Shown here: piece by piece, positions 1 through 37,503 of the stretch
Position numbering within the stretch: the stretch's first letter is position 1
Layout: each line of letters opens with the position of its first letter
Origin: a virus
Lineage: Duplodnaviria; Heunggongvirae; Uroviricota; Caudoviricetes
IMG/VR virus record: IMGVR_UViG_2513237219_000007
Location: 1 to 37,503 of that record
Reading direction: 5' to 3' (one strand)
DNA length: 37,503 nucleotides
The notes under the pieces: model-generated
What the model was told of the DNA's origin: nothing
Database searches by the model: none
The model's input: only the letters and a program-made list of their open reading frames with translations
Translations under genes and position numbers: made by a program

Positions 1-483
1 ATGACGAAGAAAAAAGCACATAAACCTGGTTCAGCGACCATCGCGCTTAACAAGCGCGCCCGTCACGAATACTTTATCGAAGAAGAGTTCGAAGCGGGAC
101 TTGCCCTGCAAGGCTGGGAAGTTAAATCCCTGCGCGCAGGAAAAGCCAATATCAGCGACAGCTACGTCCTTCTGCGTGACGGAGAGGCATTTCTGTTTGG
201 CGCTAACATCACGCCAATGGCCGTGGCCTCCACGCATGTGGTGTGCGATCCTACCCGTACCCGCAAGTTACTTCTCAACCAGCGCGAACTGGACTCATTG
301 TACGGTCGCGTCAATCGAGAAGGCTATACCGTAGTGGCGCTCTCCCTGTACTGGAAAAATGCCTGGTGCAAAGTGAAAATCGGCGTCGCCAAAGGTAAGA
401 AACAGCACGATAAACGTTCAGATATCAAAGAGCGCGAATGGCAGGTGGATAAAGCACGTATCATGAAAAACGCCCACCGTTAA
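1..483 (+). CDS. smpB: SsrA-binding protein SmpB
   Basis: 160-aa ORF ([30 protein letters not shown]...) recognised as enterobacterial SmpB; located immediately upstream of tmRNA as in E. coli. Confidence 0.95.
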
Positions 484-697
484 ACCTGCACTCCAATTAT
501 TGACCAGTTCCTCACCGCGCCTCCCTCTCCGGCGGCGCGAATGAACATCTTATTGGCTATCACATCCGACACAAATGTTGCCATCCCATTGCTTAATCGA
601 ATAAAAATCAGGCTACATGGGTGCTAAATCTTTAACGATAACGCCATTGAGGCTGGTCATGGCGCTCATAAATCTGGTATACTTACCTTTACACATT

Positions 698-1060
698 GGG
701 GCTGATTCTGGATTCGACGGGATTTGCGAAACCCAAGGTGCATGCCGAGGGGCGGTTGGCCTCGTAAAAAGCCGCAAAAAATAGTCGCAAACGACGAAAA
801 CTACGCTTTAGCAGCTTAATAACCTGCTTAGAGCCCTCTCTCCCTAGCCTCCGCTCTTAGGACGGGGATCAAGAGAGGTCAAACCCAAAAGAGATCGCGT
901 GGAAGCCCTGCCTGGGGTTGAAGCGTTAAAACTTAATCAGGCTAGTTTGTTAGTGGCGTGTCCGTCCGCAGCTGGCAAGCGAATGTAAAGACTGACTAAG
1001 CATGTAGTACCGAGGATGTAGGAATTTCGGACGCGGGTTCAACTCCCGCCAGCTCCACCA
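698..1060 (+). ncRNA. ssrA: tmRNA (transfer-messenger RNA, SsrA), 363 nt
   Basis: Starts GGGGCTGATTCTGGATTCGACGGG; internal tag reading frame GCAAACGACGAAAACTACGCTTTAGCAGCTTAA (787..819, ANDENYALAA-stop); tRNA-like 3' end GGTTCAACTCCCGCCAGCTCCACCA. Confidence 0.95.
1016..1060 (+). repeat. attL: 45-bp ssrA 3'-end core shared with attR
   Basis: ATGTAGGAATTTCGGACGCGGGTTCAACTCCCGCCAGCTCCACCA occurs identically at 36064..36108. Confidence 0.85.
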
Positions 1061-1070
1061 AATAAATCAA

Positions 1071-1099
1071 GGGGTTACGTAAAAGCGTAGCCCCTTTTT
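1071..1099 (+). terminator. Rho-independent terminator after ssrA
   Basis: Hairpin GGGGTTACG-loop-CGTAGCCCC (one G-U pair) followed by TTTTTCTTT. Confidence 0.6.
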
Positions 1100-1118
1100 C
1101 TTTGGTAGTGGCGGCAAA

Positions 1119-1157
1119 ATGGCGACAGACTTTTGCGTCCATCTTGCCTGTCGCCAT
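1119..1157. promoter_or_regulatory. Perfect 10-bp inverted repeat upstream of BRCT-domain gene (candidate operator or hairpin)
   Basis: ATGGCGACAG (1119..1128) and CTGTCGCCAT (1148..1157) separated by 19 nt; AAGAGG RBS follows before the ATG at 1184. Confidence 0.35.
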
Positions 1158-1183
1158 CTTGAAATCATGCAAAGAGGTTTCAC

Positions 1184-1666
1184 ATGGAAGAACTTCACTT
1201 TGTTTACATCAATGCAAATGGTCGTATCGGAGTTCACTCAATACAGAGCATCAGTTATAGCGAAAATCATATACAGGGCATTTGTAAGAACACCGATCGA
1301 ATAAAAACCTTCCGAAAAGACCGCATTCTTAAACAGTACGATTCACCAGAACAAGCCATTCAGGAATGCGCGTCATTCCTCCCCGAAAACTACTCACACC
1401 TCACTAAGCAGTCTGGTCCGAAAAAAAATACATTCGATGTGTGTTTCACCGGATTTAAGAAAGCAGATAAAGAAAGATTGGTTGATAAGGCGAATGAACA
1501 AGGATTAACGGTAAGAACCTCTGTAACCCAAAGCCTTCAGATGCTCTGTTGCGGTTACAATGCAGGCCCATCAAAAGTATCGGCAGCCAGGATGAAAGGC
1601 ACAATCATCATAGATGAGCCTGGCTTTATACATTTTCTTGAAACGGGTGAGATCCCAGATGAATAA
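1184..1666 (+). CDS. BRCT-domain protein (accessory gene between attL and ogr)
   Basis: 160-aa ORF; C-terminal half CFTGF..ERL..EQG..V..SVT..CCG..G.SKV..A..G.II.E..F..FL matches the BRCT fold pattern of NAD-ligase C-termini; N-terminal about 80 aa unassigned; own RBS. Confidence 0.6.
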   Translation: MEELHFVYINANGRIGVHSIQSISYSENHIQGICKNTDRIKTFRKDRILKQYDSPEQAIQECASFLPENYSHLTKQSGPKKNTFDVCFTGFKKADKERLVDKANEQGLTVRTSVTQSLQMLCCGYNAGPSKVSAARMKGTIIIDEPGFIHFLETGEIPDE

Positions 1667-1692
1667 AAACCTGCCGTAGCAGGTTCTCTTTC

Positions 1693-1911
1693 TCAAAAAT
1701 TCATATGCCCCTGACCACCTGGCAATGGATGTGGAGGAGCAGTAGCAATCAGTGCGGGTGTCACAATAAACCGGACCACTGTTTCATGGGTAACAAAAGT
1801 GCTCCCGCAGTTAATATTTTGGCACTGGCAGTAACGCTCTTTGGTGCTTTCAGTTACTTGAAAACTGCTCCTTGTGTGTGCCGCATGACCACACTTTGGA
1901 CAATTCATCAT
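1693..1911 (-). CDS. ogr: Ogr/Delta-type zinc-finger late-gene transcriptional activator
   Basis: MNCPKCGHAAHTRSSFQVTESTKERYCQCQNINCGSTF resembles P2 Ogr (CxxC..CxxxxC); likely start at the internal Met near 1908..1911, giving about 71 aa. Confidence 0.85.
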   Translation of the reverse strand: MMNCPKCGHAAHTRSSFQVTESTKERYCQCQNINCGSTFVTHETVVRFIVTPALIATAPPHPLPGGQGHMNF

Positions 1912-1979
1912 ATCCAGATCCCTACCTTTGCTATCAGAATCATTGTAATGATACACAAAATATCAATATTGAGAACACT

Positions 1980-3080
1980 TTATTCCATTTCAAGATCATC
2001 AATCTTCACTTCGAGTTCAATACTGGTCGTAAAACCATTATCCGGGCTGACGGTATGAGTCAGAGTCGTAATGGTCCATTCCGCATCATCTATCGGTTGT
2101 TTAAAGCCACTAACTTTCACTGGCATTTCCGTGTAAAGATCTGCCCGCCCTTCCGCCAGTTGTAGCGAGAATGACGCAACGCCGCGTTGCAGGCGTTCCC
2201 ACTGCATTTTCGCTGCCCGTTCAGCGTTGCTCCGGTTGGCATAAGTGCGATTAAGTACCAGCACGTTTTCATCCGTACCCACCAGGTAATCGCCCTGCTT
2301 CGCTTCCGGCTCTTTCTTCTGCTTCTTAGTTCTGCGCTTACGCTTCACCGTGGTGCTTTCTTTCTTCGCAGGTTCGCGGGTATGCAACCAGCTGGCAATT
2401 ACGCCCGTGTAGGCTCCGCGATCTGCCAGGGTAAATCGGTGACTGTCGCCGTCCTTGCGTGTGATAGTGATCACTGGCAGAGGTTTACCAGTGGCGCTTT
2501 TGCCCTGCCCCTGCCGGATGAATAACAGATTGCCATTTTTCACCGACGCGATGGCACCGTACTGTCGCGCCAGCCGCATCAGAAAACTGCCGTCACTCTC
2601 ATTAGTCTGGTCTATATGCTCCACGGGCTTATCCGACAGGTCTTTACCCAGTGCCATCTTCAGCTTGTGCCGCGCGGCTATTTCCTTCACCACTTCCCCG
2701 ACGGTGGTCTTATGCCACGATTTTTCACGGCGGGTATTCAGCGTTTCCCGAAAATCAGCACTTCGCGCCCGGATAGTCAGGCGGTCCGGTGCGCCAGTGT
2801 GTTCAATCTCGTCCACTGTGAATGCCCCTTTCGGGAAAAGCGGCTGCCCCTTCCAGCCCAGCGCCAGCGTAATAACCGCACCACGGCGCGGCAGCACGAT
2901 TTTTCCGTCAGCGTCATCCAGCTCCAGATCAAGCTGGTCCGCTTCAAAGCCCCGGTTATCCGTCAGCGTCAAACTCATCAGGCGGTTATCCAGCACAGTG
3001 GTGATATCCCTGCCCTCAATACTGATGCTGAATGCGGGAGTTTTGTTGCCTTTGTTAAGCAGTTCAGAGCTGAAATTCAC
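1980..3080 (-). CDS. Tail protein gpD (P2 D-like)
   Basis: 366-aa ORF at the P2 D position downstream of U; recognised as P2 late control gene D family. Confidence 0.85.
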   Translation of the reverse strand: MNFSSELLNKGNKTPAFSISIEGRDITTVLDNRLMSLTLTDNRGFEADQLDLELDDADGKIVLPRRGAVITLALGWKGQPLFPKGAFTVDEIEHTGAPDRLTIRARSADFRETLNTRREKSWHKTTVGEVVKEIAARHKLKMALGKDLSDKPVEHIDQTNESDGSFLMRLARQYGAIASVKNGNLLFIRQGQGKSATGKPLPVITITRKDGDSHRFTLADRGAYTGVIASWLHTREPAKKESTTVKRKRRTKKQKKEPEAKQGDYLVGTDENVLVLNRTYANRSNAERAAKMQWERLQRGVASFSLQLAEGRADLYTEMPVKVSGFKQPIDDAEWTITTLTHTVSPDNGFTTSIELEVKIDDLEME

Positions 3081-3562
3081 GACAGCAGCCCTCCCACCGT
3101 TTTACTGATATCGCTTAAGGCAGACGTTGCCGTGTCCTGCAGATTATTCAGTTGCGCACTGAGATCACCGAACATATCGGACAGGGATTCATCCACTCGT
3201 TTGAGCGACAGGGTGAACTCAATCCGGCGCGGCATACCGTCGCGGAAAAACTCCGTTTTAGTCTGATTCAGTCCCTCAATCACATACATGCCGTAAATCG
3301 TGCCGCTGCCTTCAATCAGGGGCCATGCTTTCCCCTGTTCTGCCATCTGCTCCAGTGCCAGCAACGACAGCCTGCCGCCTGTTATTTCCGGCATAAGAAC
3401 ACCGGAAAGCGTCAGCATGTCGTTTTCCGGTCCCAGAAACTGCGTGGACGGACGTCGGTTTACCCGACTGTTTGCCGCATGTCGCCAGCTGCGTTGATAC
3501 TGCAGTTCCTGATACGGAACGGTGCGCAGCATAAACACGTACAATCCCAGCACCATCATCAT
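3077..3562 (-). CDS. Tail protein gpU
   Basis: 161-aa ORF, P2 gpU-like, start overlaps T stop. Confidence 0.85.
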   Translation of the reverse strand: MMMVLGLYVFMLRTVPYQELQYQRSWRHAANSRVNRRPSTQFLGPENDMLTLSGVLMPEITGGRLSLLALEQMAEQGKAWPLIEGSGTIYGMYVIEGLNQTKTEFFRDGMPRRIEFTLSLKRVDESLSDMFGDLSAQLNNLQDTATSALSDISKTVGGLLS

Positions 3563-6500
3563 GCGTCGTATCCCCCCTGATCGCTGTAGTTACTCCTGGC
3601 TTTTGCCTTCAGCCTGCGTTCACGTTCATCAAGCTGGCGTGCCACCTCCCGCGCAATATCCTGCGCACTTTGTCCTGGCTGCGTCTGAATGATGATCTGC
3701 GTCGGTGCCTCAATCCGTTGAACGAGCGGCACAGTGGCTGCGCGACTCACAATTGCTTCTCCACCTTTCGCGGGAAGTGCCAAGGGGTGCAACGGTGGAA
3801 GCTCTGCTGGCGCGGCAGCAACGCCCATCATTCCGGCAACAACGGCAGCCAGTGCAGCTGTATTTCTCCGGCTGGTCACATTTGCCGGGCCGTTAACAAT
3901 TTCCGGCCCGTTTTCACCGACGATGCCAAACTGCCCGCGCGGGATATACCCGCCGCTGTCATACATCCCCGCAAAGCCATATCCCCATGATGGAAAACCA
4001 CCCGATGGCATCATCACTTTACCGTCTGCATTCACCGTCGCAGGTTGCTGACGCGTCACGCTTTCCGGCAGTTTTGCCTTTGCGGCCTCTTTACTGACAA
4101 TGCCGAGCTTCTCCAGCAACCAGGAAACGCCGGATTTCAGGGAGTCCAGCGGATGCATGACCATATTCAGCCCTTCCGCCAGTGCCTCCCCGAATCGCCG
4201 CCCCATTGCCGCTGCGCTCTGCAGTTCGGCAGAGGTCGACTTAACGGGCGTCAGCAGATCAGTAAACCAGCCCCACAGCGCCTGCACTTTGTCGCCAATC
4301 CACTGGAACACGGGCTTAAGCGGTTCGAACGCTGCACTGATGGGACCTGCCGCCGCTTTGAATCCTTCCACCACGCCACCGAGAAATGCGGTGATGGGTT
4401 GCCAGTATTTCCAGACAACCAGCGCCACGCCCGCCAGTGCAGTAACCACAAGACCTATCGGACTGAGCAGAGCACCTAACAGACCAGATATGGCATACAG
4501 GGCAACGCGCAGCATCGCCAGTGGACCAGATGCCAGTACTCGCAGCACCGTGCCTGCGGCGGCCAGTCCACCGCGCAGTACCGCCAGAGGATTCATAAAC
4601 ATCACAGCAACAGCACGTAAACCGGATAATCCAGACCGCAAAAGTGCAACCGGCGCACCTGCTACAGTTTTCAGGACATTTCCCGTCAGTGATGCCGTGC
4701 GGCGCAAAGACGACAACGGCGCAGTAAGTAAACCTGCGGCGTTGCCCGATGAAGCAAGCCCGCGTCGCAGCAGTGCCAGTGGTGCGCCAGCCAGCCAGGA
4801 CAACGCGCTGCTGGTTCGAGTTACTGCTGCCGTAACGGAAGATAACGTTTTGATACCCAACACAGAGAATCCCAGACGGATCACTGCCAGCGGCCCCAGC
4901 ACTGCAGCCAGCGCCACCGCTAAGGTGCCGAGGCCGACGGTAACCGCAGCCACAACAGCCGATGCTTTCATCAGTGTGCCTGTCAGTTCCGGGTTAGCTT
5001 CCACCCAGCGACGCAACGCCCCCGTGACGCTTTTCACCGTGTACAGAATATCCATCAGCGGCTGGCGCAGCGTTTCGCCCAGGCTGCTGAAGGTGTTCTG
5101 CGCTCCGGTTTTGACCAGCAACCACTGCGCAGAAAGTGAATCCTTGTTAATGTCGGATTCTTTCTGCATGGAGCCAAGCGCATCATTGCCCGCTGTCAGT
5201 TTTAACTGACGCTGCAGTTCCGGCAGGTTGTTTGCCAGTTTCGCCGCGTCATCGCCAAACTCTTTACCAAACAACATAGTCATGGCAGACAGGCGCTTGT
5301 CCTGCGGCAGCGCGTTTACCTTCTCCAGCACGCGCTGGATGGTTCCCATCGCATCCTTCGTCATCTGCTTTTCAATCACTTCAGGATTGAGTTTCAGCAG
5401 ATTCATCCCTTCAAAGAAACTCTTGCTTTGCATGGTGGCAATGGACAATTCACGCACCATCGCGTTTGCTGCACTGGCTGCAACCTCTGGCGCAGCGCCC
5501 AGTGTCAGGAAGGTGGAACCCAGCGCCGCCGCTTTACGATAATCCAGACGGTCAGCCACACCGCCCAGACGTTGCATCACATCAATGATGTCTGCCCCTT
5601 TCGACATGGCGTTATCATCCAGATAGTTCAGCGCATCACCGAGCTGTTCAATATTGCGGGTGGGGATTTTGTAGAGCTGGGCGATTTTCCCCAGACTTTC
5701 TGACAGTTCATCCGCTGGCAGCTCAAAGGCTGTTGCCGCCTTTGCTGCCGTACTGGCGAAGGCCAGCAGGTCACGTTTCTGATCTTCCCAGCTGTCGTCA
5801 GGGTTTGCGACGTTCATGCGCGCACCACCTTCAACCAGTGCAGCGAAGTCCACCGCACCGTTTTCCATCGGCAACTGTTCGCTGGCAGCCTTGATGGCAT
5901 CCTGCATTTCATAAAAACGTGCAGTGCGGTTGCCATTATCGTCACGCAGACCATTGACCTGCTTTGCCACACCTTTCATGGCATCTTCCATGCTGGTATA
6001 GCTTTTTACTGCCGCCATCACTGGCGCACCCATTGCCAGCCCTGCAGCCGTGGTGGTGGCTCCGGCACCTGCAATACGATCACGCACCTCCAGCGAACGG
6101 GCATAACTGGCACGCGCTGCATTCATCCTGCGCTGAGCTTCCCCCAGTCGCTTCAGCCGCGCCTCCTGTTTCGAAAGTTCCTGGTTATAACGTGATGTTT
6201 CACGGGCTAAACGGGCAGTTGCTCCCGCATCGTCTTTCGCAGAAATTCCCGCCCGGTACAGTTCAGCACGCACAAGCGCCGTCTGCTGCTGCAGCTTTTT
6301 CTGGCGTTCTTCCAGGCGCTGAACAGCCAGCCGTTGACGGCCCAGAGCAACAACCTGACGTTGCGAAGGCGGCCCCATCGCTCCCAGTTCCTGACTGAGC
6401 AAATTTGCACGCTGGCGGGCATAGTTCAGCCTGTCGCCTAATTTCTGATTTTCTGCCTGCAGCTTTCGGAAGCTGTCCAGACTGCTCCCGGCCTGATCAA

Positions 6501-6636
6501 GCTGCTTTATTGCATCGCGGGATTTTTTGACAGCAGCAGCCAGTTCTCTTGAACTGGCCTGCGCAGATCGAAATGGGCGGGTGAGCTTGTCAACCGCATT
6601 AAGAATGACCTGCAGACGCAGGTTGTTATCACTCAT
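3559..6636 (-). CDS. Tail tape-measure protein gpT
   Basis: 1025-aa ORF with coiled-coil N-terminal region and a hydrophobic Ala/Leu/Gly-rich repeat region; position between E/E' and U. Confidence 0.85.
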   Translation of the reverse strand: MSDNNLRLQVILNAVDKLTRPFRSAQASSRELAAAVKKSRDAIKQLDQAGSSLDSFRKLQAENQKLGDRLNYARQRANLLSQELGAMGPPSQRQVVALGRQRLAVQRLEERQKKLQQQTALVRAELYRAGISAKDDAGATARLARETSRYNQELSKQEARLKRLGEAQRRMNAARASYARSLEVRDRIAGAGATTTAAGLAMGAPVMAAVKSYTSMEDAMKGVAKQVNGLRDDNGNRTARFYEMQDAIKAASEQLPMENGAVDFAALVEGGARMNVANPDDSWEDQKRDLLAFASTAAKAATAFELPADELSESLGKIAQLYKIPTRNIEQLGDALNYLDDNAMSKGADIIDVMQRLGGVADRLDYRKAAALGSTFLTLGAAPEVAASAANAMVRELSIATMQSKSFFEGMNLLKLNPEVIEKQMTKDAMGTIQRVLEKVNALPQDKRLSAMTMLFGKEFGDDAAKLANNLPELQRQLKLTAGNDALGSMQKESDINKDSLSAQWLLVKTGAQNTFSSLGETLRQPLMDILYTVKSVTGALRRWVEANPELTGTLMKASAVVAAVTVGLGTLAVALAAVLGPLAVIRLGFSVLGIKTLSSVTAAVTRTSSALSWLAGAPLALLRRGLASSGNAAGLLTAPLSSLRRTASLTGNVLKTVAGAPVALLRSGLSGLRAVAVMFMNPLAVLRGGLAAAGTVLRVLASGPLAMLRVALYAISGLLGALLSPIGLVVTALAGVALVVWKYWQPITAFLGGVVEGFKAAAGPISAAFEPLKPVFQWIGDKVQALWGWFTDLLTPVKSTSAELQSAAAMGRRFGEALAEGLNMVMHPLDSLKSGVSWLLEKLGIVSKEAAKAKLPESVTRQQPATVNADGKVMMPSGGFPSWGYGFAGMYDSGGYIPRGQFGIVGENGPEIVNGPANVTSRRNTAALAAVVAGMMGVAAAPAELPPLHPLALPAKGGEAIVSRAATVPLVQRIEAPTQIIIQTQPGQSAQDIAREVARQLDERERRLKAKARSNYSDQGGYDA

Positions 6637-7065
6637 CGTTGGCCCCGCTTCTCTGAATCGCTTTATACCGCCATTCCAGCACTTCGGTCAGCGGCATAAC
6701 GTCAGTAACGGATGGCGGCCAGTGAAAAATGGTGGCGATATCTGCCACCAGATCGTCAACCGTCAGGCTGTCGGTAAACCGGCAAGCACCGACTTCTTCA
6801 ACAAAAAAGTGACAACCTCAACCGACATGGCAGTGAGATCTGCCGGGTCCATCTCTGCAATTTCCTGTGCAGTCAGTGCCGGACTGGAGATGCGGGGGAT
6901 CACGGTCATCATCGCGTTTACATCCATATCCATAATGGCCTGCAGGCGTGTACCGCGCAGCGCACCGGACTGCGGTTTACGCAGCACAATTTCGGTGATT
7001 TCTGTTTTACCGCGCTTGATGGGGGTATCCAGTTGAATGGTCTTTTCAGTCTGCTTATCGCTCAT
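6629..7065 (-). CDS. Tail assembly chaperone E+E' (predicted product of programmed -1 frameshift)
   Basis: Slippery TTTTTTG heptamer on the minus strand at 6802..6808 near the 3' end of E; the -1 frame stays open to a TGA at 6629..6631, giving about 145 aa. Confidence 0.6.
6763..7065 (-). CDS. Tail assembly chaperone gpE
   Basis: 100-aa ORF (MSDKQTEKTIQLDTPIKRGKTEITEIV...) at the P2 E position. Confidence 0.8.
   Translation of the reverse strand: MSDKQTEKTIQLDTPIKRGKTEITEIVLRKPQSGALRGTRLQAIMDMDVNAMMTVIPRISSPALTAQEIAEMDPADLTAMSVEVVTFLLKKSVLAGLPTA
6802..6808 (-). promoter_or_regulatory. Programmed -1 ribosomal frameshift slippery site (TTTTTTG)
   Basis: Heptamer read directly on the minus strand inside the E gene. 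Confidence 0.55.
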
Positions 7066-7119
7066 TTTGCTGTCCTGTCAATTGGGTTCTGGCGCGGTAT
7101 CCCGCGCCGTTCAGATATA

Positions 7120-7635
7120 TCAGAGGCCGAGGGCGTTGCGGTGCGCTTCCATCAGGTCCACACCGTCCACAATTTCCACCATGTTGATAAGGTCCACTTC
7201 ATAGAGCACCTCACCATTGATGGTCAGCTTCGCGTAGCTGTTGGTACTGGTCACTTTGGTGGTGTTGCTTTCGCCCGTCTTCCACTCGCCGGAATCCACT
7301 TCTTTGTGACGTCCACGCACGACAAGCTCCACGGCCTGCACTTCCCCGGTATCGTCACGCTGAATAGAGCCGGTAAAGCGCAGCTGGATGCCATCCACCG
7401 TGGCTTTACCCATCTGTTTAAACAGCAGCAATTCAGTACCACCAATGGAAAATTCTGTGTCCAGCGCACTGTCATCAAGCCCCAGATCCACATCCACCGC
7501 ACCCGGCATTCCGCCGCCGCGATACTTCTCATATTTGCGGGTAAATTTCGGCAGCGTCAGCGACTCAACGATCCCCTGCCAGTTGTTCCCGTCGTTAAAC
7601 AGGTTCAGGTGTTTTAATTTGCGTGGTAAAGCCAT
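7120..7635 (-). CDS. Tail tube protein gpFII
   Basis: 171-aa ORF, P2 FII-like, directly downstream of the sheath gene. Confidence 0.85.
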   Translation of the reverse strand: MALPRKLKHLNLFNDGNNWQGIVESLTLPKFTRKYEKYRGGGMPGAVDVDLGLDDSALDTEFSIGGTELLLFKQMGKATVDGIQLRFTGSIQRDDTGEVQAVELVVRGRHKEVDSGEWKTGESNTTKVTSTNSYAKLTINGEVLYEVDLINMVEIVDGVDLMEAHRNALGL

Positions 7636-7644
7636 GTTGTCCCC

Positions 7645-8817
7645 TTACGCGCTGACCTGGCTGGCGAAATTCACCAGGTACTGATCGGTGATGCGCTGAC
7701 GCAGCATCAGGTTTTCAAGTGGCGGCACTGGCGTGTAGTCGTAGTCGATGGTGAGTTTTCCGGCTTTCAGCGTGTCTTTGTCGTTCACCGACTCATCCAG
7801 CCAGCAATCACCACCAATGAGATAGCCCTGACTGACCAGGCTGCGCATTTTGGCGCGGATACCTTCGATAATGTCGCGGGCCAGCGACGGGTTAAGCGGT
7901 TTATCCACCGCCCACATGTGTGCTTCTGCCATCGTGTCCATCAGCACCTGCGCCGTGCGGGTGTAGTTTTCGAAGGCAAAGAGCGGGTCATCACTCAGGC
8001 AGCGGGAACCCCAGAAGCGGAAACCGTCTTTACGCACAAGCGTGGTGACGTCGTTCTGGTTCAGCAGACCTGCATCGGTTGCCGGGTTCTGCAGATCCCA
8101 GAACACATCTGCAGAAATTCCGGTGACACCGTTCACGCCCACGTTGGACAGGCTTTTGTGCCATCCGGTCTGCTCGTCAATTTTGGCGCGCAGACCAAGC
8201 GCACGGGCGGTGGCATATGCCGTTGCTTCGGCATTCAGCACCGTGTCCCAGCCAGTAAAGTCAGGCCAGATCAGCATCCCTTCGCGCTGGCTGAAGTTTT
8301 CGCGGTAAGTGATCGCCTCCTGCACTGTCTTGCAGCCATACGCTGACAGGTAAGCAAATCCACGCAGGCTTTGCGCCACGCTCAGCAACTCAGTAGCTAC
8401 CGCCTTGGTGTCGTGGCCTGGCACGCCGAGAATGCGCGGTTTAACGCCGAGCTGTGACTGGGCAGATAACAGGGCTTTCATACCTGTTTTTTTACCTTCA
8501 GCAGTCACTGCGCCGATGATATTGGTCGTGGTTTCGTCTTCCGTTTCACCCTGCGGCACACGCACAACAATGGTCACGGGTTTTGCCTGGTCAGCGATGG
8601 CATCCAGCGAACGGGCCAGAGTACCTGACTCACCCGCTTTACCGCTGGCAGTCAGCACATCAGTGATCAGCACGGGTTTATTAAGAGGAAACATTTTTGC
8701 ATCGGCATCATCGCCCGTGCAGACCATACCCACGATGGCGGTGCTCACCGTGGTAATAGATCGGGTGCCTTCGTTGACTTCAACAACGCGCACCCCGTGG
8801 TGGTAATCCTGAGCCAT
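7645..8817 (-). CDS. Tail sheath protein gpFI
   Basis: 390-aa ORF, P2 FI-like ([19 protein letters not shown]...). Confidence 0.9.
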
Positions 8818-8893
8818 AGTGGCGAACCTCCTGATTGGATTAGGCTTCGCCCTATGTTGAAGTGATTGTGCCTGACAAACAGCTAAGCGCAGT

Positions 8894-8911
8894 TGTGTCG
8901 TTATTCACACA
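8894..8911. promoter_or_regulatory. Candidate Ogr-binding dyad of late promoter P_F (TGT-N12-ACA)
   Basis: TTGTGTCGTTATTCACACAA in the 142-bp region upstream of FI; extended TTGT..ACAA dyad shared with the sites at 14945 and 20853. Confidence 0.5.
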
Positions 8912-8959
8912 AAATAACGGTATTTGTCTGCTTGCAGGGATAATCAACATAATGCTGAT

Positions 8960-9532
8960 TCAGGGGGATTCATTGATCTTATTTGCCGGAAATTTTCTAT
9001 AAATGGTAGAAACGCCTACATCAAAAATCAGTGCAATACGCTGTATTGATTCTCCGGCCTCGAGTAAACGCCCAATCTGTGCCCACTGTTCGGTGGTCAA
9101 CTTAGGACGGCGTCCACCTACTCTGCCTTTGGCACGAGCTGCAGCCAGCCCTGCCCTGGTACGTTCAACTATCAGTTCGCGTTCCATTTCAGCCAGGGCA
9201 CCCATGACATGAAAAAAGAAACGGCCCATTGGGGTACTGGTATCAATACTGTCAGTCAGGCTTCTGAAATTCACACCACGCTGGCGCAACTCTTCTATCA
9301 GCGTAACAAGATGCCGCATACTGCGCCCCAACCTGTCCAGCTTCCAGACAACCAGCGTGTCTCCTGCCGATAGTGTCCTGAGTAGTTTTTTCAGCCCCGG
9401 TCTGTCGGACTTAGTGCCACTGATTTTGTCCTCAAAAATCTGCTCACATCCCGCGCAGTTCAGTGCATTACGTTGCAAATCGGTGTTCTGGTCATTTGTT
9501 GACACGCGTACATAGCCAATAAGCATGATCAT
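8960..9532 (-). CDS. Serine-recombinase DNA invertase (Hin/Gin/Cin/Pin family)
   Basis: 190-aa ORF, MLIGYVRVSTNDQNTDLQ... with catalytic Ser motif and C-terminal HTH; adjacent to the tail-fibre inversion site. Confidence 0.9.
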   Translation of the reverse strand: MIMLIGYVRVSTNDQNTDLQRNALNCAGCEQIFEDKISGTKSDRPGLKKLLRTLSAGDTLVVWKLDRLGRSMRHLVTLIEELRQRGVNFRSLTDSIDTSTPMGRFFFHVMGALAEMERELIVERTRAGLAAARAKGRVGGRRPKLTTEQWAQIGRLLEAGESIQRIALIFDVGVSTIYRKFPANKINESP

Positions 9533-9581
9533 CCCCCTGAATAAAAACCGGAGATGATGCCAGTTAGCTGTTACCTCTGCA

Positions 9582-9607
9582 TTTTCTTAAACGTTGGTTT
9601 GGGAGAA
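9582..9607. repeat. Left inversion crossover site (hix/gix-like, 26 bp)
   Basis: TTTTCTTAAACG TT GGTTTGGGAGAA; its reverse complement shares 14 bp (TTCTCCCAAACCAA) with the site at 11413..11438. Confidence 0.65.
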
Positions 9608-9952
9608 GCGGCGAAAAGGGATGTGGGCACAGGAGATAATCAGATACCGGATATGGGAGCATTCGCTTCTGGTTCGGGATGGTTCAGGCTACCAGGTGGA
9701 TATATTGTTCAGTTTGGCACTTTTTCAGGAAACACGACCCGCTTTATCAGTGGACACTTCCCTATACCATTCCCTAATCAGCCGATGGTTTCAGTCAGTG
9801 TTATGTCTGATGCCGTTCAGTCAGACCCGTCGAATCCTGCCCCGCAGGTTTTGTCTGTAAATTTTGAACATATCAGTAATTCAGCGTGGCGTGTGGCAAC
9901 CAGTGATATCTCACAGCAATACAGATTCAGTTATATTTCGATAGGACGGTAG
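9594..9952 (+). CDS. Silent alternative tail-fibre C-terminal cassette (expressed only after inversion)
   Basis: Open frame running from the crossover core; begins with the same GLGE codons as the active H variable part; followed by its own tail-fibre assembly gene. Confidence 0.65.
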
Positions 9953-9954
9953 AA

Positions 9955-10395
9955 ATGCAGAAATATATTTTCAGTGCCGATAAAAATGCGTTTTTCCCTG
10001 TGGAGCTTAAAATCGCTTATCAGGAATCCGGCGAATGGCCCGATGATGGAATCGAAATTGACGACACTGTTGCCGCCGAATTTATGAAGGAAGCACCAGA
10101 AGGAAAATACAGAGGTGTCATCGACGGAATGCCTGCATGGATTGATATTCCACCGCCAACTCATGAGGAACAAATTGCCGCAGCCGAACTGGAAAAGCAG
10201 CAATTGATTAATCAGGTCAACGAATACATAAACAGTAAGCAATGGCCTGGTAAAGCGGCGATTGGTCGCCTGAAAGGTGAGGAACTGGCGCAATATAATT
10301 TGTGGCTGGATTATCTGGACACACTGGAACTGGTCGATACTTCCGGTGCGCCAGATATTGAATGGCCTACGCCTCCGGCAGTTCAGGCCAGATGA
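9955..10395 (+). CDS. Tail-fibre assembly protein (alternative, partner of silent cassette)
   Basis: 146-aa ORF with tail-fibre-assembly-like C-terminus (DTSGAPDIEWPTPP); convergent with the active tfa gene. Confidence 0.75.
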   Translation: MQKYIFSADKNAFFPVELKIAYQESGEWPDDGIEIDDTVAAEFMKEAPEGKYRGVIDGMPAWIDIPPPTHEEQIAAAELEKQQLINQVNEYINSKQWPGKAAIGRLKGEELAQYNLWLDYLDTLELVDTSGAPDIEWPTPPAVQAR

Positions 10396-10960
10396 CATCC
10401 GGCGCAGTGCTGGTATCTGTTACCGTCACCGCGTCAATATAATCCAGCACGGCGTTAAGTCGGGTTGTTTCTGCCTGCGTCAGCTTCCGCCCGGCCTGTA
10501 ATTTCAGTTGAATCAGACTGATGGAAGCCATTGCAGCATCAATCAGCGACTGGCGCTGTGCTTCTGCCGCGTCTACTGCGGCACTATGCTGTGCCTCAGT
10601 ATCTGTCACCCATTTCTCACCATCCCATTTATCGTATGGCGTTAACGGTGAAAGCGTGACATAACCGTCTTTGATGGCACCGATATAATCCACTGTAACA
10701 GCTGCGCCATTTTCGATTGAGTAAACAGTCTCATTGCGGTGGTCTTCTTCATGGCTCCATCCCTTACCCGTAAATACTGCCACTTTCCCCGGAATGTATT
10801 CGCCCGGGTCAATACCAGTGGAACAGGCGGGCATGCTTACGCCAGTATTAATATATTCATCAGACCAGCCCGTATATTCAGACGTTACTGCATCATAATA
10901 AAAACAACGCATATCACCCGGCACTGTAGCCAGCCCATTTTCATCAAAAACAGGTTTCAT
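10367..10960 (-). CDS. Tail-fibre assembly protein gpG (active orientation)
   Basis: 197-aa ORF, P2 G-like; start shares one base with the H stop (TAATG). Confidence 0.8.
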   Translation of the reverse strand: MKPVFDENGLATVPGDMRCFYYDAVTSEYTGWSDEYINTGVSMPACSTGIDPGEYIPGKVAVFTGKGWSHEEDHRNETVYSIENGAAVTVDYIGAIKDGYVTLSPLTPYDKWDGEKWVTDTEAQHSAAVDAAEAQRQSLIDAAMASISLIQLKLQAGRKLTQAETTRLNAVLDYIDAVTVTDTSTAPDVIWPELPEA

Positions 10961-12474
10961 TATGCAGCCCTCACAATATAATTAAAGGCGATGTTACGTG
11001 GACGGTTTTCATTAGCTGTTGGCACGACACGAGAGGCGTCGAATCCAAGGTCATCGGTTTTGTCTATAGTAGTTGTGTTATTCGGCATTCTCGCTGATCG
11101 TGTTCCTGCATCGTAAAAAGCCCCTCTGATTGCATCAAAAGACATACCGATCCCGCCATCTGCGAATCCCTCAATATTTCTTATTGCATCCCCCTGTGAA
11201 GATAATAATTGTCGCCCGGCATCCACTCCACGTCCGTCATCCCAGCCACGAATAAATTCACCGCGTAAATCAGGCAATTTATTTGTCGGATAAACCTTTG
11301 CCAGTTCCGGGTATTCTTCAGCAGAAAAAGCCGCACCATTGCATTTTAGCCAGCCTGTTGGCGGAGTGGCGGAAGGCCACGGGACAGGCACACCAACGGG
11401 TAATGCCGAACCTTCTCCCAAACCAAGGTATGTGAGAAGACCAGCTACATCCTTTCCACTCAAATTGGTAAGCGTATTGTCCAGCGGTTGTTTACCTGCC
11501 AGCGCATTAAGCATTGTCGTGGCAAAGTTCGGATCATTCCCCAGTGCCGCCGCCAGTTCGTTCAGTGTATCCAGTGCAGCAGGTGCAGAACCCACCATTC
11601 CTGCAATCGCCGATTTCACAAAAGCCGTAGTGGCAATCTGTGTATTGTTGACCGACTGCGCCGCCGTGGGGGCTGTTGGCGTTCCGGTGAGTGCCGGACT
11701 CGACAACGGTGCTTTTAGTGCCAGCGCATTGTTAATGGTGGTACTGAAATTCGGATCATTGTTAATGGCTGCGGCTATTTCTTTCAGCGTGTCCAGCGTG
11801 GCTGGCGCACCATTAATAAGGGCCGTCAGTGCCGCCTGTACAAACGCAGTGGTCGCAACCTGCGTGGTATTATTCCCCGCCGCTGGCGTTGGCGCTTTGG
11901 GGGTTCCGGTAAATGTCGGGCTGGCTTTTGGCGCGTACTGTGAATGCGGGTCCGGTGCGGCAAGATGTTTTGCCATCTGATCATCCGCGTACACCTTCAG
12001 CTCCAGTGCCTTGTCATCCACATACTTGCGGGTTGCCAGCACTACAGCAGGGTCGATTTTCAGGGTGATATTGTCCGTGCTGCTGGTAATCAGCACCATG
12101 CGCACGGTCTGGGTGCGCCCGCTACCTTCAGCCAGTTGCGGCTTATAGCTTTCCGGGCAGTTGCCCACGGCAATCAATGCCCCGGACTCATCAAACAAGC
12201 CCACTTCACGTATCCACCAACCGCCCTCGTTTTCAGGGATCACCTGTTCGGCAATAATCTGGCTGCTGTTCTGCGGGTCGATATAAAGCATATTCAGCGC
12301 AGCCCGGCGTTTCTCATTTACCAGTGCCGTCTGCTTTGCGTCCGGCGTTGGCAATACTCCACTGCCATCGCCCACCGCCATATGGGTAATTTTTAGCGGC
12401 ACACCGAGCGCGGCGGCGCTGGCAAGTTTCGCCGCGCCAATATCCGTCAGCAGGGTATAAAATTTTGTGCTCAT
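10960..12474 (-). CDS. Tail fibre protein gpH (constant N-terminal part plus invertible C-terminal part)
   Basis: 504-aa ORF with an internal tandem repeat of about 73 aa (TTAFV..DTL..E.AAA..NDPNF.TT..NALA.K.PL); inversion crossover inside the gene at codon 350. Confidence 0.85.
   Translation of the reverse strand: MSTKFYTLLTDIGAAKLASAAALGVPLKITHMAVGDGSGVLPTPDAKQTALVNEKRRAALNMLYIDPQNSSQIIAEQVIPENEGGWWIREVGLFDESGALIAVGNCPESYKPQLAEGSGRTQTVRMVLITSSTDNITLKIDPAVVLATRKYVDDKALELKVYADDQMAKHLAAPDPHSQYAPKASPTFTGTPKAPTPAAGNNTTQVATTAFVQAALTALINGAPATLDTLKEIAAAINNDPNFSTTINNALALKAPLSSPALTGTPTAPTAAQSVNNTQIATTAFVKSAIAGMVGSAPAALDTLNELAAALGNDPNFATTMLNALAGKQPLDNTLTNLSGKDVAGLLTYLGLGEGSALPVGVPVPWPSATPPTGWLKCNGAAFSAEEYPELAKVYPTNKLPDLRGEFIRGWDDGRGVDAGRQLLSSQGDAIRNIEGFADGGIGMSFDAIRGAFYDAGTRSARMPNNTTTIDKTDDLGFDASRVVPTANENRPRNIAFNYIVRAA
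11413..11438. repeat. Right inversion crossover site inside tail-fibre gene H
   Basis: TTCTCCCAAACC AA GGTATGTGAGAA, inverted relative to the site at 9582..9607. Confidence 0.65.
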
Positions 12475-13076
12475 GGATTCACTCTCATTGTGTCAATAAC
12501 ATGGACCGCCCCGCCTTCATGCGCGGTGCCACCGGAAATAATCGTTTCGTTGATATACGGATAGATCGTGATTTCTTCGCCAAGATAGCTGGCGGCTCCC
12601 ACCCAATGCGGGCCGCTGGTCTGCAGATTGATGGACATGCCGATCATGTGGCGGCTACATGGTTTGGCATCGCTTATCAGTCGCTCAAGTTCCAGATAGG
12701 TATCTTCAGTGATGCCCTGGTCCTGCACGCCGATATCCAGGCGAAACGTGCCCGGTGTTTCTCCGGTCTGCCACCACTCAATAATGCGGATCAGGAATCC
12801 GAACGGCTCCACCACCCGCCGCACGGCACTGGTGGTCCCTTTATGCTGATGAATATAAAAAGCATCCTTCACCACCTGGCGCTTGACGCTTTCTGTCCAG
12901 CCCTCGTCCCAGCGATCCACAGAGAACGCCCAGGCGAGATAAGGCAGGAAACTGACCGGACAGGTTGCCGGATTCCACAAGTCACGAAGCGGCACCTGCA
13001 GATCAGAAATCCCGCTGCAGGTTTGCGCCAGTCGGCGCTCCAGTGGTGTTGAACCCGGTGGCAGCAGACTATTCAT
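12471..13076 (-). CDS. Baseplate assembly protein gpI
   Basis: 201-aa ORF at the P2 I position. Confidence 0.8.
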   Translation of the reverse strand: MNSLLPPGSTPLERRLAQTCSGISDLQVPLRDLWNPATCPVSFLPYLAWAFSVDRWDEGWTESVKRQVVKDAFYIHQHKGTTSAVRRVVEPFGFLIRIIEWWQTGETPGTFRLDIGVQDQGITEDTYLELERLISDAKPCSRHMIGMSINLQTSGPHWVGAASYLGEEITIYPYINETIISGGTAHEGGAVHVIDTMRVNP

Positions 13077-14016
13077 CCGTTCCTCCGTTGGTTACGCTCC
13101 ACTGCGTACATGATGCCGCCTGTGTTTTGTTCAGGACCACATCCGCCAGAGGAGAAGCCAGCTCCACACGCTGCACCCCCTCAACATGCAGGGCGGCAAA
13201 GATGGCGCTACGGCGAATATCCCGACCAAGACGCGTCTGACTGGCGATGTACTTCTGCAGGCTGGCTTTTGCCGCTGCCATTACCGGCTCTGCTTCCGGT
13301 CCAGGATAGAGAAAAATGGTGGCATCCACGCGATACGGGATGATTTCTGCGCTGCGAACCGTAAGACGGTCAGCCACCGGGCGGACGTTCTCACTGTTCA
13401 GAGCTTTTTCCACCACGTCCAGCAGGTCTTTTTCTGCAGTTCCATCGCCTTCGCGGCTAAGGACAGTCAGCACCACCTCTGCAGGTGCCGGGCTGGTTGC
13501 ACTGGCATCCGCCACCCGACCGTCGGCGCTTCGGGCATGAAATTCATAAGCTGCAGTTGGCCCCGCAACAGAAAGCCCTTCAAAGGCTGCAGGCACACGC
13601 AGGCGCAACGCTTCATCGCTTTCCATCACAGCTGCAACGGGCGGCACAGCATCATTATCAGCAGGCGTCACCGTCAGGCGTGTCACGTTGTAGTTGGCAG
13701 CGAGCTGGTCAAGATCGCCGCCCATCGCGTAAGCCACCATCACCGCCTGCGCGGCTTCGTTAATGCGCTGGCGCAGAAGCAACTCACGGTAAGCGTTCTC
13801 CTGCAACAATTTAGTGGCGGGTTCAGATTCCAGTTCCAGCGTGCGGATCACTGCTTCCTGCTCATCTTTCGGATGAAGCGCCACAAATTCTGCCTTGCGT
13901 TCGGCAAGCAGCGTCTCAAAGTCCGGCACATCCACAATCTGCGGTGCAGGCAACTGCGAAAGGTCAATCACTGCCATTCTCTGCTCCTGTTGATACGGAA
14001 AGGGACACAGGCACAC
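13069..14016 (-). CDS. Baseplate assembly protein gpJ
   Basis: 315-aa ORF at the P2 J position. Confidence 0.85.
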   Translation of the reverse strand: MCLCPFPYQQEQRMAVIDLSQLPAPQIVDVPDFETLLAERKAEFVALHPKDEQEAVIRTLELESEPATKLLQENAYRELLLRQRINEAAQAVMVAYAMGGDLDQLAANYNVTRLTVTPADNDAVPPVAAVMESDEALRLRVPAAFEGLSVAGPTAAYEFHARSADGRVADASATSPAPAEVVLTVLSREGDGTAEKDLLDVVEKALNSENVRPVADRLTVRSAEIIPYRVDATIFLYPGPEAEPVMAAAKASLQKYIASQTRLGRDIRRSAIFAALHVEGVQRVELASPLADVVLNKTQAASCTQWSVTNGGTDE

Positions 14017-14323
14017 CGTTATTCCGCCGCCCGGTCAGCTCCACCACCATTGAACCGTCAAAATTGCTGTTGATGGTGATGGAATCCAGCGTCAACCGTG
14101 GCTCCCAGCGACTCAGCGCCACATACACTGCCGACATGACCTGCAGGCGTAATGCCGGATTTTGTGGCTGATCTATCAGTGCCGACAGCAGGGAACCATA
14201 TTCCCGGCGGGCAATACGGCTACCCTGCGGTGTCAGCAGAATGTCCCGCACCGACTGGCGCAGATGATCAATATCAGTAATGACTTTGCCGCTGGTATTG
14301 TTCATCCCGCTATAAAGCGTCAT
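13964..14323 (-). CDS. Baseplate wedge protein gpW (gp25-like)
   Basis: 119-aa ORF at the P2 W position. Confidence 0.8.
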   Translation of the reverse strand: MTLYSGMNNTSGKVITDIDHLRQSVRDILLTPQGSRIARREYGSLLSALIDQPQNPALRLQVMSAVYVALSRWEPRLTLDSITINSNFDGSMVVELTGRRNNGVPVSLSVSTGAENGSD

Positions 14324-14898
14324 ACCGGGCCTCCGGTTGTATCGCCGCCTTTCAGGACGCCAGTATGCTGATGCGCATCAACCACGATCCCGTTAGAACT
14401 CATCGCTCCGCCGCCCTGGGTAACGCCACCATTGATCACCACTTCGCTGTTAATGCGCGTGCGGTCAGCCTCCAGTACAAACTCACTGGTTTTCATGGTG
14501 ATGTTGTCAGCAGCCTCAATGACCATTGATTTGATGCCCCTGACATACCAGCGCCCGGTGGCGGGTTCGTATTCAAACCAGCCACCGTCAGGATGTTCTG
14601 TCACGCAGGCGTCCGCCGACGTCGACGGTGGTGCGAACTGATTCGAATAGACAGCGGGCAGCGCAAAGGCGGTTTCCAGATTGCCGCCCAGACTCAGCAG
14701 CACCACCTGCTCACCTTCCGATGGTCGCCACCATGTACGGGCATTCCCGGCACGCAGCGTCAGCCAGCTGATCCAGTTGGTTTCAAGCTCGCCCGTTTTC
14801 ACCCGGCAAAGCCAGTTTTCCCTGTCCACTTCGGTGACTACCCCTGTGCGGATCAGGTTGGTGATAAGGCGCATGATTTCGGTTAATTGTGCGTTCAT
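14320..14898 (-). CDS. Baseplate spike/assembly protein gpV
   Basis: 192-aa ORF at the P2 V position. Confidence 0.8.
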   Translation of the reverse strand: MNAQLTEIMRLITNLIRTGVVTEVDRENWLCRVKTGELETNWISWLTLRAGNARTWWRPSEGEQVVLLSLGGNLETAFALPAVYSNQFAPPSTSADACVTEHPDGGWFEYEPATGRWYVRGIKSMVIEAADNITMKTSEFVLEADRTRINSEVVINGGVTQGGGAMSSNGIVVDAHQHTGVLKGGDTTGGPV

Positions 14899-14944
14899 AG
14901 GGAAAGGTTGCCATCAGGGGAAGAAAGGCGGCAGTGCTGCAACT

Positions 14945-14962
14945 TGTATCAGTGCTGATACA
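14945..14962. promoter_or_regulatory. Candidate Ogr-binding dyad of late promoter P_V
   Basis: Perfect palindrome TGTATCAGTGCTGATACA within TTGT..ACAA, in the 68-bp S-V intergenic region. Confidence 0.5.
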
Positions 14963-14966
14963 AAGA

Positions 14967-15413
14967 TCACCCCGCCAGCCATTGCAGAATCATGTCGCGG
15001 GTCATTGCCTCAACATCATCATTTACACCCAGAAGGCGACGCTCTGCGTAACGCACCTCCGGTCCCTTACGACTGACGCGATCTCGCAGGCCGTAATGGT
15101 GAACGCGGGCAATGCGCTGCACCTTGCCTTCAAACTGCACGCTGGCAGAGTCGGTGCTGGCGGCAGTTTTCAGGTATTTTGTGGTGCGCAGCTTTGCAAA
15201 CATCTGACGTTTGATACGGCCTTTTTTACTGCGTGCTGTTACCCGTCGCGGTTCATAGCTGCTGCCGTCAGGGTTGCGCTGCATCCTGATATTCTGCTGC
15301 TGTGTCCGGCGAAGTTCCTGCGCCAGCTGGCGCATCATGCGGCTTCTCGAGGCTGGTTCCAGATTCGCCAGCAAGGCACTCAGCCAGTCGTCCACCTTCT
15401 GCAGTTCAGCCAC
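14967..15413 (-). CDS. Tail completion protein gpS
   Basis: 148-aa ORF at the P2 S position. Confidence 0.8.
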   Translation of the reverse strand: MAELQKVDDWLSALLANLEPASRSRMMRQLAQELRRTQQQNIRMQRNPDGSSYEPRRVTARSKKGRIKRQMFAKLRTTKYLKTAASTDSASVQFEGKVQRIARVHHYGLRDRVSRKGPEVRYAERRLLGVNDDVEAMTRDMILQWLAG

Positions 15414-15858
15414 GTTTCACCGTCCACATTTCTTCAGGTGCATCAGGTTCCGCTATAGCTTCAACGCTCGACACACTGCCGTCAGTGCTGACCAGCACAC
15501 GTTCCGTCAGTTGCAGGTTCAGGCTGATATCACAGACATCGTTGCGCAGAATATCCACCTCAAAGGTGAATAGCTTTTCCCGTAACGCCGGGTTATTGAT
15601 GGCATCGGGCTGGTTATCCCTCAGCCACAGCAAAACCGGGGCCATCAGCAGATTCTGGTCGCCGCTGAAATCCTCAATCACCGCGTTCAGTGTGTAACGG
15701 TACTCCCACGACATGGAGCTGGCCCCCGTGGCAACCAGCGAACCGTTATCCACAAACAGATGCAGTTTGTCCGGGTTATTGCGGACATAAGGCACCGCTT
15801 TATTGAGGGCGTGGCGCAGGGATTGTGGTTTGTTCACTGTTTCGCTCCTGACACGCAA
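15406..15858 (-). CDS. Tail completion protein gpR
   Basis: 150-aa ORF at the P2 R position. Confidence 0.8.
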   Translation of the reverse strand: MRVRSETVNKPQSLRHALNKAVPYVRNNPDKLHLFVDNGSLVATGASSMSWEYRYTLNAVIEDFSGDQNLLMAPVLLWLRDNQPDAINNPALREKLFTFEVDILRNDVCDISLNLQLTERVLVSTDGSVSSVEAIAEPDAPEEMWTVKRG

Positions 15859-16090
15859 TAATCATGTCCACTTTGTCTGCACAGACCGCCCAGGCGGCCT
15901 CCGTTTCATCCAGCAACGCGTTCAGATCACCGTTAGTGCGCGGCGTTGCCTGATCCAGCCGACACGGCGTCACTCGCGGACAACCACTGACGGTAAGCCA
16001 TACCTCCGGTGAGTGCCGGACGTTTCCGCAGCCGGATAATGTCAGCAGGCAAAGGAGTATCAGCCCAGCGGCGTAAATCCTCGTTCTCAC
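15800..16090 (-). CDS. lysC: Outer-membrane spanin lipoprotein LysC (Rz1-like), embedded out of frame in lysB
   Basis: 96-aa ORF with signal peptide and lipobox (LLTLSGC) and a Pro-rich tail; overlaps lysB in another frame. Confidence 0.7.
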   Translation of the reverse strand: MRTRIYAAGLILLCLLTLSGCGNVRHSPEVWLTVSGCPRVTPCRLDQATPRTNGDLNALLDETEAAWAVCADKVDMIIACQERNSEQTTIPAPRPQ

Positions 16091-16361
16091 GTTTCAGTTC
16101 CTCGATCCGGTGTTGTCGTTGTCTCAGCAGCGTGCTGGTCTGTTCTGCTTCGGCATAGAGCCGCGCCTGCTCCCGGTTATTGGTTTCAGTCAGAATGGAC
16201 AGGCTGATAAGCTGGCTATTGCTCTTTGCCAGTGCCTGGCTTTTGCTCTGCAGCTCGTCTGCCTGCGTGCTGATGGTCTGGCTGGCATCAGCCAGCCGCC
16301 ACGTCTGCCAGCCCAGCGCCGCCAGTAATAACGTCAGCACAACCAGCAGCAACCGGTTCAT
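15933..16361 (-). CDS. lysB: Inner-membrane spanin LysB (Rz-like)
   Basis: 142-aa ORF with N-terminal TM segment and coiled-coil. Confidence 0.75.
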   Translation of the reverse strand: MNRLLLVVLTLLLAALGWQTWRLADASQTISTQADELQSKSQALAKSNSQLISLSILTETNNREQARLYAEAEQTSTLLRQRQHRIEELKRENEDLRRWADTPLPADIIRLRKRPALTGGMAYRQWLSASDAVSAGSGNAAH

Positions 16362-16735
16362 GCTGCTACCTGTTGCGCCATCTGATTACGGGTGATCCAG
16401 AAGGCAATAACGGTCAGTAGATAAAAGACCAGGGTAATAGCCCACCCCGTCCAGGCGAGACTTACAACAATCAGCAATCGCATCACCCAACTGGTAAATA
16501 CGTTTTCTTTTCGGGTAATTGTCTTCAGCAAAGATGCCCTTAACTCCTGCCAGAGCGGGCCATTCTTAATTAACGCAGCCAGTGCTACCGGAATTACCGC
16601 CCATGTCAGCAAACAGGCTACCCAAACGCCGGACGCTGCCAGTACCGGAAAAATCCCCTGCGGATACACCATTGCTGCGATTAACAGCGCCATCCATAAC
16701 ATCAGAAACAGTCCGCTGATTAATTTCTTTTTCAT
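16358..16735 (-). CDS. lysA: Lysis accessory membrane protein LysA
   Basis: Multi-TM protein; start taken as the internal ATG that gives a TGAAATG junction with the endolysin stop. Confidence 0.65.
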   Translation of the reverse strand: MKKKLISGLFLMLWMALLIAAMVYPQGIFPVLAASGVWVACLLTWAVIPVALAALIKNGPLWQELRASLLKTITRKENVFTSWVMRLLIVVSLAWTGWAITLVFYLLTVIAFWITRNQMAQQVAA

Positions 16736-16736
16736 T

Positions 16737-17249
16737 TCAGTTTGCTCCCTGTAAACACCAGGCCATCTCCCGCGCACGGCGGTTATCCAGCCCCTGATTA
16801 AAAACACCTTTCACATAAACCCAGCGCGGCAACTGTCGGCATGCATCCGCCCAGCGCCGCTGATTGAGCAATTTCACCAGCGTGGAACTACAGGCATTGC
16901 CCGTCCCCACGTTGAAGGCAAACGACACCGTAGCGTCATACACCTTCTGCGGCGGCTGTTGCTTCACACACCTTTCCAGCGCCCGCTCCACTCGTAGCAC
17001 GTTGGAGATCAGCCCTTCAGCTGCCTGTCGTTCCGTAATAATTTTGCCGGGAATGACGCCCGACGTATTACCAATGCCGTCGGTCCAGACACCCGCGCTG
17101 CACTGATACGGCTGCAGACGACAGCCTTCATAATCGGCGATCAGTTTCAGTCCCTCCTCGGAGGTGTGAAGCTGCTGAAACCCCGGCAGCGTGGCAGCAA
17201 TAGCCAGCACGGCCCCGACAAGGCAGCGTTTAACGATTGATGGATTCAT
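16737..17249 (-). CDS. Endolysin gpK (phage lysozyme)
   Basis: 170-aa ORF, phage lysozyme-like (LKLIADYEGCRLQPYQCSAGVWTDGIGNT). Confidence 0.85.
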   Translation of the reverse strand: MNPSIVKRCLVGAVLAIAATLPGFQQLHTSEEGLKLIADYEGCRLQPYQCSAGVWTDGIGNTSGVIPGKIITERQAAEGLISNVLRVERALERCVKQQPPQKVYDATVSFAFNVGTGNACSSTLVKLLNQRRWADACRQLPRWVYVKGVFNQGLDNRRAREMAWCLQGAN

Positions 17250-17445
17250 AGTCCTCCCGCGAGATCTGCCCGTCGCGCAGAAGCTGGTAGGCTTTGTGTT
17301 TGTAGTACCAGTTGATAGCCAGCATCAGCACACCGATCATCAGGCCGCCCAGCGTTGAGGCATCCTTGATGGACAAATCGCCCAGCCAGGCCAGCACGAC
17401 GGCGATGCAATACGTGATAAAGGCGCTGATTCGCTCAAGCGTCAT
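17230..17445 (-). CDS. Holin gpY
   Basis: 71-aa ORF with two hydrophobic segments and a charged C-terminus, immediately upstream of the endolysin. Confidence 0.7.
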   Translation of the reverse strand: MTLERISAFITYCIAVVLAWLGDLSIKDASTLGGLMIGVLMLAINWYYKHKAYQLLRDGQISREDYESINR

Positions 17446-17448
17446 AAT

Positions 17449-17652
17449 TCAGTCCCATAGCTGGACGGTCTGCACGGTGGTGGTTGTCGGAATGTCCGGC
17501 AGCTCCACCTGCAGCCCGTGAGGTAAAAAGGGGCCGTATTCGGCAAGCCCCGGATTTGCCTTCAGTACCTGCTCCGTGACACCCTGCGTGCGCCCGTAAT
17601 GACGCCAGCAAAGTGCGTCCACCGTGTCATACTGATGCGCACGCACTTTCAT
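17449..17652 (-). CDS. Tail protein gpX
   Basis: 67-aa ORF at the P2 X position. Confidence 0.75.
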   Translation of the reverse strand: MKVRAHQYDTVDALCWRHYGRTQGVTEQVLKANPGLAEYGPFLPHGLQVELPDIPTTTTVQTVQLWD

Positions 17653-18179
17653 CAGATAAGCTCCACTGTGCAGTGCGGCGCATCCTGCACCCGGCTGATG
17701 GCCCAGCGGGCGTCACGCCATAAATCACCGCTTGCTTCCGCCAGTTCCTCGCCTCGCTTCGCACCGGATGCCGTGGCGTCATAGTCCTGGTAACGTTCGT
17801 TGAGCATGGCGCGTGCCCAGCAGTAAACCGCGTTGAAATAGTGCTGAATGCGCTCGCTTTTGCCGTCCAGTTGTTCCGCCGGGACTTCTGCCAGCGAGGC
17901 ATACCCCAGCATCTGCTGGCGTCTGCGAAACTCATACAGCTCTGCGTTGACCTCCGAAATTGCCGACAGGGCAACCTGTTTTAAACGCGGCTGCGTCACC
18001 GTGCCGTCAGTGCGCATCACACTGCGAAACTCCGACAGGTCCACATCAGGCCAGAACGGCGTATTCCTGATGATTTCCGCCTGTTCCGGTGCCTGTTCTG
18101 GCGCAACAAACTTCATGCTGCTTTCTCCTGAAATAGAGGGCGGTGGACGGGGTTTTGATGTGGCAGTGCCTTTCGCCAC
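17652..18179 (-). CDS. Capsid completion protein gpL
   Basis: 175-aa ORF at the P2 L position; true start may be the internal Met (MKFVAPEQ). Confidence 0.75.
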   Translation of the reverse strand: MAKGTATSKPRPPPSISGESSMKFVAPEQAPEQAEIIRNTPFWPDVDLSEFRSVMRTDGTVTQPRLKQVALSAISEVNAELYEFRRRQQMLGYASLAEVPAEQLDGKSERIQHYFNAVYCWARAMLNERYQDYDATASGAKRGEELAEASGDLWRDARWAISRVQDAPHCTVELI

Positions 18180-18211
18180 CCCGTGCCGCCCGTGCGCGGG
18201 GGCACGTTCTG

Positions 18212-18862
18212 TCAGCGGCTGTCATTGCGCAGTCTGCGCTCCAGCTGCTGTTTGTCTTTTTTCACGCCACAGCGGGGATCGAGCTGTAACGCATGGTTGA
18301 GATGATTAAGGGCAGACGCCGGATTTCTTTCACTCAGGACAGCGCCAATCGCTTTATGCAGACGCGCCCGTGACTGGTCCGGCATATCCATACCGTCTGT
18401 CAGCTCCAGGGTCTGCAGCAACAGATCGGCATCAAAGCCGGTGGCGGCAAGCATTGCGCTCTGGGCTGCATCTGCCATTTCCTCTGCCAGCACGGTCTGC
18501 ACGTTGCGGTTACCTAACGGCATCACCCAGCCATGACGCAGGGCGTGACGCCCGATCTCCAGCGCCCCGGCATAATCTCCGGCATCAATGCGCCACAGCA
18601 TCACGTACATCAGCACGTCATCCTGTTGAGCGCCTCCGGCAGCCAGGACACCCTCCGCCCAGGCGGCGTACTTCGGCAGCAGCTCCACCTTGATTTCCGC
18701 TTTTTTGACCGTAGACTGAACGCCCTTGAGACGGCGGCGGTCTTCCGCCAGTTGCAGCAGCATCAGGTCATAGCCCGACGCGTGGCGAACGCTGCCGCCC
18801 TCGCGGGCGGCCTGTTCAGCCTGAACGCGCAGGCGATGCTGCCGTGCGGGACTCAGGCTCAT
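18212..18862 (-). CDS. Terminase endonuclease (small) subunit gpM
   Basis: 216-aa ORF at the P2 M position. Confidence 0.8.
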   Translation of the reverse strand: MSLSPARQHRLRVQAEQAAREGGSVRHASGYDLMLLQLAEDRRRLKGVQSTVKKAEIKVELLPKYAAWAEGVLAAGGAQQDDVLMYVMLWRIDAGDYAGALEIGRHALRHGWVMPLGNRNVQTVLAEEMADAAQSAMLAATGFDADLLLQTLELTDGMDMPDQSRARLHKAIGAVLSERNPASALNHLNHALQLDPRCGVKKDKQQLERRLRNDSR

Positions 18863-18865
18863 GAA

Positions 18866-19924
18866 TTACGCTCCGGTTTCTGCTGCTGCGGCGCTGAAGT
18901 CGCCAATCTGGATGTTTTCCACCAGTGCGGCGCAGCGGTAGTCCTCAACCACATAGGCTTCGTTAACGGATTCAAAGTTTTCAATCCGGTCACGTTTCGG
19001 GTTGTCGATAACTGAGCGGCGGCGGGTGTCTTCCTGCCAGTAGATGGACAGGTTATCCAGACGGGTGATCAGCAGTGCATTCGGCGGGAAGAACGGCGCA
19101 CGCACGGCCTGCAGGCCACCCATGCGTTTCTGACTGATGATCATATCGGCAGCCAGTTTTTCACTGTTTTCCTGCTCTTTGTTGACCAGCGGGAAATACT
19201 TGTCAGACAGCAGTTCACGACCGCAAATCACCACCAGATCGTCATCGTCCTGGTAGACCACATCGATAAGCTCATTGACGGCATCCATCACCACGGCGTC
19301 CAGGTTGGCATATTCGCCACCTTTCCCGACTTTCACCGCACCCGGTGTGGTTTCACCGCCCGTGGTGGTGCTGCCCATGACGTGATCCGGTGCATCTTCA
19401 CGGATTTTCTGCAGCCAGCCTTTGTTCACATCCTGCAGCAGCGGGTTTTCGCTACGGTTGGAGGTTTTCGCACGCTTCACGCCGTTAAAGCCGATCATGA
19501 TGCGGTCCAGAGCCTGACGTTTCACGATGGCGTCACGGATGCGCACCTGGAAATCCTGAAACTTCGCCCACAGGTCCAGCTTCGCGTAGGTCAGCACCGT
19601 GTCAAAGTTGGTCTGCTCGCATTTATATTCCACATCGACCATCAGCGTCGGATCGACAGGTTCACGCTCTTTCGCGGTGGTGTCAGTGGTTCCGGCAATG
19701 GTGCTGCCAACTCCCAGCCCCAGCAGCTGACCGGACTGCTCAGTCACTGGCGTGACGTTAATCAGCGTCAGGAAAGCGGCGGACTGCTGGATCTGGTCTT
19801 CCAGCGTCTGCTGCACAGACGGCTCCACGGTGAACTTGCTGGACAGTTCTTCAACTGCCACACCGTTCAGACGCGCCAGCTGCTGCAGGTAAGCGTTAAA
19901 AGCAAAGCGGGTATTCTTCTTCAT
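18866..19924 (-). CDS. Major capsid protein gpN
   Basis: 352-aa ORF, P2 N-like. Confidence 0.9.
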   Translation of the reverse strand: MKKNTRFAFNAYLQQLARLNGVAVEELSSKFTVEPSVQQTLEDQIQQSAAFLTLINVTPVTEQSGQLLGLGVGSTIAGTTDTTAKEREPVDPTLMVDVEYKCEQTNFDTVLTYAKLDLWAKFQDFQVRIRDAIVKRQALDRIMIGFNGVKRAKTSNRSENPLLQDVNKGWLQKIREDAPDHVMGSTTTGGETTPGAVKVGKGGEYANLDAVVMDAVNELIDVVYQDDDDLVVICGRELLSDKYFPLVNKEQENSEKLAADMIISQKRMGGLQAVRAPFFPPNALLITRLDNLSIYWQEDTRRRSVIDNPKRDRIENFESVNEAYVVEDYRCAALVENIQIGDFSAAAAETGA

Positions 19925-19940
19925 CGGGTTTTGTGCTCCA

Positions 19941-20774
19941 TCAGCAATTGGTCAGAGTGTCAGCGGGGGCGTTACCGCCTGTTGCACGCTGGCGGTAGTC
20001 CTGGCGACTGTCTTCATGACTCAGCTTGTCCACCAGTTCGTTAAAGGCGGTTTGCTGTGCCTGCAGGGCAGTCTCCAGCTCAGACAGGCGTTCTTCCTGC
20101 TCAGACAGGGATTTTTCGGTGCGTGCGCTCAGGTTCTGCTGCTCAGTGGCGACCAGCTCCACGGCCTTATGCACATCAGAGAACCGGGCGTCATCGGACT
20201 GCTCTTTTTTGGTAAACAGCGCCGTGACGCGGGCAAACAGGGACGGTTTGTCGTCCTGGATTTCTTCCAGTTCGATCACCGTTTCCTCTGCAGCGGTAAA
20301 GAGATTGGCAGGATTCTGCTTGCGGTTTGCCAGCGGGTTATGGGCTGCACTGGCGCTGAATGTCAGCATTTCCGTACCCAGACTGGCAGGGTCATCAGTG
20401 GCAGCCAGGCCGACCAGATAGGCTTTGCCCGTATCAGCGAACTTCGGGCTGACTTCCATAGAGGTGAATAATTTCTGGCCTTTTTTCACCAGTTCCACCA
20501 GGGACTCCGTTGGCTCAACGTCGGCATACAGCGCCATCTTGCCTGCCAGCGGACCTTCCGTGATTTCTTCAGCAAACAGCGCCGTCACCTTGCCGTAGCG
20601 GTTAAAGGTGCTGTCCGGCAGATAAGACTTGATGTGCTCAAGGTTAATCAGCGCGGTATACACCGCCGGGTTGTAGCTGGCTGCCATCTGTTCCAGCCAT
20701 TCACGCTGGATTTCGCGTCCGTCGGTGGTGGCACCTTCCACCCCGATGCGAAAACGCTTTGCTTTCACTGTCAT
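19941..20774 (-). CDS. Capsid scaffolding protein gpO
   Basis: 277-aa ORF, P2 O-like with coiled-coil C-terminal half. Confidence 0.85.
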   Translation of the reverse strand: MTVKAKRFRIGVEGATTDGREIQREWLEQMAASYNPAVYTALINLEHIKSYLPDSTFNRYGKVTALFAEEITEGPLAGKMALYADVEPTESLVELVKKGQKLFTSMEVSPKFADTGKAYLVGLAATDDPASLGTEMLTFSASAAHNPLANRKQNPANLFTAAEETVIELEEIQDDKPSLFARVTALFTKKEQSDDARFSDVHKAVELVATEQQNLSARTEKSLSEQEERLSELETALQAQQTAFNELVDKLSHEDSRQDYRQRATGGNAPADTLTNC

Positions 20775-20852
20775 GAGCCGTGCTCCGTTAGAAAAAACTT
20801 ACTGGAGCCTTATGGTTGCGGTGATGGGGGCAGTGAAACAATGCGCGGTATT

Positions 20853-20870
20853 TGTACCGACAACCACACA
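20853..20870. promoter_or_regulatory. Candidate Ogr-binding dyad in the divergent O/P late promoter region
   Basis: TTTGTACCGACAACCACACAAA in the 142-bp O-P intergenic region. Confidence 0.5.
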
Positions 20871-20916
20871 AACCGCAGGCGGGGAAAGCCTTCATTCAAG
20901 GCTGTAGGTTTGTGCC

Positions 20917-22683
20917 ATGAACACCACACTGACACCCGCAGATCTCGATCCCCGTCGGCAGGCCATGCTGCTGTACTTTCAGGGATACCGCGTAGCCCGC
21001 ATTGCTGAAATGCTGGGCGAGAAAGTTGCAACCGTTCACAGCTGGAAAAAACGCGACAAGTGGGGTGACTATGGGCCGCTGGATCAGATGCAGCTCACCA
21101 CCGCCGCACGCTACTGCCAGCTCATTATGAAGGAGCACAAAGAAGGGAAAGATTTCAAAGAGATTGACCTGCTGGCGCGCCAGTCGGAGCGCCATGCGCG
21201 GATCGGCAAGTTTAACAATGGCGGCAACGAAGCCGACTTAAACCCTAACGTCGCCAACCGCAACAAAGGCCCGCGCCGTCAGCCGGAAAAGAACGTTTTC
21301 ACCGATGAACAGATTGAGAAGTTGGAAGAAATCTTCCATTCCTCCATGTTCAACTACCAGCGCCACTGGTGGGAAGCCGGAAAAACCAACCGCATCCGCA
21401 ACCTGCTGAAGTCACGCCAGATCGGCGCGACCTTCTATTTTGCCCGTGAAGCCCTGATTGACGCCCTGCTAACCGGGCGTAACCAGATTTTCCTTTCCGC
21501 CAGCAAGGCTCAGGCCCACGTCTTTAAGCAGTACATCATCGACTTCGCCAAAGAAGTGGAGGTGGAGCTGAAAGGCGATCCGATGGTGCTTCCTAACGGG
21601 GCCACGCTGTACTTCCTCGGCACCAATGCCCGCACGGCCCAGAGTTACCACGGCAACCTGTATCTGGATGAATATTTCTGGATACCGAAATTCCAGGAGC
21701 TGCGCAAAGTGGCTTCCGGTATGGCTATTCACAAAAAATGGCGACAAACCTATTTTTCCACGCCATCCAGCCTGACACACAGTGCTTATCCGTTCTGGTC
21801 CGGTGCGCTGTTCAACCGAGGGCGCAACAAAGCCGATAAGGTGGACATCGACCTGTCCCACAGCAATCTGGCCCCCGGCCTGCTGTGCGCAGACGGGCAG
21901 TACCGCCAGATAGTCACTGTGGAAGATGCGGTGCGCGGCGGCTGTAACCTGTTCGACCTCGACCAGTTGCGCATGGAGTACAGCCCGGACGAATACCAGA
22001 ACCTGCTGATGTGTGAGTTCGTGGACGATCTCGCGTCTGTGTTCCCACTCAGCGAGCTGCAGGCGTGCATGGTGGACAGTTGGGAAGTCTGGACCGACTT
22101 TCATGCACTGGCCCTGCGCCCGTTTGGCTGGCGCGAAGTGTGGATCGGATATGACCCGGCGAAAGGTACGCAGAACGGCGACAGCGCCGGATGCGTGGTG
22201 GTGGCGCCGCCAGCCGTGCCGGGCGGTAAGTTCCGCATTCTTGAGCGTCACCAGTGGCGCGGAATGGACTTCCGCGCCCAGGCTGACGCCATCAAAAAAC
22301 TGACCGAACAGTACAACGTGACCTATATCGGTATCGACTCAACCGGCGTTGGTCACGGGGTTTACGAGAACGTGAAAGCGTTTTTTCCTGCCGTCCGGGA
22401 GTTTGTCTACAACCCCAACGTTAAAAACGCCCTGGTACTCAAGGCCTACGACATTATCAGCCACCGCCGTCTGGAGTTTGACGCCGGACACACCGACATA
22501 GCGCAGTCCTTTATGGCAATCCGTCGCGCCACCACCGCCAGTGGCAACCGCCCGACCTATGAAGCCAGCCGCAGCGAAGAAGCCAGCCACGCCGATCTGG
22601 CCTGGGCAACGATGCACGCACTGTTTAACGAACCGCTGCAGGGCGAATCCGCCAATACCAGCAATATTGTGGAGATTTTTTGA
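20917..22683 (+). CDS. Terminase ATPase (large) subunit gpP
   Basis: 588-aa ORF, P2 P-like; transcribed divergently from the O operon. Confidence 0.9.
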   Translation: MNTTLTPADLDPRRQAMLLYFQGYRVARIAEMLGEKVATVHSWKKRDKWGDYGPLDQMQLTTAARYCQLIMKEHKEGKDFKEIDLLARQSERHARIGKFNNGGNEADLNPNVANRNKGPRRQPEKNVFTDEQIEKLEEIFHSSMFNYQRHWWEAGKTNRIRNLLKSRQIGATFYFAREALIDALLTGRNQIFLSASKAQAHVFKQYIIDFAKEVEVELKGDPMVLPNGATLYFLGTNARTAQSYHGNLYLDEYFWIPKFQELRKVASGMAIHKKWRQTYFSTPSSLTHSAYPFWSGALFNRGRNKADKVDIDLSHSNLAPGLLCADGQYRQIVTVEDAVRGGCNLFDLDQLRMEYSPDEYQNLLMCEFVDDLASVFPLSELQACMVDSWEVWTDFHALALRPFGWREVWIGYDPAKGTQNGDSAGCVVVAPPAVPGGKFRILERHQWRGMDFRAQADAIKKLTEQYNVTYIGIDSTGVGHGVYENVKAFFPAVREFVYNPNVKNALVLKAYDIISHRRLEFDAGHTDIAQSFMAIRRATTASGNRPTYEASRSEEASHADLAWATMHALFNEPLQGESANTSNIVEIF

Positions 22684-23718
22684 TGGGAAAGAGTAAGAAG
22701 AACCGCGCTGCGGCGACGAAACAGATCCAGCTTAAAAGTCAAACTACAGCCGAAGCATTCAGCTTCGGCGATCCCGTTCCTGTTCTGGACCGCCGAGAAC
22801 TGCTGGATTATGTGGAATGCGTACAGATGGACCGCTGGTATGAGCCGCCCGTCAGCTTTGACGGACTGGCGCGCACCTTCCGCGCTGCCGTTCATCATAG
22901 TTCCCCGATTGCAGTAAAGTGCAACATTCTGACCAGCACCTACATCCCTCACCCGCTGCTCAGCCAGCAGGTCTTTTTCGCGTTTTGTGCAGGACTATCT
23001 GGTATTTGGTAACGCCTACCTGGAGAAACGCACGAACCGCTTCGGTGAAGTTATCGCCCTTGAACCTGCCTTGGCAAAATACACCCGACGCGGGTTAGAC
23101 CTGGATACCTACTGGTTTGTGCAATACGGTATGACCACGCAGCCATATCAGTTCACGAAAGGCAGCATCTTTCATCTGATGGAACCGGACATCAACCAGG
23201 AGATCTACGGCCTGCCCGGTTATCTTTCTGCTATTCCATCCGCCCTGCTCAACGAGTCTGCCACGCTGTTCCGCCGCAAGTATTACATTAACGGCAGTCA
23301 TGCAGGCTTCATCATGTATATGACCGACGCCGCGCAGAACCAGGAAGATGTGAACAACCTCCGCAACGCGATGAAAAGCGCCAAAGGCCCTGGCAACTTC
23401 CGCAACCTGTTTATGTACTCGCCTAACGGCAAAAAGGACGGGCTTCAGATCATCCCGTTGTCAGAAGTCGCAGCGAAAGATGAATTTCTGAACATCAAGA
23501 ACGTGAGCCGGGACGACATGATGGCTGCACACCGCGTACCGCCTCAGATGATGGGAATTTTGCCGAATAATGTTGGGGGGTTTGGGGATGTGGAGAAGGC
23601 AAGTCGGGTATTTGTTCGTAATGAATTAATACCTTTGCAAAAACGTTTCGAAGAATTAAATTTATGGCTAAAAAATAATATTATTACATTCAAAGAATAT
23701 CAACTATCCCTAGACTAA
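22680..23718 (+). pseudogene. Portal protein gpQ, interrupted by a +1 frameshift in a T5 run
   Basis: Two ORFs (22680..23012 and 22987..23718) together span 1039 nt (about 346 codons, P2 Q-size); frame switch maps to the T run at about 22974..22978; removing one T gives continuous ...LLSQQVFSRFVQDYLVFGNAYLEKR... Confidence 0.8.
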
Positions 23719-23723
23719 TTAAT

Positions 23724-23744
23724 AACCACCTCTATGAGGTGGTT
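23724..23744. terminator. Bidirectional hairpin between convergent Q and the AT-rich orphan gene
   Basis: AACCACCTC-TAT-GAGGTGGTT, perfect 9-bp stem. Confidence 0.5.
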
Positions 23745-23765
23745 AACAAGAATAAACCTAATTAA

Positions 23766-25175
23766 TTACTCATCTACTCTGATTTTTTGTTTTTTATTAT
23801 TTTGAGTTAAGACATTTATGGTAATAGATGTATACGGATGAAAGTCAGGAACTATACTTTTAACCTCTCCATTTTCAAGAAAATGATGTGCTATTGAAGG
23901 AAATAAATCAGGATCTACAGGATATTTAGCATTAGGATTATGATACATATTTAAACCTTCTGCCCATGTTTCTGTAATATCGCCTTCTTTCACTTCAAAA
24001 CTAAATGCTGCTGGATATAATGCCTCTGGGTCATGATCATGGCAGTAACCACTCCTAAATAATCTAAGGTCACTTCTTCCAAAACCAGCCAGTTTTCCCA
24101 TCCGATTAAACTTCGATATAGTACCACTATTAGAACTAAGGACGGCCGAAATATTTTCAGACTCATCCAAGAAGAAAAAGCCTGAAGGAATTTCCTTTTT
24201 CTCAAATTGATGCGATATAATTTTCTTAGTTGCTAAACTGTAACATCCATCTTCAGATTTAACATGCTCATAGCGAATACCATAAAGATACTGCCAAAGT
24301 GCACTATGGGACCAAATCATAGAGTTTGGTTCATGAAAATCAGCAATTGCGAAAATTAAAGGATTCCCCTTAACATGTTCTAGATCCCAGTATCGAGTTT
24401 TCTTTTTCAGTTTAGAATAGAGAGAACTTCCAAATTTAATCGGCATATAATTCTCTATTTTCTCTAGCAATTCTTCCTTACTTTTAGGTTCTGATAGCAT
24501 TTCAGATGATTGATTAATATCATTCCCTGTTGGATTAACCGTTACAGCTTCAATGCAAATAGTATTACCATACTTACGTGCCACATAATCAGGGGCATTA
24601 AACTGCCTATCTAGCCAAAAGTGTTCCTCTCGTAAATATGCGAAAAGATATAACTCCCATAGCCGGGCATCAAAACCTGTTGTCTGAAACTGCTCTATAA
24701 AATTCCCGTCGACATCCTCAAAATGATTCATCATTTCCTTGATTATCCCTGTTGCAGGCGACCAGTTCGCGTATTTACCAAATAATGAAAAATGATGATG
24801 AAGTTTATCTGGTGTAACTATAGGTGTGAATAAATCCATTGCTTTATAAGTTTCATCACCTTGTGGAAATACTTTTACGTTTAATTTAGTATGCTTCCGC
24901 ATTAATTTCTTTAGTTTTGCTCGTGCAGAATTCATTTCTGAAACACTAGTAAATAGGTCAATACATCTATATCTCCCACTTAAGTCTCTTGCTAAAACAA
25001 TACCGCTATAATCTTCATCGATTTGATCCAATAATAGTGCCCCTAGCAGGAACTCTCTCGGACTACAGTACCACTCAAACTCATAGCCTAAAAGTTCAGT
25101 ATTTGGCATTCTGGTCCAATCAACAAAAGCATTAAACCTCTCTTTACTCATTTTTTTTATATCAAGAAAAGACAT
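23766..25175 (-). CDS. Hypothetical protein, AT-rich cargo gene between portal gene and putative cos (candidate defence/accessory gene)
   Basis: 469-aa ORF with strongly AT-rich codon usage (roughly one-third GC by eye) against a GC-rich phage backbone; GAGG RBS; no family recognised by me. Confidence 0.6.
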   Translation of the reverse strand: MSFLDIKKMSKERFNAFVDWTRMPNTELLGYEFEWYCSPREFLLGALLLDQIDEDYSGIVLARDLSGRYRCIDLFTSVSEMNSARAKLKKLMRKHTKLNVKVFPQGDETYKAMDLFTPIVTPDKLHHHFSLFGKYANWSPATGIIKEMMNHFEDVDGNFIEQFQTTGFDARLWELYLFAYLREEHFWLDRQFNAPDYVARKYGNTICIEAVTVNPTGNDINQSSEMLSEPKSKEELLEKIENYMPIKFGSSLYSKLKKKTRYWDLEHVKGNPLIFAIADFHEPNSMIWSHSALWQYLYGIRYEHVKSEDGCYSLATKKIISHQFEKKEIPSGFFFLDESENISAVLSSNSGTISKFNRMGKLAGFGRSDLRLFRSGYCHDHDPEALYPAAFSFEVKEGDITETWAEGLNMYHNPNAKYPVDPDLFPSIAHHFLENGEVKSIVPDFHPYTSITINVLTQNNKKQKIRVDE

Positions 25176-25272
25176 CTTTCTACCTCATCACGAAAAAATA
25201 TTTTTTCCTAAAAAGACTTAAGTTAGCTTAATCTATTGATAAAAAAAAGCTAAGTAACGACCAAATACGCGC

Positions 25273-25291
25273 GCTCGTATCCCCGCCACGC
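25273..25291. other. Candidate cos site (cohesive-end region)
   Basis: Minus-strand GGCGTGGCGGGGATACGAG resembles the P2/186 19-nt cohesive end as I recall it (GGCG[A/T]GGCGGGGAAAGCA...); lies between the replication/SOS genes and Q as expected. Confidence 0.4.
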
Positions 25292-25341
25292 CTGCCCGCT
25301 TTATGTAGTGGTTTTCATGCACCTGCATGATCTACGCAAAA

Positions 25342-25361
25342 GCCCGCCAGTTCTGGCGGGC
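25342..25361. terminator. Hairpin downstream of the tum/DinI-like operon
   Basis: GCCCGCCAG-TTC-TGGCGGGC followed by TTTTG on the minus strand. Confidence 0.45.
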
Positions 25362-25496
25362 CTTAGCAAAAACGATCCTCAAACGATCATGCGATCTCAT
25401 GCGGCATAGACATGCACTACAGAGCTAACGCCTCGCAAGGGCTCGTTGTTCAACCTTGCTGACGCCAGAAGCAAGTTCAGACGCCAGCAACGTTTC

Positions 25497-25730
25497 TTAA
25501 TGCAGCCAGCTGTCGTCTTCCCACACCTTCTGCATAATTTTCATCACTTGTTTTCTTTCTTCGTCCAGTTGCAGTCCGGTTAGTTCCACACCGTTAGAGC
25601 TACCTTTGCGAATGCGAATTACCGTTTTGGGATACAGGGGGCGCAGATTGCGGTAAAGCTCGGATTCAAGGGCGTCCAGGGTAGACTGGCTAATCTTCTG
25701 CTCTTTATCGATCATTATTTCAATGCGCAT
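25497..25730 (-). CDS. DinI-like domain ORF (probable C-terminal part of a tum-like SOS antirepressor)
   Basis: MRIEIMIDKEQKISQSTLDALESELYRNLRPLYPKTVIRIRKG...WEDDSWL resembles E. coli DinI; coordinates start at the internal Met. Confidence 0.75.
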   Translation of the reverse strand: MRIEIMIDKEQKISQSTLDALESELYRNLRPLYPKTVIRIRKGSSNGVELTGLQLDEERKQVMKIMQKVWEDDSWLH

Positions 25731-25740
25731 AAAAGTCACC

Positions 25741-25929
25741 TCAGCTGATGACATCCATTGAGCGGTTGTATTCGTGGGTTCTGATTTTTGCCATGAGTTC
25801 ATCAGTCAATTCAGAAACCCACTGCAGAGCCAGCCCCTTCTCTTCATCACTACACTCACTAGCCGCTACAAGCTTAAGAAAAAAATCAATGCGCTGGAGC
25901 TTCAAAGACTCCAAAAAATAGTCCTGCAT
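25741..25929 (-). CDS. tum-like N-terminal ORF, first gene of the LexA-boxed operon (possibly fused to the DinI-like ORF in the intact gene)
   Basis: 62-aa ORF from an internal ATG preceded by AGGAGG; LexA box lies about 40 bp upstream; overlaps the DinI-like frame. Confidence 0.55.
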   Translation of the reverse strand: MQDYFLESLKLQRIDFFLKLVAASECSDEEKGLALQWVSELTDELMAKIRTHEYNRSMDVIS

Positions 25930-25971
25930 CTTTCCTCCTATGACACCACACGCAATGCTGTATGCATAACC

Positions 25972-25990
25972 ACTGTTTATATTTACAGTA
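25972..25990. promoter_or_regulatory. LexA (SOS) box
   Basis: ACTGTTTATATTTACAGTA = CTGT-N8-ACAG with AT-rich spacer, matching the E. coli LexA consensus TACTGTATATATATACAGTA. Confidence 0.8.
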
Positions 25991-26073
25991 TATAATAATC
26001 TTACTGATGTAAAACGATTTTTTACGTTCATCAGCCTGGTATTATTAAGAGCACGAATTGTTAACCCGCGTAA

Positions 26074-28497
26074 TTAATACAGGTTCCGCCACTGATCATC
26101 TTCCTGCAAACGCTGGTTCCGATAGAAGATACGCAGGCCTGCTCCTGACGGAATACTGCCTCCGCGAAGGAGTAAATCGACCTCTTTCTCGCTGCCATCA
26201 AATCCTCTGGACTTCAGCTCATACACGAGCTGCAGTCGCTGATGGTCTGTAATTCGCTGTTTGTAGTCTTTACGCCGTTTCGGTTTCACCAGGCGTAACC
26301 TTGCTGCCAGTTCCCGGCGCTCTTTTTTGCTCATACTGTGCAGGTAATCGTGCAACTCCTTGTCATCCATGCTGGTAATGTCCGTTCTGGGGTCCCCATC
26401 AGCTGATTTATCTTTCTCCTGTTGGTTCAAATTTTCAGCAAGGGGACAGTTATTGCCACGAGTCCAAGGGGCGCAAGCGCCCTGGTCGGCTGCCGCCTCC
26501 TGAACGTCAACGGCTTTACGAACCATTTTCCACTTCACTGCATGAGTGCAGATCTTGCCCTCTGCAATGGGTGACCAGATGCCATAAATACGAATGCCGT
26601 GATCGCCATAGGCGGTCGGCTCTTCGTTAATTTCATAAGCTGTTCTGATAAGGTGATATTTGCGGGGAACCAGCACGCCGCCCTGCTTCATGATGTAGGT
26701 GGCAAAACAGCCAGCATCAGCAGCAGCCAGGATGGCATCAAGGCGTGGGTTATCCAGTACCGGCGCACCTGCTTTTTTGTCCCCCTGCTGCCTTGCCGCC
26801 TGACCAGCCAGCAATCGCAGTTCACGGTAAGCCTGACGCCCCGGAATACCAAAGAAGCGGAATTGCTGAACACGATGCAGAGACGCCCAGGCATTAACGT
26901 ATTCAGCGTTATCACGCAGGGATTTACCCGTTTCCTTGCTGATCTCACCAGCCAGACCACGCCCGTCAATGTTCTTACTGATGTATTTCGCGATGTAGCT
27001 TGTTGGCGTACCTTTGCGCGGGTTTATCAGCTCAGACTTAAAGCGTGGTCCCGTGTTATTACCCAGCTCCTCGCGGTCTTCACGAATGGAAAACTTACGC
27101 AACAAAGCAGTAATGGCTCGGCGATCTTTTTTGCGCATAAAACACAACAGGTGCCAGTGAACTGTACCGTCATGATGCGGCTCAGCCACCCGCACGCCAT
27201 ACCAGCGCAATCCAGCTTTGTGCATCGCTTTACGAAATGCAGCAAACATGCCGACCAGATAATCACTGCTTTGTCTTACCGTCGCGTTTGTCCAGGTCGG
27301 GTTTGGTCTGCCGTTATTTAGCGTGGAATGGAAACGTGACGGACAGGTGATGGTGTAGAAAACGGCGCAGTCACCGCGCATTTCCGCGATAAGCTCCAGA
27401 CCTTTAACACAGGCCATCATCTCATTGCGGCGATGCGCAGGGTTGCTGCTGCTGGCGTTTACCACGTCTTCCATATCCAGCGTGTCGCCGTCTTCGTTCA
27501 CCAGTTCATGAGAACGAAAAAACTCCAGCGACTTACGGCGCTGCTCACGTTTATGCATCACGGCTTCATAGCTGACATAGGGAGATGCTTTTTTGCTGAC
27601 CAGGCAGACAGCGCGCAACTGCTCTTCCCGCCATTCGCAACGCATCTTCCATAATTTCCGATACCACCAGTCGGCGCACAACATACGCGCCAGCGAACCC
27701 GGAATGAGTTCATAGGGCACGGGTTTACGGCGGTTTCTTTTCCGGCGGAGTTGCTCAAACGCAGGTGGAATGACATCCAGTCGCAGGGTTTCTGCTGCCA
27801 CCCTTTCCCATGTCTTGCGGATTTCTTCTGGCTTAACGTCATCGGTGGCATACAAATCACCACAAGCGTCATCAAGACACATGCTCATATGCGCAGCGAC
27901 AAGGGTAGACAGGCGTTTCACCTGATCCTGACTCATTTCAGGCAGGATCAGCAGACCGTCCAGCCCTTCATGGCTTGCCATAAAACGAAAAGATGCAGAT
28001 AGCTGGCTGTCGCGTACATGCTCCAGTCGTTCCAGACATGGCTTAATCGTCTCACGCAAATAGCGGGAATAAGCCTTTGGCCTGCCCAGGCTGCTGAAAT
28101 ATTCAATACGTTGCATCAGCGGCTTGCTGATATGGGAAGGCTGGGCGTTGACGTCAGCCAGAATGACCATGTCCGGATTAAAACGCTGCTGCTCATGCGC
28201 CAGCTTTGCCCGACTAATGAGCTTATCCTGCTCCATTTCGCGCTGGACAGGATCACGGGATTCATTAAAGAAATAACGCTCCCAGACCTGATCACTCAGT
28301 ACCTCGCGGCGCAGGTGTTCCTGCTCGTTATCGGCAGCGTACAGAGCGATCAGGTTTGAAAGCGCAGAAACTGAAGATTGCTCTTCTGTCCCTACGTAAG
28401 GATTGATTGCTTTTTTCTCAGCATTCCAGGAATAGCTGTAGTTCATTACGCAATCTCCAGTTCGAGCTGTGAAGGCTGCAAACCATTCGACAGCCAA
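26074..28497 (-). CDS. Replication initiation protein gpA (rolling-circle nickase)
   Basis: 807-aa ORF with the tandem-tyrosine motif YIAKYISK characteristic of P2 A-type initiators. Confidence 0.85.
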
Positions 28498-29276
28498 TCA
28501 GAAACTGAAGGTGGGCGAACAGCTTCAATTGCACCTTTTAAAATTGCGCAACGGTTTTTCAGAATGACAGCTTTCAGCTCCTTTTCCGTCAGATTGCGCG
28601 AATACTCAGCCTCCTGAATAGCCCGCGTAAGCTCAGGATATTTGCTATTAAATTTGGGGACATTGCAGGCAAGATTTGTACTGTCGGCAGTCGCCAGTGG
28701 GTAATTTCCCAACACACGACCGTCAAGCATGCGCAAACCATGAACAGCTGTTTTGAAATTGTGTCGGCAATAAATTGCTTCAAAAGCGTCCTGCATACGA
28801 CGATGCCAGTGCGCAGTTCTGATAGCCGCATATTCACCAGACGATCCAAAACAGACACGAGGCCATTCACGACATAGCTCGATAAGCCGATCGATTGACT
28901 CGTGCAGATGCCAGACGGGAGTTGCCTTCCCGTAGAACATTTTCGGAACTTCGTTTATCAGGGCATCATTGTCACGTTCACCGCCGTCCACAACATCAGG
29001 AATGACAAAAAAAGCGACCTTAGGATGGTGGTAATAGTTCAGGAGCCATTTATAAAAATCACTCCAGTTAATTTTTAGCCCACGCACCCATGCAGAAAAT
29101 GCGCCGTTATCAATGCCGACGACCTGAGCGTGCTGAATGGACGCCGCAATCTGATCTGGTCGTACATAGGAGACGAAAGCGCCAGCTCCGCTCACCGCAA
29201 TACGATGAACTTCGCCAGCACTTCCCCAGACAGGCGTCCCATGGAAATGATGAATTCCGTGGTGCATTTCTTTCAC
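28446..29276 (-). CDS. Hypothetical protein, translationally coupled to Dam methyltransferase
   Basis: 276-aa ORF whose start overlaps the dam stop by 4 nt; no family recognised. Confidence 0.5.
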
Positions 29277-30127
29277 ACTTGCACCCCGAAAATAACAGTA
29301 GAGTCACGTCCCCTACTAAAATCGGCACTAAACCAATTAGCAGATTTAGTGGCAATCATCTCTGTTGCAAATTTTCCCTCCCCCGCTGCAACGCCGATGC
29401 TGCGTTTCGCCCTGATGTAGTGGTGAGTGAAATTACGATAAAGAGACCGGGTCAAAGACGTGTCACTGTTAGAAACAATGACCGGATGTCCTTCAGATGC
29501 TCGATGTTCAAGAACGGATGCCAGGTGATACTGGTCATCTTCAGTGAAACCATCAGTGTGATAGCCGGAAAACGTACCGTCATACGGCGGATCGCAATAC
29601 ACCACATCCCCCGCCTTCAACATCGCCAGCGTTTCATCAAAGCTGGCGCAGATAAACGTTGCCCGCTGGGCTTTTTCTGCAAATGCGCGAATTTCTTTTT
29701 CAGGGAAATACGGATTTTTATAATTACCGTAGGGAATGTTGAAATGCCCGCTCTTGTTATAGCGACATAAACCACGGTAACCGTGACGATTGAGATACAG
29801 GAAATATACCGCTTTCATGAAATCAGTAATTTCAGTGGAGTAATTAAACTCCTGCCTTATGTTGTAATAAGCCACCTCCCTGTTTGCGATCTCAAATAAA
29901 ACTCTGGCGCGAGATATAAACGATTCACAATCAGCGGCAACCTTTTTATAGAGGTTGATTAAATCAGGATTAATATCCGCAACCAGATAGCTGGGGTAAT
30001 CCGTCTCCATCATCACAGCACAGGAACCCGCGAAAGGTTCAACCAGTCGCGGGCCAGCAGGAAGGTGTTTTTTCAGTTCGGACATAATGGCGGTTTTATT
30101 TCCCGCCCATTTCAGGATGGTGCTCAT
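29273..30127 (-). CDS. dam: DNA adenine methyltransferase (Dam family)
   Basis: ILKWAGNK (AdoMet-binding motif) and DPPY catalytic motif; start taken as the internal ATG forming an ATGA overlap with the upstream gene. Confidence 0.85.
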
Positions 30128-30351
30128 ACAGCACCTCCGTTGTAATGTTTGCCTTTCAGTTCTGCGATTTCCTGACAGGTAATGCAAAGCTGCACACCCG
30201 GAATGGCACGGCGGCGTGCTGGCGGAATTGGCGCTTCACACTCAACGCAAAGCACGCGGGACACGCCCGGCGTTTTGGCACGGGCAACACGGATATGACG
30301 TTGGCGTTCTTCTTCAACTCGCTGCTGTACGAGATCCATTGCATCAGCCAT
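30124..30351 (-). CDS. TraR/DksA-family C4 zinc-finger protein
   Basis: 75-aa ORF with CVEC...(17)...CITC. Confidence 0.7.
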   Translation of the reverse strand: MADAMDLVQQRVEEERQRHIRVARAKTPGVSRVLCVECEAPIPPARRRAIPGVQLCITCQEIAELKGKHYNGGAV

Positions 30352-30590
30352 CAGTGGATCTCCTGCGCTTCGTTCTGGATTGCTTCAGCAGTCACACGCA
30401 GCAGTTCTGCCGCTTCGACGTGGTTTAGTTGGCGGGATGTGATATGACACGCCAGGCTATCAAGGCGAGCTGCCATTGCTTCAGCCCTTGCCCGGCGTTC
30501 TTCCAGACGAGCCTCTGTCAGTAAAATATTAAGCCCTGCATCATCCGGTCCGGTTTTAGTCGTGAGGGTTTCAATATTACGCATAATCAA
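30351..30590 (-). CDS. Hypothetical early protein
   Basis: 79-aa ORF in the early lytic operon; coding-like spacing and orientation. Confidence 0.4.
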   Translation of the reverse strand: MIMRNIETLTTKTGPDDAGLNILLTEARLEERRARAEAMAARLDSLACHITSRQLNHVEAAELLRVTAEAIQNEAQEIH

Positions 30591-30651
30591 TTCTCCTGAA
30601 TTTAGATAAAGGGATGCCCGGCGGGTTTACGCCATTAATTTCATTAGTTGG

Positions 30652-30993
30652 TTAATTCGGCATGGTTAGCCGTCTGGGAAATAAGCTCACCACTGCACGA
30701 AAATGATTCATTGCTTTAATCAGCTCCCGCTTTTCGTCAGTGGTCAGCTCATTAATGCTGATGCTATGACGTTCAGCTGGAATTTTTGCCATAAAGAATA
30801 TGGCAGCCAGTGCCCGTTTATTTTGTTCATTATTGATATCCCGTGGATCACGCATATCTTTAATAAACCGCTCAAGCTCTGACTCAATATTCAGGCCAAA
30901 TACTTTCGCCCTTAACTCCGCAATGTGATTAAGTCCATTCAGGCGTTCACCGGGGCTTAATGGAACAGTCGCCGCAGCGCCTTCAATAGCCAT
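30652..30993 (-). CDS. Hypothetical early protein
   Basis: 113-aa ORF in the early lytic operon downstream of cII. Confidence 0.4.
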   Translation of the reverse strand: MAIEGAAATVPLSPGERLNGLNHIAELRAKVFGLNIESELERFIKDMRDPRDINNEQNKRALAAIFFMAKIPAERHSISINELTTDEKRELIKAMNHFRAVVSLFPRRLTMPN

Positions 30994-31187
30994 TTGTTCC
31001 CCCGTTTTTTCGTTGATAGTTCTGCCAACAATTCATCTTGCGAACGGCACGGATGCCAGCGTTTACCATCCTCACCCATGATCCAGCCGTGACCGTAGTG
31101 CATTGCCGGACTTTGTTTTACCAGCAGCGATGCAAATGATGGTTCTTTCGTCAGCATAAGCACCTCACAGCAAACCGAATGAAGCAC
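30957..31187 (-). CDS. Hypothetical early protein (position of 186 fil/dhr-type genes)
   Basis: 76-aa ORF immediately downstream of cII; start uncertain. Confidence 0.35.
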   Translation of the reverse strand: MLHSVCCEVLMLTKEPSFASLLVKQSPAMHYGHGWIMGEDGKRWHPCRSQDELLAELSTKKRGNKWLLKALRRLFH

Positions 31188-31674
31188 CGAGGCCAGTTAC
31201 AGTATCAACTGCACTTGCCATCGCAGGATTAACCTGTAAACGGGCCTGCAATGAAACAGCAGCTAACGCCATCAGTCGTGTAACAGAGTTAATGCTGCTG
31301 ATAGCATCACGACGACCTGCACTGGTTTTTACATCGCCAGATACCGCACCTGCAGCTACACGCCCGATCTCTGCGGTTGCACTCATGACGTAATGTGGCA
31401 GTTTCTCTTTTGCCACCTCATTAATCGGTACACACGGCAGGCAGTGAATCTGTGCCAGAAAACCGTCTACCAGCGTTGAATCTTCCGTCAGATCGGTAAG
31501 TAGCCAGATATCTGGCGCATTGAGCTGATGCGGTTGATCTGGGTTGAGTTTGTTTCGCAGAGTCTGGACATTCATTCCTGCACGTTCTGCCAGCTTCGCC
31601 ATATTGTGACGAAGTGCAAAAGCTCTACAGGCTTCATCAAAATGCGGGTGTTTGGAAATCTTATAATCAAACAT
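31165..31674 (-). CDS. cII: CII-like lysogeny-establishment activator (186 CII family)
   Basis: 169-aa ORF, the same length as 186 CII; N-terminal HTH; located after apl. Confidence 0.7.
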   Translation of the reverse strand: MFDYKISKHPHFDEACRAFALRHNMAKLAERAGMNVQTLRNKLNPDQPHQLNAPDIWLLTDLTEDSTLVDGFLAQIHCLPCVPINEVAKEKLPHYVMSATAEIGRVAAGAVSGDVKTSAGRRDAISSINSVTRLMALAAVSLQARLQVNPAMASAVDTVTGLGASFGLL

Positions 31675-31706
31675 GCTACCCCCTTAGAAAGTTCTCATAA
31701 TTGAAC

Positions 31707-31949
31707 TTACTTACCAACAATGACGCGGAAGTTGGAATGACCGAGGGATTCACGGACCTGATCGGTTTTGTACATTAAATAACGCAGGCTTACGCGGCCT
31801 TTGTTTTTTTCTTTCTTGACCATGTATTTAGCAAGCTGACCATGGTGAATTTTTTGATACACGGAGCCGCGGGAGATACCTTCCCATTCCGCGAACTCAG
31901 CAGGCGTTGCCATCTCTTTTGGTACACGAATTGAAATATCAGTACTCAT
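31707..31949 (-). CDS. Apl/Cox-like excisionase/repressor (HTH)
   Basis: 80-aa ORF with HTH (AEFAEWEGISRGSVYQKIHHGQL), first gene of the lytic operon divergent from cI. Confidence 0.6.
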   Translation of the reverse strand: MSTDISIRVPKEMATPAEFAEWEGISRGSVYQKIHHGQLAKYMVKKEKNKGRVSLRYLMYKTDQVRESLGHSNFRVIVGK

Positions 31950-32065
31950 AGTGCAGTATCTCTTAGTTTGGTTTCGTTTTATCTTGTTTTATGTGGTTTG
32001 GTTTTGCTTTTCAAACCATGAATGGATATTAAGATCACTTTTTATATGCGTCAAGAGGTTTGATT
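31950..32065. promoter_or_regulatory. Immunity switch region (lytic pR and CI operators expected)
   Basis: AT-rich 116-bp region between divergent apl and cI containing repeated TGGTTTGG / TTTCAAACCA motifs. Confidence 0.4.
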
Positions 32066-32698
32066 ATGAGTTTAATCAAGGCGGGGAATGATAGTGGTGG
32101 GCGCGATGCGATTAATAGGCTTATTAAGGCTTACAACTTCAGCTCACGACAGCAGCTCTGCGAACATCTGGAAGTATCAAAAAGCACTATGGCTAACAGA
32201 TACTTAAGGGATAGCTTTCCTGCCGAATGGGTAATCCAATGTGCCCTTGAAACAGGAGCTTCCCTTCTATGGCTGGCTACTGGTCAAGGAGATATGTATG
32301 CGTGTGAGAACGAAGAAACAAATCTCAAAAATGAACCTCCCGTCACTGTAAGACCACTTTCTAAGATCGTTGCTCCTAGCATCAAACGTGTTGAACTGAA
32401 GAACGGCGAACTGCAGCCAAGTGATGAAATTCTTCTTGATAGCAGCCTGCTCGATGGTGACTCATCCAACGCTTTATTTGTTAAAACAGCTAATGATAGC
32501 TTTGTAGTGGATACGTCTGTTAAACAAGTCAGTAATGGCTTCTGGTTAGTCGATATGGACGGAGTTAAAAGCATCGTCAAAATTGCGCGCATACCCGGAA
32601 ACAAAATAGTAGTTAACCAAGATGACACTTCATTTGAATGTTCTGTAGATGATGTGGAAGTCGTAGGACGTGCAGTCAAAGTAATCAAGAACCTCTAA
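32066..32698 (+). CDS. cI: CI immunity repressor (186 CI-type)
   Basis: About 210 aa; N-terminal HTH (CALETGASLLWLATGQG) and C-terminal LWLVDMDG...FEC..DD...GRAVKV, as in 186 CI; AAGAGG RBS before the ATG at 32066. Confidence 0.8.
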   Translation: MSLIKAGNDSGGRDAINRLIKAYNFSSRQQLCEHLEVSKSTMANRYLRDSFPAEWVIQCALETGASLLWLATGQGDMYACENEETNLKNEPPVTVRPLSKIVAPSIKRVELKNGELQPSDEILLDSSLLDGDSSNALFVKTANDSFVVDTSVKQVSNGFWLVDMDGVKSIVKIARIPGNKIVVNQDDTSFECSVDDVEVVGRAVKVIKNL

Positions 32699-32701
32699 CT
32701 T

Positions 32702-33742
32702 ATGACCATCAGAAAACAGCCGAACGGAAAATGGTTGTGTGAGTGCTATCCCAATGGACGCAATGGTAAGCGCGTGCGTAAGCAATTTGCTACCAAAGGC
32801 GAAGCCATTGCGTTTGAAAGCTTCACAATGGAAGAAGTGAACAAAAAACCATGGCTAGGGGAAAAGGAAGATCGGCGACATCTATCAGAATTAATTGAGC
32901 TGTGGTATTCCCTGTATGGTCAAACACTCGCAGACCCCAAGCGCCTCATGGCGAAACTTAGAATTATCTGTAATGGTCTAGGCGATCCCATCGCCTCAGA
33001 ACTGACAGCTGGTGAGTTTACGAAATACCGCGAAGCACGGTTAAAAGGTGAAGTACGAAATGAAGATGGCACGCTTATGTCGCCCGTTAAGCCCCGCACG
33101 GTAAATCTTGAACAGCGCAACCTATCATCTGTTTTTGGTACACTGAAAAAGCTGGGCCACTGGTCAGCCCCCAACCCGCTTGCTGGGCTGCCAACATTTA
33201 AAATTGCTGAGGGTGAATTGGCGTTCCTGACCCCGGAAGAAATTAAACGTCTGCTGGATGCCTGTGCTGATTCTCAAAGCCCCAGTCTGCTGATGATTGC
33301 AAAAATATGCTTGGCCACCGGCGCACGCTGGAGCGAAGCCGAAAACCTACAGAGTCATCAGGTATCAAAATACCGTATCACTTATACCAAGACTAAAGGA
33401 AAGAAAAACCGAACAGTGCCTATTTCAAAGGATTTATATGAAGAACTGCCTAAGAATAGGGGAAAATTATTTACACCTTGTAGGAAAGCTTTTGAACGTG
33501 CGGTAAAACGAGCTGGTATCGAGCTACCAGAAGGGCAATGCACACACGTATTACGACATACATTTGCAAGTCACTTTATGATGAATGGCGGAAACATACT
33601 GGTGCTGCGCGATATTCTGGGCCATGTCGATATAAAAATGACAATGATTTACGCCCACTTCGCTCCCGACCATCTGGAAGATGCTGTAACCAAAAATCCT
33701 CTTGCTAACCTTGGATGGAGAAAATTAGAAAGTGCTTGTTAA
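32702..33742 (+). CDS. int: Tyrosine integrase (P2/186 Int family)
   Basis: 346-aa ORF with the catalytic region HVLRHTFASHFMMNGGNILVLRDILGHVDIKMTMIYAH. Confidence 0.9.
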   Translation: MTIRKQPNGKWLCECYPNGRNGKRVRKQFATKGEAIAFESFTMEEVNKKPWLGEKEDRRHLSELIELWYSLYGQTLADPKRLMAKLRIICNGLGDPIASELTAGEFTKYREARLKGEVRNEDGTLMSPVKPRTVNLEQRNLSSVFGTLKKLGHWSAPNPLAGLPTFKIAEGELAFLTPEEIKRLLDACADSQSPSLLMIAKICLATGARWSEAENLQSHQVSKYRITYTKTKGKKNRTVPISKDLYEELPKNRGKLFTPCRKAFERAVKRAGIELPEGQCTHVLRHTFASHFMMNGGNILVLRDILGHVDIKMTMIYAHFAPDHLEDAVTKNPLANLGWRKLESAC

Positions 33743-33898
33743 TAACTATATCCAACAATACCCATGGATATCGTACTTACTTATCATAATATATTTTTTA
33801 TATATATGCCTTGAATTATATCTATGCGTATCAAAAAAAGGCTTTAACATGGATGAAAGGCCATTAACAAGTCAATACTTATTTAAACAATCACTTAG

Positions 33899-35093
<1,195 letters not shown>

Positions 35094-36063
35094 CTTAGGA
35101 TTCCTGTATTTTCAGCGATATACTTTGGTATATTTTCCTGGCTTGGACATTCCCCTCAATTTGATAGTGAGGGCTTTAATAATTTCATTGCAATTAGCAA
35201 GCTTCCTATCGCCTTACTTTCTTTGTCCATACCATTTGTTGCTGTCGTAGCAAACATACACCGCACAGTTCAAACAAACCGACAAATTGAGGAAACCAAG
35301 CAAAAGAATCTATCTGATAGCTACTATAGCCATCTAAAGTTCGTTACTGATTATTTCACCAATTTACCTAACAAAACCATTAAACGCGAACGTCATTATG
35401 GTACTAAAGAGATAAGTTATAAAATAAACTACCCAATACATCTATATAGATATATTTTCATAAATAGCTCACCAGAGAAGGGACGGCCTAAAAATACAGA
35501 TAAAGAGTACATACGTGAAGTAAATAATCACTGGGTTGATATACTAAAAAACCTAGAGAAGATACATTCATCTAATCGTGGCTCTCAGTTTGCCGAAGTT
35601 TTAATCCGTCAAATGCAATCTCTTCATTCAATAGAAAAACACTTATCCGAACTTAATCGAATGCTTTGCCTAACTCCCATGGAGTTAAATGAACATGCAA
35701 CTTTATACTTTGATGGATATGAAATGATTACTAACTTCATGTCCAGCATTGAACTTGGCGATACAATTGAAACCTACTTCAAATTTACCATTGATATTCT
35801 TGATATTACCGATAATTTCCTTTCATTCAAGGATGATGGCTCGTCTGGGCAAATCATTATACTAGCAAGATTACTGAAAGATAATAATCCAGCTATCTTT
35901 GATGAAATTGTAACAAACAAAGGGAAGGCTCAACCTTCGTTGACCTACAATGGCGACAGATTGGCGACAGAACATTAAAAATGAGTAAAACGGACAAACA
36001 CAAGATAATACTAACTTACTGATTTTAAACGCAAGTTAATGTTTTTGCTATAGTGAAAATGGT

Positions 36064-36108
36064 ATGTAGGAATTTCGGACGCGGGTTCAACTCCCGCCAG
36101 CTCCACCA
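36064..36108 (+). repeat. attR: displaced ssrA 3'-end copy (45 bp)
   Basis: Identical to 1016..1060; also serves as the att junction for the downstream P4-type-integrase element. Confidence 0.85.
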
Positions 36109-36144
36109 CTTTTTAGTTGTTTGAAGTACAATGAAGTCTACTAA

Positions 36145-36176
36145 GCCCGCACAGCACAAGCTCTGCGGGCTTTTTT
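36145..36176 (+). terminator. Rho-independent terminator (probably the ancestral ssrA terminator)
   Basis: GCCCGCA-loop-TGCGGGC followed by TTTTTT. Confidence 0.6.
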
Positions 36177-36273
36177 ACGTCTATTGTCGTCCAGTGAGAA
36201 TTGCTGAGAACTATCACTTATGGCACCCTGAATGGGACCCACTAAGAAGGGTCCAAAAACCGAGGGTCCCAAA

Positions 36274-37503
36274 ATGGCAAAAATCGCTAAGAAGCTCACT
36301 GACACTGAAATCAAAAGCACCAAGCCAGCCGACAAAGAAATCAACTTGTTTGACGGAGATGGTTTGATACTACGAATCGCTCCCCTCTCGAAAGGAGGAA
36401 AGAAGAATTGGTATTTCAGGTATGCAGTGCCAGTCAGTAAAAAAAGAACCAAAATGAGCCTTGGGACATATCCTCACCTTACACTGGCAAGAGCCAGAGC
36501 CTTACGAGATGAATACCTTTCCTTGCTTGCTAATGGCATTGATCCCCAAGTTCATAACAACGATAAAGCTAATGCCTTAAAGAATGCTACTGAACACACT
36601 CTCCAAGCCGTGGCAAGGAAATGGTTGGATGAGAAGGTAAAGACCTCAGGTATCTCACAAGACCATGCAGCAGACATCTGGCGCAGCTTAGAGAGAAATG
36701 TCTTTCCTGGCCTGGGTAATGTCCCTATCAATGAGATCCGACCTAAGATCTTAAAACAACACCTTGATCCTATTGAGCAACGAGGCGTATTGGAAACTCT
36801 ACGCCGCATCATTTCACGTCTGAATGAAATCTTCCGGTGGGCAGCCACTGAAGAACTTATTGAGTTCAATCCGGCTGACAACCTTGGTCAAAGATTCAGT
36901 AAACCAAAAAAGCAAAATATGCCTGCCCTTCCCCCAAGCGAATTGCCAAGGTTTATGGAATCTTTGACGAATGCGTCAATCCGGCTGGAAACACGTATGC
37001 TAATTGAATGGCAATTGTTGACATGGGTTCGTCCGGGTGAAGCCGTTCGCGCAAGGTGGTCTGATATTGATACAACCAACAACATTTGGAACATTCCTGC
37101 TGATTTTATGAAAATGAAAAAGCCTCACAAAGTTCCTTTGAGTAAAGAAGCTTTGCACATCCTTGAATTAATGAAATCAATAAGTGGGCATAGAGAATGG
37201 GTTTTCCCCAGCATTAAAGCGCCTCTTAATCATATGCATGAACAAACAGCCAACGCAGCTATTATCCGAATGGGGTTTGGAGGCGAACTTGTAGCTCACG
37301 GTATGCGTTCGATTGCAAGAACAGCGGCAGAGGAGTCTGGTAAGTTCAGAGCTGAAGTTCTTGAGGCAGCACTCGCCCACTCTAAAAAAGATGAAATTAT
37401 CGCAGCATACAATCGTGCAGAATATCTGATAGAACGACAGAGTTTGATGCAATGGTGGAGTGATTACGTTCAAACTCAAAGAGCTAAAGCTATCGCTGCT
37501 TGA
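36274..37503 (+). CDS. intA: P4-type tyrosine integrase (IntA-like) of a second ssrA-associated island
   Basis: MAKIAKKLTDTEIKSTKPADKEINLFDGDGLILRIAP...KRTKMSLGTYPHLTLARARALRDEYL resembles the E. coli CP4-57 IntA N-terminus; GAGGGT RBS; stop at the window end. Confidence 0.85.
   Translation: MAKIAKKLTDTEIKSTKPADKEINLFDGDGLILRIAPLSKGGKKNWYFRYAVPVSKKRTKMSLGTYPHLTLARARALRDEYLSLLANGIDPQVHNNDKANALKNATEHTLQAVARKWLDEKVKTSGISQDHAADIWRSLERNVFPGLGNVPINEIRPKILKQHLDPIEQRGVLETLRRIISRLNEIFRWAATEELIEFNPADNLGQRFSKPKKQNMPALPPSELPRFMESLTNASIRLETRMLIEWQLLTWVRPGEAVRARWSDIDTTNNIWNIPADFMKMKKPHKVPLSKEALHILELMKSISGHREWVFPSIKAPLNHMHEQTANAAIIRMGFGGELVAHGMRSIARTAAEESGKFRAEVLEAALAHSKKDEIIAAYNRAEYLIERQSLMQWWSDYVQTQRAKAIAA

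Follow-up and report, generated by a model that had tools for sequence, protein, structure and literature searches.

A WYL-BRCT gene beside the attachment site of an ssrA-integrated P2-family prophage and predicted integrase arm-type sites in the inverted repeat upstream of it

Introduction

What is the role of a small gene that stands between the attachment site and the late-gene activator gene ogr of a P2-family prophage, and does the perfect inverted repeat in front of it control its expression? These questions are raised by a viral sequence of 37,503 nucleotides (IMG/VR record IMGVR_UViG_2513237219_000007), the whole of which was analysed and is referred to as the window in the following. 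The original prediction for this locus had proposed an accessory gene outside the P2 core, a BRCT domain in the C-terminal half of its product, an operator in the inverted repeat and, as a possible function, anti-defence or interference with DNA repair. Defence hotspots have been described on either side of int, one in K139-like relatives of P2, where it separates cI from int (PMC9122126), and a minor one in P2 itself, in the interval from int to att (PMC13586616). We show here that the gene product combines a BRCT domain with a WYL domain, as predicted from profiles and from a structural model respectively, and that the inverted repeat corresponds, by comparison with related attachment sites, to two predicted integrase arm-type sites.

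Results

The prophage and its attachment site

The window harbours a prophage of approximately 35 kb, a Fels-2/186-like member of the P2 family, which is bracketed by two copies of a 45-nt att core (Table 1) and is shown to be integrated in the 3' end of ssrA, the 3'-terminal 45 nt of which (1016-1060) equal the att core and are phage-supplied after integration. Likewise phage-borne is the intrinsic terminator that now ends ssrA; it is found also in Fels-2, Cartapus and Citrobacter relatives and, in the circular phage, would in addition stop read-through from int. Counted from the ssrA-proximal junction, the gene under study is the first of the prophage; it is designated the WYL-BRCT gene after the two domains of its product and has the tmRNA gene on one side and ogr followed by gpD on the other, where P2-family genes (ogr, D, U, T) occupy the minus strand from 1693 onward. 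Elsewhere in the prophage, a DinI-like gene, possibly of the Tum type, is located at 25497-25802.

Table 1. Features of the window around the WYL-BRCT gene, the lysogeny genes and the two prophage junctions
Feature	Position	Strand	Basis or remark
smpB	1-483		window start
ssrA (tmRNA)	698..1060	+	ARAGORN; Rfam RF00023, 295.8 bits
att core, ssrA-proximal copy	1016-1060	+	direct repeat of 36064-36108
IHF-consensus match	1065..1077	+	AATCAAGGGGTTA; just right of core, overlapping the terminator stem
Intrinsic terminator, phage-borne, now ending ssrA	1069..1096	+	12-bp stem followed by TTTCTTT
P'1, predicted arm-type site	1109..1117	+	TGGCGGCAA; part of the conserved GTGGCGGCAAAATGGCG(A/G)CAG block
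P'2, predicted arm-type site	1120..1128	+	exact copy of TGGCGACAG; left half of inverted repeat; present in Fels-2
P'3, predicted arm-type site	1148..1156	-	exact inverted copy of TGGCGACAG; right half of inverted repeat
Ribosome-binding site	1173..1177	+	AGAGG, 6 nt 5' of ATG
WYL-BRCT protein gene	1184..1666	+	ATG start, 160 aa
WYL domain (predicted)	1184-1408		residues 1-75
Flexible linker			residues 76-83 between the two domains; residues 74-84 by the AlphaFold model
BRCT domain (predicted)	1433-1645		residues 84-154
Hairpin between convergent WYL-BRCT and ogr genes	1668..1685	.	likely bidirectional terminator
ogr (late-gene activator)	1693..1911	-	tblastn and annotation; 72-aa form annotated in relatives
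186-type CI repressor	32060..32698	+	Pfam Phage_CI_repr, Phage_CI_C; strand shared with WYL-BRCT gene
P2/186-type tyrosine integrase	32702..33742	+	Pfam Int_N, Phage_integrase; 93% identity to Fels-2 Int
P1-P2, predicted P-arm sites	35951..35970	+	TGGCGACAG twice, direct repeat, 11-bp register
IHF-consensus match	36012..36024	-	between P-arm sites and core
att core, second copy, int-proximal prophage junction	36064..36108	+	direct repeat of 1016-1060

An accessory gene under purifying selection

The 160-aa open reading frame proposed between the att site and ogr was recovered on the plus strand. Comparison with its orthologues, at about 70% amino acid identity, gave a pN of 0.15-0.25 and a pS of 0.74-0.86, the latter saturated, which shows, as judged from substitution patterns, the open reading frame to be a real coding gene under purifying selection that is conserved among those relatives that carry it. 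In the orthologues, AAGGTG takes the position of the ribosome-binding site, and the hairpin towards ogr is kept in Citrobacter, where it was called on both strands.

As had been suggested from its place outside the P2 core, the gene is an accessory one even among the phages of its own group: Fels-2 lacks it, and so do most of the relatives integrated in ssrA. Among 5426 complete E. coli genomes, the entire module was found in 171 and at least the initial part of the P' arm in 699. With 40-44%, the GC content of the gene compares with 53-58% in neighbouring tail genes, the usual signature of acquired cargo.

Domain architecture of the gene product

Homologues were collected in a search that gave 122 relatives, and 44 sequences were aligned. 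For the C-terminal half, the Pfam BRCT model PF00533 matched the window protein slightly below the gathering score (19.5 versus 21.3 bits, E=0.0011) and was matched at E<=0.01 by 33 of the 44 family members, with a best value of 2.1e-6. When compared with the PDB, the family profile found the BRCT domains of RFC1 (2.5e-5) and LigA (7.7e-5), and the modelled half displays the beta-alpha-beta-beta-alpha-beta-alpha fold. The phosphate-pocket subclass of BRCT domains is distinguished by (S/T)-G after beta1 and a lysine in alpha2, both of which are present in the family: Thr89, Gly90 and Lys131 are invariant in all 44 aligned sequences and, in the family-profile alignment, coincide with the FTG and AGPKK segments of RFC1. 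Matches of family members, profile matches and fold together bear out the earlier assignment of this half as a BRCT domain, and on the ground of these profiles and alignments it is shown to be of the LigA/RFC1 type, a subclass predicted to bind DNA.

Profile search and structure prediction of both halves disclosed a second domain at the N-terminus, which had been overlooked. In the AlphaFold model (pLDDT 91.9, pTM 0.52, the low pTM indicating the flexible linker between the halves), the first 75 residues build a five-stranded Sm-like barrel with two helices, and a fold search with this domain returned as top matches the WYL structures of PafBC, DriD, CapW and BrxR. The assignment required the fold search, since a sequence search of the PDB with the N-terminal profile gave nothing significant. 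The Pfam WYL model PF13280 is without a match in the window protein and is matched by 3 of the 44 family members, at best with 1.5e-5, as well as by 5 of 20 longer relatives tested. A TFRKDRI motif in the N-terminal domain, which we take to fit the WYL signature, is nearly invariant in the 44-sequence alignment. By its fold, the N-terminal half is a WYL domain with an Sm-like beta-barrel.

Beyond the two domains, no helix-turn-helix (HTH) was found in Pfam searches or in the model, in which the WYL barrel starts at residue 3, and no catalytic domain was found in the protein. The 20 longer family members, of up to 710 aa, gave only BRCT or WYL matches in Pfam, and their extra regions matched no recognized family. 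Likewise, the NCBIfam search with the window protein yielded local BRCT matches only, and in PADLOC-DB v2 there was no full-length match to any defence-system protein, the local matches being confined to the BRCT region (candidate PDC-S48, positions 335-406 of 411, E=1.8e-7; SspE, 0.0013).

The inverted repeat as a pair of predicted arm-type sites

The perfect inverted repeat reported upstream of the ribosome-binding site does exist, consisting of ATGGCGACAG at 1119-1128 and CTGTCGCCAT at 1148-1157, two arms of 10 bp around a spacer of 19 nt, which reach 14 nt if one mismatch is accepted. A perfect inverted repeat of this length is, taken alone, at chance frequency: three with a loop of up to 40 nt were observed in the window versus 2.3 +/- 1.8 in Markov shuffles. 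Its motif recurs, however, since exact TGGCGACAG stands four times in the 37.5 kb versus about 0.3 expected copies, at 1120(+), 1148(-), 35951(+) and 35962(+), and none of the four copies is farther than about 115 bp from the att core, two lying on each side once the prophage is circularised. Pure chance was rejected as a full account of the inverted repeat, as TGGCGACAG is confined to the surroundings of the att core.

P2-family integrases are known to use arm-type sites. On the joined attP of 254 bp, the order is P1-P2 (35951-35970), IHF site, core, IHF site, P'1-P'2 (1109-1128) and P'3 (1148-1156), and two of the five matches of the IHF pattern WATCARNNNNTTR in the window fall inside this segment. 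The P'1-P'2 block, GTGGCGGCAAAATGGCG(A/G)CAG, is kept throughout the ssrA-integrated relatives, whether or not they possess the WYL-BRCT gene. A survey of the interval between ogr and att found the interval empty in Fels-2 and occupied by the WYL-BRCT gene in the species that share the arrangement of the window (see below); without a gene there, Fels-2 nevertheless has TGGCGGCAAAATGGCGACAG right of the core, at the distance seen in the window, and, directly after the int stop codon, ATGGCGGCATTTTGGCGGCAG in the P arm, with position and register as in the window, its third P' copy being direct where P'3 of the window is inverted. On the intact attP of Cartapus, int and a RES-like cargo gene are followed by ATGGCGACATTTTGGCGGCAG, the core, TGGCGGCAAAATGGCGACAG, 19 nt, CTGTCGCCA and the WYL-BRCT gene.

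The outermost site, P'3, is lineage-specific and among ssrA-integrated relatives is restricted to the E. coli lineage; it is present also in Cartapus, has one mismatch in 10 bp in phage 500465-1 and is missing upstream of five orthologues, those of two Citrobacter species, Erwinia, Klebsiella and Tatumella. The Pantoea At-9b prophage, which uses a tRNA-Met site, has a different motif, with TGGCAGCA(A/G) present twice on the P' arm, the only arm compared; here, TGGCAGCAG is followed at the same 19-nt spacing by inverted CTGCTACCA, and the motif of the inverted repeat hence co-varies with the arm repeats. As copies flank the core, are kept in the absence of the gene and co-vary in Pantoea, with IHF matches within attP and no promoter at the site, the half-sites are predicted to be arm-type sites of the integrase, and the comparison shows the inverted repeat to comprise two such predicted sites, P'2 and P'3, instead of a gene-specific operator. 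The attP arm sites themselves are ordinary.

According to the original prediction, the repeat would be an operator, which in its most explicit form would be dedicated to the gene and be bound by a dimeric repressor, either the WYL-BRCT protein itself or CI, that controls the promoter of the gene. This we regard as improbable, even though the repeat is perfect over 10 bp, has a 19-nt spacer and is separated from the start codon by 26 nt, the Pantoea orthologue has the same upstream architecture and any existing promoter must overlap the repeat. The very same motif is found twice on the opposite attP arm, 35 kb away in the prophage, Fels-2 keeps the left half though it is devoid of the gene, and the right half is lost upstream of the orthologues of the five species named above; moreover, the repeat is as such no more frequent than by chance, the WYL-BRCT protein has no HTH, and a promoter-like site overlapping the repeat was not found. 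The scan for sigma-70-like promoters from the ssrA terminator to the start codon found none in the window, in Citrobacter or in Pantoea; reading by eye disclosed neither a P2 late-promoter element TGT-N12-ACA nor correctly spaced half-sites of the 186 CII type, and an Rfam search of 1061-1183 gave sub-threshold noise only. As no sigma-70-like promoter was found, lysogen expression of the att-proximal copy of the gene stays putative. Control through the repeat would instead be a side effect of integrase occupancy, which could affect the gene on account of the short distance between P'3 and the start codon. Repeats beside att sites should, as this case illustrates, be tested as integrase arm sites first, before they are called operators.

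Distribution and genomic context of the family

With E<=1e-3, an exhaustive profile search retrieved 2730 representatives, and with E<=1e-30 there were 200 clusters (50% identity); genomic context was surveyed in 48 species-level genomes or loci. Two arrangements recur. In the first, att is followed by the WYL-BRCT gene, which converges with ogr/D, as in the window, in 6 enterobacterial species and, from separate look-ups, in Citrobacter and Pantoea; on the circular map, as derived for the window and Cartapus, this reads cI, int, cargo, attP and the WYL-BRCT gene, convergent with ogr/D. In the second arrangement, the repressor gene is followed with operon-like gaps by the WYL-BRCT gene, in some cases cargo, and int, as in Yersinia, Xenorhabdus, Pectobacterium and Serratia, and also in Brenneria, Hafnia, Aeromonas, Parasalinivibrio and others; by sequence, the cargo between the gene and int looks like KAP-type NTPase and Doc/Fic toxin-antitoxin genes. 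Distant P2-like phages of Marinobacter, Wohlfahrtiimonas, Pasteurellaceae and Ignatzschineria have CI followed by the gene, convergent with D and with no int between, and in Pseudomonas an HTH-S24 repressor precedes it.

A same-strand repressor is located directly upstream in 15 of the 48 loci, with gaps of mostly <=65 bp, and in prophages the WYL-BRCT gene is always on the repressor (cI) strand. The two arrangements and the shared strand make the gene in each case the distal member of the lysogeny unit on the circular prophage map. This link to lysogeny is not universal, since about half of the 48 loci have no recognizable prophage neighbour by the markers used. Outside prophages, some family members adjoin Mrr-type, McrB-HNH-type or AbiGi-like genes.

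Discussion

A proposed role in the lysogen: recognition of DNA junctions or ends

Which function would fit a WYL-BRCT protein at the end of a lysogeny unit? With slightly better than even confidence, we favour a joint reading in which the protein is made in the lysogen and binds DNA junctions or ends, in exclusion or in damage sensing, and the repeat in front of its gene consists of integrase arm-type sites. Extrapolating from PafBC, DriD and CapW, the WYL domain would take the single-stranded part of a DNA structure, and the BRCT domain, by analogy with RFC1 and LigA, would take the 5'-phosphorylated duplex end or junction of the same structure, candidate targets being a gap, a resected end or the incoming linear end of a phage genome. 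In the absence of an enzyme domain, the protein would serve as a sensor or a blocker, through occupancy or through recruitment. The recurrent position at the end of a repressor/integrase unit is the reason to favour a function expressed in the lysogen over a lytic anti-defence function.

Within this joint reading, prophage-borne exclusion of, or defence against, other DNA appears most likely in view of the position of the gene and of the parallel to lambda rexAB and to the defence cargo at the cI-int hotspot, and the coupling of DNA damage to the prophage switch would be a close second. The defence role is argued from position, as an effector domain is lacking and the PADLOC matches are local to the BRCT region. 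A more far-reaching proposal, namely that WYL-BRCT proteins are a widespread class at the tail of prophage immunity operons that read single-stranded DNA/5'-phosphate junctions and convert them into superinfection exclusion or into a RecA/LexA-independent read-out of damage or infection, is put forward tentatively and is, in this breadth, rather unlikely.

Alternative functions

The best of the alternatives, in our estimate unlikely and a little less so than those that follow, is a DNA-damage sensor proper that tunes the prophage switch or excision, with the WYL domain detecting single-stranded DNA independently of RecA/LexA and the BRCT domain contacting CI, Int or a host repair protein. The tight and repeated coupling of the gene to three repressor families (186-type CI, HTH-S24 and HTH_3) speaks in its favour, as does the fact that the WYL domains of PafBC, DriD and CapW, top fold matches of the N-terminal half, respond to single-stranded DNA as a sign of damage. 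BRCT domains, in addition, are well known as protein-protein adaptors. The BRCT domain of this family belongs, however, to the DNA-binding LigA/RFC1 subtype, the DinI-like gene already present in the prophage would make a second damage input unneeded, and close relatives such as Fels-2 manage without the gene.

A factor acting during infection, as the original prediction had in mind with anti-defence or interference with repair, might cap phage DNA ends against RecBCD or compete with the BRCT domain of LigA, for which a LigA/RFC1-type BRCT domain with an intact T-G...K pocket would be suited; small BRCT or WYL proteins are encoded by lytic phages as well, and the position downstream of int on the circular genome might permit early reading. 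Yet the gene is on the lysogenic strand, in many phages directly behind the repressor and outside the early-lytic operon, its site is shared with defence-type cargo in repressor-linked phages, and competition with LigA would harm the lysogen, all of which leaves such a function with little probability, comparable to that of the operator discussed above.

Least credible, and refuted at the level of domains, is the identity that databases assign to the family, a DNA ligase or ligase subunit (phrog_2561 'DNA ligase' in PHROGs, E=2e-77 with the window protein; 'DNA ligase' in the phage 500465-1 record, NC_049342) or an exonuclease ('putative exonuclease' in Cartapus), as the similarity, including that to a T5-like ligase subunit B, is local and of the BRCT domain, TIGR00575 being aligned only at positions 549-650, the C-terminal BRCT of LigA, with 19.6 bits where the cut-off is 444, and the model of DEDDh exonucleases only at positions 229-307, with 26 bits where the cut-off is 389, and as 160 aa are too few for an adenylation, OB or nuclease domain. 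Of the NAD-dependent ligase, the adenylation (KxDG), OB, zinc-finger and HhH domains are all absent from the protein, which has two small non-catalytic domains only. The labels 'DNA ligase' and 'exonuclease' in phage databases are hence wrong for the WYL-BRCT family.

Relation to known systems

The attachment site conforms to attP of the lambda/P2/186 type in having a repeated 9-bp motif on either arm, some 50-115 bp away from the core, pairs in 11-bp register, IHF-consensus sites between arm and core and sites that are conserved with the integrase irrespective of neighbour genes. It differs in its motif, TGGCGRCAR, which is specific to the Fels-2/ssrA integrase group and marks predicted sites here. 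What had been taken for a regulatory element is explained by standard integrase biology.

With respect to genomic position, the WYL-BRCT gene resembles lambda rexAB and the cargo of the K139-like cI-int hotspot, as it is encoded on the repressor strand, is found directly downstream of the repressor, has a low GC content and is variably present, whereas the sequence of the protein resembles none of the exclusion or defence proteins tested.

With respect to its domains, the protein shares the WYL/Sm-like barrel and an FRxDRI-type motif with PafBC, DriD, CapW and BrxR, two of which, CapW and BrxR, are also associated with loci of phage defence. In contrast to these regulators, it has neither the N-terminal winged-HTH nor the C-terminal WCX domain, its partner domain being BRCT, and for lack of both it cannot be a transcription factor of their type. 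Its BRCT domain, in turn, is set apart from those of LigA and RFC1 (p140) by its occurrence in a stand-alone protein of 160 aa, without ligase or clamp-loader modules and fused to WYL.

A literature search found no paper on the WYL-BRCT family, and the locus offers a good lead into a widespread, uncharacterised family of prophage genes. Should it be true that the protein reads single-stranded DNA/5'-phosphate junctions, it would be a minimal, effector-less sensor at a place where prophages keep exclusion genes and would provide a new route to study how lysogens detect damage or invading DNA. Compared with the known systems, two known domains are found here in an unstudied arrangement, WYL and BRCT without HTH, that is, a WYL-type sensor joined to a different output domain.

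P' arm and terminator of ssrA

The present terminator of ssrA (1069-1096) is phage DNA belonging to the P' arm, the attP side right of the 45-nt att core at the ssrA end, and is common to the window and the related phages Fels-2 and Cartapus, while a different hairpin, near 36146-36175, lies downstream of the displaced core copy at 36064-36108. With window positions 1061-1700 as query, a match was obtained in 699 of 5426 complete E. coli genomes, most of the query being present in just 171, so that more than 500 genomes match it only partially. The sampled partial matches extend over the initial 49-68 nt of the P' arm (window 1061-1128); among the genomes sampled (loci L058 and L059), one carries a Fels-2-like prophage without the WYL-BRCT gene and another an isolated relic near ypjA/ypjC with a recombinase fragment alongside.

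Longer relatives of the WYL-BRCT protein

A domain of approximately 190-250 aa is fused to or precedes some relatives of the WYL-BRCT protein (loci L019, L020 and L055 from other genomes), among which are proteins of 348 and 404 aa. At L055 this domain has a gene of its own, which lies upstream of the gene for a 388-aa protein whose C-terminal BRCT domain is the sole part recognised. A Pfam search gave no match for the extra regions at any of the three loci.

Other regions of the window

Features of these regions
Feature	Coordinates	Strand	Position	Pfam search
Hin/Gin-type serine invertase	8960-9532		adjoins tail-fibre region	Resolvase, HTH_7
469-aa ORF	23766-25175	-	between portal/terminase genes and replication gene	no match
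DinI-like gene (possibly Tum-type)	25497-25802	-	adjoins 469-aa ORF	
IS5-family transposase	33995-34948		within int-to-P-arm cargo	DDE_Tnp_1, DUF772
251-aa ORF	35223-35978		within int-to-P-arm cargo; reaches into arm sites	no match
P4-type integrase, second in window	36232-37503	+		Arm-DNA-bind_3, Phage_int_M, Phage_integrase

Near the invertase, ORFs on opposite strands overlap (9931-10398 on the minus and 9955-10395 on the plus strand), an arrangement pointing to an invertible host-range segment within window 8960-10400. The 469-aa ORF occupies the classical P2 'old' defence hotspot. Two mobile elements are arranged in tandem at ssrA, since the P4-type integrase gene starts approximately 120 bp past the second att core copy.

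A low-GC cargo stretch (window 33743-35950) extends from the stop codon of int, the P2/186-type integrase gene, to the P-arm integrase sites, and in the equivalent position, between int and the P-arm sites, Cartapus encodes a RES-domain gene. This placement of cargo matches the int-att hotspot reported for P2 (PMC13586616).

Follow-up and report, generated by a model that had tools for sequence, protein, structure and literature searches.

Site-specific inversion systems of the Gin/Hin/Cin/Pin family (Din) use a cis-acting enhancer bound by Fis, with two Fis sites 48 bp apart that typically lie in the 5' end of the invertase gene. Inversions of this kind in P2-like prophages are already known from EPEC E2348/69 and from Fin of Fels-2: flipping has been measured in the P2-like prophages of EPEC (PMC4272514), and a tail-fibre inversion in Fels-2 between LT2 and LT7 was attributed to fin (PMC7953296). 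For e14, the repeat of the pix site, TTGGTTTGGGAGAA, has been published (PMC12529663), and experiments in E. coli have followed loci of this kind as they flip (PMC4272514, PMC12529663).

We conclude with high confidence that the locus described here, in the tail-fibre operon of a P2-family prophage at ssrA, is a Din-type inversion switch. The window, that is, the whole stretch of 37,503 nucleotides analysed, follows the P2 arrangement of late genes (…V W J I H G / FI FII E T U D ogr), has capsid and terminase genes of P2 type, and is collinear with annotated P2-type prophages at 95-99% identity. The anatomy, reading frame and enzyme family are established for this prophage, and genome comparison shows that both orientations exist naturally in near-identical prophages; the activity of the window copy, its Fis dependence and its effect on host range we infer. 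The switch is intact and real, but it is an ordinary and already documented feature, another copy of a textbook bet-hedging device common in E. coli P2-family prophages, and near-identical phage records already carry the invertase annotation. Biologically it is nothing new. Its features are as follows.

8960..9526, minus strand: DNA invertase gene, a small serine recombinase of Gin/Pin/Hin type, 188 aa (Pfam, PHROG, PDB)
9442..9504, no strand: candidate Fis-dependent recombinational enhancer in the invertase 5' end (by homology; two Fis-like 15-mers)
9582..9607, no strand: left crossover site, TTTTCTTAAACG-TT-GGTTTGGGAGAA, core 9594-9595 (repeat search, 14-mer count, palindrome scan)
9596..11424, no strand: invertible segment between the cores, 1829 bp, or 1831 bp core to core (in-frame in-silico inversion; opposite orientation in other genomes)
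9596..9952, plus strand: silent alternative C-terminal cassette of H, 118 aa, gp53-like_C type (Pfam Gp53-like_C, 3e-9)
9955..10395, plus strand: TfaP-like tail-fibre assembly (chaperone) gene of the silent cassette (Pfam Caudo_TAP, 2e-34)
10367..10960, minus strand: TfaE-like tail-fibre assembly (chaperone) gene of the expressed cassette (Pfam Caudo_TAP, 1.5e-26)
10960..11424, minus strand: expressed variable C-terminal part of H, residues 351-504, Collar type (Pfam Collar, 1.3e-14, residues 361-408)
11413..11438, no strand: right crossover site, TTCTCCCAAACC-AA-GGTATGTGAGAA, core 11425-11426, inside H codon Leu350 (repeat search, 14-mer count, palindrome scan)
11427..12474, minus strand: constant N-terminal part of H, residues 1-349 and the first base of codon 350 (Pfam Phage_tail_fib N-terminal, 1.5e-64)

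The recombinase is built like a small serine invertase, about 190 aa long with the catalytic domain (Ser9/10) at its N-terminus and an HTH at its C-terminus. A Pfam search matched Resolvase (2.9e-53) and HTH_7 (6.4e-16), PHROG 125 'DNA invertase' matched at 9e-101, and the Gin structures 3uj3/4m6f in the PDB matched over residues 1-184, its full length, at 4e-92; an NCBIfam search of five proteins of the locus returned no specific model, its recombinase matches all being sub-threshold. The protein is 86% identical to PinE of e14 and 75% to Gin of Mu, and the catalytic Ser9 is present in MLIGYVRVSTNDQ. The coding sequence most likely starts at 9526 (MLIGYVRVS..., like Gin and PinE) rather than at the ATG at 9532 to which the frame extends. 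At Gin-aligned positions it carries RPGLKKLLR (K,K,..,R) and QIGRLL (Q..RL), which we take, placing them by the Hin sequence, to correspond to Hin 47/48/51 and to Gln151, Arg154 and Leu155. Basic residues at 47/48/51 together with these last three are reported to be uniquely conserved in Fis/enhancer-dependent invertases (PMC3798978), and the window invertase has the full set.

A degenerate consensus, which gives about 1-1.3 chance matches per 650 nt, picks out two Fis-like 15-mers inside the 5' end of this gene, with centres at 9497 and 9449, 48 bp apart. The proximal 15-mer lies 97.5 bp from the crossover core, and the distal one fits GNNYRNNWNNYRNNC at gene position +71 in the window invertase, Mu gin and e14 pinE alike. 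This DNA is highly conserved with gin and pinE, and homology suggests that 9442..9504 may act as the enhancer. A perfect 12-bp inverted repeat also flanks the invertase gene (8958-8969 / 9531-9542), its arms taking in the SD region and the final codons. A conserved RNA pairing at long range and the edge of a cassette were weighed as explanations; neither pinE nor gin nor the SKA5 invertase has the repeat, and we treat it as probably lineage-specific or due to chance.

The crossover sites stand out by several measures. The top result of an inverted-repeat search was the pair of arms 9582-9608 and 11412-11438 (27 nt, 81% complementary), and the 14-mer TTCTCCCAAACCAA has just two copies in the 37.5 kb, one at 9594-9607 on the minus strand and one at 11413-11426 on the plus strand; by simple arithmetic, about 0.02 exact 14-nt inverted pairs are expected by chance in 3.6 kb. 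Both sites have the gix/pix-like 12-2-12 layout, with identical 2-bp cores in inverted orientation. The left site aligns with the Mu gix upstream of gin, and the published e14 repeat has exactly the sequence of its inner half-site. A palindrome-aware half-site scan of the whole window scored the two sites at 18/20 and 19/20 and everything else at 14/20 or lower, so that it offers no third crossover site for a multi-site shufflon. Shufflons of the Min/p15B, three-site EPEC or Rci/R64 types were likewise rejected: there are two sites only, and the enzyme is of the serine type, whereas Rci-type enzymes are tyrosine recombinases.

H itself occupies 10960-12474 on the minus strand and encodes 504 aa. 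The earlier note had described a Hin/Gin-type invertase next to a segment of about 1.83 kb bounded by inverted 26-bp sites, the right one at codon 350 of H, with tips that begin with half-site-encoded GLGE codons, each followed by its own convergent assembly gene, and had predicted that inversion swaps the H C-terminus and chaperone. All of these elements are where it placed them, and its reading of the switch is supported. The right core TT forms the second and third bases of codon 350 (CTT, Leu); the left TT, 9594-9595, takes the same two places in a GTT codon of the ORF 9554..9952, and GLGE is encoded by GGTTTGGGAGAA on both sides (9596-9607 in the alternative ORF). The two Caudo_TAP genes converge and overlap by 29 bp, and inversion at the cores in silico gives an uninterrupted, in-frame H' of 468 aa. 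One detail needs correction. The left-site ORF does share the codon phase of H relative to the core, as had been said, but its given extent of 9594..9952 does not hold: position 9594 is the start of the core and not a codon boundary, the ORF called mechanically from there (9594..9860) is in another frame, the codon-aligned frame is 9554..9952 and the cassette 9596..9952.

The silent cassette matches the C-terminal end of PHROG 2557 (positions 399-533 of 534), and the first 14 codons of the ORF in which it lies form a hydrophobic leader. That the two tips belong to different domain families, Collar and gp53-like_C, is consistent with recognition of different receptors. A consensus scan of 8700-12700 gave 6 promoter-like sites (4.7 expected) and 8 terminator-like sites (4.1 expected), not clearly above shuffles; the same scan, with counts that barely separate from shuffles, placed no promoter-like site upstream of ORF 9554.

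We propose that invertase dimers would bind both 26-bp sites, which would then synapse, probably with host Fis on the enhancer within the invertase 5' end; cuts at the 2-bp cores and rotation would invert the 1.83-kb segment. Since codon 350 of H contains the right site, orientation would decide which tip and chaperone are made: H(1-350) with the Collar-type tip and the TfaE-like chaperone as in the window, or H(1-350) with the gp53-like tip and the TfaP-like chaperone in the opposite state. With one tip and chaperone per orientation, a lysogen population would therefore release particles of two receptor specificities.

Other genomes carry both states. The earlier note had suggested searching for both orientations, a check that we approximated on public genomes with a positive outcome: among complete E. 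coli genomes, 54 carry the junction as it stands in the window and 31 the exact junction predicted for the inverted state, the latter at up to 99.8% identity over 800 nt. Comparison with inverted genomes places the breakpoints within the repeats, at 9594-9608 and 11412-11429, with unchanged flanks; near-identical prophages with the segment opposite and the flanks unchanged include ERP001 copy 2, EC02 and APEC-O117H42. In other genomes the cassette that is silent here continues the H N-terminus in a 468-aa fusion protein, which PGAP annotates as an intact CDS of matching length. In the ERP001 record CP063214, the first 25.9 kb repeat the last 25.9 kb at 99.5-99.8% identity with the 1.84-kb segment inverted, an untrimmed terminal overlap that shows the same 99%-identical prophage in both orientations. 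This duplication therefore implies that both orientations were present in one sequenced culture, and the ERP001 invertase differs from that of the window by one residue. As a separate observation, the record origin of one further public assembly falls inside the invertible segment.

The window copy does carry an unusual allele. Residue 161 of its invertase, in the DNA-binding domain and equivalent to Hin Arg162, is Ile, where Mu Gin and four of the close relatives compared have Arg, and the exact 59-mer with the Ile161 allele occurs in 33 of 505 matching records. The change of Arg161 to Ile in the HTH might thus have crippled site binding and left the switch locked as a fossil, with the Collar tip frozen or flipping only through a host Pin (PinE, PinQ or that of another prophage) acting in trans; such trans action is plausible because the sites are identical to those that PinE and PinQ use in e14. 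We consider a locked copy improbable, as the allele is spread across many unrelated strains with an intact ORF, and strain PM4-5 has an invertase identical to that of the window. Additionally, the six Ile161 carriers examined occur in both orientations, two as in the window (L018, L019) and four inverted (L015, L016, L017, L020), with differing cassettes, which is only suggestive as to the activity of the allele.

It is extremely unlikely that the two orientations seen across genomes stem from phages trading cassettes, through homologous recombination or horizontal transfer, rather than from ongoing site-specific inversion: the segment clearly moves as a module (in phage SKA5 the tail backbone is different and the invertase matches at only 95 of 188 positions, yet the segment is 99.7% identical) and related prophages vary in cassette content, but the breakpoints lie exactly at the crossover sites with unchanged flanks, the assembly of one culture (ERP001) holds both orientations of the same prophage, such loci flip experimentally in E. 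coli (PMC4272514, PMC12529663), and module exchange and inversion are not mutually exclusive.

Within an active inversion switch, the silent tip might have a role of its own. The e14 chimera StfE2, with leader MPFACYFFIFINVGLGE, was recently claimed to mask receptors and so keep other phages from adsorbing (PMC12529663). By analogy, the ORF 9554..9952, which lies next to the invertase gene, is nominally promoterless and joins the hydrophobic leader MMPVSCYLCIFLNVGLGE to the currently silent tip, could be expressed in the lysogen and by itself mask receptors against other phages, and the switch would then place host defence, along with the host range of virions, under phase variation. We hold this to be very doubtful, and the likeness of the two leaders may simply reflect conserved invertase-promoter and site DNA. 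Whichever tip is in use, a two-state tail-fibre gene can mislead the annotation, host-range prediction and assembly of a prophage.

Site-specific inversion at this locus compares readily with the described systems. The G segment of Mu with Gin and the C segment of P1 with Cin share the enzyme family, the 26-bp inverted sites with one inside the tail-fibre gene, the Sc-Sv-U / U'-S'v layout followed by the invertase gene, the convergent chaperone genes and the conservation of the invertase 5' end at the DNA level. The Mu core dinucleotide is TC/GA in contrast to TT/AA in the window, the Mu segment, at 3 kb, has long variable parts, and the tips are unrelated, BLASTP matching neither S nor S' of Mu and U' only weakly.

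The P segment of e14 in E. coli K-12 resembles the locus in its invertase, PinE, whose gene likewise adjoins the segment, in an identical inner half-site and TT/AA core, in a crossover at the same ...GLGE motif and in size (1797 bp versus 1831 bp). It also pairs a Collar tip (60% identity between the expressed H tip and StfE) with a TfaE-like chaperone (63% to TfaE), and a gp53-like_C tip with a TfaP-like chaperone (55% to TfaP). The kinship of the window gp53-like tip with StfP is at family level only, BLASTP matching just the GLGE junction. The two differ in setting: e14 has a short StfP stub of a defective lambdoid element, whereas the window has a constant part of P2 gpH type (53% identity to P2 gpH over residues 1-329) in a prophage with full head, tail, lysis and replication genes.

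At the invertase position P2 itself carries fun(Z) and lacks an invertase, and many P2-like records carry the invertase module, in keeping with the earlier note's view of it as an accessory feature in this family. The P2-like invertible loci of Fels-2 (Fin), EPEC E2348/69 and phage 500465-1 share the slot between tail-fibre and tail-sheath genes and the mechanism. Escherichia phage 500465-1 (Wadgaonvirus) is 98% identical to the window region over 67% of its length, and its invertase, annotated 'DNA invertase', differs by one residue. Of the two EPEC loci, one is a three-site, four-state shufflon, whereas the window locus has two sites. Otherwise nothing of substance separates the window locus from these P2-like loci, among which cassette alleles vary between strains.

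We found that the tail-fibre segment beside the invertase gene occurs in both orientations in E. coli genomes. Queries of 800 nt across the right junction, as found and in the predicted inverted form, were searched in 5,426 complete E. coli genomes with a cut-off of ≥80% query coverage, and matched 54 and 31 genomes, respectively, the inverted form with a top identity of 99.8%. At the inverted loci, BLAST against the window leaves the flanks unchanged and reverses the strand of 9594-11429 alone, which puts the breakpoints inside the repeats; the fibre protein that PGAP annotates there has 468 aa, as expected from in-silico inversion. The most telling case is the ERP001 record (NZ_CP063214.1), whose prophage is 99% identical to that of the window, with an invertase differing by one residue. 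Its first 25,885 bases repeat the last ~25.9 kb at 99.5-99.8% identity: the overlap of the circular assembly was left untrimmed, and frameshift errors occur at the ends. The copies differ only in the 1.84-kb segment, which lies in opposite orientations. Thus, both orientations were present in one sequenced culture, and a "complete" RefSeq chromosome partly represents one prophage twice. In EC02 (NZ_CM169499.1), which encodes these prophage proteins too, the segment is inverted and the origin of the record falls within it. Among related prophages, that of APEC O18 has a short variant segment, with a gp53-like fragment beside the invertase and a single chaperone gene; the segment of CFSAN051542 is interrupted by IS1, and EC931 has a disrupted H gene.

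ORF listing and Pfam searches of the window place five genes within 8960-12474, and PHROGs are consistent with Pfam (9e-101 for DNA invertase, plus tail fibre and tail-fibre assembly families).

Genes of the invertible locus
8960-9532, minus strand: invertase (Pfam Resolvase 2.9e-53 and HTH_7 6.4e-16)
9554-9952, plus strand: ORF matching Pfam Gp53-like_C (3e-9)
9955-10395, plus strand: tail-fibre assembly gene, or chaperone (Pfam Caudo_TAP 2e-34)
10367-10960, minus strand: tail-fibre assembly gene, or chaperone (Pfam Caudo_TAP 1.5e-26)
10960-12474, minus strand: tail-fibre gene H, 504 aa (Pfam Phage_tail_fib N-terminal 1.5e-64; Collar 1.3e-14)

The invertase likely starts at 9526, giving MLIGYVRVS as in Gin and PinE. 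The two tail-fibre assembly genes converge and share their final 29 bp (10367-10395), so that both strands are read in the last codons of each; e14 tfaP/tfaE and relatives also overlap by 29 bp. Translation of the constant part of H reveals, at residues ~195-325 (window 11500-11900), two similar ~55-aa stretches, TQVATTAFVQAALTALINGAPATLDTLKEIAAAINNDPNFSTTINNALALK and TQIATTAFVKSAIAGMVGSAPAALDTLNELAAALGNDPNFATTMLNALAGK, which form a tandem fibre-shaft repeat.

The top inverted repeat of the region in a repeat search is 9582-9608/11412-11438, and the crossover sites have a 12-2-12 layout, TTTTCTTAAACG-TT-GGTTTGGGAGAA on the left and TTCTCCCAAACC-AA-GGTATGTGAGAA on the right. A 14-mer common to both has no further copy in the 37.5-kb window. 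The two sites score 18/20 and 19/20 in a palindromic half-site-pair scan of the window, which returned no third crossover site, all other candidates reaching at most 14/20; the locus is therefore a switch with two sites, as opposed to a shufflon. In alignment, the left site corresponds to the gix upstream of Mu gin, and the inner half-site, TTGGTTTGGGAGAA, exactly matches the inverted repeat of the e14 P segment, as published (PMC12529663) and as checked on the e14 sequence.

Inversion joins the two cassettes in frame. Codon 350 of H is CTT (Leu), with the core TT supplying bases 2 and 3, and in ORF 9554-9952 the left core likewise forms bases 2 and 3 of its codon, GTT. Thus, the ORF proposed in the earlier note, 9594..9952, was right in phase, its core holding the same codon position as in H, but was not codon-aligned, as a mechanical ORF from 9594 is in another frame. 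The note's claim that both variable parts open with identical GLGE codons is borne out by GGT TTG GGA GAA directly after the core on either side. So is the in-frame alternative cassette at exact boundaries: in-silico inversion of 9596-11424 yields an open frame of 468 aa without a stop, in which H(1-350) runs into GLGE-AAKRDVGTGDNQ...ISIGR.

The sequences of Mu Gin crystal structures are matched along their entire length by the invertase (4e-92), which is 86% identical to e14 PinE and 75% to Gin and retains the catalytic serine. Residues reported to be uniquely conserved in Fis/enhancer-dependent invertases are the basic residues of helix B and Q..RL of HTH helix 1 (PMC3798978), and both signatures are present (RPGLKKLLR and QIGRLL). 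In its 5'-terminal 200 nt, the gene shows high DNA conservation with gin and pinE and contains two Fis-like 15-mers centred on 9497 and 9449, 48 bp apart, the proximal one 97.5 bp from the crossover core. This spacing fits the ~100 bp described for Hin (PMC3798978); as the Fis consensus is weak, we infer the candidate enhancer by homology. A perfect 12-bp inverted repeat, ATTCAGGGGGAT/ATCCCCCTGAAT, flanks the invertase gene (8958-8969 and 9531-9542), its arms covering the Shine-Dalgarno region and the final codons plus stop. This repeat is absent around pinE, gin and the SKA5 invertase, and is thus lineage-specific or due to chance.

Residue 161 of the invertase is Ile (ATA, codon 9044-9046) in place of the Arg of Gin and four close relatives. 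Of 505 matching E. coli records, 33 contain this codon in an identical 59-nt context, so Ile161 is a genuine allele rather than a sequencing error; strain PM4-5 carries an identical invertase. Six Ile161 carriers were examined, two in the window orientation and four inverted, which suggests that the allele is active, a suggestion and not more because their cassettes differ. Since the window's sites equal those of e14, trans action by host PinE or PinQ is possible as well.

The window opens with smpB and the tmRNA gene (ssrA, 698-1060), beside which the prophage is integrated. From D to cII it is collinear with annotated prophages of P2 type, and it has a CI-type repressor and integrase in 32060-33742, its own integrase being 32702-33742. 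Next come an IS that encodes a DDE_Tnp_1 transposase (33995-34948) and another integrase gene, distinct from the first and truncated by the end of the window (36232-37503); with smpB/ssrA adjoining, the arrangement suggests that islands lie in tandem at ssrA. Escherichia phage 500465-1 (Peduoviridae, Wadgaonvirus) matches the locus region at 98%, and its record annotates a 'DNA invertase'. The backbone is ≥80% present in at least 169 complete E. coli genomes. A 469-aa minus-strand ORF (23766-25175) matches the PADLOC model PD-T7-1, a single-gene anti-phage defence, at 1.3e-196 and has no Pfam match. It sits at the P2 'old/tin' hotspot, between the portal and replication genes, and 23625-25425 lacks a counterpart in the otherwise collinear ERP001 prophage.

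P2 carries fun(Z) between G and FI without an invertase, whereas the window prophage has one. P2 gpH is 53% identical to the H constant part. In e14, StfE is 60% identical to the expressed tip, TfaE 63% to its chaperone and TfaP 55% to the silent chaperone, with the same pairing of one Collar and one gp53-like_C tip. With these affinities, the best description of the module, from sequence, is a P2-type fibre shaft onto which an e14/Pin-type P segment has been grafted. The entire invertible segment (window 9590-11427) also occurs at 99.7% identity in phage SKA5 (OR670062, 3001-4838), which differs in having a Mu/e14-like baseplate, unrelated flanks and an invertase agreeing at only 95/188 positions. 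The segment appears to be exchanged between phages as a unit bounded by its crossover sites.

Mu, P1, e14 and p15B provide the classic examples of tail-fibre segments inverted by Din-family invertases. Among P2-like prophages, Goldberg et al. measured flipping in two of EPEC E2348/69, one two-state and one four-state (PMC4272514), the Fels-2 tail-fibre inversion has been ascribed to fin (PMC7953296), and a recent survey describes a DNA invertase with adjacent inversions at this P2 hotspot (bioRxiv 10.1101/2024.10.15.618418). By analogy with e14 StfE2, for which an anti-phage receptor-mask role is claimed (PMC12529663), there is a slight possibility that the invertase-proximal ORF is expressed and acts likewise. 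Judged by sequence, the locus has the testable defining features of Din-family invertible tail-fibre segments, its enhancer being a candidate, and it departs from described loci in its cassette alleles alone.

Follow-up and report, generated by a model that had tools for sequence, protein, structure and literature searches.

The window, as we call the whole 37,503-nucleotide stretch of DNA that was analysed, represents a P2/186-family prophage integrated at ssrA. The features that bear on the argument are given below by window position, with the strand for those between the terminase gene and the cos-like site.

1..483, smpB
698..1060, tmRNA gene (ssrA)
20917..22683, plus strand, large terminase subunit (P2 gpP homologue), an intact 588-aa ORF with 100% amino acid identity to the S88 protein WP_001098431.1
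22683..23012, plus strand, portal, first frame, with 96 native codons (M1..Q96) followed by 13 codons read out of frame, VFFAFCAGLSGIW, and by TAA
22972, plus strand, single extra T causing the frameshift, between G22971 and C22973, lacking in every relative examined
22973..23718, plus strand, portal, second frame, running from native codon 97 to codon 344 and the stop, with the entire Phage_portal domain
22974..22978, plus strand, T5 run, as long as in the wild type (all intact relatives have five Ts)
23766..25175, minus strand, PD-T7-1-family anti-phage defence protein, 469 aa (PADLOC PD-T7-1, E=1.3e-196)
25274..25292, minus strand, cos-like site GGCGTGGCGGGGATACGAG, its first 13 nt identical to the phage 186 cohesive end, beyond the cargo gene
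32702..33742, phage integrase

The 45-nt 3' end of ssrA (1016..1060) recurs at 36064..36108 as the att repeat. The terminase stop overlaps the portal ATG (22683) by one base, in the string TGATG. The defence gene is convergent with the portal gene and constitutes cargo in the cos-proximal gpA-gpQ hotspot (PMC9122126; bioRxiv 10.1101/2022.05.12.491691); no Pfam family matched its 469-aa product. The P2 cos 19-mer has no match in the window when up to 3 mismatches are allowed; a looser search yielded the 186-like cos end listed above. The preliminary description of this DNA, made from the sequence without database searches, judged the gene set to be complete apart from the portal, and the comparison with E. 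coli S88 broadly agrees. A tblastn search with 44 S88 proteins places 42 of them in the window, and all but Q align in a single frame; the two left without a counterpart are an S88-specific AIPR protein and a 407-aa ORF after int. Gene A is a 790-aa ORF with the full Phage_GPA domain (in S88 and MS7163 this gene is frameshifted by a shared 26-nt duplication), and the cos-like site and the 45-nt att repeat complete the set. The tail-chaperone slippery heptamer TTTTTTG is present on the minus strand at about 6800..6807, and marks the genuine programmed frameshift of the window, which is conserved.

The portal gene as deposited is not one continuous ORF, being split at codon 97. Two consecutive ORFs span it, one at 22680/22683..23012 (109-110 aa) and one in the next frame at 22987..23718 (243 aa), which bears out the earlier reading of a portal encoded in two consecutive frames. 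The TAA of the first frame begins at 23010. A Pfam search with the first ORF alone matched no family, while the second ORF scores 63.7 bits against PF04860 (Phage_portal) with a cut-off of 39.1; the frame break leaves the whole Pfam domain downstream. Read directly from the sequence, the earliest in-frame start candidate for the second frame is the GTG at 22987, which has no Shine-Dalgarno motif upstream.

Assignment of the gene to the P2 portal family, also proposed in the preliminary description, is confirmed by the PF04860 match and by the location of the gene, which comes right after the large terminase gene and overlaps it. Once T22972 is removed, the product is 344 aa long, like P2 gpQ and 186 gpW (Peduoviridae; PF04860), and is colinear with them throughout. 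Over its full length the restored protein shares 62% identity with both P2 gpQ and the 186 portal, and 96% with the portal of Escherichia phage Cartapus (Elveevirus), the closest named phage to the window portal. As in P2 and 186, the gene follows and overlaps the terminase gene, is divergent from the capsid operon, and lies cos-proximal, next to the cargo hotspot. Within the P2 gpQ family the window portal is unexceptional, and is closest to the Cartapus group. It differs from the portals of P2, 186, Cartapus, Klebsiella phage 4LV2017 and more than 1,100 E. coli prophages, each encoded by one ORF, in being split by one base.

The base responsible can be placed exactly by alignment. The preliminary description put the frame junction at the T5 homopolymer; the extra base is instead T22972, one base upstream of that run, which is itself of normal length. 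The window reads GGTCTTTTTCG at 22970..22980, and T22972 is what turns the GGCTTTTTCG of the relatives into this string. In the alignment, the junction in S88, MS7163 and ExPEC XM is CAGCAGG-CTTTTTCG, with five Ts, against CAGCAGGTCTTTTTCG in the window. Cartapus and Klebsiella phage 4LV2017, whose junction is GGCTTTTTC, also have five Ts (GGCTTTTTCG/A among the five intact relatives). P2 and 186 have GGATTTCAG at the corresponding site, encoding the peptide LSQQDFSRF. The k-mers that distinguish the two versions of the junction are CAGCAGGTCTTTTTCGCG and CAGCAGGCTTTTTCGCG.

Deletion of T22972 gives 1035/1035 nt identity with the S88 portal gene (WP_000520349.1, 344 aa), and the restored gene is equally identical in six further genomes. 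Deletion of a T from the run instead leaves 2 nt differences from S88 and the substitution A97V; downstream of 22972 the portal has 100% nt identity to S88. The native peptide is thus SQQAFSRF (SQQAFSRFVQDY), not SQQVFSRF. A change in the length of the T5 run is ruled out as the lesion, since intact relatives have five Ts and deletion from the run leaves two mismatches. The earlier suggestion that removing one T restores a Q-like protein is correct as far as the family goes (that version scores 66.6 bits against PF04860, cut-off 39.1), except that it carries V97 rather than the native A97. Four Ts on resequencing, named there as the sign of an assembly error, is the wrong outcome to look for: a corrected sequence would keep five Ts and lose the T before the C.

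A T-rich run at the junction of two overlapping frames is also what programmed frameshifts look like, as in the P2 tail chaperone (E/E+E', -1 at TTTTTTG) or in prfB-type +1 frameshifting. If the frameshift were real, it might be bypassed by a +1 slip of tRNA-Phe on the U5 run, with GUC UUU UUC read as V-F-S, which would give a full-length A97V portal and a leaky or functional prophage. The insertion is followed directly on its 3' side by the U5 run, the only plausible site for such a slip; the two frames overlap without a stop from 22933 to 23009, and a +1 shift anywhere in that interval restores the portal. The family varies at residue 97, with A in the Cartapus group and D in P2 and 186, and the insertion creates AGGU, a 4-nt Shine-Dalgarno-like match, fortuitously, one base before the run. 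Unlike programmed frameshifts, however, the arrangement occurs in no relative: it is conserved in 0 homologues, and every relative or viable phage examined has a single portal ORF. The arrangement also lacks a stall codon. The A site holds neither a stop nor a rare codon (UUC, which comes after UUU, is a sense codon in common use), and where there is no stalling codon only background +1 slippage is expected, going by prfB-type frameshifting in general. Five Ts are likewise too short for appreciable transcriptional slippage. Neither a conserved two-frame arrangement nor a slippery P-site codon paired with a slow or stop codon is found here, and programmed recoding of the portal is effectively excluded. 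Low-level slippage on U5, perhaps aided by AGGU, would suppress the frameshift through the adjacent slippery run and allow a few particles per burst; we consider it, and a slip-rescued portal generally, very improbable.

The insertion is private to one assembly. Among 5,426 complete E. coli genomes, about 1,250 records carry the portal gene, and the best 7 of these roughly 1,250 matches differ from the window solely by a one-base gap. A 70-nt junction probe, applied at a threshold of at least 99%, matched 0 of the approximately 1,105 E. coli records having the segment. A 40-nt probe centred on T22972, designed so that megablast is unable to seed on the wild-type sequence, had no match in the 5,426 E. 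coli genomes or in 50,697 phage records. The exact mutant 35-mer was not found in species-representative genomes, viral contigs or metagenome contigs. At the protein level, the 109-aa truncated product was not found among about 15 billion proteins, a collection in which the intact 344-aa portal occurs on 833 contigs.

The closest relatives give the same result. Over 14.8 kb, the window differs from L023 (GCA_010557405.1) by 1 SNP plus T22972, from L024 by 3 SNPs plus T22972, and from L018 by 6 SNPs plus T22972; over 9.3 kb it differs from L029 by 3 SNPs plus T22972. All four of these independent assemblies have the wild-type junction and a called 344-aa portal. A pseudogene inherited in the lineage, which should show its lesion in related isolates, is ruled out: neither the 5,426 E. 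coli genomes nor the phage collection contains the variant, and the closest relatives are all wild type. Portal fragments of 195 aa and 243 aa were considered as possible further sightings of T22972 and rejected; the contigs that carry them have deletions, another mutation or a rearrangement, and are wild type wherever the junction is present.

What remains is a choice between an error in the one assembly and a change in the one strain. The window matches GenBank CP002291.1, the genome of E. coli P12b, at 100.000% over 16,373 nt, mutant junction included, and at 100% over a further 21,515 nt. The first of these stretches was reached by exact look-up of the 790-aa replication protein encoded in the window, the second by its tail-fibre allele; these two alleles also led to the independent assemblies of nearly identical prophages compared above. 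Window position x corresponds to CP002291.1 position x + 2,968,131, which places T22972 at 2,991,103. P12b, the H17 flagellar type strain, was sequenced by 454/Roche FLX to 13.5x (238-nt reads) with an additional 2.86x of Sanger shotgun (PMC3378880), and CP002291.1 is assembled mainly from 454 FLX reads. A recognised class of 454 error, the carry-forward error, consists of an inserted base of the same kind as a homopolymer that follows one base later (Huse et al. 2007, PMC2323236). The P12b insertion has this form, a single inserted base identical to the upcoming T5 and separated from it by one C: the change from GGCTTTTT to GGTCTTTTT (GG[T]C-TTTTT in the window, GGC-TTTTT in all relatives) fits the definition. 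Unlike the errors for which that definition was framed, which belong to individual reads, the extra base in P12b stands in a finished consensus.

The error could arise as follows. With the 454 flow order T-A-C-G, some template copies may take up the C after GG prematurely, by carry-forward. At the next T flow these out-of-phase copies would add five Ts at once. The homopolymer would thereby amplify the signal of a small out-of-phase fraction, and one T could be called before the C, to give GG-T-C-TTTTT. We infer that such an error then survived into the consensus at 22972.

A second anomaly in the same prophage is relevant to this choice. The copy of IS5 at 33899..35094 is 1196 bp long instead of 1195, because GG has become GGG at 34075..34077 (CP002291.1 3,002,206..3,002,208), which frameshifts the IS5 transposase after about 37 codons. 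Of the 13,831 matches to IS5 in the E. coli collection, none has the GGG variant, and a junction-specific probe for it had no match there. Lengthening of an existing run belongs to the "homopolymer extension" class of Huse et al. (PMC2323236), and the extra G is a 454-type insertion of that class. T22972 and the IS5 G are exactly the two private single-base insertions in the window, and both break genes that are otherwise perfectly conserved.

The assembly is not generally ridden with indels, and that explanation is discarded: besides these two bases there are no unbalanced indels over about 35 kb compared with relatives. There are 0 indels in 21.5 kb relative to L027 and L028, 0 gaps in 12.2 kb relative to L029, and 0 gaps in 4.7 kb relative to CFSAN051542. 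L025 (CP164995.1) presents a different picture, with three private single-base deletions of its own, which indicates that assemblies readily acquire such lesions.

Taken together, the private character of the insertion, the 454 chemistry of the assembly, the exact fit to a known error class and the presence of a second private indel of 454 type favour an artefact. So does the sequence context, in that slippage would not insert a T between G and C. Judged by mutation spectra in general, spontaneous +1 insertions seldom take this form outside a run. We conclude that T22972 is most likely, though by no means certainly, a 454 base-calling or consensus error in CP002291.1. The preliminary description was right that the frame break is in the sequence, and it named assembly error as an alternative; its default, that the frameshift is real, is the part that the evidence disfavours, given a single 454 assembly, an insertion of carry-forward form and a second indel of 454 type.

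Several considerations pull the other way, towards a genuine and very recent mutation private to P12b, with the portal truncated after residue 96 and followed by 13 foreign residues. We hold this to be the less probable reading, while giving it serious weight. The frameshift does stand in the sequence as deposited. At a combined coverage of about 16x, most errors of single reads should have been outvoted, and the remainder of the window is clean, as it would not be in an error-ridden assembly. The authors of the P12b genome report finishing work in which repeats and regions of low quality were amplified again and checked (PMC3378880). Huse et al. (PMC2323236) describe carry-forward errors as "substantially less common" than extensions of homopolymers, so that the proposed artefact would be of the rarer 454 class. 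P12b is an old type strain maintained in the laboratory, and the IS5 insertion itself, flanked by a 4-bp duplication of its target TTAG, is a genuine private disruption of the prophage. Between int and attR it breaks a cargo ORF of 309 aa, which CFSAN051542, L020 and L024 have in intact form, and as a real recent change in the same prophage it makes further private mutations plausible there. Broken P2-type portals are, moreover, common in enterobacterial genomes, as represented by a cluster of 903 partial or truncated portals, among them fragments on 388 and 105 contigs, and by independent truncations in L007, L008, L009 and L022. The gene A duplication of S88 and MS7163 is a real frameshift of comparable effect. 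As in those decaying P2-like prophages, a single lesion in an otherwise complete element would abolish an essential function.

The decay lesions, however, are common to several independent assemblies, whereas T22972 is known from a single assembly, of low 454 coverage, and has the exact form of a documented artefact of that chemistry. In the 14.8 kb shared with its closest relative, the window shows 1 substitution and 1 indel, a high indel-to-substitution ratio for neutral decay. Nor is any selective advantage of losing the portal evident, the replication and lysis genes being intact.

The two readings differ in what they predict for the prophage. If the mutation is real, the Phage_portal domain is left in a frame that lacks a usable start signal. 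Induction would lead to replication, synthesis of capsid and tail proteins and cell lysis; by analogy with the role of gpQ in P2, the prophage would form no portal-containing procapsids and package no DNA, and would thus be defective, the consequence drawn in the preliminary description. By the same analogy it could not help P4-like satellites. It would then be one more privately decayed prophage. If, as we think likelier, T22972 is an artefact, the actual prophage encodes an unbroken portal of 344 aa, the same as in S88, the label "defective prophage" would be wrong, and P12b probably carries a complete, possibly inducible P2-family (Elveevirus-like) phage with a PD-T7-1 defence gene.

Neither a 454 artefact nor a pseudogenising mutation is a new phenomenon, and the biological importance of the locus is small either way. 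Its use is rather as a guide to curation. Frameshifts found in a single assembly of a 454-era genome should be compared with near-identical relatives before they are given a biological reading, and an indel should be placed by aligning the gene with an intact homologue rather than by eye at the nearest homopolymer.

The features noted here, on coding-frame interruptions and accessory genes of this prophage and its relatives, are as follows.

1184..1666: 160-aa ORF between attL and ogr, annotated in S88 as a BRCT-domain protein
1428, 3577 and 20210: window positions corresponding to the single-base deletions of relative L025
about 6800..6807, minus: conserved slippery heptamer TTTTTTG
8960..9532: serine invertase, 190 aa (Resolvase and HTH_7 domains)
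23766..25175, minus: 469-aa gene convergent with the portal gene, PD-T7-1 by PADLOC
28446..29276, minus: ORF of 273-276 aa, flanked by gene A and the Dam methylase gene
33899..35094: IS5 copy with a 4-bp target duplication, TTAG
36232..37503, plus: P4-type integrase (Arm-DNA-bind_3 and Phage_integrase domains)

The TTTTTTG heptamer is that of the programmed -1 frameshift of the P2 tail chaperone (E/E+E'). The genuine programmed frameshift of the window lies here and has no relation to the portal gene. The IS5 transposase is frameshifted by an extra G within 34075..34077 (GG to GGG), a change private to the window: none of the 13,831 matches to IS5 among complete E. coli genomes has it. The extra G is probably a further homopolymer error of 454 pyrosequencing, the main method used for CP002291.1. 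The IS5 copy interrupts a cargo ORF of 309 aa that lies between attR and the phage integrase; no close relative has this insertion. The three deletions in L025 (CP164995.1, a complete genome) are likewise private, when compared with the window and all other relatives, and are probably uncorrected assembly errors of that record; neither a tape-measure nor a scaffold gene is called in L025.

The prophage of S88, used as the comparison reference, shares with that of MS7163 a 26-nt duplication in replication gene A (corresponding to window position ~26439), and gene A is annotated as frameshifted in both, whereas in the window it is intact and lacks the duplication. With that frameshift, the reference prophage is probably replication-defective itself.

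The 469-aa gene matches the anti-phage defense family PD-T7-1 (E=1.3e-196), contains no Pfam domain, and has an S88 counterpart of 100% identity. Its location is the known cos-proximal defense hotspot of P2-like phages, between gpA and gpQ. The gene lies in visibly AT-rich DNA. The 273-276-aa ORF, with no matches in Pfam or PADLOC, is missing from the S88 prophage and found in all closest relatives. The 160-aa ORF may be cargo at the prophage's other end, given its weak match (E=1.8e-7) to the candidate defense family PDC-S48.

Downstream of tail-fiber gene H, in the region 8960..10960, the invertase adjoins ORFs for a tail-fiber C-terminus (gp53-like) and tail-fiber assembly, in opposite orientations. 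By analogy with Mu Gin and P1 Cin, this segment, absent from the S88 prophage, looks like an invertible host-range segment.

At 36064..36108 the 45-nt 3' end of ssrA occurs for a second time, and the P4-type integrase comes after it; a second integrative element therefore lies in tandem at ssrA. In the stretch 36064..37503 this element shows only ~97% identity to its best E. coli match.

Follow-up and report, generated by a model that had tools for sequence, protein, structure and literature searches.

The window, that is, the whole stretch of 37,503 nucleotides analysed here, is Escherichia coli chromosomal DNA carrying a P2/186-like prophage. Adjacent to the portal gene Q, the ORF listing contains a minus-strand CDS with an ATG start that encodes a protein of 469 aa (54.5 kDa, pI 6.0) without a transmembrane segment. 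The gene has a GC content of 0.35 and a GC3 of 0.26, compared with a GC content of 0.546 for genes P and Q together and a GC3 of 0.72 for the terminase gene P, so that flanking phage genes at about 55% GC surround a gene at 35%. By a simple calculation, the chance of a 469-codon open frame in DNA of 35% GC is ~1e-15. An initial annotation of this DNA had described an AT-rich minus-strand gene with its own ribosome-binding site, and both points hold: a Shine-Dalgarno motif precedes the start codon. The coordinates of the features are collected in Table 1.

Table 1. Features of the locus between genes Q and A, with positions in the window.
Feature	Position	Strand	Basis or remark
Portal gene Q	22684..23718	+	brackets the variable cargo
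AT-rich cassette-specific 3' tail of Q	23633..23718	+	left-hand boundary of the swapped module
Perfect 10-bp stem with 3-nt loop	23722..23744		between the stop codons of convergent Q (23718) and the 469-aa gene
469-aa gene	23766..25175	-	ORF listing
C-terminal beta-rich domain, ~aa 290-458	23802..24308	-	invariant K355, F356, R358, E402
Predicted PD-(D/E)xK (restriction-endonuclease-like) core, ~aa 150-285	24321..24728	-	alpha/beta; invariant R171, E174, P195-D196, E209, K255
N-terminal domain, ~aa 1-105	24861..25175	-	four-stranded beta-meander and long helix; AlphaFold2 model
Shine-Dalgarno motif GAGG	25183..25186	-	7 nt before the ATG of the 469-aa gene; read from sequence
Conserved GCGCGCG beside the cos 19-mer	25266..25273		with cos (25266..25292), right-hand boundary of the variable cassette
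cos, 19-nt cohesive-end equivalent CTCGTATCCCCGCCACGCC	25274..25292		BLAST to the circularised P2 junction and prophage alignment
Intrinsic terminator, GC-rich 11-bp stem then TTTT	25338..25364	-	closes the DinI/early operon before cos
Replication gene A (gpA)	26074..28497		brackets the variable cargo
276-aa ORF	28446..29276	-	just downstream of gene A

The hairpin between the two convergent genes had been called a terminator. Its perfect stem is real and folds with -14.7 and -15.4 kcal/mol on the two strands (RNAfold), but the terminator scan did not list it and no clean T-run follows it on either strand; it is probably a bidirectional terminator. On the other side of the gene, the 60 nt around the intrinsic terminator of the early operon fold with -27.6 kcal/mol (RNAfold). 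Given that this terminator ends the early operon, the 469-aa gene needs its own promoter within the next ~160 bp. A promoter scan returned no consensus sigma-70 site (at least 9 of 12 positions) in the 95 bp upstream of the gene, and the minus-strand sites that it listed fall inside the gene itself or inside Q. Since the consensus scan found none upstream, we infer the existence of this promoter from the arrangement of the locus.

The position of cos was established in two ways. When the joined ends of circularised P2 were compared with the window by BLAST, positions 25324..25280 matched the cosR flank plus the initial 13 nt of the cohesive end. An alignment of eight prophages and P2 showed that a block, GCGCGCG-CTCGTATCCCCGCCACGCC-TGCCCGCTTT..., is conserved in the window, in seven other E. 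coli P2-like prophages and in P2, and that all similarity ends about 8 nt on the Q side of the cos 19-mer. Together, the BLAST match and the shared block define cos and place the 469-aa gene between cos and Q, where it had been located in the initial annotation. A search of the window for the P2 cos 19-mer, allowing up to three mismatches, gave no match because the right third of the 19-mer differs.

Over the region 23600..25500, strain MSB1_4I matches the window at 100% identity, S88 and others do so at 99.8%, and about 1,260 E. coli records match it only from position 25268 onward. At the opposite end, the seven other E. coli prophages cease to be homologous to Q at the nucleotide level 20-85 nt before its stop codon (23633..23700), the C-terminal peptides still being similar; GC content falls to 0.25 from position 23600, and the AT-rich C-terminal tail of the portal comes in a separate version with each cassette. 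These limits of homology, in the Q tail and near cos, delineate an exchangeable cassette from ~23633 to ~25265, ending about 8 nt from cos. They also hint that recombination, at cos and inside the tail of the portal gene, drives the exchange of cargo in the hotspot.

Variable cargo next to cos, bracketed by gpA and Q, has been published as a defence hotspot of P2-like prophages, namely the cos-proximal gpA-gpQ hotspot of Rousset 2022 (PMC9122126) and hotspot #1 of Vassallo 2022 (PMC9519451). We compared the slot among prophages. In the seven other E. coli P2-like prophages, the cos-Q cargo comprises TIGR02391, small hypothetical, DUF4145 and DprA-like proteins, a three-gene set with a STAS-like protein, a P-loop NTPase and a 208-aa hypothetical protein. 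The cargo is convergent with Q except in 22AR0322, whose 208-aa hypothetical gene runs in the same direction as Q. Further variable genes lie on the cosR side of these seven prophages. The locus had also been equated with the segment in which P2 carries old and tin. In P2, these genes lie across cos, between orf91 and cosR, and the 167 bp from Q to cos contain no gene. The equation thus holds only if the gpA-gpQ interval is taken as a whole; the 469-aa gene occupies a different sub-slot on the other side of cos.

Two further features of the prophage were recorded. Gene Q contains an extra T at position 22972 relative to the otherwise 99.3%-identical MSB1_4I prophage, which splits it into two ORFs (22680..23012 and 22987..23718); this reflects either a defective prophage or a sequencing error. 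The 276-aa ORF downstream of the replication gene lies in a ~980-bp stretch unlike MSB1_4I and matches PHROG 887 ('queuine tRNA-ribosyltransferase', E=4e-96), with no Pfam or PADLOC match. The PHROG match suggests a DpdA-like enzyme, which could possibly provide 7-deazaguanine DNA modification as an anti-restriction activity.

The 469-aa gene had been regarded as an orphan of no assignable family. Profile searches gave a different picture. The PADLOC model for PD-T7-1 (PDLC04073) matched aa 7-457 over profile positions 2-449 of 452, with E=1.3e-196 and 651.7 bits, a score within the range of other mainstream members of the family. A second PADLOC model, PD-T7-5 (PDLC04110), matched aa 113-436 (E=1.4e-56), and PHROG 8571, of unknown function, matched aa 108-465 (E=5e-152). 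By sequence, the protein is thus a full-length member of the PD-T7-1 family. Among 8,000 candidates scored, more than 3,700 homologues were retrieved at E<=1e-3, and the representative library contained 1,778 homologue clusters at 50% identity. The same protein is present in RefSeq as WP_000008839.1, annotated 'hypothetical protein', and the exact sequence occurs on at least 1,000 contigs. The allele was found in 25 out of 5,426 complete E. coli genomes, always on the chromosome and always annotated 'hypothetical protein'; a blastn search in 'distant' mode detected no divergent alleles in E. coli genomes. In two broiler-chicken E. coli strains, 33-6 (NZ_CP050031.1, 1136354..1138540) and 58-3 (NZ_CP050036.1), this same gene of the PD-T7-1 family is interrupted by IS1.

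Nor is the gene undescribed, as had been proposed. The family was published in 2022 and is included in PADLOC, and WP_000008839 is already listed as 'hypothetical' among the P2 hotspot arrangements in Table S5A of Rousset et al. 2022 (PMC9122126), so that both the family and this exact protein in its hotspot are known. Generic domain databases were less informative. Pfam contains no family for the protein or for its nuclease core, the 65 homologues included, and its sole match was to a TPR fusion carried by a single homologue; the only NCBIfam result (E=0.07) was spurious, and a profile search against PDB sequences returned nothing, the best result being gramicidin synthetase at E=0.8. We confirmed that the protein lacks a Walker A motif.

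Homologues were also found outside E. coli P2-like prophages. An Erwinia P2-like prophage carries a 74%-identical homologue in the same slot, a 50%-identical homologue in Burkholderia lies within a type I R-M island, and a Pseudomonas homologue is located in a small variable region whose genes have no obvious role in defence. There is no conserved partner gene, the neighbours differing entirely among the Erwinia, Burkholderia, Pseudomonas, mEp460 and Yersinia phage loci. The single-gene module of the initial annotation, flanked here by cos and the portal gene, is consistent with this diversity.

Several other assignments were considered and rejected. A protein like P2 Old, an ABC-type ATPase with Walker A and TOPRIM, was discarded given the missing Walker A motif, the lack of Pfam matches and PADLOC matches confined to PD-T7-1 and PD-T7-5. 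Tin-, TIR- and Sir2-like assignments had no supporting domain or PADLOC matches. No modified-base reader or Mrr/McrBC/GmrSD-type Pfam domain was detected in the protein or in the 65 homologues, which led us to reject a type IV-like assignment. The name 'glycosaminoglycan attachment protein', given to some homologues in databases, was set aside as uninformative, no domain match standing behind it.

PD-T7-1 has experimental support as a defence system. According to Vassallo et al. 2022 (PMC9519451), it was selected on T7 from an ECOR46 fosmid and cloned with its native promoter, and its protection is stronger against the T-even phages T2, T4 and T6 than against T7. The label 'Nuclease' that it received there derives from weak HHpred matches, to Hjc (80% probability), PDDEXK_5 and RmuC, covering residues ~171-219. 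In K-12, the PD-T7-1 of strain NILS69 protected against a Teseptimavirus and reduced the size of T7 plaques, while no phenotype was reported for its deletion in the native host NILS69 (PMC12409345). Later surveys place PD-T7-1 among single-gene PD-(D/E)xK systems. In the literature searched, we found no account of its trigger, its substrate or its mode of action, direct or abortive.

The reference protein RCQ85672.1 of E. coli ECOR46 is encoded by a gene of 1350 nt. A 449-aa type found in E. coli and Yersinia phages is probably this validated protein, as judged from the 1350-nt gene size and the HHpred numbering. It is 33% identical to the 469-aa protein and scores 521 bits with the PADLOC PD-T7-1 model, compared with 651 bits for the 469-aa protein. 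The 449-aa type was located at positions 3989..5338 of the loci extracted from Yersinia phage VB-YPM-4 and phage mEp460_ev081. In the Yersinia Peduoviruses, it lies between the genes for tail sheath FI and tail fibre, which is the Z/fun position, a different P2 hotspot; in the lambdoid phage mEp460_ev081, it is flanked by replication genes on one side and by the Q antiterminator on the other. The presence of this type in both the Z/fun slot and a lambdoid locus indicates that the family moves between unrelated phage hotspots.

An AlphaFold2 model built from 39 homologues was confident (pLDDT 88.5, pTM 0.89) and showed three parts. The N-terminal domain is a putative sensor or regulatory domain; it is missing in PD-T7-5-type and PHROG 8571 relatives, and other relatives have a C-terminal extension instead. 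A TPR-repeat fusion was observed in one distant homologue, probably the 671-aa P0145. The fusion and the C-terminal extensions replacing the N-terminal domain suggest that accessory domains are swappable in this nuclease family. The C-terminal domain possibly binds nucleic acid. Across 65 homologues whose alignment columns average 25% identity, twelve residues are invariant: R171, E174, P195, D196, E209, K255, F334, A344, K355, F356, R358 and E402.

In the model, E174 is on helix 168-183, P195-D196 is at the start of strand 197-201 and E209 is on strand 204-213, so that E174, D196 and E209 occupy the classic placement of a PD-(D/E)xK acidic triad. The position of the canonical (D/E)xK lysine is taken by V211 (E209-A-V211), and the invariant K255 is located on the next helix; as a guess, K255 is a candidate for the substitute catalytic lysine. 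In bona fide PD-(D/E)xK enzymes, lysines that have migrated elsewhere in the fold are known. The core is thus predicted to have a PD-(D/E)xK-type nuclease fold with invariant acidic residues, and the initial view that the protein bears no clear nuclease signature has to be abandoned. A Foldseek search of the confident three-part model against the PDB gave no match at E<=0.001; the one result that made sense was a short local similarity to Hjc.

Given the membership in the PD-T7-1 family and the hotspot context, the proposal that this is a defence gene is supported: the PADLOC match to a validated family is full-length, and the gene lies in the gpA-gpQ hotspot. Our preferred reading, to which we assign a probability of roughly 75%, is that the gene encodes a single-polypeptide PD-T7-1 anti-phage protein, a lysogen-expressed nuclease whose gene forms a lysogenic-conversion cassette in the hotspot next to cos of a P2-like prophage of E. 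coli. The anti-phage activity of this particular allele is attributed to it by family and context. A weak promoter between cos and the ATG would drive synthesis of the protein in the lysogen. When a competing phage infects the cell, the metal-dependent nuclease core of the protein would cut nucleic acid, most probably phage DNA. As there is no methylase or antitoxin partner, the discrimination between self and non-self would have to be built into the protein itself. The cue that we favour is either a form of DNA specific to phages, such as ends or branched replication and recombination intermediates, or a phage protein acting as a trigger, and it would be sensed via the variable N-terminal domain or the C-terminal domain. 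Recognition of base modifications is not favoured, because unmodified T7 and the glucosyl-hmC T-even phages are both restricted.

A tentative alternative, possible but clearly less probable than direct cleavage of phage DNA, is that PD-T7-1 proteins act by abortive infection, the nuclease staying inactive until infection and then degrading host and phage nucleic acid indiscriminately, so that the infected cell is killed and the lysogen population is protected. The extra N- and C-terminal domains could gate such a nuclease, the absence of an immunity or methylase partner fits, and restriction of phages with very different DNA chemistry would be easier through a general infection trigger. Precedents point both ways: in Vassallo et al. 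(PMC9519451), 12 out of 21 systems behaved abortively, but direct immunity was found for 7 out of 11 systems with a putative DNase. The sequence itself does not discriminate between the two modes. We also considered a type IV-like, modification-dependent restriction enzyme recognising the hypermodified cytosine of T-even DNA. The stronger protection against T2, T4 and T6 than against T7 would suit such an enzyme, as would a single-chain PD-(D/E)xK protein without a methylase, an organisation shared by many type IV enzymes. However, T7, on which the system was selected, and the second Teseptimavirus on which it acts both have unmodified DNA; Pfam matched no reader of modified bases, be it Mrr, McrBC, GmrSD, SRA or another; and Vassallo et al. 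(PMC9519451) state that their orphan DNases are all unlike type IV enzymes. We, therefore, consider this reading very unlikely.

It is quite unlikely, though a shade less so, that the PD-(D/E)xK-like core is dead or is not a DNase, the protein being a binder or sensor that blocks phage DNA or a phage protein, or else an RNA cutter. The invariance of E174, D196 and E209 across 65 sequences that average only 25% column identity is the pattern of a metal-dependent active site rather than a decayed one, and a migrated lysine, as noted above, has precedent in genuine enzymes of this fold. The least probable explanation, and a highly improbable one, is a non-defence accessory gene serving prophage DNA metabolism or host physiology. 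The hotspot does carry partition systems and a cytolethal distending toxin as well (Rousset et al., PMC9122126), and the Pseudomonas neighbourhood without obvious defence genes and the 'glycosaminoglycan' name of some homologues might be read in the same way. Against this, the name has no domain match behind it, anti-phage activity has been measured for family members, and the two strains with an IS1-disrupted gene have retained the prophage. With the allele in so few of the complete E. coli genomes, the phage does not need the gene.

A further proposal, which we hold to be unlikely, is that the branch to which the 469-aa protein belongs is a distinct orphan nuclease, with an E-x-V site completed by the K255 lysine and an N-terminal cystatin/WGR-like domain sensing DNA ends or branched phage DNA. 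If true, this would be an undescribed way for a methylase-less single-chain nuclease to tell phage from host DNA. The means by which methylase-less orphan nucleases spare host DNA are a general question in phage defence, to which this locus gives no new access. The main value of the analysis is that of a correction: what seemed an orphan that could not be assigned is a defence gene already catalogued, as is its hotspot, and a PADLOC or DefenseFinder run would label it at once. It also offers handles for work on mechanism, namely a confident full-length model, E174, D196, E209 and K255 as candidates for catalysis, a layout of three domains and exact cassette boundaries.

Among known systems, Shedu, Gao_Upx and Hachiman HamA show no relationship to the 469-aa protein at the sequence level, have no PADLOC match with it and differ in their accessory domains. 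The structure-specific PD-(D/E)xK nucleases Hjc, VRR-NUC and FAN1 share 10-24% identity with it; unlike them, the 469-aa protein lacks the canonical lysine and has its core embedded with two extra domains. PD-T7-5 and PHROG 8571 proteins have a homologous nuclease core and C-terminal domain but lack the ~105-aa N-terminal domain, which is thus the part that tells PD-T7-1 from PD-T7-5, and the PD-T7-5 match of the 469-aa protein is much weaker than its PD-T7-1 match. P2 Old and Tin resemble the 469-aa gene in being AT-rich lysogenic-conversion anti-phage genes of the cos-proximal gpA-gpQ hotspot, and they are served by a promoter of their own close to cos. Neither is homologous to the 469-aa protein, Old being an ATPase-TOPRIM nuclease and Tin unrelated; moreover, transcription of old and tin, on the cosR side, runs towards A, whereas that of the 469-aa gene, on the cosL side, runs from cos to Q. 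The closest known system is PD-T7-1 of ECOR46, which, like the 469-aa allele, is a single gene with a three-part architecture and an E...PD...E-x region linked by HHpred to Hjc and PDDEXK. Its family, like this allele, occurs in prophage and defence-island contexts, with the 469-aa allele at the cos-Q slot and the 449-aa type at the Z/fun slot of Yersinia Peduoviruses and in a lambdoid phage.

Follow-up and report, generated by a model that had tools for sequence, protein, structure and literature searches.

The question raised by this locus is whether the induction gene of a prophage has been broken by a frameshift or whether it exists as two separate, intact genes. The window, by which we mean the whole stretch of DNA that was analysed (37,503 nucleotides), carries two minus-strand ORFs behind a LexA box. 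A sequence-only reading had proposed that these are the halves of a single gene resembling tum of phage 186, and that the gene may be frameshifted in the assembly within a run of five A nucleotides (the A5 run). Our analysis indicates that the locus is very probably an SOS-induction operon with two intact genes, carried by a Fels-2-type (P2/186-like) prophage that is located beside ssrA. Two features fix its surroundings.

698-1060: ssrA (tmRNA), which the prophage adjoins
26074-28497, minus strand: replication gene A, 807 aa (Pfam Phage_GPA PF05840, E 4.9e-127)

Genes for CI, a Cox/Apl-like protein, a CII-like protein and an integrase are present according to PHROG matches, the gene order is that of 186, Fels-2 and PSP3, and the module lies downstream of gene A. 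An Rfam search of the whole window returned the tmRNA only, with no RNA family in the 3ˊ region of the operon. The earlier description of a LexA-controlled Tum/DinI module in a 186-style P2-like prophage therefore stands on the LexA box, the DinI domain, the CI/Apl/CII genes and homology, although Fels-2-style is the more exact term. The control region of the module contains the following elements.

26008-26013, minus strand: TTTACA, −35 hexamer of a p95-like SOS promoter, assigned from conservation and from the annotation of the 186 p95 promoter
25985-25990: TACTGT, the first half of the LexA box and the candidate −10 element, as in 186 p95
25971-25990, as read on the minus strand: LexA box TACTGTAAATATAAACAGTG, which agrees with the consensus TACTGTATATATATACAGTA at 17 of 20 positions

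Following the minus strand from gene A, one encounters an A-rich tract, TTTACA, a 17-nt spacer, TACTGTAAATATAAACAGTG, a leader of about 40 nt, tumA, and finally the dinI-like gene. Apart from the 20-mer, nothing in the 37.5-kb window comes within three mismatches of the LexA consensus, and 100 shuffled sequences contained no such match, which bears out the earlier claim of a near-consensus box upstream of both ORFs. Because the bare core CTGT-N8-ACAG (25973-25988) arose by chance in 42 of 100 shuffles, the significance of the box rests on the full 20-mer and on its conservation in relatives. In a comparison of 45 loci that takes in 186 and PSP3, a LexA-like box with no more than one core mismatch is found upstream of the tumA homologue at every locus when judged by eye, and at 42 of the 45 when scored by script. 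The hexamer TTTACA (or TTCACA) occurs 17 nt upstream of TACTGT, a distance that is fixed in nearly all 45 loci with a spacer that is variable in sequence. The gene immediately after this LexA box and the promoter that it overlaps is tumA, and both the −35 element and the box are conserved. This layout, with a −35 hexamer and a LexA box over the −10 element, is the same as that of the annotated 186 p95 promoter. A sigma-70 consensus scan with strict rules called no promoter at the operon, and we therefore infer the promoter from its conservation and from the 186 p95 annotation. The −10 element TACTGT is weak here and is likewise weak in 186 p95.

The coding features downstream of this region are as follows.

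25934-25939, minus strand: Shine-Dalgarno sequence AGGAGG of tumA (AGGAGG-N4-ATG, with the ATG at 25929)
25741-25929, minus strand: tumA, predicted antirepressor gene, 62 aa (MQDYF...MDVIS), including the TGA stop codon at 25741-25743
25785-25789, minus strand: A5 run within GCA AAA ATC (Ala47-Lys48-Ile49), ordinary coding sequence of tumA
25737-25742, minus strand: Shine-Dalgarno sequence GAGGTG of the dinI-like gene, overlapping the tumA stop codon (GAGGTG-N6-ATG, with the ATG at 25730)
25497-25730, minus strand: dinI-like gene (tumB type), 77 aa (Pfam PF06183)

Two minus-strand ORFs do exist, as the sequence-only reading had it, but the overlap that it saw between them results from taking maximal ORFs. 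The longest-ORF readings span 25741-26031 (96 aa) and 25497-25802 (101 aa) and overlap one another. The ATG of the 96-aa ORF (26031) is upstream of the −35 element of the promoter, and the start of the 101-aa ORF is inside tumA and has no ribosome-binding site. When the starts preceded by Shine-Dalgarno sequences are used, tumA and the dinI-like gene are 10 nt apart and share no nucleotides.

The second ORF is DinI-like, as had been suggested. Its product matches Pfam PF06183 over the full profile (positions 1-63 of 63) with an E value of 6.6e-23 and 81.3 bits against a curated cutoff of 24.2, which is the full-length domain match expected of a DinI protein of about 80 aa. It also matches PHROG 189 (E 1.5e-29) and the E. 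coli DinI structure 1GHH (E 2.7e-6, residues 1-75). From family membership only, the protein might be presumed to bind RecA filaments and to modulate the SOS response.

The product of the first gene, TumA, matches PHROG 698 along its full length (E 3.6e-38, positions 1-62 of 63), and searches of Pfam, PADLOC and PDB sequences with TumA gave no match. An AlphaFold2 model depicts a two-helix hairpin with helices at residues 2-23 and 28-61 and a mean pLDDT of 89.9. When this model was compared with the PDB by Foldseek, generic helical hairpins alone were recovered, with E values of at least 1.3 and no specific structural relative. A protein search with the 62-aa sequence identified 484 proteins. 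Among the 120 relatives listed of these 484, a length of 62 aa is by far the commonest (43 proteins), none exceeds 109 aa and none contains a DinI domain. The listed relatives come from Salmonella, Escherichia, Klebsiella, Pectobacterium, Raoultella, Enterobacter, Lonsdalea, Kosakonia, Citrobacter, Pantoea, Erwinia and others. Most annotations of the 62-aa antirepressor read 'hypothetical protein', and in some databases its relatives carry the label 'levan regulatory protein'.

The A5 run itself varies among these relatives, where the corresponding codons include GCG AAA ATC, GCG AAG ATT, GCC AAG ATC and CGT AAG GTC, among others. The first three of these break the run by synonymous changes, so that the residues Ala-Lys-Ile are kept. 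Downstream of the run, the C-terminal tail AKIRxHEYxRSMDVxx is retained as protein in frame 0, and the stop codon occupies the same position in the alignment. We evaluated selection with 37 distinct orthologues of 62 codons, drawn from species-representative genomes as well as from phages. The pN/pS ratio is 0.13 for the body of tumA and 0.31 for the tail (codons 49-62) in frame 0, compared with 1.03 and 1.30 for the tail in the other two frames. These ratios show strong purifying selection on tumA along its whole length, in frame 0 also beyond the A-run.

Such data can be set against the proposal that the phage really encodes one Tum protein of 143 aa, with an extra A called in a homopolymer by assembly or sequencing error. 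Removing one A in silico does fuse the two ORFs into a protein of 143 aa, close in size to 186 Tum (146 aa) as the sequence-only reading had anticipated, and the alignment that it called for shows the fusion to be collinear with 186 Tum, with 46 identities over 150 columns. Homopolymers are prone to error, and one related database record, that of phage 500465-1, has several indels in this region, for which reason it was left out as a comparator. However, a 535-bp segment comprising the module is found in 1125 of 5426 complete E. coli genomes, and at least 12 independent genomes, including S88 and MS7163, are 100% identical to the window over the 535 bp. In E. coli, PGAP annotates the module as two genes, a 'hypothetical protein' and a 'DinI-like family protein', with no pseudogene call. 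Homologues with two genes are found in Fels-2, PSP3, E. coli HS, 40 species-representative genomes and about 1100 complete E. coli genomes, and both the run and the junction between the genes are shared with Fels-2 and E. coli HS. The 62-aa length and a stop at the same codon hold across genera, selection purifies frame 0 past the run, and the run varies synonymously. The hallmarks of a frameshifted gene, which are homologues with a single ORF and conservation of the downstream frame after the shift site, were not found. Together with the inducibility of E. coli HS described below, these observations speak against the claim that the induction gene is frameshifted in this assembly. An assembly error is thus effectively refuted, with a probability that we consider close to nil.

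The Fels-2 prophage presumably adjoins ssrA, as the window prophage does. Its genome (NC_010463) contains the pair STM2728 and STM2726.1, whose products are 98% and 100% identical to TumA and the DinI-like protein of the window, respectively, and the Fels-2 annotation links STM2726.1 to the 'TumB' protein of PSP3. Fels-2 TumA differs at one residue (S62N). The position after gene A, the sequence of the LexA box, the A5 run and the stop-GAGGTGACTTTT-ATG junction are all the same as in the window. Other proteins are also similar between the two prophages, with identities of 93% for CI, 100% for Apl, 92% for CII, 93% for Int and 87% for A. The prophages differ in the cargo that follows the operon, which is STM2726 in Fels-2, whereas in the window the cos region and then the defence gene PD-T7-1 are encountered.

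Experimental evidence is provided by the P2-like lysogen E. coli HS. Its tum gene (ECHS_RS04495) is a 189-nt ORF that is one nucleotide different from tumA of the window (T51S) and has the same A5 run, and it is followed by a DinI-like gene of 234 nt (ECHS_RS04500). The HS prophage resides at another chromosomal site, near rcdA and ybjL, and its annotated CI gene is shorter (570 nt). As described in the Phollow preprint, wild-type cells lyse after mitomycin C treatment, and this lysis is abolished by a delta-tum mutation and likewise by lexA(Ind-) (PMC11195241). The primers used for the deletion, ...GTGGTGTCATAGGAGGAAAG-ATG-TGA-GGTGACTTTTATGCGCATTG, join the ATG straight to the TGA of the 62-aa ORF (PMC11195241). 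The two primer halves are identical to the window at 25927-25949 and 25721-25743. A lysogen with an identical A5 run and junction is therefore inducible, the second observation that the sequence-only reading had named as decisive against a frameshift.

These comparisons also bear on the idea that the frameshift is genuine and fixed, such that the induction gene is decaying in a lineage of prophages that have been domesticated and can no longer be induced. Defects are common among P2-like prophages, and the dinI-like gene is broken at 4 of 44 related loci, which would favour this idea. Arguing in the opposite direction are the low pN/pS ratios of both the body (0.13) and the tail (0.31) of tumA, the good Shine-Dalgarno sequences retained by both genes, and the tum-dependent lysis of E. 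coli HS, which has the same arrangement, in the presence of mitomycin C. Moreover, Fels-2, again with the same arrangement, causes lexA-null lethality according to the title of Bunny et al. (2002), as cited in PMC3121763. Decay of the gene is therefore extremely unlikely.

A two-gene arrangement is also present in PSP3 (NC_005340), where tumA and tumB are located behind a LexA box after gene A, as in the window. The PSP3 annotation describes tumA as 'similar to 5' end 186 tum; UV induction of prophage' and tumB as 'similar to dinI and 3' end of 186 tum'. TumB of PSP3 is 78% identical to the DinI-like protein of the window. Its TumA (60 aa) represents a divergent branch, and the gap between tumA and tumB is 3 nt and keeps the frame. 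When the window TumA family was compared with PSP3 TumA by hhalign, the match fell short of significance (E 0.1 over 19 columns). The tum genes of Fels-2 and PSP3 have been described as split by a stop codon, with the upstream PSP3 product being the antirepressor and the downstream product the DinI homologue (PMC3121763). The antirepressor assignment in that paper is second-hand, being a personal communication of G. E. Christie, with Bunny et al. (2002) also cited there. Papers retrieved by the names TumA and TumB were all unrelated.

The same study pointed out that 186 Tum resembles a fusion between an antirepressor and DinI (Lemire et al. 2011, PMC3121763). Tum of 186 is expressed from the LexA-repressed promoter p95 (Shearwin et al. 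1998, cited in PMC3121763). The 186 locus resembles that of the window in having the LexA box over the −10 element, a position after gene A, an N-terminal antirepressor part followed by a C-terminal DinI-like part, and a CI/Apl/CII switch. The two loci differ in that both halves of 186 Tum form one polypeptide of 146 aa rather than the products of two genes. In addition, the 186 operon continues downstream with orf97, whereas that of the window ends at the cos region. Residues 71-145 of 186 Tum are 41% identical to the DinI-like protein (E 1e-22), and according to the 186 annotation the DinI-like part is also made by itself, from an internal GTG start. The N-terminal halves are more divergent, with about 20% identity between TumA and 186 Tum, and the CI proteins are 32% identical.

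Single-sequence BLASTP did not detect the relationship between TumA and 186 Tum. An hhalign comparison of TumA with the single 186 Tum sequence aligned residues 2-62 on 2-62 (E 7.8e-4, probability 25%), and a profile-profile comparison with the N half of 186-type Tum aligned columns 1-44 on 1-44 (E 3.4e-6, probability 88%). The 186-side profile consisted of the N halves of 186-type Tum proteins plus a Yersinia 'tum protein'. Both sides share the motif hydrophobic-ER(I/V)(D/E) in helix 1, a Cys that is conserved in the loop, and the motif (D/E)(K/R)xxA(L/I)xW/L(I/V)(S/A)E(L/I) in helix 2. These comparisons, which are of modest strength, point to homology between TumA and the N half of 186 Tum that is detectable only with profiles. 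A search with the N half of 186 Tum produced proteins of 62-117 aa among the 120 listed, many of them metagenome predictions that are cut short or riddled with errors. Long contigs also yielded genuine 'Tum protein' entries of 63 aa, and a full-length Tum of 146 aa was not among the 120 listed matches. This listing was not used to estimate the frequencies of fused and split forms.

It is conceivable that the 62-aa protein is not an antirepressor at all, that induction proceeds through the DinI-like protein or through RecA-mediated cleavage of CI, and that the first ORF has some other role. No Pfam family is matched and homology to the N half of 186 Tum is remote, both of which leave room for this idea. 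Nevertheless, an in-frame deletion of this ORF alone blocks induction in E. coli HS, the upstream gene of PSP3 is reported to be an antirepressor, and tumA is maintained behind a LexA box but without DinI at 19 of 44 loci. We consequently regard a role other than antirepression as very unlikely. The proposed binding of TumA to CI and its requirement for induction are indirect deductions, drawn by analogy from the deletion of the nearly identical HS ORF and from the second-hand PSP3 report. Binding of TumA to its cognate repressor is only inferred because the CI protein of the window (210 aa) is 93%, not 100%, identical to that of Fels-2 and the HS CI is shorter.

The variability of the second gene is informative for another alternative. 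Among 44 loci, the dinI-like gene is intact at 21, broken at 4 and absent from 19, and each of the 21 intact loci has a stop-GGGG/GAGG-ATG junction with a gap of 3-13 nt. The frame of the intact dinI-like gene relative to tumA is evenly distributed, with 7 loci each for 0, +1 and +2. Programmed +1 ribosomal slippage at GCA-AAA-A could in principle generate some fused TumA-DinI protein besides the two separate products. The tRNA-Lys can re-pair on A-AAA-A, 186 makes nested Tum products, and in the clade formed by the window, Fels-2 and HS no stop codon interrupts the DinI frame over the 25 codons that lead back to the run. This open frame exists solely in that clade, which is likewise the only one where a one-base deletion could fuse tumA and dinI, and an open stretch of this length is nothing unusual. 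Relatives do not keep the run, as the AAG and GCG variants show, and the 7/7/7 distribution of frames makes a +1 fusion impossible in most relatives. Even at two loci with the same frame relation as in the window (L010 and L011), the path is closed by a stop one codon upstream of the dinI-like ATG. A stimulatory element, either a slow A-site codon or an upstream Shine-Dalgarno sequence at the correct spacing, is not evident. Neither a conserved slippery sequence nor a fixed frame relation was found, and programmed slippage is very unlikely.

The junction peptide of a hypothetical TumA-DinI fusion would read ...ELMAKSEPTNTT.... There is a very small chance that occasional +1 slippage, confined to the Fels-2/HS/window clade, gives rise to a minor 143-aa fusion that functionally mimics 186 Tum and tunes induction. 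If so, the tum locus would constitute a natural series in which one antirepressor module occurs split, fused or without DinI. Setting slippage aside, we return to the two-gene operon. As judged by sequence comparison, the resemblance of the in-silico fusion to 186 Tum is a matter of gene split or fusion between lineages and no error, and a split or fusion relation to 186 Tum has been noted before (PMC3121763).

Downstream of the dinI-like gene, additional features mark where the operon and the mature phage genome probably end.

25456-25490, minus strand: hairpin UUGCUGGCGUC...GGCGUCAGCAA directly after the dinI stop codon (from the fold of 25325-25500, z = −3.6)
25338-25362, minus strand: GC-rich inverted repeat GGCCCGCCAG/CTGGCGGGCU followed by UUUU, from the fold and part of the cos-flanking region
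25274-25292, minus strand: putative 19-nt cos site GGCGTGGCGGGGATACGAG, right end of the mature phage genome
23766-25175, beyond cos: anti-phage defence gene PD-T7-1, 469 aa (PADLOC, E 1.3e-196)

A homologous hairpin with compensating changes is found directly after tumA in loci that lack DinI, L017 and L027 being examples. Beyond dinI, the sequence can be aligned to the right-hand termini of the linear genomes of 186 and PSP3. The aligned stretch includes three GCATG repeats (25387-25417), the inverted repeat, and then ...ATGCAggtGCATgaaaaccactacataaAGCGGGCA preceding cos. An equivalent repeat, CGCCAGAGCTGGCG, is present at the right ends of 186 and PSP3, and the GC-rich inverted repeat together with its U-tract is the probable end of the operon. 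A search for the 19-nt P2 cos sequence with three or fewer mismatches found none, and cos was located by alignment to the 186 and PSP3 ends. The first 13 nt of GGCGTGGCGGGGATACGAG are shared with the annotated 186 cos sequence GGCGTGGCGGGGAAAGCAT. Because cos is directly downstream, the tumA-dinI operon is the last transcription unit before the putative cos site.

These features suggest how the operon might function. In the lysogen, host LexA would occupy the box over the −10 and start region of the TTTACA-17 nt-TACTGT promoter after gene A, thereby holding the operon off. Upon DNA damage, RecA would become active and LexA would cleave itself. Transcription would then presumably run from a start near 25978 to the inverted repeat, ending near 25338, and give a short bicistronic mRNA. 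Its first cistron would encode TumA, the predicted 62-residue helical hairpin homologous to the N half of 186 Tum, which would bind the prophage CI protein directly and stop it from binding its operators, in the way that 186 Tum acts. Firing of the early lytic promoter would follow, with production of Apl for excision and of the lytic genes. The second cistron, located 10 nt after the tumA stop codon and with its own ribosome-binding site, would yield a DinI-like protein equivalent to the C half of 186 Tum. This protein probably modulates the activity of RecA filaments and would be dispensable for induction. An accessory role of this kind is in keeping with a dinI-like gene that is missing or decayed at 23 of 44 loci. 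The GfoA and GftA operons of the Gifsy phages are comparable in that they are LexA-repressed, combine a small antirepressor with a DinI homologue, and bring about induction by antirepression rather than by repressor cleavage (PMC3121763). They differ from the operon of the window in that dinI comes first, and they belong to lambdoid phages whose repressors and antirepressors are from unrelated families.

What the window contains is a split tum that is functional, widespread and already described, and it raises no new biological question. Its importance lies mostly in annotation, since a longest-ORF reading makes the module look like a broken 186 tum gene. The module occurs in about one in five complete E. 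coli genomes, and because of the label 'hypothetical protein', annotation of Fels-2-type prophages routinely overlooks the induction gene. With its tumA-dinI operon intact, the prophage is predicted to be SOS-inducible, and a clean deletion of tumA would be expected to lock lysogeny, which would be useful for strain engineering and has already been done in E. coli HS.

Split forms of tum, in which the antirepressor half stands as a protein of its own, extend beyond the close relatives of the prophage. Searching with the N-terminal half of the 146-aa Tum protein of phage 186 recovered three stand-alone proteins of 63 aa (P0162, P0172 and P0176) that share approximately 80-85% identity with this half. 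All three are named 'Tum protein' by NCBI and are encoded on long contigs from Salmonella and Kluyvera. The other matches listed include many truncated metagenome calls, and these were excluded from interpretation. The stand-alone relatives indicate that split tum forms are present in the 186-type branch as well.

The record of Escherichia phage 500465-1 (NC_049342, locus L001) carries several single-base indels relative to both the window and Fels-2 at positions 1680-2100, such as 'cattgaataatg' where the window has 'cattgaaataatg'. These fall within tumA as well as dinI and distort the annotated ORFs, and they are probably sequencing errors of this record.

Among the 44 tumA-bearing loci compared, the DinI-like gene is truncated or frameshifted downstream of tumA in four (L012, Serratia; L022, Enterobacteriaceae MAG; L026, Enterobacter MAG; L046, Leclercia) and is missing altogether from a further 19. 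The tumA gene is intact at every locus, including those where DinI is broken or missing, which suggests that the module can do without DinI. In the window, the dinI stop codon is followed at once by a stable hairpin (25456-25490, minus strand). In relatives that lack DinI, such as L017 and L027, the same hairpin, with compensating base changes, instead follows directly after the tumA stop codon (around 1690-1735). The pattern gives the impression that dinI comes and goes as an exact cassette, with the tumA stop codon on one side and the hairpin on the other.

Downstream of dinI is a conserved block (window 25274-25417, minus strand) with the following features.

25387-25417, minus strand: three GCATG repeats
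25342-25362, minus strand: inverted repeat GCCCGCCAG/CTGGCGGGC
25274-25292, minus strand: GGCGTGGCGGGGATACGAG, preceded by ...AGCGGGCA

In the linear genomes of phages 186 and PSP3, the right end and cos align with this block, which is therefore likely to be the cos region used in packaging. Of 44 loci searched with up to seven mismatches allowed, 23, one of them the window, carry the 31-nt GCATG motif, and its distance from tumA differs between loci.

The prophage directly adjoins the tmRNA gene ssrA (698-1060, plus strand; Rfam, 295.8 bits), which encodes the tag peptide ANDENYALAA, and the integrase gene (32702-33742) is located at the opposite end. A 469-aa ORF (23766-25175, minus strand), with the putative cos site on one side and the portal gene on the other, matches the PD-T7-1 anti-phage defence protein over its full length (PADLOC PDLC04073, E = 1.3e-196). 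This ORF also matches PHROG 8571 and has no match in Pfam. Its site is a cargo position of the P2-like prophage.
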